This document shows positions 1 to 53,122 of a stretch of 53,122 nt of DNA, piece by piece (the first letter of the stretch is position 1; the number at the start of each line of letters is the position of its first letter). This DNA comes from Parasitella parasitica NRRL 2501 (Eukaryota > Fungi > Mucoromycota), in contig MU619407.1 of NCBI GenBank assembly GCA_025201805.1, positions 1 through 53,122 on the forward strand. The letters run 5' to 3'. Position numbers and translations under genes: made by a program. The notes under the pieces were generated by a model. That model saw only the letters and a list, made by a program, of their open reading frames with translations, was not told the DNA's origin and made no database searches.

Positions 1-185
1 TCCTTTCTTTTCTTATAAATTTTATTTCATTTTATTTTATCCTTTATCCACTTTATACTATATTCTTCATATCTTATCCTTCATATCTTATATAACTGAT
101 GATTGCGCCCGCCGCTTGATTACACTCAAAACTCTGTAATTTACGCGGAGCAAGTAATAAAAATCTTTAAAAAAAAAAAAAAAAA
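1..185 (+). mobile_element. Probable 3' end of a non-LTR retroelement (LINE/SINE-like): pyrimidine-rich tail, stem-loop, AATAAA, poly(A)
   Basis: T/C-rich 1-95, imperfect hairpin 103-154, AATAAA 156-161, A17 at 169-185; no coding part inside window. Confidence 0.4.
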
Positions 186-530
186 TGGAACATTCACTGA
201 AATAGTCTGAATTTTCTTCAGTAAACATCTGAAATTAAATAGAAAACGTCCCAAAACCAAGTAATTTGCCATTGGATACCAAATCGATATGTTAAGTCTA
301 ATGGCAACAGGTCTGTATTTTATACACAACAATATTGTTCAGTGCCTGCCTAACAACTAAAGGTCATTCAATGGAATTAAAAGAAAAACACCGTTACAAT
401 ATCAGTTTCTTTGGGAATTTAGTTTGCTATCCACAAACAAACAAGAAAATCATATCATCACTAACCTTCACCAATCTTATTTAATTCAATTATTATTACT
501 TAAATTGAAGATATGGTCACGCATTCACCG

Positions 531-551
531 GTGTGTGTGTGTGTGTGTGTG
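531..551. repeat. (GT)10 microsatellite
   Basis: Direct reading. Confidence 0.95.
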
Positions 552-651
552 GGATGCTCGTTATTGTTACACATAGACATCAAATGAATATTTAATGGCA
601 AATCAAGACAAGGAGACAATTTATTTAATTTTATATCTATAACTTTAAATA

Positions 652-3624
652 ATGGAAACTACAAATGCTCCCCCACAGGCAGGTGTTTTCTCGGGACTCA
701 ATCCAACCGATGTAAATCTGGCAAATCCCATCACACTTTTTATAATACAGGCAAGTGCTAAAGCGATATACGTCTGGCATGTATAATACAAACACAGGAA
801 AGCTTATTTTTTTTTTATTGCGTAATGTGAATAGGCTGTCATCATTCTTGTGTTTTGCAGAATATTGGCGGTTCCATTAGTGTATTTGAAGCAGCCTAGA
901 GTTATTTCAGAAGTCCTTGCAGGCATAATCTTGGGCCCGTCTGTAATGGGCCGTATTCCACATTTTAAAGACACCATCTTTCCAAGTCAATCACTGCCGT
1001 TTCTTAATCTGATCTCAACATTGGGCCTGGTGTTTTTCTTGTTTCAAGTTGGTCTGGAAGTGGATCTACGCATAGTCAAGCGAGACTGGAAACAAAGCGT
1101 GTCTATCGCATTTGCTGGTATGGCATTACCCTTTGGATTAGGCGCTGCTGTCAGCGTGGGTCTGTACAAGTTGCAAAACGACAACGATATTCCGTTTTCA
1201 AGCTTTTTGTTGTTTTTGGGTGTGGCCATGGCTATCACCGTAAGTGTATCTAAGCACCGAATAGATACGAATACTCAGTAATGTACATAGGCGTTCCCTG
1301 TATTGGCTCGTATATTAGCAGAACTCAAGTTGCTCCGTACACGAGTCGGTGTGATTACCATGTCGGCTGGTCTACTGAATGACTGTGTAGCTTGGTGAGT
1401 TTTTGGAGCTTGGCATAAACATATTCAATCAGCAGTTAATCACATCATTAGGGTGCTGCTTGCTCTTGTCGTTGCACTTTTGAATTCTTCGGGCGGGTTA
1501 GAAGCACTCTATGTCTTTTTGACTACAGTTGCTTTTGCATTGTTTCTCATCATCTTTATTGCACCTTTGTATCGTCGATTGGCCATCAAAACTGGATCGT
1601 TTGAAAGAGGCCCATCTCCATTTTTGATGGCTATCACCCTGTTGTTAGTGTTAGTCTCTGCATTTGTAACTGACATTATTGGTAGGTTTAGCATATATAT
1701 GTTTGGGAATCTGTAGTTTGATGACAATTCTTGCTGATTTAGGTGTACATCCCATTTTTGGGGGGTTCCTCGCCGGCGTCATTGTGCCGCATGATCATGA
1801 TCTTGCCATCAAGATTACCGAGAAAATTGAAGATATAGTAAACATTATATTTTTGCCGCTGGTAAGTTCGTGTACTATGTTGATTGTACGCAAATATTCA
1901 TACGTGTGCCATCAGTACTTTACGCTATCTGGACTCAAGACGCAGATTGGTTTGCTAAACACAGGAACAGTATGGGGCTATGTCATTCTGGTCATTTTCT
2001 TAGCGTGCTTTGGTAAGATTGCTGGATGTGCAATAGCGGCAAGATTAACAGGCTTGACTACGCGCGAATCCTGGACAATAGGCTTTTTAATGAGCTGTAA
2101 AGGGTAATCAAATATAAGGTTGCATTTGTAACTTTATTCTGATCTAATGACCTCCACGTTACACAGTTTGGTAGAGTTGATCGTTCTGAATATTGGCCAC
2201 GACGCTGGCGTCTTGAATGACCAAAGTAAGTTGCATGCTATGGTGCAATATTGTCTCGTTATGATACCTAATATTTACGTTGGCGTATATATATAGTTTT
2301 TGTTATTATGGTAGTCATGGCACTGATCACTACTTTCATGACTACACCAATCGTAATGTGGCTCTATCCCGAGTGGTATCAGAAACAGACAGCAGAAAGA
2401 TTTGCAAATGGCGCCGAGCATGACACAGAAGTCATTGGCTTAGATCAAAAGGACCCCAGTGTGCTGGTTGCTTCACGACTAGGTTCAGATCAGTATTTTT
2501 CGCTGGTTACAATGCTCAACCGCATCAACACTGTCCCTTCGGTGATGGCCTTGATTCGTCTGTTGAAGCAAGATCCACTTAGCGCCACAGAAAACTATAA
2601 CAAAAGCCGTATTGACATTCACGCTCTTCGATTACTTGAATTGACACAACGTGCATCAGATATTATGAAAATCCAGGATATCCATGAAACACAAAAGCAG
2701 GATCCCGTGCTGAATGTTTTGAGAACCTTTGCCAGTCTGGTCGGCATCGAATCAATACAAACACGACTGGATTTCTGCACGCCGTCCGAGTATATCAACG
2801 CTGTAGCAGATTACAGTGAATCCGTGTCAGCTGACATGATTTTACTCCCTTGGGTGAGCAACAGCAACCATGCCCACTCCCAGCAACTACAGCAGCACCA
2901 AGAAGTCAATCCTTTTGATGTCGTTGACTGGAAACCCTACCAAATTTCTGATGTTGATTTCGCCTCCAGTGCGTATTCGATTACGCATTCAACTGTTGGC
3001 CTGTTCATAGATCGTGGATTTGGACACATTCAAGACGGAAACCCAGAGCTGCACAAAGATTTTCAGATCATTGTACCCTTTACCCATGGTGGCGCTGATG
3101 ACCGTGCTGCTTTAATCTTTGCACTTCGCCTTCATAGCAGAGCAAAGATCCTCGTTTTAAAGTTGACCAGCGACGAGCCATCCACAACATATGCTACCCA
3201 AGATTCCATCAGAAGCACATTGAATACAGCAAACGCGCAGAACATTTCCGATGACGCTTTGCTTGAAGGCTTATTCACATCATCCTCTGTCGTGTCTAGT
3301 GTTATGCTTTGGTCTGTGAGATACCCACCTGGCAGCAATATGTCTGAATATGCTACTCTTTTGGATACCCTTGAGACTCCCCTCGATAAGCATGATTTAG
3401 TAGTGCTAGGAAGATCCATTTCTGCCAGCAATGCTTCTAATTTACCGACTGCATCGCCTACTCCATTGGAAGGTAACTTGTCTACCTCTCCCTACAGCCG
3501 AGGCTTCAAATCTGCACTTGGAAACACTGCCTTCCAAATTTTGTCTGCAGGGACTTTGGCCAGTCTTGTCGTGGTCCAGGCACCAACTACGAGCGAACAT
3601 TTACACCGTCATGCTGACGTTTAA
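652..3624 (+). CDS. KHA1: K+/H+ antiporter (CPA2, Na_H_Exchanger family), multi-exon
   Basis: ATG 652 [27 protein letters not shown]; motifs [64 protein letters not shown]; long cytosolic C-terminus to TAA 3624. Confidence 0.92.
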
Positions 3625-3852
3625 GCTAACTGATATATGCTTGAAGTTTATTTTATACGTCTTAATTATCTACATAAAAACAAAACAAAAACAAAAAGTG
3701 TATAATGTATTTATAATGAGGGAAGAGAGAGAGAGAAATTGCTCAAGTGTTTATTCAAGCAAATTATGATTACGGTATGGAAAAAGAACAGTGTTATAAA
3801 CAATAAATCGATAGGAGCATATGAGTACATGAGGAGAAAAGAGAAAAAAAAT

Positions 3853-5319
3853 CTAGAGGGTAAGCAAGGAGATATCATCGTAGAAGTACGGATTTTCTTC
3901 AGCTCTAACAGCAGATATACGACGCACAGGATCGTACTCGAGCATCGCTTTCAATAATTTATATGCCGAGTCTGGTAAAACCACAGCATTCTTTTGCTTT
4001 TCAAAAGAAGCCCGTAAATCCTTTGCTTTCCATGCTATAAAAGTCGCGTTAGTATCCCATTACATCTGGTGGCTGCAATAGTGCTTACGGGGAAAATGAG
4101 CGCTGTAGTCGGGCAAAGTCGTTATGCCTGGCCAAACATCTTCGTTGGGCGTCCCTAATTCTCGAAATATGCGAAATAATTGATCAATTTGGGCACTCCC
4201 AGGAAATAAGGGCCTTAATGTGATCATTTCTGCCATAATGCAGCCCACACTCCACATGTCTACAGCTGTTGAGTAGTGAGGACTGCCCAGTAGAATCTCA
4301 GGTGCTCTATACCACAATGTAATCACCTAAAGTCTCAACAGATTAGAAACCGAATTCCTTCCAAGTTCTCTGATTTGGCCATACCTGGTGCGTATATGTG
4401 CGCATGGGCACACCGAAAGCACGAGATAATCCAAGATCAGCAATAGTCAATCGCCCGTGTCGATCAATCAACAGATTCTGTGGCTTCAAATCTCTATGCA
4501 ATATACGGTGTGAGTGGCAGTAATGCAAACCTCTTAGCAGTTGGTGCATAAAGCTTTTGATGTGGTTTGCTGTCAAGCCTGGCCTTTTCATCGTGTCCAT
4601 ATACTTTCGCAGATCCACTTCAGAGAAATCAAAAACCAGGTAAATGGTGGCGTCTCGTTGAATCATGTCGAGTAGTCTGTCAACTTAATACACCTGTATG
4701 GCACCTCTGAAATTTGCACTTACTTGATAATATTCTCATGATCCATCTCCTTCAAAATTGCAACTTCTCTGATGGTGGTGGTTGGCACGCCTTCCTGCAA
4801 ATTTAGGCGAATCTTCTTTAGCGCAACCAGCTTGTTGGATGACTTTTGGCGAGCCTTGAAGACCACACCGTATGTGCCTTCTCCAATCTTGCTCAGTTTT
4901 TGATACCCTGTCAGGTCGTATGGATTGGCCAATTCATCATATTCTTCTTCCTTTTTCTCAATCAGCTCCTGCTCAACTACGTTTGCGTCCTTTTCAAGGG
5001 GTTTCTTTTCATCGTCTTTGGCTGCCTGTGGGTCTTCAGGCGCTTCTTCCTTGGTAAGTAGAGAGGGCTGGTCTTTGTCTAACTGCTTTGTAACGGCTTT
5101 GTTTGCTTCAATTGTGGTTTTTTCGTCTTGCGGATCTACAGGCTCCTTTTTTCTAGTTTCATTTGTATCCTGAAATACGTCTGTTGTCGATAGCAAATTA
5201 CTGGTGTAGTGAGTGGTGGTGGAGGGGAGGGGAGGAGGATCTGGACGAACGTCTGGAGCTACAGTAAGTTTAGTTGTTCTGTTGTGCCTGGGAATTGGAG
5301 GTGGGACGTTCTCGGACAT
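3853..5319 (-). CDS. Cyclin-dependent kinase, CDK1/2-like but atypical (PTTTIRE, DLG), with ~135-aa N-terminal extension; 4 exons
   Basis: [77 protein letters not shown]; last exon ends ..DDISLLTL* at 3853. Confidence 0.9.
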
Positions 5320-5678
5320 GTTATCGTTATAGAAATATATACGTGTCAGAAAGTTATGTGTCGTTGCCAGAGTTAACTCATCAACTAGATAACAATGAAA
5401 ATAAACAATGCCTTGAATTTTTCGACCTTTAATTAAGACGAGGACACGTTTAAATTTTTTTGAACCCACCAACCTAGTAATATACACGCGTTTGGGTTTG
5501 TGCTACTAGCTGTTTTGCGATTCTTAACCAAACTAGACAGAGCAATTTAAAGAGTGTTTGTTGCTGTTGCAAAAATGCAGCGTTTTTCTTTATTGAATAA
5601 ATATTTTGTACAAAAAAAATGTCTTTTAGGGTAGTTATGATATTGATATTATGACATTAGAGGAATAATTTATAAAAT

Positions 5679-7759
5679 TTACTTGGGGCCATGGACGAGA
5701 ACAATCAGCTTGGAAACGACTGAGGGGTCTGCAAGAGTAGAGATGTCACCGAGAGAATCCTGCTCTCCGTTCACAATCTTGCGAAGAATACGACGCATAA
5801 TTTTACCAGAGCGAGTCTTGGGGTGGTCGTTCACAATGTAGATGCGCTTGGGTGTAGCAAAAGGGCCGATAATCTTGCGAACCAACAAACTCAACTCCTT
5901 GTCTAAACCTTCAGACGCATCCACGTTGGGGCGGACAGAGACAAAAGCATGAATACACTGGCCGGTCAGATCATCATGGCCACCAATAACAGCTGCTTCG
6001 GCAACAGCTTCATGGTGAACGAGCGCAGACTCGATTTCGGCAGTTGAAAGTCTGTGCCCAGAAACATTGATAACATCGTCGACACGACCTTGGACCCAAA
6101 TGTAGCCGTCTTCATCACGGTAGGCACCGTCGCCAGTAAAGTAGTAGCCAGGATAAGGCTTGAGATAGGTTTCGACAAAACGGGAATGATTGTTAAAGAC
6201 GGTGCGAGCCATTGAGGGCCAAGGCTGGCTGATAGCAAGGACACCAGTCTCGTGGTTTTCAGTAATGATCTTACCGGTGGTGGGGTCAAGAATTTCAGGC
6301 TTGATACCAAAGAAGGGGAGCGTAGCGGATCCAGGCTTGGTATGGTGGGATCCAGGAAGAGGAGAGATGATAATGGAGCCAGTCTCAGTCTGCCAGTAAG
6401 TATCGACCACAGCACATTGGCCTCTGCCGACCTTTTCATTATACCAATCCCAAGCCTCAGGGTTAATAGGCTCGCCAACAGATCCAATAACACGAAGACT
6501 AGACAAGTCGTGCTTTTCAACCCACTGGTCACCGAGACGACGGAGAGCGCGAATAGCGGTAGGGGCAGTGTAGAACTGAGTAATCTTGTGCTTCTCGATC
6601 AATTCCCAGAATCTACTAGGGTTAGGATAGGTAGGAGTAGATTCAAACAAGACGGTGGTACCACCCAAAGCAAGAGGACCGTAGACAATGTAAGTGTGGC
6701 CAGTAACCTACTAATGCATAAGTATATGCGCCTCCTTATTTTCCCAAAAAAAAACACTTACCCAGCCGATATCAGCCATACAGGCATGGATATCGCCCTC
6801 ATGATAGTCAAAGATATACTTGACAGTGGCAGCAGCACCTAAAATGTAGCCACCGGTAGTGTGCAAAATACCCTTGGGGGTGCCGGTAGAACCAGAAGTA
6901 TACAACAGGAACAGAGGATCTTCAGCATTCATGGGCTCAGGAGGACAGAAGGATCTAGCCTTAGCCATCTCTTCATGCCACCAAAGATCACGGTGTTCAA
7001 CCCAGTCGATGCGAGCACCAGTGCGACGGAAAACAATGACATTTTCAACTTGGGTTTGGTTGGTGCGAAGAGCATCATCGACGATACGCTTGGTGGCAAC
7101 AGACTTACCGCCACGACGGCCTTCGTCAGATGTGATAACAACACGAGCAGAGCAATCAATGACGCGATCACGAAGAGATTCGGCAGAGAAGCCAGCAAAT
7201 ACAACAGAGTGAACAGCACCGATACGGGCACAGGCAAGCATGGCAACAATGGCTTCGGGGATCATTGGCATGTAGATGGCAACTGCATCGCCCTTGCGCA
7301 CACCCAAATTCTTCAAAGTATTGGCCATTTGGCAGACTTGACGCAACAACTCACCGTAGGTAATTTTACGGACTTGGTTGGGCTCGTCGCCTTCGTGGAT
7401 GACTGCGACCTTGTTGGGGTTAGCGAGAGCATGTCTGTCGATACAGTTGTAGGACACATTGAGTTCGCCCTCCAAGAACCAAGCGACATCGCCCTGCTCA
7501 AAGGAGCCGTGGCGAACGGTTTCAAAAGGCTTTGACCAGGTCAACAATTCACGAGCAAGCTACACGTTGTTTTTAGTCACTGCATTCATTAGCAAGGGAT
7601 GCGCAAACTTACATTTCCAAAAAACTGATCTGGCTTTTCAACACTCTCAGTCCACAGAGCCTTGTACTTCTCCATGGAATCGACATAGGGGACAGGGTTC
7701 TTGGAGGCATCCAAGAGACGCTCAGGCACAGGATGAACTTTAACTTGATCTGTAGTCAT
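5679..7759 (-). CDS. ACS1: Acetyl-CoA synthetase (AMP-forming), 3 exons
   Basis: [14 protein letters not shown]-binding motif, [48 protein letters not shown]; ATG 7759 [12 protein letters not shown]. Confidence 0.96.
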
Positions 7760-8697
7760 GTTTGAGAGAAAGATAGAAAAATGGAGAAAAGAGGTATATT
7801 TGGAATCGACAAAAGAATACAGATTCGCTTCCTTTTTATATCTTTTGGGCCAACTTTTTTGTTGGGGGGAGAACCAACCATTCACTTCTTTTTCTCGCTA
7901 TCAAATAATAAAAGAGGGGGGCGTGTATTCCCTGATAGCGCAAACCTTATTATACTGAGACACAAAATGGGAGGAACCCCAGGTTTTTTTGTGCACCATA
8001 TCATGGTGGATAATCAATGTGAACTTTCATTAAATGTTTCTGAGTACAGATTCAGTTTGTTGGTTTTCTGATACTATCTCTAGTGCGTGTTTTGTATTTC
8101 GCCTTGTGCAGTGAACAAAAGATATGTCGTCAAATGACTGTTGTTATTGCCTACTTTAGGCTACTACTTGGGTCAATTTCCTTAAACTGCAAATTATCCG
8201 CGGTGAACATCTCACTCGCGGAAGGACCCTTTACACCATCTTGACACTATATCTTGTTCGACATTTTGACAGTTTTCAGGAACTTGATGCCTTTGTGCTT
8301 GCAGTTTATGAGTTTATCTGAGCAAATGTATAGTAAATGTCGCCAAAAATACTCTACAGAAAATTAAAACCATATTTTACAAGCATAACTTTTATGCACC
8401 TGCTTGGTTTCTTTAAATCCAATCCAGTCAGTTGAATTTGAAAAGTCGAGATTGATAATTCGTAAATCTTACTGTGTAAAAAAAATATAGCGTATCAATC
8501 ATAGTAAATTTGTGTTAAGGAGTATTAAGAACTCCAACCATATTCAGCTAATGTTGAAGGGAGATATAATAGCACACGGAATATGTTTCAAGTCTATGAG
8601 GAACTATTGTAAAAGGTTGAATAGCAGCAGTAATCAATTTATTTTATTGCAACTGCTCTCGAGAATTTTATCAAATGCCTTGATTTTACTTAAAATA

Positions 8698-9817
8698 CTA
8701 TGGCTCTATTAATAAAGGGCATCCCTGCTCATTTTGACGACTTGATCCTTCGATTTTAAAATTGATATCTCGTTTACATATGGGACACTAAGTTAAGAAG
8801 CAAACAAACAAAGTTAGTATCTGGATATATATACAAACAAACACAGGGAAAAATACTTGCAAATTTCTTCTGTGTCGTTAGCCAAGCATCTACGCAAAAG
8901 GTATGGAAATCATGTTTGCAGGGTAGCACTCGTAATTCCTCTCCATTGACATAATCTTCTAGGCAAATGGCACACTCTTCGGCTTCGTTTTCTTTAACTT
9001 TTTCAGTGAGAAATTGCTTTACCACTAGGCGAGATACAGCATCGATGGAAGCTACTTCCTGTTGCTTTCGTTGTCTTTGTCGAACTTGCCATGAAATGTA
9101 TATAAATATCATCATTATGCTCGGGGAGACGAATATAATCATTAGAATATCAAGTAGTGGCCTATTCAATTTTTCCTGTTTGTTAGTTTATAATGAACGG
9201 CATTTCTGTGTGCAAAATGTCAATATATACCATGTTATAAAACTATCGAGTCGCAATAGTATCATCATGGGTGTGTCTACAATCTTTGATAAATACAAAA
9301 GGACACTATATTCATTCTTGGCCAAGAAGATGCTTGGGATAACGATATCTGATGTATCACCTATAGGCTGAAACAGTTATTACATGGTCATTGAATAAAT
9401 GAAATGTACTTGCCCGGTGCATACATGGTAATCCATCCTGACTGATGTTCTGGGTCGCCTATAGCTACGGCAATGGCACCAGAATTTTGCATATTTCTAA
9501 CTTTTGTTATAAATGAGCATCCGCCTCGCCTCACCAAAGCTACCCAATCCATGCACGGTGCATCTACTTTTTTACAACCTGTTGGATCAGCTAATGGCTC
9601 AACGAGATAACCTACTTTTCCATTCTCAGATAGTCGGGGACCAAATGAAGCAATACGGTCTGCATAGGTTTCGTTTGTAGCCTACAGAGAACGCAGTGCC
9701 TTAGTTTATACAATGATCGGGGATTATACAACAATGAAAACTGACAATCACCAGCAACGTAGCATGGGCTTTCGTTATAACCAGACTTCCAAGCAGTGCA
9801 GGAAAAAGCCACTTCAT
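8698..9817 (-). CDS. PA-domain / transmembrane / RING-H2 E3 ubiquitin ligase (RNF13/GRAIL/RMR-like)
   Basis: Signal peptide [19 protein letters not shown]; PA motif [31 protein letters not shown]; TM helix; RING-H2 [27 protein letters not shown]|CPICK after splicing. Confidence 0.88.
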
Positions 9818-9837
9818 TGCGTATGTATATATTTTTT

Positions 9838-9856
9838 AAAAAAAAAAAAAAAACTA

Positions 9857-9882
<26 letters not shown>
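9838..9882. repeat. Interrupted poly(A)/poly(T) tract in divergent promoter
   Basis: Direct reading; lies between ATGs at 9817(-) and 10116(+). Confidence 0.85.
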
Positions 9883-9890
<8 letters not shown>

Positions 9891-10115
9891 GAAAATCCAT
9901 CATGTTATTTAAGCTCGGAATAAACGCTTCTTCAGTGTGGGTATTCCAGCATAATATGGCTGCACAACTCACGCTGAGCAGAAAATTAAATCCCTTTCGA
10001 AATCAACTGCTTTTATTTTTCCTCTTTCCACTTTTTTTTTATTTTTTATATTCTTGATTGTTTCGCCAAAAGTTTGTTTGCCATCCAAACAAATAAATTC
10101 TACAATTCAGTAACC

Positions 10116-12027
10116 ATGGAAGCAAGATACAAAGACAAAAATGCACCTCAAGTCATTACAACAACAACCATCGTCAAGGATTACGACCCTCACACTGGAA
10201 ATAAAATGCTAAACAACTACATGATATTAAAAGAAATAGGAAGAGGAGTGCATGGGAAAGTCAAGCTGGCTCAGCACATGGGAACAGGTGAATTAGCGGT
10301 AAATAGCTTACATACAATGCCATGCTTTGGGTATACTCAATGTGTAATGATTATATAGGCCATCAAAATCGTAGATAAAAAGAATAGAAGGAGACAAATG
10401 GGGTACAGCTTACTAAGAGAAAGTCAAAACCAAGGCACAGAACCAGCATCAAAAGAAAACGAGCAAAAGATTAGAAGGGAAATTGCAATATTAGAGAAAT
10501 GTTGCCATCCGAACGTCGTGCGGTTACGTGAAGTCATTGATGTTGCAGAGAGTAGAAAGATTTACATGGCATTAGAATACACAGAAAGCGGGGAAATCGA
10601 ATGGCGAGATAGCCAAGATCAGCCAGTCATGTCTGTGGAGGAAGCAAGGCGAATATTCAGGAACATTGTGAATGGATTGGATTATCGTAAGGCGTACTGG
10701 GACAATCAATGCAAATGCATGATATATTAATGTATCAATAGTTCATTTTCAGGGCATCATTCACAGAGACATTAAACCAGCCAATTTGCTATTGTCGCAT
10801 GATGGCGTAGCTAAAATATCAGACTTTGGTGTATCCTATTATAATCCGTACCTTGCATCGACGTTTTCCGACATGGCATTACATCCATCTGAGGAAGAGC
10901 TGAATAGAATCGACAGAGAATTAGCAGAAACTGCAGGAACCCCAGCTTTTTTTGCTCCTGAGTTATGCTGTGCTGGTGATCAATCAAAAGCTGCGAAAAA
11001 ACCTCGTATATCAAAAGCGATTGATGTGTGGGCGTTGGGAGTGACGCTCTATTGCTTTATCTTTGGTCAATGTCCATTCATTGCCGCCACGGAATTTGAG
11101 CTATTTGATACAATACCTTCTCAGCCATTGATATTCCCCACTCGAGATCAAGTAGGCTTCGAAATTGATGGCGATTTACAGGATTTACTAAAGAAATTGC
11201 TCACTAAAAACCCTGATGACCGCATCACATTGGATCAAGTCAAGCGCCATCCTTGGGTGATTGCAGATTTGAATGATTATGAAAAGTGGATAGCCACAAC
11301 AGAGCCGCACCATTACTTTGCGACCATCCACCAACAATATGCTGTCAATGATTTATATATGAATGAGAACATGACCATGATGGAGCGTCTACGTCAATCA
11401 ATCCGAAAATTGTCTTTTTCGTTTGCTGGTAGCGGTAGGAATCATAATACCAGCCGTCGTCGATTGTCTAAACAACAACAGCATCAAGAGCCACCCATTT
11501 TACGACCTGTGTCGTATCAGCCGTCTCCCTCAACTCCTCCCCCCACTTCCTCATCACCAAATCTACATAAACAACCTCCAACAAACAGTTTAGTGCATCG
11601 TTTTTCTCAGCCTTTGATGAGCAAACAACCATCTTACTCTACATCTTTATTACCGCATGCCACAAGTTCAGTAACACCTACAGTTTCATTATCTACGGGA
11701 CATACGTTAATATTTAATTCTGCTATATCAAGAAGCACAATATCTCCTCCTCCACCTACTGCTGCAACTGCTGCTGCCGTTGCTCCTCTTCCACTAAGGC
11801 CCATATCCACAGGTTATTTATCAGATGATTCCTGCTCTCTACCTGAAAACTATAATGGTTTGCTTGATGAAGATGATGGCTGTACTCATGCAAGGGCCTC
11901 TACCTCCTCTTCTAAACGACCCAATCTAAGTAGAAGAGTTTCTTCTGCATCTTCATCTTCTGGTTTAGGTTTGACTTTCGGTAGATATCGTGGGGGAATG
12001 ACACCTATGGAGATTACAAATAAATAA
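10116..12027 (+). CDS. CAMKK-family Ser/Thr kinase (Ssp1/Sak1/Tos3-like Snf1/AMPK-activating kinase), 3 exons
   Basis: EIGRGVHGKVKLA, IRREIAIL, IIHRDIKPANLLL, KISDFGVS, TAGTPAFFAPELC, IDVWALGVTLYC; S/P-rich C-terminal tail. Confidence 0.88.
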
Positions 12028-12853
12028 TGGTGTGTAGGAAAGCTCATCTTGCTAGGAAACATATAAATATATATATACCTTATTATAAACAGTAGTTTTT
12101 TCATCGAACGTAGCATGAAGATCTTTTGGTTGGCGCCATTCATGTCGTTAAACAGAGGTCTATAAATATAGCGAGATATTCTTTTTCTTATCCTCTTATT
12201 GCAATAAAGAGTATGTCCTGAACTTTGAGTTGGATATGACAATAGTACTAAAAAATTTTACTGCATGTATGTGAAGGAGCGTAAGGCACTCGGCATTGAA
12301 TCTGCATTATTTTTCAGATTTTGGGGCGAATTAAACAAGCCTGCTAATTCTTACCAAGCTTTGCATTCTTACAAACTCTTCACGGGTCATTACCATCTAC
12401 CACCTCTCCAATTCATCAAATTTGTTTGCAGATTTTATTGGAATTAAATTAGCCTATACCTTTATTTTCTCTCACTTTGTTGTCTGTTTTAAGGTTGTTT
12501 TTGGGATGAAAAAGCCAAGAATCAATATTTCTTAATGTTTAATGAGGGTTTGGGATGGTTCAAAATGCTACTTTAATTTTCTGAATTTGAAGACTTGATA
12601 TGCTTGAAACAAGACCCTTCTGATTAAACATTCTGGCAATGCTGTGTGTGCATTCTCCAGAGTGTCTTGTTTTGCAATCTTTTTCAGTTCTTTTTGAAAG
12701 CTTTTAAACAGTACTTGAATAGTTAATCCGGAAAGGAAAGTCTATAGACAAGTAATTTATATTCTTTAATGATCGTGACAAGATTGACTCATTTTTATAT
12801 ACATTTTGTGTTTTATTCATATATCTATATGTATACTGTTTAAGCTTTGCGTT

Positions 12854-15132
12854 TTACACTTTACGCTTCAGCATACAATAATCACCCCATTCCAAACCAG
12901 GAGAGTCAGGAATCCAAAAGGCTCTTAATAAACGGTTAGAGTTCTCAGAATCCAAGAATGGGTAACAATCCATCACCTCCCAATGCTCAGTATCTTTAAT
13001 GTAGCGAGGTTCTAGAGGAGAGGAGGGACGAAGGGGAAAATCAACATCGACCAAATAATCGCACTCCTCTGGACTGACATAAACGCTTGGATTTTCCTTG
13101 TTTAAATCATTGAAACCCTCAGGTGCTTGACGAGCACCAAACCAGCCATAAACACGACGCCTATAATATTGTTCTTGTCCGTCTACTTCATATGTGCCTA
13201 CATCCAAATCCTCCTCAAACTCTTGTGGCAATTGTCCTTGGAAGTTTGTTTTAAGAAACTGAAGACGAGTGTCACTTGGCAAAAAGAACTGCGACGGGAA
13301 ACGATACCATTCTTTGCCGACACACACGTTTTTCAGCTTGAGGTCTACATTGTTGGGGAAATCCTCCTGAATGTAGTTGCGGTTGACGAGCTGATCAGGT
13401 GCCTGCTCCTTCCAAAGCGAGGTGTACACCTGAAAAGGCGCGCGGTAACGAGTAAGAAGTGCAGTAATGCGGGAAATAGACAAAACGCCATAAACAAACA
13501 GAATGGCCAGCGATGTGTAGCGCAGGACAATGACACGAGTGTTGACACCGGCACCCAATAAGCCAGCAAAACGACTGGCCCACGTACGAATCAGAAAAAT
13601 CGAAATAGCGGCATTCAATGCGACCAAAGGGTAAGCGACATACATGAAGCGTTCTTCCTTGTGAGCCTGCAAAGAAAATACAATGAACCAAAGATAAAAA
13701 GGAATCAACTTCAAGCCAAGCTGAATGTAAGGCCAAACGTGATCCATTCTCGTAGTGCCGGGAACACGGTTACGATCGATGAATGCTGCAATGAGCTAAC
13801 TTTACAATTAATACCGCAATCACCATTCCCCAGTATTACCAGACTTACGACGCAAACAGCAGAGCCCAATGCCAAAATAAACGCAATATTGAAATTCAAG
13901 ATACCGTTCATGATGTAGTAGTACCAAGGTTCGACGCCATACAATTCTGGTCCACGTCCTTCAGCATTCGACAATACATTATATTTTATGATATTCCAAG
14001 CAACAATGGTGTACTTGCGATAAAACATTTGGTCTATCAACATAAGAATAAACGACAAACCAGCACCACAAATGGCAGTAGCTTCGATCAAACGAATGAT
14101 GCGTCTTAGGCGCCATTTTTTCCCAGCAACAGAGCGAACAACCGTGCCATCTTCTTTTGTCATAGTGTCGCGGCCAAAGATAAGCACCTCTTCAATGGCA
14201 AAAGGAACGCCAATAAGGGCAGCAAATGGCCAACCTCCCAGAGCGCCCAACCCAATCCAAAATACAACCTTATAAGTACGGCTCAGGTCAACATCGGATA
14301 CAGGCCTCAAAGCATAAGAAAATGCCATAAATGCACAGTACATGGCAAAAGTCGAAGGCAAATATGCTAGTATTGCAGAGTTCAATATACGTTTAGCCCA
14401 CCCATACCGCACAGACCCCCTCCCACCTTACCAGTAGAGGCATTGAACATGCCAGCTCCAAAAAACAAAATAGCAAATACATAGCGGCCCACATGAGGGT
14501 TGATTTCTTCAGTGACAGTACGATAAAATCTAGCTTCTACAAAGGAACACACGGCAGCAAGGAAAAGTCGGATAAGGTAAAACGTTTGAAGCTACAGTCA
14601 GTTGGTTAGCTCTATCACGACAAGGCATGCACATAAATATTACGAGCGATTTCAATTTTACCTTGGTAGAAGTTAACAATTTAGTAAAAAAGCCTACAAC
14701 AGCATTGACAAAGATAAAGGCCCAGCTTCTAATCTTGTAATCTGTCGAGTATTCCCAAGTTTCACGGCCATAACCTTGTAATAAATAGTGCGTAGGTTCC
14801 CAGTAGTTGTACACTTCATCACAATCATCAATTATGCGATACAATCCTGAGAAACAGCGCATAATAAATAAAATTCGAAAAGCAGACAAAATCGTCAGCG
14901 AAAATGCATCTTGCTCGCTCATTAAGGCTTGAGCAGCTCTACAAATAATATAACAAAAAAAACCCGCTTGTTACAAACAACAGCTTTTTTTTTCATGAAA
15001 AAAAAAAACTTACTTGACAGACTTGAGATCGGAAGCATTGGAAGGATTAGGAGCACTGGAATCGGTAGCATGTGGTTGTTTTTTGCTTTTCTTATTATTT
15101 GTTGTACGTGAACGCAATTCAGAAGACGCCAT
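12854..15132 (-). CDS. ALG9: Dol-P-Man alpha-1,2-mannosyltransferase (GT22), 5 exons
   Basis: DCDEVYNYWEPTHYL..ETWEYS..IRSW, AYLPSTFAMY, GWPFA, QAHKEERFMY, VCVGKEWYRFPSQFFLP; ATG 15132. Confidence 0.94.
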
Positions 15133-16578
15133 TTTTAACAATAAAAAAAAAAGGGTGAAAAAAAAAGAGAAAGAAAGCCTTGGAATAGGAAGGTTAACCA
15201 CGTTTTAGCATCGATCTCCTTTTATTTTGTTTCGCCTTCTGAATACCCCAAATGTGTTTATCGCTAAAAGATATAACCGCCCATGCTATCGTATTTTCTC
15301 CCGAGAACTGAAACTCTTTTTGTGATTCCATGCGACTTGCACTCCTTCTCGCTTTCCACGTTTTGTTTACTCCTTTCATTCTCTTTTATCGCCAAACCAA
15401 TCATGATAGATCAATTAACAAACTAATATAATGTATAATGGTATGGTTCCTACTGAAGTATTTATAAAATCAATAGCATTCGACGAGTAAATTGAAGATG
15501 GCTGCTGCTCGCACTGAAAATTAAGATATGTACAAAAGTATATGCAATCATTTAAGTCAGGTTTGAAATTCTCAATATACTAAAACAGTGTACTGCACCT
15601 ATGTATTATGCCAGACAGTTTTTCAGCGTTTCTTGCTTTGGTATATATCGTACAGCACTTTGATGTGCTGGCTTTTATTGTTGTGCATGGACTATTTGAA
15701 AACTCAATTTTTGAAGGACGCTGATCGCTTCTTTTAAACATTTCACGTCTTTTGGAGGCAACTCAATTGCACCTAGGGGCGACTAATAGCAGATGTTTAC
15801 TCTTTATATTTTTAATCGTAAATATATGCTGTATATTATCCTTGTATCTAAGAAAACAAAGGCTTTTTACTTCATATTCTAGATGTATCTGCGCGAGACA
15901 TCAAGGCCATTCTATCTTTTACTCCTTCTACCTCGTTATCTTAATTCTAATTGAATCAATTTTGGAAATTATAGCAATTGATCAGGCCTATCACTAAATG
16001 AAAGATTTTAAGGAACATTAATGATAGCAAAACTACAAAAGTATACAGGCTGAGTGTATATCAACTCTAGTCCATGACACACCATCAACTAAATGATTTA
16101 CAAGAAGATAATCCCATTTTTGGGAATTTCATCTACTAAAACTGTATTTTCTGATTTGAATTGGTTGCTATGAAAACCTTTTCATTGAAAAAATGAGGTT
16201 GCCAGGGGCAAGCAAAAAATGGCAGATCAGTTCTTTTTTTTTATTATTATTATTACTATTATTTGTTTTATCGGTTACTTTTATGGGACAAGATGAAGTG
16301 CAAAAAAAAAAGAGTGGTCTTTATCCAAAAAGGTGAATATGGCAACACATCTTGTATTAAAGGGGAATGAAAATTGTGAGGTATCACTAAAAACTTCGTA
16401 ACGTCATACACCATAATCTGTTGTGCTGGGTGGGTTAAAGGGGGACTACAGAGGACTACAAGATCCAAGGCAATAAGCAGCTTTACTTCACACTGGGTTA
16501 TTTCACGTGTTTTGCAATTATATTAATTATCCTTTTACACATACTTTTATTTTTTGCTCTCTTCTTTCTCTTTCTCCC

Positions 16579-16620
16579 TTTTTACTTTTTACTTTTTACT
16601 TTTTACTTTTTACTTTTTAC
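16579..16620. repeat. (TTTTTAC)6 tandem repeat in the Rac1 5' region
   Basis: Six exact 7-bp units ending 34 bp before the ATG. Confidence 0.9.
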
Positions 16621-16654
16621 TTTTTTTCTTTTTCCTTTTGATACTTTTCATAAT

Positions 16655-17429
<775 letters not shown>

Positions 17430-17457
17430 GTAAACCGTGAAAACCAAGGAAACAAAA

Positions 17458-17657
17458 NNNNNNNNNNNNNNNNNNNNNNNNNNNNNNNNNNNNNNNNNNN
17501 NNNNNNNNNNNNNNNNNNNNNNNNNNNNNNNNNNNNNNNNNNNNNNNNNNNNNNNNNNNNNNNNNNNNNNNNNNNNNNNNNNNNNNNNNNNNNNNNNNNN
17601 NNNNNNNNNNNNNNNNNNNNNNNNNNNNNNNNNNNNNNNNNNNNNNNNNNNNNNNNN
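17458..17657. other. Assembly gap (200 N)
   Basis: Run of n. Confidence 1.
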
Positions 17658-18735
17658 TTTTTATTAATACAATGATATATGATATAAATGTATAAATTCG
17701 TTAGTGTGTGTAATGTTGAATGAACTCCGTCAAATAGGTCTGTAAATTGCCATGGATAAATCCAGTAGATCAAGGAGGTTTTAAACAAGGCAAAACAAGC
17801 ACACTTCAAGCAGGAGCGACATCTCGTGTTCCCCTAGAAATACAAAGAAACTATATGGCCACCTGTTGAAATATGGGCGATATTTTAGTAAAATGCAGGT
17901 CTATCATTATACTTGTAAAATGAGCGAAATGAACGTCATCTCACGTTTAATGAACAAAAAGTCGCTCACCCAATTGACAATAAGTGATATTCTGACACAA
18001 ATGATAGTATGTAAGGGATCAGAAACTACTCCGTTCTATTAGGTCACATTTGTGAGGTGATTAACTACCTCATAATAAATAACCTTTAATCACTACCAAA
18101 GCATACATAATTAATCATCATCATGAAACCATGATCCCCTTTCTAGAACCCTGAATTTCTCAAAAGGGGTTTCTTTTATGCATAAACATCATGAAATTGA
18201 TGATAGTATAATTTATATAGCTTCACTCTTATAATGACAAGGCTTTCAACTCGTTAAATGTGCTGATAAAATACCAAAACCTTTTACAAAATAGTTTTTC
18301 GAGATATTAGATAAAATTATAGCAAAAACGTTTTTAAAAGAAAGCATAATTTTAGCTTCAAGCATATTTGTTATTAGTGTATCAAGTGAAGTTTGCAAAT
18401 ATACTCCTAAGCAATGCATCTTTGAATCCGAATTAATACAATAACAAACGTACATTTATCGTAACGGACGTAAGAAGATCATGACTCTTCTGCTATTCGA
18501 TCGATAAATTTACATTGTTGCTCATATAACAAACATATTCACTACCTATATCATAAAGCCGTGTTGAATGTTTCTGAAAATTGACAAGGGCCATGAGTTT
18601 TTACGTTGAGAATGACTTTTTAAACGAGTGTAATTTATATTGGGTGATAAATTGAAAAAACAAAATTACTCTTTGAAAAAGAAATAATGATGATACAGGC
18701 AATGATACAACGAAACGGAGATAATAGTACACTGG

Positions 18736-21700
18736 TTAAACGTAAATTGTGCTTGGAATGTCTCTAATCTTCAAAGGAAAAGGGTCGGCTTCTTCGTCTT
18801 CATCAGCCATAGGGTCGACTCCGTATAAAGTCTTTGGGTATTCATCGTCGTCGTCATCGTCACCAAAGACTTCCTTACCATCGACAAACTCTGGCTCTGG
18901 CTCAGCATAGACGGGAGGATCTGTAGGGCTATCTATATCTTCTTCATAGTCATCGTCATTGTCATCGTACTCATCCTCGCTCTCATCGTCGTCCTCATTC
19001 ATATGGACTTCACCGTGTACATTTCCAGGAGCAATACGATACCCATTATCATCAGCATAAATAATACCATCCTCGGGCTCAAGTTTAAGGTGCTGCTCAG
19101 CTGGAAAAGGTGGCTCCACAACAGGAGCATCAAAATCGCCAGCTCTATTCAATCTCACTCTATGCAAACCACCCACGTCGTGACGAGCACAATTCAAATC
19201 CCAAGAGTCTAGCAAGGTAGCTTTTTCACATGCAGCAACACTCCAAGGCTCGCCGTAGGTAATGGGAGCATAGATACGGTAGGCATAAATGATGGAAGCA
19301 CTTGCAGCCACTGCAAACATAATCTTCGCCGCACAGTGAAACCTGCTTAAAATCAAGTCAAGGCCAACGCCCAAGGTCAACACGGCCAAGTAGAGAGCAG
19401 GCATGTAATAATTCAAAAATAACTGAGAGTCCATATAGTAAAATGGAATGTAATGCAATGCCCAACCTAAGGCAAAAAAGCCAGCCGAGGTTTCATAGTA
19501 GGCACGCTTCCCATTAAAATTGTCCCTGAAGCCACGCTGATCACGCAGCCGGAAAAAGGTAAACATAATGCCGAATGCAAGTACTGCGACTGTGGAAGCC
19601 CAAAAGACAGCAGGGTTTCCAAGCAGGATGATCTGAGCGGTTTCCGAGACCCAATAATTGACACCAGAGAGAAGTAAGGGCCATACATGTGGACGAGTCT
19701 GGAAAGGATATGTCTCAGTCAAGTCAACATTGAACGACCACATGGCATGGTGCAGACGCATCAGTTTGGATATAAACCCAGGTCTGTGTTCATGTTCGAT
19801 AGCTACACCGGGAGGCAAAAGCGGGTTCTCGGTCTCATCAATGATCCACAAAACTTTGGCCTTTAAGCCCTCTTGGATACAAGAGACTTCCTGCTGTCCA
19901 TAGCCCCATTCAGGCAATCTCTCGAAAGACGAATATAAATGGCAGTCTTGGTTGGGGTGCTCAAGGCGGAAAATACTACGCCGAGCCTCCAAGTATCTGC
20001 CAGCGTCCGGATGAGCAGTGTTGTTGTCGATTTGAACACGCCAAAAGTCATTGGAGTCACCAGTATAGTTCTCAAAGCCATAGCCACTGACCTCAAAATG
20101 GTAGTCAGTATCAGTGACAGGCGCAGGCACGTTATGGCTATGAAGTTTGCGTGGAGCAGAGGCAACATGTTCAAGGCGGATGATATCTCCATGACGGATG
20201 AATTCCAAAAATGTGGTGTTGTCGCTACCCAAAAGATCAGGCGTATTCTTCTTGTCTACATCCGCCTTGAGGATTCTCCACCAGTTATTCTCGTCTTTGT
20301 ACGGATACAAAGTAACCTGCTGTTGTCCAGATCCTTCGACATAGTTTGCTGCATGAGAATGAAGATAACCGCCGGTAGTTTCAAGGTGGCGCATGGTTAT
20401 GAGAGAGCCGTAGGCTACTGGAACTGGTGTATCCACAGGATCGATTCCTTTCAGCTCATTTTGTGTTTCGATCTCCATGTAATTGTCGCCAGGACCTGAC
20501 TCGGAGAGAAGGGAAAGGTGAGCGTAGAACGTAGCCAAATAGATGACAATAGGTATGATGCAAAGACATGTCAATCTCGCACAAAGATGGACGCAATACT
20601 GACGCTACAGAATTCAAAAAAAAAAAAAAGGAATTTCTATATTTAAACATGTTGTGCATCCTAAGTTTGGAAAGATAAAGTTTAGCCAGTACCTTTGTCA
20701 CTTTGATATCACCAAGAATCTCCCACAATTGCTTTGATGCAGACAAGCCAATGGTAGTAATAGTGAATAAACCAACCCATTTACTACTGAGAGCACAGCC
20801 TAAACTGACGCCTGTGAGGAGTAACCAAACCCACCAGCTCCGCCCAAAAGCACTGGTATTACATTTGTCAGAAAAAATGCCAATGATTTTCTCCACCCAC
20901 ACACTGACCTCTGTCTGTAGAACGTTGTATAAGCATAGACACTCGATGCAGTAAAGAAGAGAAGGTATGAGTCCAGTAAAATAAGTCGATCGCTAGTAAT
21001 AAATCCATTTTCTATAAATTGCACAATTAATTTGACAATAAATTAAAGGTGCTTGTTGATTTGTACTACCAAAACAAATTGCCAAGGCAGTAATAGCGGC
21101 AGCGAATATTGAATGTCCAGCATTGCGAATAGTCAAATAAGCCAAAGGCACCACTAAACAGCCTAATAATGCACCAAACCCACGAACTGTAGCGTATGGA
21201 AAAGCGGAGGGGTACTCACTGCTGACAGTTTATGCCGGTTGGTTGGTTGGTTGGTTGGTTGATATACACTCGTAAACAAATACCTTCCAGACTCCTTGAA
21301 TTCGAATTGACCATCATAGCCTGCAATCCAAGCAACCAAAGCAATCAACATTTTTGCCAGCTACACACATGCAATGCAGCAATCAGAACCCCCGCCCTCC
21401 GTCACCCACTTTTATAACAACTTACCGGTGGCTGGACGTCAAAGAAGAACCTCTGGGTGATGTAGTATGAAGCATCTTGGCCAAAAAGAACCTCGTTAAA
21501 GCTATAGAGATTGCATGTCAAAAGCCACCGTTCACTATACTGAAAACAAAAACTTACACGACTTGATCTGGATTACTGATATTCTTGAATCGAACGGGCA
21601 GCGAGACAACAAACAAAACTGCAGCAAACAAACAATCTTTACTGCTATGATAGTTTGGGTTTCTAATGTGGAGCGGCTTTTGCTTTTTCAGGTCATCGTT

Positions 21701-21784
21701 CTGTTGCTCTTTTTTGGGGTGGTGAAAAACAGTGGGAGAAGCGAAAAGCTTTCGTTGTCTCGGCTTCAAAGAGGCAATAGACAT
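18736..21784 (-). CDS. Protein O-mannosyltransferase family member (PMT1-like, GT39 + MIR domains) with substituted active-site motifs and acidic C-terminal tail; 7 exons
   Basis: SNPDQVVFNEVLFG, FFFDVQPPLAKMLIA, RLILLDS, SSKWVGLFT, MIR repeats GGYLHSH..QQQVTLY, RKLHSH, LPEWGYGQQEV, LGNPAVFW, LFLNYYMPALY. Confidence 0.9.
21237..21261. repeat. (GGTT)6 microsatellite in a PMT intron
   Basis: Direct reading. Confidence 0.9.
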
Positions 21785-21913
21785 TTTTTTTTAATGTTTG
21801 GGAAAACGAAAGAAAAGAGTAACATGTGTGGCAAGGCAGTGCCAGAAATTTATTACAGAATCTAAGTTACGTTACATTACATAATCAACTCCCGATAGCG
21901 GGACACATTTCAT

Positions 21914-23578
21914 TCAGGCAAGAGATGCCTTCATAGTCTCCAATAAAATGTCAGCATGTTGACGCTGGAAAGTCAACATGGGGCGAAGACGTACAGTGCG
22001 ATCACCACAACCGCCAATGTTAACACCGCGCTGACGCATGTCGATGAGGAACGAATCTCGTTGCTTGGGGTCAGGTAAATCAAACGCAATAAAGGCACCT
22101 TGGCCACGAATATTCTCGATGGGCGTGGACTTTGTCATTTCAGTCAAGTTGTCCTGCAAGTAGCTTCCAACGTCCTGCACATTTTGAAGCAACTGCTTGT
22201 CTTTAATCTCTTGCACAATAGCAGCTGCTTGCATTGCACGAACTGGGTCACCCATCCAGGTGTTGTACAGACGATAGGCGTGTGTGGGTCGAAGACGAGA
22301 GCTCAGATAGAATCCGGCTGCTTGAAACTTCTTGGAAAACGTTACCATGTCGGGCGGTGAAGGCAATTGCCATGCTTCATGGGCCCAGAATGTGCCAGTT
22401 GCACCTACACCTGTTTGGACTTCGTCGACAATAAACAAAACGTCATTTTTTTGACAGATGGCTTGCAAGCCTCTGAAAAATTCAGGGGAGGCTACGAATC
22501 AAATCGAGTGAGCATATAATGTGCTCGATCATCGTATCAATAAACGTACCGTGATTGTCTCCGCCCTCGGATTGAATGGGCTCAATGACTAAACCGGCGA
22601 CCGGCTTCTTTGCTGTTGTAATAATACGCTCGACTTGATCCAATGCTGCTTGCTCAATCTTTTGATTGTGTTCTTTGTTGTCTTGCAAAGGATAGGCGAG
22701 CTGAGGGAACGGCGCTTTAGGCCAGTCAAATGCGGGAATATCTACTTTGTGGATTGCTTTGCTGGCGGTTGCTGTCAAGGAGCCAAACAGTCGACCGTGG
22801 AATGCTTGACTAAAACTCAAAATGGACATATCGTCAGGCGAGCCGGGCGTCTGGTTCTTCATGCATGAATTCAGCTCTTCCAGATTGAAATCGCGATCGC
22901 CACGTCTTTTGGCAGCCTTGTACATGAATGCGGTCTTGAATGCATTCTCGTTTGCACAAGAGCCGCACATGACAGTAAAGACGTTTGTCATGCCCTTGGG
23001 TGCCACTGCCATGAACGCCTTTTCAACCGAATCGACCCAATCTACGTTGGGATTTACGCCGAGAGCAGCTCTACATGTACATACGGACGTTGAATGAACG
23101 CAATCTGATACATCTCATCCAGCCATACCTGTTTGCCAATGCAGTCTGAAAAGCAGGCTTTTGCGCAAGTGCCAAGAAGGCAGGGTTGTTGTAGCCTACA
23201 GGAATGGATGCAATCTGAGCAAAAACATCCAGCAATGTGTTGCCGTCGGCATCCACAATGTAGTTTCCCTTTGATTTGGCAAAGTCTATGACACAGGTAG
23301 CGTTAAGCGCGCGATCTGCATACTTAGGATTATTCACATGCCGTACCTGCAACAAAAAAGATGGATCGGGTGTCCTGATATTGGTCTAGTTTTGACATGA
23401 TCTTTTTGGATTCAGGGCCTGGAATGGCCGTGACAACGTGAGGTTTGGTAGGCTCATCGGGAAAGAAAGCCGTGGCCTCTCTGATAGGCGAGGCGACACT
23501 AGCTAAATAGCGGACGCGAGGCACTGCATTGGGCCATCGACTTATCGTCGCATTTCTGCGTATAATACAAGGAATCAT
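21914..23578 (-). CDS. UGA1: 4-aminobutyrate aminotransferase (GABA-T), likely mitochondrial, 4 exons
   Basis: SKGNYIVDADGN.LLDVFAQIASIPVGYNNP, CGSCANENAFK, FHGRLFGSL, HKVDIPAFDWP, IEPIQSEGGDNH, DEVQTG, VTFSKK (PLP lysine); Arg-rich, acid-free N-terminus. Confidence 0.95.
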
Positions 23579-24860
23579 AGTTGTTCAGAGTGGGGAAGAG
23601 GGTTAAGCAAAATCTAAATTTTTAAAAAGAAAAAAGCCGTGAATATAAATAGGCAATGCTTTGCGTGGGAATTTACTCCTTGTACTGTAGTGGTATTTGT
23701 CATGACGAGATAAATACATGGACCGTATATGGTTATTTGAGCAAAGATTTTGTTTATTGCAAGTGATTGGTATGAGACATCTTCAAGAATCCCATTTTGT
23801 GTACCGATGCATGTATCCACAAGCGGGCAGACAGGCACCATACCCACTTTTCAAGATATTTTAGCATCATGGCCATTACTGCCATTATTCTTTACAGCCC
23901 GTGCACAAGGTCTTGTTTTCAAAGTAGTGATGCGTTTTATTCGCTTGCGTAGTAGTGCATGTCTGGTGTTAACTTTCAAAGCAGTGAAACTTGTACACCA
24001 AAGGGCAATGCAAATTGCGTACATACAGCGGAAAGTAATGCAATTTTTATTTTATAAACGAAGAGAAGGCATGCAATAAGACATGCTTATATGTATAAAT
24101 CAACTTGGCCACACATGGCGATGATTTTTGAAACATATTTGCAGGTCAGGGTGATGGTGGGGGTAGGCGCTGGCTCTGTGCTTGTACTGGTGAGCTTGAT
24201 AAATTCCATAGTAGGTAGCTATAGGTGTTTTCGTTTTTGGCTTGGAGACATTGTAAAACTTGTTGGCGGAATTGTTCCATACTGTAGAAATATAAGAGTA
24301 AAGGCGGATTGAGTCAAATGCAGTAAAAGACATGTTGATGTTGGTATCAAAATGATTGTATACGGAGTCCAACCAAGTTGGTCGGTTTACTACAAACAGC
24401 TTGATTTGACAGTTGTTAATGATGAAGGATTTGAGAGACAGGGGCTGCTTAAGAGTAGGCTCCGATGGGAATAATGGGATTGTCAACGCCAGTAGACCTA
24501 GGTTTGGTTGAGCCAAATGGCACGTTATTCATGGTGTCTTTTGTATGAAGAAGTTTGGGTTGATCGGTTTGCAGAAAACTTGGACATGAGGACCCACCTG
24601 GTTGTTGCACGATTTCTTGGTCACCGATAATGAAAACATCCACACCGTCATAGAAATGGCAAAGAAGATGACCCGTATATTTGGGATAATAACACACACA
24701 TTTATAAAGGTTTCACATTGTCAAAAACTCTAAAACTAGTCCGTCATATTGTTGTAATAATGCAAGGGCTTTTTTGGCGAGTTTATTATCGTGTACGCAT
24801 TTTAGATTTCGTTTTTTTTTTCTTCTTCTTCATCTTCTTTACATACATCTCTTATAAATC

Positions 24861-27547
24861 ATGTCCATTGACACATCCAAACTAAGTGAGCTGTTCCACT
24901 ACAAGGAGAACGATGCCCAATTGAAAGGGAAAATCATCAATGTTGTCAACCAAATCCCTTACAACTGCTTTATGCAAAACCAACAAGACAACCATGCATC
25001 AGTTCTCGCCAAGTTGAATTTGAACAGCCACAATTCAGACCTGCTCGACGCCACGCCTATTTCGCATCTGGAAAGAAGAAGACGCTCTACTGTCGTAGCT
25101 CTTGGCCAAACCAACATTTGGCAGCTAGCGACTAGAAGAGGCCATTCGGCCATGTACGCTGCTCTTGATTCGTTGAAAAAAGACTACCCAACCCTTTACA
25201 TTGGTGGCACAGGCACTGTCCTGACTTATCAAGACAAGCAGGCTGTGGATTCCGCTTCTATTACCGACAGCGACAAGGAATCACTCAAGCATTTGCTCAG
25301 GACGAAGCATGACATGGTCCCAATTTTCATTGATGATAAATTATCTTTTGGTCATTATGAAGGCTACAGCAAGCAAGGTAGGTGATACTACGACAGCGAA
25401 TGTCTCGCCTGTGGTCTAATTGTTTCTTCTTGCCTACAGTTCTTTGGCCATTGATGCACTATTTAATGTGGTCAGACAGTGTGGATGAAGTATCATTTTG
25501 GGACGACTACGTTCGAGTAAACCATATATTTGCAAACGAAGCCATTGCCAACTACCAAGAGGGCGATATCAGTAGGTTGAGGCGTTGGACGAGCAAGGGC
25601 GTGTTTACTGACAAGTGATTTATAGTTTGGGTCCACGATTACCATTTGATGCTCGTACCACAGATAATCCGAGAGGCTTTACCGCATGCACCAGTTGGTC
25701 TGTTCATGCACACGCCGTTTCCCAGCTCCGAGATATTTAGATGTCTTCCACGTAAGATCCTTATGTAACAACATATTTGGTTGTAGCAGACACTTACACA
25801 AGCATGTACACTTATCCTAGATCGCAAAGAGGTTTTATTGGGTATTTTGGGCGCAAACGTCGTTGGATTTCAAACCTACAACTACGCCCGGCACTTTGCT
25901 TCCACTTGCACTCGCATTCTGGGCTTCGAGTACACGCCTTCTGGCATACTAGCTAACGGAATCCTGATTCAAATTGAAATCTACCCCATTGGCATTGATG
26001 TTGAAAGAACACGTTACCACTGTCACCGCCCGGGCGTTGCGCCCAAAACCAAAGCCATCCGCGAGCGCTACGCAGGTAAAAAGATTATTATTGGTCGTGA
26101 CAAGCTGGATCCTGTCAAGGGTGTGCTTCAAAAACTGGAAGCGTTTGAAACATTCTTGACAGACTTCCCCGAATGGCGTGAAAAGGTTGTGCTTATACAG
26201 GTGACATCCCCTGGTGTCTTGGGCGCAACCGAGCTTGAAAATAAGGCATCCGAGATTGTGGCCCGCATAAATTCAAAATTCGGCTCCCTTGAATTTACGC
26301 CTGCCAATCTCTTTAACCAGCACATTGATCGCGATGAGTACTATGCTTTGCTCGAAGTCGCTGATATTGGCTTGGTGACACCTATTATCGACGGCATGAA
26401 CACCGCCAGTTTCGAGTATGTTGTCGCACAAGAGCAACAGCATAGTCCATTGATTTTGTCAGAATTTGCCGGTACAGCCAATAGCATGGGTGCTGCAGTC
26501 ATTGTGAACCCTTGGGATTGCAAGGAAGTCGCTCGTGCTATTGAAGAATGCCTATCTATGAGCGAAGAGGAGAAGACGCTGAAATATCAACAGTTGCATA
26601 GGTTTGTTACGTCGCACACTGCGGCCTACTGGGCTAGGTCTTTACTGAACGGCTTGTTAAATAGCCCCAAGAATAATTGGGGCAATACAACGCCTTTGGA
26701 TGTGTCGAGAGTGCAAGCTGAATACAACGGCAGAAAAAAGAGAGCCTTTTTCTTTGACTATGACGGTACATTGGTTCCGATCTGCCAAAATCCTGAAGAT
26801 GCTAAGCCTAGTCAGCAAGTGATTGACATCTTGACCAAGCTTTGTAAAGATCCTGACAATGTCGTTTGGGTTGTTTCTGGTAGAAACAAGGTAAGAATAT
26901 CATGTGACTACATGACGTTTTGACGCATCTATTTATACGGCATGTCGTAGAATTTTTTGGAGAATTGGTTGGGTCATATTCCAAACTTAGGTCTTTCTAG
27001 CGAGCATGGATGCTTTATCAGAGACCCCAACAGCACTGTGTGGGTTAGTCTCATAGACAACTTCGACATGTCTTGGAAGGATGATGTGAAGGAAGTATTT
27101 GAATACTATACTGAACGAACCCCTGGTAGCTTTATTGAAGAAAAGGAATGCGCACTGACGTGGCATTACCGTAAAGCTGATCCTAAATATGGCGCTTTCC
27201 AAGCAAGAGAGTTGCAGAACCATTTGGAGCAGAACGTTGTTGGCAAACTGCCTGTGGAATGCTTGATAGGTAAAATGAACGTTGAGGTGAGGCCCAGCTT
27301 GGTCAACAAGGGTGTCATCATCAAACGTGCCATTACGCAAAACCCAGAGATTGAATTCATGTTTTGTGCCGGCGACGATCGTACGGATGAAGATATGTTC
27401 CGCATTTTGGAAAGAATGGATCTTGGGGGTATTCAAATGATTCAGTTCACTGTGATTGTGGGAAATGTCGATAGAAAAACGCTTGCAAATTGGAAACTTG
27501 ATTCCCATCAAGATTTACTTGAAATTTTACAAACACTGATTGAATAA
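24861..27547 (+). CDS. TPS2: Trehalose-6-phosphate phosphatase / TPS complex subunit (GT20-like + HAD), 5 exons
   Basis: WVHDYHLMLVP, FMHTPFPSSEIFRCLP, GRDKLD, DGMNT (Tps2-type), HAD motifs FFDYDGTL, VSGR, GDDRTDEDMF. Confidence 0.92.
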
Positions 27548-27584
27548 AATGGCTTCATAGTTAATACTATTATATCAGAGAGGG

Positions 27585-28136
27585 TTATAGGCTTGAAGGA
27601 CCAAAACCTGCTTGATTTAAGGCGCTCTGTCTTGCAATTTGAATCTTGAAAGGCAGGGGATGTAGTAGGGACTTGTAGTAGGTAATACTGTTGAGACGAA
27701 GAAGTCGACGACGTATTGTGGGAGGAGACGTCGAGATAAAAGCAGGAGCAGCAATGGGATGAATGAGAAGGCTGAAACTAAAGGAACGTAAAGATGGGAT
27801 AAAGTAGCATCGACGAAAATAAAGCTTGAAAAGTAGCTGGAAGGTGGCAATACGGTTACAAACAGTGCGATGATGGACAAATTGGGTAAAGGATTGGCAA
27901 AGACGAAGAGACTGATTCTCCATGCCCAATAGAAATACATTGCATACTAGACAAAGGTTGCCAGTTCCGAAGATCAGGCAAATCTCCTTTTCTGGGAAGT
28001 AAGCACATAACGGTCTTAGCCAACTCGCTGCAAAAATGCCTAATAAAAGAGCATCGTTGAAGACAATTGCGGCCAAGTTGGCAGTAGCTGAATGCTTGAG
28101 CATAGTGTAATAAATCACTTGAGGATTTCCATTCAT
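27585..28136 (-). CDS. Hypothetical 183-aa ORF (unrecognised)
   Basis: ATG-initiated uninterrupted ORF between TPS2 and VPS39; no motif recognised. Confidence 0.3.
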   Translation of the reverse strand: MNGNPQVIYYTMLKHSATANLAAIVFNDALLLGIFAASWLRPLCAYFPEKEICLIFGTGNLCLVCNVFLLGMENQSLRLCQSFTQFVHHRTVCNRIATFQLLFKLYFRRCYFIPSLRSFSFSLLIHPIAAPAFISTSPPTIRRRLLRLNSITYYKSLLHPLPFKIQIARQSALNQAGFGPSSL

Positions 28137-28268
28137 GCCGAGACTGGAGGCAAGTGAGATACGTTCAGTATCCTGGAGTAGATCAAGAATTAGAGATAAT
28201 TTACTTTAGAGATCAAATAGATATTAGAAAAGAACACTCAGGATAAAAGATAGGGTATTAGGCTTTTA

Positions 28269-31200
28269 TTATAAAATCTTCCATTGAGTCTGTTCAATCT
28301 TTTCTTTGCAAGAGTAATGAACTACTACACCATTTGGAAAGACTGCAAATACACTAAGCAACAATGAGTTATATAAAACGAACAAAACCAATAAGAAAAT
28401 AAGCGATGATACCTGTTTCCAATTCTTTTGTTACACTGTGGGCACATTCGATCTTCAGTTATTTTGACAGCTCGAGACCTGTAAAACATCAATTGTTCCT
28501 CAACCTACATTTAAATTGATGTGTTGGTATCTTTCATCAACAATGCGCAAACTAAACAAACCTGAATCTGCTCGGCTTTCAACAAGTTTTTAACAACTAG
28601 ATCCATATTTCGATTCTTGTTTGTCTCCCTAATATACTTTTCAAAAAATGGGAATAGACCATACAGCATTGTTGATGAAGGCAGGATGGCCAAAACTTGA
28701 CTTGCATCAATATGAGATCCATGGTGTGCTAACAAATCTAAAGCAGGTTCAATCAAGGGCTTTTGCTGATTGCTTGTAGGCTGTAAATAGACTTTGAGCA
28801 ACGTTAAATACATTTTTTCTCCCTTGGCTGGATCCTCTTGGTATACTTTTGTACAGTATCTTTTGTAGTTGTTAGACAGGATAATGAGGTGTGGGCCATT
28901 CTTCTTTCACTTACTCTTCAGCCATGACGTAGTTTTCGAGTTTGTATACATAAATATCCAAAGCTTGATCGTGTTGTCCTATACGACTAAGAAGGATTGC
29001 TCGTTCCTCGAACAAATCTAAATACGAATAAGCTGTTACTATTAAACTATTAGAATGCACTTGTCATCAATAAATACCATCTATAGGTAATCGAGATAAT
29101 ATCTTTTCAGCTTTATAGCAGGACGACTCTGTCAGAAAAGAGATAAGCCTTGAACGCACATTCACTATAATTTCTTTGTCGACTAAAATAAACATGTTAG
29201 ATTGCAACAACTAAACTACTATGTGAAGTTCATTTACCTCCTTTCTTTTCAGAATTAATTTTATCGAGATAAGCTATAACAAGTCTGTTGTGAAATTCTG
29301 TCGATTCATCATGTAGTTCTTCAATGATATATTCCAGATACTGTATAGCCAAGTCGCTAGAGATAGATTCCAGGTGGTGCAGTACTTCTTGTCGTGGGAA
29401 TGTCTCTATCTCTGTTAAATCATCGATAAAGATCTAATGACGGTCATAAACATTGAATAAAGCCTGACTTGTATACATGTTTACATAATAACTTACATCC
29501 ATGCCATGCTTTGGATCCTTTTCCAGCACCCAGCGAGAATATTGCAATACAAGATCAAAATGATCTAACCCTAGCTTTTGTAGATAGCGAATGGTTGGCA
29601 ACACGCCTCGTAAGGGTCCATCCTGTTGCTTTCCTAGTCTATTTAAATGTCTTGAGCTCCTGTGTAGTATCAGGTTGTATATGCAGCCCTACTTTTCTAG
29701 TAAATCCAACGCCCTCGCATGCAATGCTTTACAGTTATATAAGTCGACCAATTCCTTGTACTTCTGCACTCGAATTTTTTAAATAAGTTTTGCGTTCATA
29801 CAACATTGTTCAATTTACCTTCTTATCCATCAAGATATTTTCGCATTCTTCCACATCACAGTGATTTTGAACCCGAAGTAAAGGACCAACAAGAGCGTCA
29901 TTTGTCATCATATACGATTTCAGTAACGAGGTATCTACCAAACTAGCTTGATGAAGTACATCATCGCCCTCTTCATTGGTGCTTTCAGCAGAAGACGACT
30001 TTAGTGAAGCACTATTGTTTAATTTTCTTGCTAATTTCTGTCTCTTATCGGTAAGATAACGGATCAAGTAGCTGACAGCATCTCTTAGATTTAATCCAGT
30101 TAGGGGTACTGTCTCTTTCTTTTTCAAATGTTGGCTTTGGTGACTTGTCACTGTTGTTGCCTTACTTCTGATGGATGCTGCACGGCTGGGAGGGCGACTG
30201 TTGTTGTCTTCGTTGCCATGAATGAAAGCATTTGCTTTTCTGCTACTAGGCGAAAGTAATTCATCATCATCTTGCAGATCCTGCTCATTAGTAGGGTCAT
30301 CCTCTTGTTCCTGGTTTTTGTTTGCCAGGCTACCAGATATCATTTCTGGATAAAGGCTGATGACTTCTGCTGCTGGAGTATCTAACTCTTGAAATAATCC
30401 AAGCGCTGTATCGTATTCTCCGCATCGAAACAAATCGTGTGCATAAGCCGTGCGGATTGCGTTGAGTTTCTTTTCCTTATCTTCAACCAGAACAGCATCA
30501 ATTTGATCTAATAAACTCACTGCTTCTTTATATTCTTGCTTTTCAACTAGCTGGTCAACCTGAACCGAAAAGCTAAATGGTGTTAAACGGTAAATTTGAG
30601 ATGCACTGGCTACATAGACCAGCTTTCCTTGGTTGAGAAATTTGGTGTTGGACAGATCAATCTGCTGCACAAGCGTTAAGGTTTGAATATTACGGACTTC
30701 CACGTGCTTTGGTAAGATCGCAATGACATACGGATATGAATACCCTATTTGCTCTGGTGTACCTGACCATTCGATACCCACTTTTCGTGTTGGAGTGCCA
30801 TCCAAACCTAAAAAGATGCTGACATCTACGTATAAACAGCTTGTTAGTAATGCAGATCTATTTCTCTGAAACTAAGGAATTTACGGTCTCTAGCAAGTAG
30901 CATTTCATTGTTCGGAATTTTGGTGATCATAGGCTTTCCACCTCTTGCACCAATAGACATGTTGTATAAACTGTTCAAGGTGCTTATTGGCCCTGCGTCT
31001 GTTACGCCTGTGGGGGCAAATAATTCTGTCAGTTGGCCTTTTTCAACGTCCATCAATGCATATTCCGTAGAGAAGCCCAAGCAAATCTTAGTGGTACCGA
31101 CCCAAGACATTGTTTTTATACGATCTGGTATATTGAGTTCCTTTGTTTCGAAAAACTCTGTATCTTTCCATACAAATACAAGCAGCTTTTTTCGAACAGC

Positions 31201-31809
31201 AACAGCTAATCGAGTGGTCAACACTGGGATTTGTTCTTCAGGGCTCATTTCTACCATAGTCTGGATGGCAAATAAATTGGCTCCTTTGGTTTTTCCTAAT
31301 GCCATTCGTAATTCAAAAGAGCGCAAATCATGGAGGCTGACCAAGCCGTCTACAAGTACTCCATCAGCAACTAACCGAAAAATGTCATGCTAAAAATTAT
31401 GCTTTGTACCTGAAAGTGATACCAATACGTCGATTTCCTTAATGATATCCAGCTGCTCAATAGGCTTCTTTGAGAATTGCTTGATAGTTTGCACAAGAGC
31501 TACTTCAGGTAACTGTTTATCATCGGCAACTAGATGTTGATTTAATTAGTTAGTTGCTTTGTATTGCAAGAGAAATCCAGGGCATTTTCTGTTGTTGATT
31601 AACACTTACATAAAGGCTCCTTGGTATCATATACAAGCAGCTGTCCAACGCCTGTGCCTATCAAAAGTCTATCGCCTAAATCAGCAGTTTATGAATACTA
31701 GAATCTTTCTATATATCGTGTTGCAGGTTTTTTCTTTACCGTGGGCGAAGATGGATTCGATACGAGTAAGTTTATCAACTACTGTTGTAACTTGAAAAGC
31801 GTCATGCAT
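28269..31809 (-). CDS. VPS39: HOPS subunit Vam6/Vps39 (CNH domain + Vps39_1/Vps39_2 + C-terminal Zn finger), ~12 exons
   Basis: MHDAFQVTTVV start, KQFSKKPIEQL, LVGPLLRVQNHC, FEERAILLSRIGQHDQAL, RMCPQCNKRIGN|SVFAVFPNGVVVHYSC. Confidence 0.93.
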
Positions 31810-33028
31810 CGTTTTTGTCGAATATCGCTCACAATGAAAGATTGATCAATAAAAACAGGCTAGTAAGGGATAAAGTAAAGTCTTTATAAAGTGTATCATC
31901 TTTTTTTCCATTCAAGCATTGCGCCTATTGAATGAAACGATCCTGCTGCGTTTGTGACCTCATCGTCGCTTAAGCAATCGAATTCTCAACATCATTCAAC
32001 TTGGCCATCTTTAAAGTATTGTTATATATTATTGAACTCTTTTAATTGCGCGATAACTATAACATGGTATGCAACACTACACAAAGCGTTTTTTCCTGCT
32101 TTTTTTTTTTTTTCTTCATTAAATCAACCTTAACATTGAGCAATATTGAATAGATATCGCTGCTTTTTCAAATATCATATATAAAAATTACTGTCTTCAA
32201 TAGCTCCAGCCGTAACAATAAAAGATTTCTTAGCCTTCCATAAAGGAACGGAAGTAAGTTGATAAACCATAAATATATTATTTTACTTTTTCAGATATTT
32301 ACTAATGTTTCAGTAAAGTATCAACCTACAACAATGCGTGATATACCCTCTTTTGTAAAATACTGTGGTATCAACAAGTAGGACTCTTCAAAAGGGCATG
32401 TCAAAGTAAATCCTCTCTTTTTCTATATGTTTTATAGAAATAGAACACCCAAGAATTCTTGCGTTGCTACCGCGGTTATTAGTCAACGCTTTCGCTAAGT
32501 GTAAAGCGATATATATAAAAGTAACTTTGCTCCGCTTGTAAAAATAAATAGGCAAACCTTTCTAATCAATTAGTTTGAAGTGGTGAATAAATTTGATTCA
32601 GTGCATTTATTATTAACAAAACGCATATTAAACAAATACACGTGAGGCCAATGTCTAGAATCTATTTTATTCTTGGAATAACACTGACATGGCAAAATAT
32701 CACTGTAATACAAAACAAATTAAGGAGTTTTCATTGTCAGGAACCGACTGACAAAAAAAAAGTTATTTTTGAGTGAAACTAAATATATAAACAAGATGTG
32801 AGGAGGGCCAAAACCACAACGATTAAAAGTGTATTCAGTGGTATAGTATTTTTCAAAGGATCGGGACAGGGACCTTTCAATTTCAATCGGATAAAAAATT
32901 TGTGAAAGCGTACAAAAACCACTCCAATTTTTTTTCAATGTCTATAAGTCTTTCTTTCTTTTCTTGATCTTTCCTTTCCCAATTACACCCGCTAGCTTAC
33001 ACTCATTTATAACAATTTTTTCTGCAAC

Positions 33029-33960
33029 ATGTCAGAGTACTACCAACACCAGCAGCAACATCTAATCAACACTGATTCAATGAATCAGCAACCCATTTTA
33101 CATCAGCCTCCAGTTGTGTATGGTGACTACAGCATGTACAATCATCATCAATTGCAATATTACCATTCTTTACGCTATTGCCTTCCTTTCCCTCCTCAAC
33201 AACAGCAACAATCGACTAGATCAAGTCCAATCTCAACTGCATCTTCAAATGAATCTCCTCTCACTCCTCCAACTATGAACAACAATAACAAACACTCTAT
33301 TCATGTTCCACAAGGAACAACACCATCCTTGATGGTCAATCCTCTTGTACCCCCTCTCCCTACTTTGCCATCTCAGCAGCAGTTGCAATTCGTGGATAGA
33401 AATACGAAATCAACGGAAGAACGTGTGAAAGAGACAGTTGCTCGGGCCAATGCTGTTCCAATGGAGTTTTACCAGACTGAATTCTTTGAGTATTCCAATC
33501 CATCATCGCAACAGACGAGTAGAAAAAGAAGGCGCATCACAACAGTAACAGATAAAAATGATACAGAGCAAGAGTGTGGTAATGACAGAAAGAGAAGGAT
33601 TGACAAGGACGAGTAAGTTGCGCTTNNNNNNNNNNNNNNNNNNNNNNNNNNNNNNNNNNNTAGTCTTGGTAAACATGGCAATTAATGTATTTCGACATTT
33701 TATCCAGTGATGAATTACGCCGTCAGGTTCATATTCAATCAGAACAAAAAAGACGTGCTCAAATCAAAGATGGCTTTGAAGAGCTAAGAAACCACTTGCC
33801 GGGCTGCAGCCACAAGAAATTAAGTAAGGCTGCACTACTGACTCGCACCGTGCAACAGTTAGAACACATGAAAAAGATGCAAAACGAACTTTTAGCTGAA
33901 GTCAAAAGACTTGTCAACGAGAACTCCAACTTGAGGAAATTTGCTGCAACATCTACTTGA
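33029..33960 (+). CDS. bHLH(-ZIP) transcription factor (Mlx/Max-like), 2 exons, intron spans a gap
   Basis: RRQVHIQSEQKRRAQIKDGFEELRNHLP..KLSKAALL..coiled coil; Q/P/S-rich N-terminus. Confidence 0.85.
33626..33660. other. Assembly gap (35 N) inside bHLH intron
   Basis: Run of n. Confidence 1.
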
Positions 33961-34200
33961 ACTGGTGCTACTAGATCACTATAAATATGAAATATCGTGT
34001 ATAATTGAATACCTTATCGAATACCTCTATTAAACACTACTTTCTGCGTCATTATTTTGTTCACATAGCAACTATTGTATACACACATAAGCTAAATTTA
34101 GCATTAACTAGGTTGTACATACAAGCAGCTTGCTGTTGTGTGCGTGTGTGCTAATGATTGTGTTCTCAACTACTTTTTCTCTCTTTCTTTTTTCTCTAGC

Positions 34201-35451
34201 ATGAGAGCATTCAAAGGGTTTGCAATCGTCTATTTGATATTTTGCTCCAGTATTGCATTACAACAAGAGGATGGAAGTGGCGTTTGCTCATTCATAAGTG
34301 GGGAAGGCTGTCTGAATGGAGTTTGCAAATTTTGTGCTATGTGTCTACCAAGTGCATGTATATTAGCTACACCGTATTCTACAGGAGATAACGAAGGATC
34401 CACATGTGCAGTGACAAATCAGCCGTACGGCTATGATTTTTACAATTACTGCTTGTCATCCGGCTTGAAAATTTCTGGTGATAATTCCGATAGTAATGAC
34501 GATGGAGGTAAACATAAAAAGATGATACCCATATCAATTATGCCCACATTGTGTATTCATACATTACATGCATCATGTGTTTCAGATTATTGTAATACAA
34601 GTACTGCTTGTTATCCTTACAGACAAGGCGATTTGAAGCAACAGCACATTTGGGACAATTTGACATGCAACGACTCTTGTCAGCTCACATCAAACGACGG
34701 ATCTCCGCTACCTATACCCATTCCAATTACACACATTTCAGTAACAACAAGCATACATCATCCATTTACAGGCACAATGAGTAGTGGCAACATAAATCCT
34801 CACCGTAATCAATTTGATCCAAGAACAAAGAGCCCTGCGTCGATCGCGCTTGTTTCAGTGTTTTCAATTGTTTCCGTTTTCCTGGCAATATGGCTAGTAA
34901 GGATAGTGTTTTATAAAACTAAATACTGGCCGTGGATCAACAAGTATTTCTTCTGTAACTTCTGTAGACCAGCTATTGTGCCTTTACAAGCGCCTCAATT
35001 AACATCATCATTAACACAAGATACAGAATCAACACCCAGCTCAAGACCTCCTTCATTTCAATCAAATAATCTTGTACTATATTCAGCAATACATCAACAT
35101 GGTAGCAACAGCAGTAATAGCAGTAATAGTAGTCTACCTTATTATTGTCAAGATCCTACGCTGCCAAAATATGAGCAAGCTATTGTCACACAAATACGTG
35201 GAATGTCATTTTCTGATCACCACCCTTCATCTTCATCTTCATCAACACAACAGCAACATCCACAACCTATTTGGGTACCTCTTTATTTATCTTCGTCGCC
35301 CGTCAATAATTCAACTATTGTGAGTTCGCCGATATTTAATTCTTATTTGCCTTTAAATGCAGATTGGGCCAGGCCTGTAAATACCAGACATCAAACTTCG
35401 CTGTCAATAGAAGAAATAACAGAACAACAAGATGAGGGAAGAAGGCCTTGA
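34201..35451 (+). CDS. Hypothetical type I membrane protein: signal peptide, Cys-rich ectodomain, one TM, cytosolic LPxY motifs
   Basis: MRAFKGFAIVYLIFCSSIA; many Cys; TM IALVSVFSIVSVFLAIWLVRIVFY; LPYY, LPKY; possible in-frame intron 34508-34585. Confidence 0.7.
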   Translation: MRAFKGFAIVYLIFCSSIALQQEDGSGVCSFISGEGCLNGVCKFCAMCLPSACILATPYSTGDNEGSTCAVTNQPYGYDFYNYCLSSGLKISGDNSDSNDDGGKHKKMIPISIMPTLCIHTLHASCVSDYCNTSTACYPYRQGDLKQQHIWDNLTCNDSCQLTSNDGSPLPIPIPITHISVTTSIHHPFTGTMSSGNINPHRNQFDPRTKSPASIALVSVFSIVSVFLAIWLVRIVFYKTKYWPWINKYFFCNFCRPAIVPLQAPQLTSSLTQDTESTPSSRPPSFQSNNLVLYSAIHQHGSNSSNSSNSSLPYYCQDPTLPKYEQAIVTQIRGMSFSDHHPSSSSSSTQQQHPQPIWVPLYLSSSPVNNSTIVSSPIFNSYLPLNADWARPVNTRHQTSLSIEEITEQQDEGRRP

Positions 35452-35614
35452 AGGACACAAATGTAATGAATTTGTTTCCTCAAAAATTTCATACATGGCG
35501 ATGAAAGGATTACACAAAACTAAGGAGTTTCACAAACTCATTGTTTTATAGGGGAAAATTACATATAAAGCAGAATGCTTATAAGGAGGAGCATGTAAAT
35601 ATGTGTTTTCCTTT

Positions 35615-35627
35615 TTATTATTATTAA

Positions 35628-35659
<32 letters not shown>
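35615..35659. repeat. (TTA)n microsatellite
   Basis: Direct reading; explains the poly-Leu start of the ORF-track 35603 ORF. Confidence 0.92.
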
Positions 35660-35660
<1 letters not shown>

Positions 35661-35773
35661 TGTTTCTTTTATTAAGGGAAGCAAGAGAACTTAAAAACTA
35701 TCATCTTCTGTTAAAAATTCATATCAGCATTCGATTTCATTTTTATGACCTTCCAAACAGCATTCATCGTAAA

Positions 35774-36346
35774 ATGAAAACCACAGGTTTGTCGATATTA
35801 TCATCTTCAATTAGCAACAAAAATAATAAATGGAGATATCTGGTTCATTTGGCATATATAACAATTCTTATATCACTCTCTATCACTATACCAATCGTCT
35901 ATAGCCTAACAGGAACGCCGCCCTACTGGGCTATCACCATTTTATTTGTTATTCCCTTTCTGATATATGTTTTGCTTTTGATGATAATAAGGCCAAAGAA
36001 CACCATCACAACAGCGACCACAACAACAGTAACAAGCGTACCTGTTGCAGACATGGAACAAGATCAAGATGAAATTACAGGTTTACAACGACATATAATA
36101 GACGAGGAGGCAGAAGACAATGACGATGGAGTCCTTTCGTCGATAGACAATACTAGCTATAATCCATCTACCGTAGGGATACCACCAAGCTCATTTCTGG
36201 CGCCTACTATTCATCCACAAGCGTCTATTCGATCTTCAAGCTTAGACTATACACCTCCTCCGCCTGCTTACCAGGACATGATCTATCCGCCTTCTTATCG
36301 ATCTACTAATTCTACAAAAGATGATAATGTCTCTATTGTGTATTGA
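35774..36346 (+). CDS. Hypothetical two-TM protein with PPxY motifs
   Basis: ATG 35774 MKTTGLS; two hydrophobic helices; tail PPPPAY and YPPSY. Confidence 0.7.
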   Translation: MKTTGLSILSSSISNKNNKWRYLVHLAYITILISLSITIPIVYSLTGTPPYWAITILFVIPFLIYVLLLMIIRPKNTITTATTTTVTSVPVADMEQDQDEITGLQRHIIDEEAEDNDDGVLSSIDNTSYNPSTVGIPPSSFLAPTIHPQASIRSSSLDYTPPPPAYQDMIYPPSYRSTNSTKDDNVSIVY

Positions 36347-36663
36347 TTTAAAATTAACATAGTAAATAAAGCTCTCATACATATTCCAGTTGTAAATACA
36401 CATTTTGCAATTTGCAATACGTTGAAAGATAGACAGAGATCATATGGACATATAACTCCTTTTAATCTAGACGAGATCAGTTGTAAAGACCTGGCTTGAT
36501 TAATAAAAAAATTTATTCACATACTGGATGTTAACACGTATCAAGGCACTTGTGTACACGACACAAGCTAATGAGTTTGCTCAAAACAATTTGGCTTGTT
36601 CACGTACAACCAAAATCTGATAAACATTGTTTTTCTTCTCTTTTTACAATTTAGTTTGAAATG

Positions 36664-36732
<69 letters not shown>
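36664..36732. repeat. Homopolymer A69 (T69 on minus strand) just downstream of ELL stop
   Basis: Direct reading. Confidence 0.95.
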
Positions 36733-36735
<3 letters not shown>

Positions 36736-36751
36736 AAAGAAAAGCAGCGGG

Positions 36752-38791
36752 TTACTTGCATAAACTTTTTGGTATAGCATAATGATACTCGTCTATGCTT
36801 TGTTTGATTGAGCTCCACATATAATTTAATCTTCTACGCTTATTGTTACAATCTACAAGAAAGTCTTGGGCTTCTTTAAATCCTTTCTCGTCGTCGCATT
36901 GTTTTAAATAATTTGCTCTCAACATGTCTTGATATTCTGCGTTCAAATCGTAATAAGATCGTTTGGTTCCTTTGGGAGGCTCAGTCGATTGCAAGACCTT
37001 AATGTATTGAGGGAAATTGTCTATAAAGAATCGTTTGATTCGGTTGTAGTCTTTTTGTTGCTTCACGTAACTGTAACAATACGCACTGAACTTGTGTTGA
37101 TTTTTAATGTTGAGAGGTTTAATGCTGGTTGGCTCCTTGGGTGTGGGTTCATGCAGTGATGATGCTACTGTAGCTGCCTGAGTGGGAGTGGGCGCGACAG
37201 ATGAAGATGAGGACGATGTTGTGGACATTTTGGCAGACTTGGGTGGAGTAGGCGTTGAAACTATCGCTGCTACTGACTCCTTTACTCTCTTTTTAGGGCG
37301 TGGTGTAGGCATAACTAATGTATCACGGCTTGGGACGTCTACTATGGCATGTTAAATGACAAGTAATTTATCAAAGTGTTAATAACTTACCATCATCATT
37401 CATCACACTTTTTCTCTTTGTAGACGGAGATAGCTTTTCTTGAGTGTTGGTGTTGCCACTATTTTGTTGTGGGGGCAATGTTTTAGATGCATACTTCTTA
37501 CCAGCCGAGGAAGGCTTCAAATGTGATGCCGCTGATGCTGTAGCTTGTGGTGGTGGCGTTGGCACTAACAACTGTGTTGGCGTGATAGGCTTACTCCTTT
37601 GTGGAGAAGCAAGCTTTGATGGTAATAATGGAGTGCTAGGCGAAGCATGGTCAACAGGAGTTGATCTTCCCTTGCCCTTTTCTTGCTGTGGTGCTACTGG
37701 CTTGCGATTATTCAAGGGAGAAAGTGTTTTTTTGCCATTAACAAGCATTGGGCTTGTAGTTACAGGTGGTTTATAAGGCGATTCGGGATGGTATAGGTTG
37801 GATCGGTCTATTTCGAAACCTTGGCTCTGTAAAAGGTCATAGGCCTCTTTGGCATTATCAGCAGCAGTTAGTTTGTCAGTATTGGAGTAGAATGGCCAAG
37901 TCCAAATTTGTATGTCTTTGTAGAGGTTTGGCTTGAGACAAAACTTTTTACGTTCATCTTTTTTGATTGGAATGGCCACCTATAAGAAATTCTGATGTTA
38001 GTGCATAGTGTCATTATATTATTGTTTTTGGTTTGATTCTCTACCATGTCTAAAATATGCTTCACTTCTAATTGCTCGCATCGTTCTAATTGCGATCGAT
38101 TCAATGATTTGGTGATCTCAATTAATGACCATGGTTGTATAGCTAATCGTTGAACAACTCGAGTTTTCATAGAGTATTTTTCTTCTGATGGAGACGATGT
38201 CCTTGTCATGGGTGGGTCAAATGATTTAGATGATTTAGATGATTTAGAAGTCTTTTGTGGTGCATTCGAGCCTCTTGATGATGAAGAAGGTGTTGGTATA
38301 TTGCTGTTGCCATTGGATTTTGACCTTTTAGCTGAGCTAGACTTTTTTAAGCTGGCAGTGGTTTTGGCTGTTTTGCTCGATGGCGATGGTGATGAATTAT
38401 CGGTTGTGCTGGGTATATCTAGCAGTTCGATTCTTCTGGCAACCTTGTCTCTTTGTTCAACAGATTCTTTAGTACGCTTCTTTTCCTCTATTTTTTTAAT
38501 GGTAGGTGTGGCAAGTATAGAATCGCCAATGAAGTGAAGCGTACTCGAATTATTATTATAGTAGGTTGCATCAGCCTTTGGTGATGCTGAACCTTTCATT
38601 GCATCCAGCCTTATTCGTGCATCGCTTAATACAAGTTCCTACATACATATTAATATCGTTGTTATGGCAACGACAACTTTACTTACAAATACACCGGATT
38701 TCTTGTATTCTACGTGGAGCGACTTTTGTTTAGCCAACTTTTCAATAGTTTGAGCATCCAGTTTAAAATTAATGATCTTTTCTCTAGTCAT
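36752..38791 (-). CDS. RNA polymerase II elongation factor ELL-like protein with C-terminal occludin/ELL domain, 4 exons
   Basis: MKTRVVQRLAIQPWS and FCLKPNLYKDIQIWTWPFYS resemble the ELL middle domain; C-terminal IKNQHKFSAYCYSY..RRRLNYMWSSIKQSIDEY resembles the occludin_ELL domain. Confidence 0.75.
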
Positions 38792-39036
38792 TTTTAAAGA
38801 ATGGGCCAGATTTATGAAAAACTGAACAAAAAATTAAAATACAAATGAGAAAAACGAGTTGATTTCGGATCGTGGTGGTATTAATGAAAGCAAACAAAGA
38901 CAGAGGGGGGGGACTGTGAAGCTCAAAGAACTATCATAGAAGGACTGGGTTTAGAGCATCTCAAAAATGGGGACCCCCAAAAAGGTTACTAGAGCTACAA
39001 TTTATTTGGATTCATTATTTATTCTGTCTTTTAGTC

Positions 39037-39597
39037 ATGTCTGCTCGAATTTTCACTTATGAAGAGGTTTCCAAGCATAACACCAGAGATGATCTTTACA
39101 TGATCATAGATAAAAAGGTGTATGATATTACTAAATTTTTAGATGAGGTAATTTTTTCGATATATTTGGCATCTAAATCATACGCGTGAACTCATTTCTA
39201 TCAAATTGTGAAGCATCCCGGGGGTGACGAAATTTTAATTGAAGAGGGTGCAAAGGATGCTTCTGACGCATTTGAAGATGTTGGTCATTCTCCTGATGCT
39301 CATGATATGCTCAAGAAATATCATGTCGGTAAAGTGGATCCTGAGGTAAGTGATTCCATTGCTTTTATATTACAAATGTATTGATATGTTTTTTGCTAGT
39401 CGACACCAATTAGGATTGAGCCACCAGGTGCAAGTTATACCACCAATGAACAGAAAGGAAAGTAAGTGTTATACAGCGCGCATAACTGAGTGAGAATATT
39501 CAAACCATCCCGTCAAATTAGCCCTTTGCGTATCATTATTCCAGTTGTTTTCTTCCTTGGTTACTTTTACTGGCGTTTTTTTGTTCATAACGCTTGA
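39037..39597 (+). CDS. CYB5: Cytochrome b5 (tail-anchored), 4 exons; absent from ORF track
   Basis: MSARIFTYEEVSKHNTRDDLYMIIDKKVYDITKFLDE|HPGGDEILIEEGAKDASDAFEDVGHS..; C-terminal TM PLRIIIPVVFFLGYFYWRFF; TGA 39595-39597. Confidence 0.94.
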
Positions 39598-39662
39598 TTA
39601 GCCTTGGTTTGATTTATTGAGTAATAACAATAAAAATTAGATATATAGTTCAGTTAATGTAA

Positions 39663-41846
39663 TCAAGCGTCTATTTCTGACATATCACTCAAGTCAGGTC
39701 CGTCATCAAATATTCCTAAATCAAGACCGATATGCTCATCGCTTTCAGACTGAGACTCAATGATATTTGCTGGATGTTGTTTTTGTCTTTTGACTGAATG
39801 AGATTTCTACGTGAATAGCATCAGAAATGACCCAAAAAAAATCATAATTAAATTTACCAGTAAATTAGGCGCTTTATTTTCATTTTGTACCTGCCTTTCG
39901 TCTTCTGAGCCGTCGTCATCTTCATCATCAAATATATGGCCTCTTTTAATTGGCTTTTGCTCCCGATATCCAGTATTTCTTGCGCGAATACTATGTAAAA
40001 TACTAGCCGATGTATCAATCCTTGTGTCAACAGTTGTTGTTGCCAAATTATAACTTTTTGCTCGGTGAAGTTGTGGTGTGTTGAACATGATTCGCTTTGT
40101 TTTGTTTGGTCTTGGGCTTGTCATTGGTTTCCGAAGCGTTGATGGTGGTTCAGTACGCCGTGGTGTTCTTGGTAATGCATATGGTTGGCTTTGCTGATTC
40201 CGCTCTCTATGAGGGGTCTTTGGCTATGAAAATTCAATGTTAGACTAACATAAGCTATCCCAAAATTCGGATTGGCAAGTACCCTTTCTACAGCAGTTGA
40301 TTCAGATTGTTGATCAGAGTCTCCATAGATAACATCAAAATAGGGTTTGCCGTATACCAAAAAAGAGTGGCTTTTCAGTGCTTCATATTCCAATAATGCA
40401 CCTTCAAGTTCCTTGGTTACTTTAGGCAATTCTCTTGAAATACGCTTCCTAAATCTTTCTTCGCGAAGTAAACGGCCAGGATCACGATTACCTTTCCCAA
40501 ATAGTCGGTTTGGGTCGCTCGTAGTTGCTTCAAACTCGTCGATCTCCTTTTTTAATTTCATGTGCTTTTCAATGAGCTCCAGAATATATTTTGAATCTTC
40601 CAATTCCAATTGAAGTCTTGATATTTCATTTTCATAGGCCTCAAGTACAACATCAGTTATATGATCGCCGCATTGATCTGGCTGAAACTGAGCTCGCTGC
40701 TTTTCATTAAAATATAATCTATCCCATAGCGATGCAAGTTCTTCTTTTGCTGTCTGGATAAAGTCCCCTATTCGCTCCTGTTTCAACTGATTCAGCTTGG
40801 CCAATTCGTTTTCAAACTACAAATATAAATGTTGGCGACTATCTGTATTGGTCACATATGCATACAATTTACTTTGTCCAGATCTTTAGATGTCAAGCCA
40901 CGATTTGCCATCAAGAAAACGTCGCATTCTTGCTGGTTAACATGCAATCGATTCCAAAGATGCTTGAGGCTCATAACAATCTCTTCTTTGCGGCACTCAA
41001 CTTCGTGTCTTTGCTCCTGTAATTCTTTTGCTCTTTGTGATATATACTTCATGAAATCTTCGGACACAAGGATATTGCATAAATTCATTTTTTCATCAGG
41101 GTCATTTTCGATATGGAATTGTTGAATTAGTCTGTCTCGATCGCTTTCAGGCTGTATTCCTAGTAAAACAAACAAGTTGGAAACCTGTTCTACGCCATGG
41201 TCGATGATTTCTTTTCTTCTTATGTATTCGACCTCACATCTTAAGATCTCGTCTTCAAGAGCATGTACTGCCAGTGTGGACACATCGATATCATTTACCA
41301 TTAGCATGCTTGTATCTACAAAATTTCCCATAGCTTGTTTGAATTCCTGCAATTGCAGATATAATTCTATGCTATTGTTTAGATTATTTTCAAGAGATCT
41401 TTGAAAATTTTGCCATTACCTTTTACTGCTGAGAGTCTTTCGTCGTATTTCTATGATATCCAGGATGATGTTAGAAGGTGCATATTTTCAACGATAAAAA
41501 AGCAAACCTCTTTAACCGTTGCAAGCTCGTTTTGTAAATCGGCTAGATTTGCTTGTAATGATATTGAGGGGTTTAGTACAACTTTATCAGAAGCATATTC
41601 GCCCATTAATCTTTTATATGATAATATAGAACTTTGTGATCTTTTTGCCTCTTGGATTATATGCTGCTTGTCGTTTTCAACTTCGTTAACTTTTTCATTC
41701 GCAAATCTCTCAATAGACTTAAAGAATTTGGCATTAAGCTCGCATTTATCGTGCGATTCCAGACCAATTTCGTCTTGCAAAGTGGTCAATCTTTTGAATT
41801 CTTCTTGTATGCTACTGATCAATTTATCCATTTGTTGAGAGTCCAT
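39663..41846 (-). CDS. ASE1: Microtubule bundler Ase1/PRC1/MAP65, ~5 exons
   Basis: Coiled coils; ELASLWDRLYF; SDPNRLFGKGNRDPGRLLREERFRKRI..ELPK signature; ends ..MSEIDA*. Confidence 0.88.
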
Positions 41847-42267
41847 GGTGTTGTGAAAAAAAAAAAGGTTTAAAAAGGAGACTAACTGATGTGCACCGGT
41901 CCTCTTTTTCGCAACCAGGCTCACTCTAAATCGTCAAGTCACTGCCTTTTATTGTTGGTCGAGGCTGATTGCAAAAGATATGAATTACGATATAGTATAC
42001 AACAACATCTTCATAAAATGAGGAGAACAGAAACAAAAAATTACTACGTTGAGAATAAAGATATTCAAATTTTTTCTTTTTGTTGTTACCTATTGCGTTG
42101 AAGGTACTGAAACCCAAACAGGGTGCGATAAAACCATGTAAGAATGGTGAGTAACCAAGGTTTCATTCAAAGTCAGTTTTGAATCAAAAAAAATTAACAT
42201 GTTTGATCATTGCTTTGCTTCTTGGTCATATTTTTTGTTTTTTCCTCATCTATATACATTGAAATTA

Positions 42268-44065
42268 ATGCGACGCAACTCAACATTATCGGATGAAAAT
42301 TCGGATTCTAGTATGTCTTCAGCTTTCTCGACTTCTTCGGCAGATTCATGTGACAATACGACAACATCCAACTCGAAACAATTTTTTACAAACCTTGTAC
42401 AAAAGACTCGTTCTCAAGTTGAGCAAAAGACATCCGAGATAAATGCTACTATGCAAGAAAAACTACCTGAGTGGAAACAGCGTGGAGCTATGTATTCGAA
42501 TAAAGCAAAGGAAACTGGTATGGAATGGTCAAGACGAGGAAAAGAAGCCGTGGATAGATGGAAAAAAGATAGAGCAGGTGTGTATGCGTATGAATATGGT
42601 TTAGATGAACACTTAGCAGAAATTTAGAAGAAAATGCTTGTAATACTAGCAATTCACCTTCTCGGCAATCTCATTTTCATTCTGAAAATGCAGTATTTGG
42701 AATGCCTTTGGAAGTGGCGGTTGCATTAACGAAAATTGACCCAGATGATTCAATACCTGCTGTATTCAAAAGATGTATGGAATATTTAGACAATGTTGGT
42801 ATGCATCGTTACGCAACGTAGCAAACAATCACTATCTATGCTGATTATGTGCATGCTTATGTAGGTATCCACGAAGTTGGTTTATATAGGTAGGGTTCGC
42901 TTTAATTAGAAATGAACAAGAATTAGCTGAATATTACTCAAATTAGGATTCCTGGAAGTACAATCACTGTCAACAAACTACGATCAGCCTTTAATGATGG
43001 TAATCCTCGTGATGTGTTGCATGTTGTTATCCATCCCAGCTAATGTATTCGATAGGGTCCGATATTGATTTTGATGTAACAAAACCTGACACTCATGCTG
43101 TTGGAACACTGTTAAAGATGTATTTAAGAGAACGTTAGTGTAAAAGAAATGGATTAGATAATTTACTAATCGTGCTTTCAGTACCTGAACCGATCATCCC
43201 ACCTGAGTTGGATCATGAATATTCACAACAATTTTTACAATCAATTAAATCGTTGAATGAGGGGGATAAAAAAGCAATGGAGGATACGATCAATGTTACA
43301 ACATCTCTTTCTACGGTGGAAACAAGTAAATTACTGCCGATTTCACCTGCATTGTTAAAGACTGTGAGGTCAATTACGTCGAAACTACCAATATACAGCT
43401 TCTGTTTGCTACAATTTCTATGTAAACACCTAAAGAATGTTGCTGATCATGAAGCAGAAAATAGAATGTCGATATCAAACTTGGCAGTAATATTTATTCC
43501 TACATTAAACATTGGAAGAGCACTGTTTCATTGCATGGTTGAGCATTACAGTGACATATTTGAAGGCGTAAAAAAGACAAAAATACCGCCTCCATTACCA
43601 CAAAAACCTCGCAATTTGTCTATTTCAGATCCGCATGGAGCTGCGACATCTCCATTACCGCCCACCAACACACCCAGAAAGATATTTCATGCAAAAACAA
43701 TGTCAGATACCAATGCCATGACAACCAGTAGTATAGTCCCTTCAATAAAAATCCCGCCTCCCAAACCTAGTCGATCGCCTGCTTCAAATATTTGTAGTCA
43801 GCAACAATTACCGCTGCGTCCACCTAGAGTACTTCCTGTTAAACCGAGATCGAAGTCTGTTTCATCGCCTCATCGATTTGTTCAACAGCAACTAAAACAA
43901 CAACAGCAAAACCAACAGGATCAAAATGACGATGAAGAATCAGTTTGGATGCAAAGTGGTCGAGTTGAAGCGATTGGAAAACAATTTGAAACATGGATGA
44001 ATAGTAATATCACGACAACATCCCCTGCCTCCTCCTCTGCATCATCGTTTTCATTTCGAAAATGA
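42268..44065 (+). CDS. Rho GTPase-activating protein (RhoGAP domain), multi-exon, Pro-rich C-terminus
   Basis: VFGMPLE, IPAVFKRCMEYL, GIHEVGLYR|IPGS (Arg finger), AVGTLLKMYLRE, ENRMSISNLAVIFIPTL. Confidence 0.9.
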
Positions 44066-44159
44066 TAAATTCATTTGCAATCCATGAGATTTTTATGATT
44101 TCCTTTTTTTTTTTTCAAATCCAATGGATTTTAGGCAATAAATAAATGAAAAGAACGAA

Positions 44160-45894
44160 TCATGGTTTTTCAGGTGTATCAAAGTCCAAATCCCAAAAGC
44201 CCGGTGGCGTTCTGGCACGCTCTGTACGATGATATCGATGCCTTGAATTTAGTTGAATACGATCTTGTCCTGTCACTTGTAGCTGATTTCCATGAATGTT
44301 TGCGGCTAATACTTCATTACCATAGAACTACATTGCATTTCAGAGATTAATATATAAATGTCAGAAGGCACATTGAATATTTACGCTATTGCATGATATG
44401 CAAGTGTCGCCTTCCATATTTGATCTATTACCCCTATGACGAGGATTGTGTGTCGCTGTAGATGCTTTTTCTTGAGGCTTAGGGTAATTTCTGTTCAATG
44501 TTTGATTTGTTACATTTAATGATGCTTTTCGTATCGTTTTGCTTGAACATGCATCCTTCATTATCATTGTAGTCGGTGTTGCTTTTAGAAGAGGTATGTC
44601 TTCGGCCTTAGGAACACCATGGGCTACAACTTGCTCATGTTTAATCACATCGAGTCCTTTTCCTTTTTTACTTTTAACTGATTCCGCGATATGGTTTGTC
44701 TTGTCCGATAATGTAGTTGATAGCGATCTTTTCTGTGGTATTGCATTAATAGAAGTCTCGTGTCCATACATAGTTTGCTGTGCAGTTGCAGCTATTGTCG
44801 GTGTTGTATCTTTTAAGGACGCCACAATAGTTGACTTTGTTAATGGAGATGTATGAGTAGATGCATTCGCTGGTGTTTGTGCTGAAGTAAACGTTGAAAG
44901 CTTTTGCTCATAAAACATGGTATTCAAGGAACGCTGTGCCAAATTTTGTTTTTTTTTCGAATTGATTCTTGGCCTACAAGTTGGTTTTGCAGTTGAATTC
45001 GTCCTGTTATTTTGATATCAATGGGAATATAGAATGTCAAGGGTTTTAAGAACTTACTGTTCACTTGGTTTTTGGTATTTGAATAGAGATTCTGATTTTT
45101 CGTTTTTCAGGGCTATTGCATTCATCAATAAGTAGAACATTATGTTGCCAATACTTGGGATCTTACATTCATTCATTGCTTTTAATTCGTTTATTTCGTT
45201 TATTTGGCTCTCCACTTTTCCTTTCAAGTCTTGGTTTTCCTTTTCTAGATTAAGCAAAATTCTGTGAACTCATATTTGATTTATCGTAGTACTTTTTGAA
45301 AATTATACCTTGTATTCGAATTTGCATTCTGAGCTCTGTATACATAATCAGCAGTAAAACTATACATTAATCAATATCCATTACCTTGAATTTCTTTATC
45401 TATCCATTTTACTTGATCCTCCAATTCAACTATTCTAACTTTCATGCCTTCGTTTGCTTTACTTTCTGTTTGCTCTAACTGATAGAAAGCAGCTACTTTT
45501 CTAGAAACTTCCAGTGATTGTATCAAACGCTCGCATTTCAGGTCCTTTTCTTTCAGGCTGTGATCGTGTTTCAATTTGTACTCTGCAATTTCCATTTCTT
45601 TCAGCCTCTCTTGAGAGTTTATTGCGTCTTGTAGCTTAGTCTTCAACTCTTCCAAATTTCGATCGTTACTGATTCTTAGGCCTCTTATAGTTCTCCTGTC
45701 CTTGTCACATTTCAACCTTAGGCGTTCTATAAAAATACGTGCGTTTAATATAGGCTCAATCAACTAATGTGTCATCGCTAACCGAGTTCCCATTGTTTCC
45801 ACTCTGTGGAATTCACATCATGTGGTTCATTTCGCATATGCGTAATCAAATCCTGTCCTGGATCTTGGAGAAGAGTGCTGTTATTAGTGCTCAT
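44160..45894 (-). CDS. ctp1: CtIP/Sae2/Ctp1 DNA end-resection factor, multi-exon
   Basis: N-terminal coiled coil; spliced C-terminus GDTCISCNS|FYG..IQLNSRHRYH..RTPPGFWDLDFDTPEKP* carries the CxxC, RHR and TPPGFW signatures of the SAE2/CtIP domain. Confidence 0.88.
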
Positions 45895-46059
45895 TGATCG
45901 CGCTTGAGATATGCTGATGATTAGCTGTACAGAGAACGATGAATGTGCAAATTTCCCTGATTTGAGATTCAAGAAATATACCGTTTATGTGACCACTATT
46001 ATAATTCCTGTGTAAAAACTACCAAAGAAGTGAACATTTTCATCTGCATCCAATCCATT

Positions 46060-46656
46060 ATGACCAGCACAAACGACAATATCAAATACAGTGAATATGA
46101 ATCAGAAGTACAGCTACCTGATATTATGCAGTTGATTGAAAACGATTTATCAGAGCCCTACTCTGTTTATACTTATCGTTATTTCATACACAACTGGCCA
46201 AACTTGTGCTTTTTGGTAACTTTGTTTTTTCAATTTTATAGCAATAATATTAACAGCGGTTCAGGCAAGTGATGGAGACAAATATGTAGGTGTGATAATA
46301 TGTAAGCTGGATAGACACAGGGATAGACTTCGTGGGTATATTGCCATGCTGGCAGTAGCAAAATCACATCGTAAAATGTCTATAGGGTCCAGCCTAGTAA
46401 AAATGGCTATCCATGCTATGAAAGATATGAATGCGGACGAGGTAACAGGCAGTAAACATACAAAAAGTTATATACTTACTAGATTCGATAGGTTGTACTG
46501 GAGACAGAATTCACAAATTTTGGTGCACTTGGATTATATGAAAGATTAGGGTTTATCAAAGACAAACGACTTTTTCGATACTATTTAAACGGAGTGGATG
46601 CATTTCGACTTAAATTATTTTGCAAGACAATGATCAAAGGTGCCCAAACTGTATGA
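46060..46656 (+). CDS. MAK3: N-alpha-acetyltransferase 30 (NatC catalytic subunit), 3 exons
   Basis: [70 protein letters not shown]. Confidence 0.94.
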
Positions 46657-46675
46657 GGTGGAGCGTTTTTATTAT

Positions 46676-46726
46676 TAGTAGTAGTATTCATAGTAGTAGT
46701 GGTAGTGGTAGTAGTATGGTAGTATG

Positions 46727-46783
<57 letters not shown>

Positions 46784-46786
46784 ATA
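46676..46786. repeat. (AGT)n imperfect microsatellite between convergent MAK3 and APP1-like genes
   Basis: Direct reading; near-pure run ~46726-46783. Confidence 0.93.
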
Positions 46787-46787
46787 G

Positions 46788-48434
46788 CTAAATAGACATA
46801 TTTGTTGTTTTCGACATTAAAAACTCTTCTGCAACAACGGGATCCAACATAAGTTGTGATGCCAATGTAAATACTGTGAAAACACCCTCGCGCATACCAC
46901 TTGAAACTCTTTTCATACGTTCTTCAAATTGCTCCAATTTCGTTAACAGTGAAATATTTGGATTAGATATTTGTTGTTGTTCTTCTGGGATTTCTGTCTC
47001 TGCCATAGCATCCATTGCCAGTTGTGAAGTGGATCCTCTTCTCAACAACGAAGATTCCCTTGATAAAAATTTCCTCAAGCTTTTGTAGTATGGATCTGGT
47101 TTTTCTTGAGCTAGTTTATCTGCATCTTTGGCACGCTGAGAAGTTACATCGTGGATAAATATTTTTATAATTTGATCAGGATACTTGTTGTAAATTTCTT
47201 GATATATTTCAGGATCGATTTCTCCAGAGTCCCCAACCAAAATAAATTTACGGTGAGGGAAATCTTGGAGAATTTCTGGGATCGTTCCCAATTTATGTTT
47301 ACCGGGTTTGCCACGAATGAGTTCCTGAGTACTGACCGCTCTGAGATGCATACTTCCTTGTGGAAATTGTTTATTACTGATGAACTCGCTTAAAGCAGGA
47401 TAAACCTGCCAAGGTGAGTTCGATACATAATGAACATGTGCACCTTCGCTTATCCATGATCTAAATACTTCGCTCATGTGTGGCACTTCAATTGCTGTTT
47501 TGAAAAAGGTATTTTGTAGGATGGCATCTTTACCATCCAAAATATTTGTAACTTTGATTGTATCATCAATATCAGAAATAATTGAGATGCCATACTGTTC
47601 AACAATATCAATGTAGCCAGGGAATGAAGGTTCTATTAAGCAAAAAGTTAATTATGTGTGAGACTGATGTAACTTGTATCAGTACCATTTTCGGTGAAAC
47701 TGGCTTGGACAATTAAATGATCTTGTTTCTTTTTTAAAGCCAAAACTTCGTCCAAGCTTAAAAATACTTCTTTTTGAAATCTACCGCTTGGACCTGTGTT
47801 GACAGATGCAGCATAATCTCTAATTTTCTCTTGACTTTCAATTGATATATGGTCTTTGTTGTCCTCAATAATCTTTTGTGCGATAATTCCTGGTAAAGTT
47901 AATTGTATGTCCACCATTCGCATAGTCTGACAACGGAATTGATTTAATAATGTTGCGAAATGGTTATCTTCGACTGAGTCTCTAGTCAACCCACCATATG
48001 TTCTACCAGCCGCTGGAAAGAATGTTAGGATCAAAATTCAATTGCAATAACAATCATAATCAAGTACCTAATAACCAACGATCCAAGCGACTGGAGCTAG
48101 GTTTAGCAAAAGCCCAACCAGCAAGTACAATTTTATATTTGATTTCTTGATTATTTTCGTAGAATGGGCAAGCATAAGTCGGGAATAGCATACACTGAGG
48201 CTGGACAATTTCAGGAGTAGAGTCCTTCAAAATATCGTCAATTTCTTGTGTATCGCTACGTTTTAAATCATTGTCGACCACGTTTCTTTCGATGACGGAG
48301 GACGATAAGGAGGGAGAAGACTGTGTGGCATAGTATTGTTTAAGAGCTTGGCTCTTTGAAGATACAAATGATTTAAGTTGGTCACGTCGTCGGACCCGTG
48401 GCACATCAACAGGTCTAGCATTAACTCTGCTCAT
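46788..48434 (-). CDS. App1-type phosphatidate phosphatase (DUF2183), 3 exons
   Basis: GISIISDIDDTIKVT (DxDxT), HYVSNSPWQVYP, FPQGSMHL, FPHRKFILVGDSGEIDPEIY. Confidence 0.88.
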
Positions 48435-50119
48435 AGTATTAAAAGTGAAAGAAAGGAGGAAAAATCAAAAACTCTGTAGTTGCTAATTTATTGGTCTGCT
48501 TTCACCGAGACGGCGTTTCAAAACCCAACGTTGGTTTTACTTGTCAGTAAATCCTGATTGCAAATAATTATTTGAGACAATCTACTATGAATGCAGTGGC
48601 GTTTGACATATGCTTCTTTCTTTTTTTCTTTGCAATAGCAGTATAGTCAATTATCGAAATAATAGTATCATGCATTGTTAAAATATAACTCCACTTGTTT
48701 GAACTGAGGTAGCGTCTCAACTTGAAAAACTAATTGTCCAAAAAAAAGCTGCGTTGCAGATTCAATAATATGTTGTATTCCTGTAACTGTCAAATTTCGA
48801 TATAAAAAAGTGCCATAAGCAAAAAATAAATGATCATACTAACTATGCTCTGAAAAATGCTCAGGAAAAAAGTGATCATGATCAAAAAGTACCATTTTCT
48901 TTTCACTTGATAACATGATCATTTGTCGTGAACAAGCTGTTTATATTTTTTATTGTAAAGGGTTCAATTAAGAGAATAGAGGAAACTAGTGATTAGACAT
49001 TTGCTATTTAGTCGATTCTACTGATTCGGTTCTAGTTTTGGACATAAGAATCAACACTTTACCGTTTAAACTTCATGGTTATATAGCGAATCAGGGAAGA
49101 ATCAATTTCCAAATTCCTTCTCAAGAAACGCATAGAAAAAAGAATGCATATAATTGAGTGAGTTTGGGCCACAACTACATATATACAAAAATCAATTTGT
49201 CTGACTTTTTTTTTTATATATGTAGACTCTTTGGCTCAGGTTGTGCTGTTTGTGAACGCAGTGTTTATTCCTTTCAATCCGCATAATCATGCTGTCTAAA
49301 CTCCCATACAAATATTTACAAGAGATAATTTATTTCATATTGCATCTGGTTATACAGATTATTTCGATGACTAGAATATCAAAAGCTTCACAACTTGGTG
49401 CAGAGAAAATAAGAAAAAAACAAAAAACTGAAAATGAAGTTCAAATTAAGCGATCTGAATGCTGTACATTATGAAGGGAAGGCTCTTTGTTAATGTGAAG
49501 CTACCAGCCTTACAAAATAAGGTAACATTGAAATTCATTTTTGTAGATAAAGCTGTGCTAGCATTAACAGATCACCCTCCATATTACAAAGCATTTTGAA
49601 GCGTCTCAAGAGGAAGACTATGAAATAATAGGATATGTTTAGGATATAGATCAAATTTTAGCGGTAATGTATTATGCCAAGTATAGTACATCATAAAATG
49701 AGCATGAGTAGAAATGTGTAATAGAATAGGAGGACTTTATTTAGATATGGCAAAGAGACATGAGCTGTGCCATTGAATAGCTGATCTTTATCCCAGTGCA
49801 GAGTAATGATATCCTATGGCATTTTGTTCCTGATGAATGTTCTTCCACCAAATTTACTATGAAGAAATATTCTATTATTTATACGCATCTGAGCTCTTCT
49901 CTTACTGGTGATTCCACCAAGCTCATATAGATTGGTTTAAGGCATACCCAATCATCCCTTATCCTAGATCAAGGCCCTATTGCTGGGGCACTGTCAGATA
50001 GCTATAAATACTTTCGAAACATACGCTAGTTTAAATCCTCATTCAATCTTGGACTAGATAGATAGATATTGATGTGTTTAGGATTGAGTTTACTTGAGTT
50101 TGACTTCCGGTTGGGAATT

Positions 50120-50640
50120 TGACGCATCAAAAGGCAATTCTCAAAAGAAAACTGTAAACTATTTGAAAAAGAAATTTTTGAAGAGGAGCATACTATTCAC
50201 ATATCGTTGGATTTATCGACAATACTCAATGCAGAAGATATGCTGATCCACTGGTAATAAAGTGTGGGAAAATATGTACAACGACTGGAAGCACATCTTT
50301 TGCAACAGTTTTTAGGCAATCTCTACACCTGATGGTGCTACTACTAGCTTGTACAGTATGGACCATACGTTGGACGACGCAACGATCGAGGAATGTTAAA
50401 CGAAATCCAAATAAATGAAAGACTATTACCCCACTTCAACAGCATTGCCCTTAATAAAAAGTATGCTATCTATGGTGACGAAGGACTCTGGGGGTAGTCA
50501 TATAGCTGTTCCGTACAGGAGCTAGCCATCTTCTAACGAACTTGAACAAGAAAGAAGCAAGTCTTTCTCCAAAGTATATGTAGCAAGTGAAATGAAACTT
50601 GGCAAAATATCTCCGTACTTCAATGGATGCAAATGGAAGT
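50120..50640 (+). mobile_element. Degenerate PIF/Harbinger (DDE_Tnp_4-like) transposase remnant; absent from ORF track
   Basis: Across frameshifts/stops: IVGFIDNT (50203-50226), MYNDWKH..AISTPDG..GPYVGRRNDRGML, YAIYGDEG (50462-50485), SFSKVYVASEMKLGKI. Confidence 0.72.
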
Positions 50641-50808
50641 ATGGGAATTAAATAATACAGACATCACCTGGAAGAAAATACGTTCTTGTTACGACGTTTA
50701 AAAATATTCATACTTTTATGAATGGATCGCCCGTTTCTGCAATGTTCAAATTAACACCACCAGATTCCCCAGTCTTCTTAACACCAGCCCGAATCTTCTT
50801 TTTATGAT

Positions 50809-52963
50809 TTGGATTATGTTACTTCCGTGGCCCGTCGTCTCGATCTCGCTGTTGACAACGGTGGGATAGCTTTTGCTGCTCGTACAATCAGCGGTAAAAA
50901 GCGGGATGCTGATGTTGCTATCGCGGCATCTTCTGAATCTAAGAAGTCGAAATACTATCCAGGTTCATCTGTTGGTAGTGCTAGTCCATCTGGTGCCGCT
51001 GCTAAACCTGTCCAATTTAAGAGCTATTTAGCTCTAAGTAAGTTTGGTAATACTTTTGCCGAACATGTGGCCGAAGGTCTTTGCTTTTCTTGCAACCAGC
51101 AACACTTTAAGAGACACCGTTGCAATACTGGTGTTCGTACTGGTCAAAGCGGTGGTAAAGGTGCCAACAAGGTTCTACGCACCATGTCTAAAAAACAGCG
51201 TAAAGGAGCCATTGATGCTGCCGTTTCTGCTGCTTTGCTTGCTGCCAAGGTTGATTCAGCCATTGAATCCAAGAAAAATGCTTCTGCTGCTTCGCCTCCT
51301 GTTGAAAGTAAAACTTCTGCTTTTGCTACTCCGGTAGTTTTTAAAGTTTCTATTGAAAGAAGCTACTGTTGATGCTGATGTTGAAATTTCAGACAACACT
51401 GATGGCTCTGTTTCTGATTCTGCTGACAATGCTGCTGATCTACGTGATCGAGCACAAGCAACTTTGGTGGATGAGATGTCTCAGGTATCTGTAACTGATC
51501 CAGATATCTTGCAAAACATGGCTCCCCAAGAATGTAAGTTTGATGCTATATTCAATGCTCCACCTTCCATGCGTTCAAATTCTATTTGTGTACCTCTTGT
51601 GGTTCAAAATGTAGTTTGCTTCGGTTTGGTTGATACGGGTGCTACATTTAGTTGCATTACTGACGAATTCTTCTAATTTTTAGGAGGAAATACTCTCGGT
51701 GGCTGACAATGATAGTGTGGTTCAATTACCCCACGAAGTTTCTGTCGGTTTTCGCCTATTAATTGAAGGTTGAATCTCATCTCAATTCCAATATTGACAC
51801 TGACATTCAAATAGAATTGTATAAAGACTTTTAGGAGCCAGGACCAGAGCAATCCTGGCTTCCTTTTCAATCTTTAATAAAGACCCTACGTTCTCCGTGA
51901 TATAATCGCTTGTAGTCTCTTTATTTAATTGTCTTTGGAAATAATCGTTATTCATATCACTCTCATCAGTTTCTACTGTGCCTCGTATTGGTACGGTAGA
52001 TCTAGCTTTAGAATATAATAAATGTAATAAAAAACATTCATTTGAAGTATTTTTATTTTATTCTGAAGAAAATGTACATGTCTTACTAGGTATGGATATA
52101 TTGTCCAAGCTTGGTATTGGCATCATTTACGGGTTGGTAAGTCAACATGGCTTTTAAACGGGTCCTAGATTACCAGATCCTATTTATGAAACAATCAAAC
52201 CTAATGACCATCCGTTTAGTACTGATGAAGAAAAAGCCCCTTTCTTACAGAAGCTACCGAATTTGTTATTAGAAAATTCACAAATTGATATGAAGAATAC
52301 TGCATGTAATTTGCCAGATTTAATTATCAAGTTGGATACGACGCCTGGTAGTGTGGCTTGGCGTGCACAGTATCCGTTACCTGAAGCTTATCGTGATGTA
52401 GTGGCTAAGCAAATTCAGATATGGCTTGATGAAGGTGTAATTCTATTCATACTCGATTCAGTCATCCTCTATTGGTGGTTAAGAAGAAAGGCGCTGATGG
52501 TAACTACAGTATGTCTAAACCCAGAGTGGTTTGCGATGTGCGTAAGTTAAATGCTATCTTGGAAGTAGATGATAAGCAGTAATTACCTTTAATTCCTTAT
52601 ATGCATCAAAATATTGGTACAAAAACAATACATTCTTGCTTAGATATGCACGCCTGTTTTATGTCGTTTGCTTTATTAGATTCCACGCAGGCACACAAGG
52701 TCAGCTTTACTTGCCCGTTTACTAATACGCAATACACACATTGTAAAGCCGCATATGGTATTCGGCATGTTGGAGCCGTGGTGGTTCGTACCCTACAAGC
52801 ATTATTAGCAGATCTGAATACATCTACTGCGTCATCGTCGTTTCCTACTGACAAATGCTATTCCGCAATCTGCGATGTGGACGACATCATCCTGAGCAGC
52901 AATGGATTGTTGCAAGATCATTTTGAATTGCTTTCGGAAGTGATTGTTATGTCAAAAGTCTAA
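50809..52963 (+). mobile_element. Decayed Ty3/gypsy LTR-retrotransposon internal region (gag Zn-knuckle, aspartic protease, RT), truncated
   Basis: CFSCNQQHFKRHRC knuckle; LVDTGATFSC protease; LLGMDILSKLGI; AQYPLP, PLLVVKKK, PRVVCDVRKLN, DVDDII (YxDD decayed); stops and frameshifts; no RNase H/integrase seen. Confidence 0.88.
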
Positions 52964-53122
52964 TAAAATAAATCTGCCAAAGAATTACACTTTTATTCAT
53001 AATGCATCTCTCGATGTATTATATACACATTTATTACACTAGGGTTCTACTGTCTAGCTGCATAATGTAAATCATGACTACCCATGATTTACTGTAAGAC
53101 CCTGGGACTGATCTGAGATCCT

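Follow-up and report, generated by a model that had tools for sequence, protein, structure and literature searches.

A PMT1-type mannosyltransferase of Parasitella parasitica with a dismantled active site: a probable pseudoenzyme retained under purifying selection

All PMTs studied to date are obligate dimers (PMC12705809, PMC12586580), and in Pmt4 the MIR domain of one protomer feeds the pocket of the other (PMC12586580). Two structural studies assign the role of general base to the Asp of the DE motif (PMC12586580, PMC12705809). In scPmt4, roles have been described for D80, the catalytic base, and for E81 and H83; an H83A/H563A double mutant is inactive, and H101, K241, R659, H664 and H665 contact the phosphate of Dol-P (PMC12586580), as H105, K244, R666 and H672 do in ctPmt4 (PMC12705809). 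MIR domains carry fingerprints of their own, LH(S/T)H and DxNN (PMC7759382). Damage to the DE motif of one protomer can leave a dimer largely active, as with Pmt1 E78A and POMT2 E86A (PMC5016187); the yeast Pmt1-Pmt2 complex is only moderately less active when Pmt1 carries E78A, so that the statement of the first-pass annotation that the DE motif is essential for catalysis needs qualifying. One yeast family member, S. cerevisiae Pmt7, whose enzymatic activity is unconfirmed, has been placed with the PMT1 subfamily by one paper (PMC3698189). Our literature searches returned nothing usable on PMT pseudoenzymes or on PMTs in Mucorales. We describe here a PMT1-type gene of the Mucorales whose product keeps the architecture of the family and has lost most of its active site.

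The gene lies in a window of 53,122 nucleotides, the whole stretch of DNA analysed (contig MU619407.1 of assembly GCA_025201805.1, P. parasitica NRRL 2501), and is intact (Table 1). Its six introns, 56-88 nt long, are all of the GT..AG type and sit, intron for intron, where those of four orthologues sit. Exon-by-exon Pfam searches find the N-terminal PMT transmembrane domain (PF02366, best E=1.4e-14), which is also precomputed for P0001, and the order PMT, MIR, PMT_4TMC places the protein by homology in the PMT / GT39 family. Its best solved relative by HMMER is yeast Pmt1 (6p25_A, E=2e-148), followed by Pmt2 (2e-122) and Pmt4 (5e-114 and 4e-101), and in the tree it falls inside the fungal PMT1 clade, that is, in the PMT1 subfamily. 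The AF2 model, confident over residues 50-740, also has its best fold match in 6p25_A, on which it superposes with a TM score of 0.83 over 704 columns at 37% identity; the PMT fold is retained.

Table 1. Positions in the window of the P0001 gene and of the features discussed in the text
Feature	Position	Strand	Remarks
Whole gene, 887 codons + TAA, 7 exons	18736..21784	-	Database protein P0001 (Parasitella parasitica; PMT1 subfamily)
Exons 1 to 7, by exact protein-to-window mapping	21784-21558, 21501-21426, 21360-21284, 21221-21070, 21011-20909, 20852-20693, 20604-18736	-	
Loop-1 DE motif, N78-E79-V80-L81	21486..21497	-	Base Asp to Asn (AAC), clamping His to Leu (CTT), Glu kept
Q99 (CAG) in FFDVQPP	21432..21434	-	Replaces the DVHPP His, a Dol-P phosphate ligand (scPmt4 H101, ctPmt4 H105)
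K236 (SSKW)	20780..20782	-	Sole retained Dol-P phosphate ligand of five (scPmt4 K241, ctPmt4 K244)
MIR beta-trefoil domain, aa 344-517	19849..20370	-	Pfam PF02815, E=1.8e-24
PMT_4TMC region, aa 542-733, C-terminal four transmembrane helices	19201..19776	-	Pfam PF16192, E=6.9e-52
Y564 (TAT) in TYPFQTRPHVWP	19708..19710	-	Replaces the HP[YF] His (scPmt4 H563), the second acceptor-clamping His
S658-Q-L-F-L-N663-Y664	19408..19428	-	R-Q-L-F-L-H-H replaced, three Dol-P phosphate ligands lost (scPmt4 R659, H664, H665)
Acidic C-terminal tail, aa 741-887	18739..19179	-	Conserved motif EPEPEFVDGKEVFGDD..EYPKTLYGVDP..PFPLKIRDIPSTIYV

Nine functional PMT residues, namely the Asp that acts as catalytic base, the Glu of the DE motif, the His pair that clamps the acceptor and the five ligands of the Dol-P phosphate, were taken from the Pmt4 structure papers and placed on P0001 through HMMER alignments. 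At these positions P0001 reads N78, E79, L81, Q99, K236, Y564, S658, N663 and Y664, with seven of nine replaced. The Asp-Glu motif of luminal loop 1, invariant in catalytically competent PMTs, has lost its base (N78-E79; codon AAC, against GAC or GAT in the four orthologues of the codon alignment), the acceptor-clamping His pair has become L81 and Y564, and the five basic phosphate ligands are reduced to the Lys. The resulting motifs, FNEVLFG, FFDVQPP and SQLFLNYYMPA, compare with FDEVHFG, DVHPP and RQLFLHHY in almost all of 119 homologues. R65, R140 and K236 (of VRF, VRG and SSKW), which are invariant columns in our alignment A1, are retained. The first-pass annotation had read the altered motifs, the splicing and the codons correctly (N-E-V-L at 21497-21486, Q99 at 21434-21432, D-S-Q-L-F-L-N-Y-Y at 19431-19405), and every change on its list stands; what it missed is H564Y in the HP[YF] loop (19710-19708). 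Its claim that catalytic and donor-binding motifs are hit also holds, in that the positions coincide with experimentally defined catalytic, acceptor and donor-phosphate residues.

The seven changed codons amount to nine nucleotide changes of mixed mutation types in exons 2 and 7, which rules out a RIP-like or other single-type mutation bias. Because P0001 is a singleton cluster in the protein database, without a transcript-derived copy, we also considered whether faulty sequencing, assembly or gene modelling could have produced the pattern. We give this almost no credence: an artefact would have to account for that same scattered and mixed set of changes in a gene whose exon structure matches that of four orthologues and whose splicing, as worked out independently in the first-pass annotation, equals the NCBI model.

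The damage is restricted to the active site, in a pattern that is beyond chance. Of 113 related proteins, 91 carry the complete signature DEHHKHRHH. When the 126 near-invariant columns are divided by role, P0001 is altered at 7 of 9 functional positions versus 5 of 117 others (Fisher p=3.1e-7); four of those five other changes are found in Mucor orthologues as well, and the remaining private changes of P0001 are mostly conservative. Catalytic residues have thus been lost within a conserved fold, as in a pseudoenzyme. Since the seven changes fall on catalytic, acceptor and donor-phosphate residues, P0001 is most likely a non-catalytic "pseudoenzyme" subunit, and most likely has no mannosyltransferase activity; some residual or altered chemistry is formally conceivable, with E79 and K236 remaining. 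That retention, together with the nature of the substitutes (N, Q, S, N, L, Y, Y), which are polar or aromatic, include no Ala, Gly or deletion and leave loop lengths unchanged, could suit a neofunctionalised transferase with a remodelled, uncharged pocket and another donor or acceptor. Directional selection is possible in such a case, since site-specific neutrality predicts 4.4-5.6 hits of nine at d=0.3-0.45 and the observed seven lie at the upper end. We nevertheless consider a new enzymatic activity distinctly unlikely: the general base is gone, the donor phosphate no longer has any Arg or His about it, which leaves no obvious site for a lipid-phosphate sugar donor, and literature searches found no precedent.

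P0001 is the positional orthologue of the Mucor genes P0002-P0006 and of P0008 in a second Parasitella assembly (GCA_000938895.1). All of these agree with it in locus order (Aminotran_3-PMT-Ras-GT22), in where the introns lie and in having the acidic tail, and they are 66-75% identical to it. Unlike P0001, the Mucor proteins retain the whole signature save for H663Q in four of them. P0008 differs in another way: it keeps the D, E and H of loop 1 and the HPP His, its RQLFLHHY is rewritten, a polyQ run stands in place of the HPF..WP loop, and 14 of 117 invariant columns are altered. On the sequences compared, the seven-change set is private to the source genome of P0001. A conserved clade defined by NE/VQPP/NYY is ruled out, as no other protein among the best 120 has the set and the closest orthologues are canonical; the first-pass view of P0001 as a paralogue gives way to that of an orthologue of Mucor genes in which DE/HPP/R..[HQ]H is retained. 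P0008 was also rejected as an in-genome paralogue: the genome of P0001 has no copy at that identity, and P0008 sits in the corresponding syntenic block of a different assembly.

Selection on the gene is mildly relaxed and still purifying. The pairwise dN/dS between P0001 and P0008 is 0.175 at dS 1.05. For the P0001 branch, a three-point estimate gives about 0.15 and an ML branch model gives an omega of 0.22 overall (omega=1 rejected, p=4e-5) and 0.19 for the transmembrane domain (p=0.0015), values that are imprecise because synonymous sites are near saturation between the compared genomes. The MIR and tail regions taken singly do not reject omega=1 on this branch (p=0.47 and 0.09), a comparison of low power with saturated outgroup synonymous sites. 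Our calibration against the dN/dS of neighbouring genes rests on Aminotran_3 and TPS only, the GT22 and Ras values being contaminated by wrong-strand HSPs. Once its catalytic residues had been lost, the gene therefore remained intact and subject to purifying selection, with near-saturated synonymous sites as the limit on that reading. The first-pass annotation was right that the gene is under selection (omega 0.15-0.22). It had also held that motif retention in orthologues coupled with relaxed selection on this copy would count against a pseudoenzyme: the orthologues do retain the motifs, but the relaxation is only mild (0.15-0.22 versus 0.08-0.12 in the Mucor orthologues, about twofold).

That twofold difference would fit the early decay of a redundant PMT1-type copy, lost recently and without a stop codon or frameshift so far. 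Redundancy is plausible, with at least seven other PMT loci in the genome, and the broader erosion of P0008 points in the same direction. A young pseudogene is nonetheless very improbable on our reckoning, in the face of the rejection of neutrality on the P0001 branch. To hit seven of the nine sites takes a neutral distance of at least about 0.3, over which an 887-codon reading frame stays open with P ~1e-14, and the joint probability of at least seven of nine hits and no stop codon under whole-gene neutrality is <=3.5e-8 at any duration. Moreover, 112 of the 117 other invariant positions, the six introns and the tail motif are all intact.

Constraint within the gene is strongest in the MIR region (pairwise dN/dS 0.076). 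Its fingerprints are intact at L346-H-S-H349, L419-H-S-H422 (LH(S/T)H) and D369-E-N-N372 (DxNN), and all 33 invariant MIR-region columns of A1 (aa 301-545) are kept, among them G331 and H338 just upstream and W518 just downstream of the Pfam span. The first-pass annotation had been correct in listing the reading frame, splice sites, MIR repeats and Arg equivalents as preserved. The acidic tail is found only in the core-Mucorales clade, is predicted to be disordered, has a pairwise dN/dS of 0.06-0.23, and matches no Pfam family even at E<=10. It arose on the long stem branch (0.42) of that clade, on which family-invariant positions began to change. The C-termini of some orthologues, HIEL or HLDL, are similar to signals for ER retrieval.

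These features could also belong to a non-catalytic protein that works independently of PMT dimers, for example an ER-luminal lectin, chaperone or quality-control receptor, in which the MIR domain binds O-mannosylated or Ser/Thr-rich chains and the acidic tail recruits a partner. The strong constraint on the MIR region, its intact mannose-binding fingerprints, the conservation of the tail across the clade, its origin on the same branch as the first changes at invariant positions, and the retrieval-like C-termini all favour such a receptor. We judge it unlikely, although less so than the alternatives above: the transmembrane domain is constrained as well, whereas a pure MIR receptor would need it as an anchor only; R140 is invariant, and Pmt4 is inactive when the equivalent residue, R142, is mutated; and every PMT studied is an obligate dimer. 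Girrbach and Strahl are reported to have found in 2003 that Pmt1 R138, the equivalent of P0001 R140, is required for formation of the Pmt1-Pmt2 complex; our literature searches on this role of Arg138 yielded nothing that could be used.

Loss of active-site residues is not confined to P0001. The core-Mucorales PMT1a clade, with 19 sampled proteins, is marked by its long stem branch and the newly gained, conserved acidic tail, and several of its lineages have lost individual sites: both acceptor His in the Choanephora and Blakeslea orthologues of the Choanephoraceae, which share this loss independently of P0001 and yet evolve at dN/dS 0.11 over dS 1.13; R658 in those of Cokeromyces and Benjaminiella; and H663 in species of the Mucor circinelloides group and in M. 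hiemalis, whose gene model is without loop 1. This repeated erosion in sister lineages suggests a trend of the Mucorales clade and not an accident. Tentatively, and with more doubt than conviction, we raise the possibility that the whole clade has moved to a role in which its own pocket is dispensable, sites being lost repeatedly and independently under purifying selection.

For P0001 itself, we lean towards a model in which the protein has kept the PMT fold, lost mannose transfer and been selected for a non-catalytic job, most likely as the PMT1-type partner of an intact PMT2-type subunit. Its own pocket lacks the catalytic base, where D has become N, and the two His of the acceptor Ser/Thr clamp, now L and Y; of the five positively charged residues that bind the phosphate of Dol-P-Man only K236 is left, the H, R, H and H at the other four positions having given way to Q, S, N and Y. 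Selection for the non-catalytic job would maintain the rest. As a dimer scaffold, P0001 may pair with one of the intact PMT2-type subunits of its genome, which has two PMT2-like loci (C32 and C79) with intact WDE/AHFGK, DVHPP and R..HHY motifs and at least five further PMT loci. It would then give its partner, in trans, a MIR domain that binds mannose or O-Man peptide, together with the luminal acidic tail peculiar to the clade. The replacements, the intact gene, the retained fold, the purifying selection and the confinement of the damage to the active site are shown, whereas the loss of activity, the heterodimer partnership, the action of the MIR domain in trans and the scaffold and receptor roles put forward in the first-pass annotation are inferred.

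P0001 and S. cerevisiae Pmt1 (GT39; chain A of 6p25, the Pmt1-Pmt2 heterodimer) have the same domain order, and R65, R140 and K236 are conserved between them, as are the fingerprints of the MIR domain and the hydrophobic scaffold. Where Pmt1 has D77, E78, H80, H98 and R-QMFL-HH, however, P0001 has N, E, L, Q and S + NY; the His of HP[YF] is likewise replaced, by Y, and P0001 carries an acidic C-terminal extension of about 145 residues that Pmt1 lacks. Pmt7, compared by description only, is an old, separate yeast paralogue, whereas P0001 arose recently and in one lineage only, by conversion of an orthologue that is seemingly active elsewhere. The closest experimental parallels to our proposal, Pmt1 E78A and POMT2 E86A, are single laboratory point mutants; P0001 is natural and has seven active-site replacements.

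As far as the literature we searched goes, no PMT-family pseudoenzyme has been documented before, and P0001 would be the first. Recent structures suggest that the MIR domain of either protomer serves the active site of the other, but the non-catalytic contribution of PMT protomers has so far been probed by single point mutants only. P0001 appears to be a naturally evolved protomer stripped of its base, its acceptor clamp and the cage around the donor phosphate, in which selection has maintained the scaffold, the sugar site of the MIR domain and the conserved tail. If it pairs with a PMT2-type subunit, it would provide a ready-made separation-of-function allele for the dimerisation and trans-acting MIR roles. 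Should the more tentative proposal for the PMT1a clade prove true, the clade would offer a naturally occurring case of PMT heterodimers in which one protomer serves as scaffold and lectin, not as enzyme.

The PMT-family gene of the window comprises seven exons, whose translation is identical to the 887-aa NCBI protein P0001 of Parasitella parasitica, and six introns of 56-88 nt, all six with GT..AG borders; intron 3 also holds a (CAAC)6 microsatellite. Window searches were run exon by exon or with P0001 as query, and the coding sequence for codon analyses was built from the window DNA by exact match to P0001. The protein carries the Pfam domains PMT, MIR and PMT_4TMC, and its closest solved structure is yeast Pmt1 (6p25_A, HMMER E=2e-148), with Pmt2 at 2e-122 and Pmt4 structures at 5e-114 and 4e-101. 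An AlphaFold2 model, made from an input alignment of 40 sequences, is confident at residues 50-740 and superposes on 6p25_A with a TM score of 0.83; disorder is predicted for residues 1-42 and for the tail (745-887).

Coordinates of the PMT gene, its features and its neighbours in the window
Feature	Position	Strand	Remark
PMT exon 1	21784-21558	-	exact P0001 mapping
PMT exon 2	21501-21426	-	exact P0001 mapping
PMT exon 3	21360-21284	-	exact P0001 mapping
PMT exon 4	21221-21070	-	exact P0001 mapping
PMT exon 5	21011-20909	-	exact P0001 mapping
PMT exon 6	20852-20693	-	exact P0001 mapping
PMT exon 7	20604-18736	-	exact P0001 mapping
(CAAC)6 microsatellite, intron 3	21236-21259	-	minus-strand reading
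Acidic C-terminal tail	18739-19179	-	aa 741-887
GT22-family mannosyltransferase	12852-15279	-	ALG9/PIG-B-like, dolichol-linked
Ras-family GTPase	16146-17410
Class-III aminotransferase	21914-23740	-
Trehalose-phosphate synthase/phosphatase	24730-27549	+

The first-pass annotation described altered catalytic motifs in this gene, and its motifs and coordinates are correct: P0001 reads FNEVLFG, FFDVQPP and SQLFLNYYMPA. For S. cerevisiae Pmt4, D80 has been assigned the deprotonation of the acceptor; the acceptor Thr lies between H83 and H563, whose double mutation yields an inactive enzyme, and the ligands of the Dol-P phosphate are H101, K241, R659, H664 and H665 (PMC12586580); in C. thermophilum Pmt4, whose structure paper terms the DE motif invariant, the phosphate ligands are H105, K244, R666 and H672 (PMC12705809). 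HMMER alignments place the nine functional positions of P0001 at N78, E79, L81, Q99, K236, Y564, S658, N663 and Y664. Seven of the nine are replaced, including H564Y, which the first-pass list lacked, and only Glu79 and Lys236 are retained. The replacements amount to nine nucleotide changes of mixed types, which argues against a mutational artefact. An artefact of sequencing, assembly or gene modelling has a negligible probability.

The complete signature, DEHHKHRHH, is found in 91 of 113 full-length PMT1-subfamily homologues, and all non-gap departures from it are confined to one Mucorales clade. Across 126 near-invariant columns (defined by a conservation of at least 97% among 94 reference proteins that lie outside this clade), P0001 is changed at 7/9 functional versus 5/117 other positions (Fisher p=3.1e-7). 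Of these five other changes, four are common to its Mucor orthologues and are thus older, and the remaining changes private to P0001 are for the most part conservative (I/V, D/E, S/A, R/K and the like). The active-site damage thus exceeds chance and is targeted. Conversion into an enzyme that uses a different donor or acceptor would be another way to read the replacements, one that we consider improbable.

The block order Aminotran_3 - PMT - Ras - GT22 is the same in the window, at the locus of P0008 (the orthologue in a second Parasitella genome, GCA_000938895.1) and in Mucor atramentarius; it is kept in M. lusitanicus, where the PMT gene model has an extra intron, and in M. ambiguus except for GT22, absent from the stretch fetched. 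All six intron positions are identical in P0008, M. atramentarius and M. ambiguus. Because block and intron positions are conserved, P0001 is a positional orthologue of the Mucor genes and not, as first proposed, a separate paralogue. The block order is also partly kept in Blakeslea. Maximum-likelihood analysis groups P0001 with P0008 as its sister (SH-aLRT 99) and places the pair as sister to the Mucor proteins (100), within a core-Mucorales clade of 19 members with support of 100 and a long stem (0.42). Window positions 12852-27549 are collinear with the P0008 locus (LN732886.1) at a DNA identity of only 70-81%, and neighbouring genes of the two Parasitella genomes differ by dS 1.1-1.3 with omega ~0.05 and ~90% protein identity. 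Either the two assemblies that bear the name Parasitella parasitica belong to different species-level lineages, or one of them carries the wrong label.

In the Mucor orthologues the signature is complete except for H663Q, which is present in four of the five that were compared, and P0008 keeps the D, E, H and H of loop 1, so the seven-change set is private to the window's genome. P0008 (L013:11262-13106) instead has the near-invariant HPF..WP luminal loop replaced by an in-frame CAG/polyQ run, and its RQLFLHHY is rewritten to (H)RQQHDY; the active site is damaged in different ways in the two Parasitella lineages. R658H and R658Q occur in the Cokeromyces and Benjaminiella orthologues. Choanephora (L017:3001-6020) and Blakeslea (L018:3001-6049) share the loss of both acceptor-clamping His (H81S/A and H564E) and of a further ~16-19 family-invariant positions, with a pairwise dN/dS of 0.11 over dS 1.13, and are a second, older example of purifying selection acting on a PMT with an eroded active site.

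Between P0001 and P0008 the PMT gene shows dN 0.183, dS 1.05 and dN/dS 0.175 (N-terminal TM block 0.17, MIR 0.076, C-terminal TM block 0.145, tail 0.23); between Mucor pairs dN/dS is 0.08-0.10. A three-point partition with Mucor outgroups assigns dN ~0.06 and omega ~0.15 to the P0001 branch and dN ~0.12 to that of P0008. In a custom GY94-type codon model with five taxa, P0001-branch omega is 0.22 for all codons and 0.19 for the TM domain (background 0.12), and omega=1 is rejected for both (2dlnL 16.9, p=4e-5; 10.0, p=0.0015), bearing out the earlier claim of an intact gene under selection; for MIR and tail alone, saturation of synonymous sites towards the outgroup leaves the test with poor power. 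P0008 has an omega of ~0.2, and its test also rejects neutrality (p=3.5e-17). A young pseudogene was assessed as whole-gene neutral decay. With ~99 stop-creating mutations per unit neutral distance over 887 codons, whole-gene neutrality at d=0.1 gives probabilities of 3e-5 for an open frame and 4e-4 for at least 7/9 functional codons changed, and the joint probability is at most 3.5e-8 at any duration, making this explanation very improbable. Either the nine sites were unconstrained during most of the branch, with the rest held under constraint, or selection changed them; both exclude a young pseudogene.

P0001 keeps every one of the 33 MIR-region columns that are invariant in the protein alignment, among them both LH(S/T)H fingerprints and DxNN, the motifs that make up mannose/O-Man-peptide sites alpha and beta (PMC7759382). 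A lectin or quality-control role independent of a dimer is possible, if unlikely. The acidic tail is conserved in orthologues P0002-P0016, limited to the 19-member core-Mucorales (PMT1a) clade, and without a family match in Pfam; its motif EPEPEF[VI]DGKEV[FY]GDD..E[YW]P[KR]T.YG.DP..P.P[LV]..[RK].IP.T is kept from Rhizopus to Parasitella. The C-terminal ends HLDL (M. mucedo orthologue) and HIEL (R. microsporus) resemble ER-retrieval signals. The Arg/Lys equivalents R65, R140 and K236 are retained, as the first reading held; mutation of Pmt4 R142, the equivalent of R140, inactivates the enzyme. Girrbach & Strahl reportedly found in 2003 that Pmt1 R138 is required for Pmt1-Pmt2 complex formation.

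At least seven further PMT-family loci lie in the same genome (contigs C18, C32, C35, C50, C79, C138 and C147), by motif two PMT1-like, two PMT2-like and two PMT4-like, with C147 unclassified. The PMT2-type loci (C32, C79) have WDE, AHFGK, DVHPP and R..HHY intact, and among the at least five others, those with motifs inside the stretches fetched have them intact. An intron immediately follows the DE codons (3') in the PMT2-like genes. PMT1- and PMT2-subfamily proteins operate as heterodimers; in the Pmt4 dimer one protomer's MIR holds substrate for the other's pocket (PMC12586580), an arrangement also proposed for Pmt1-Pmt2, and Pmt1 E78A lowers complex activity only moderately (PMC5016187). 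Together with the intact PMT2-type loci, these observations lead us to think that P0001 is a non-catalytic PMT1-type subunit. Its role would be to keep a catalytic PMT2-type partner stable and in position, and to supply the complex with its lectin-like MIR domain and its acidic tail.

Pseudoenzymes are common in general, and yeast Pmt7 is likewise a PMT-family member without demonstrated activity; our literature search yielded no account of a PMT that is maintained by selection although its active site has been dismantled. What limits the P0001 case is that it comes from a single lineage. To PMT specialists, P0001 would be useful as a natural separation-of-function protomer.
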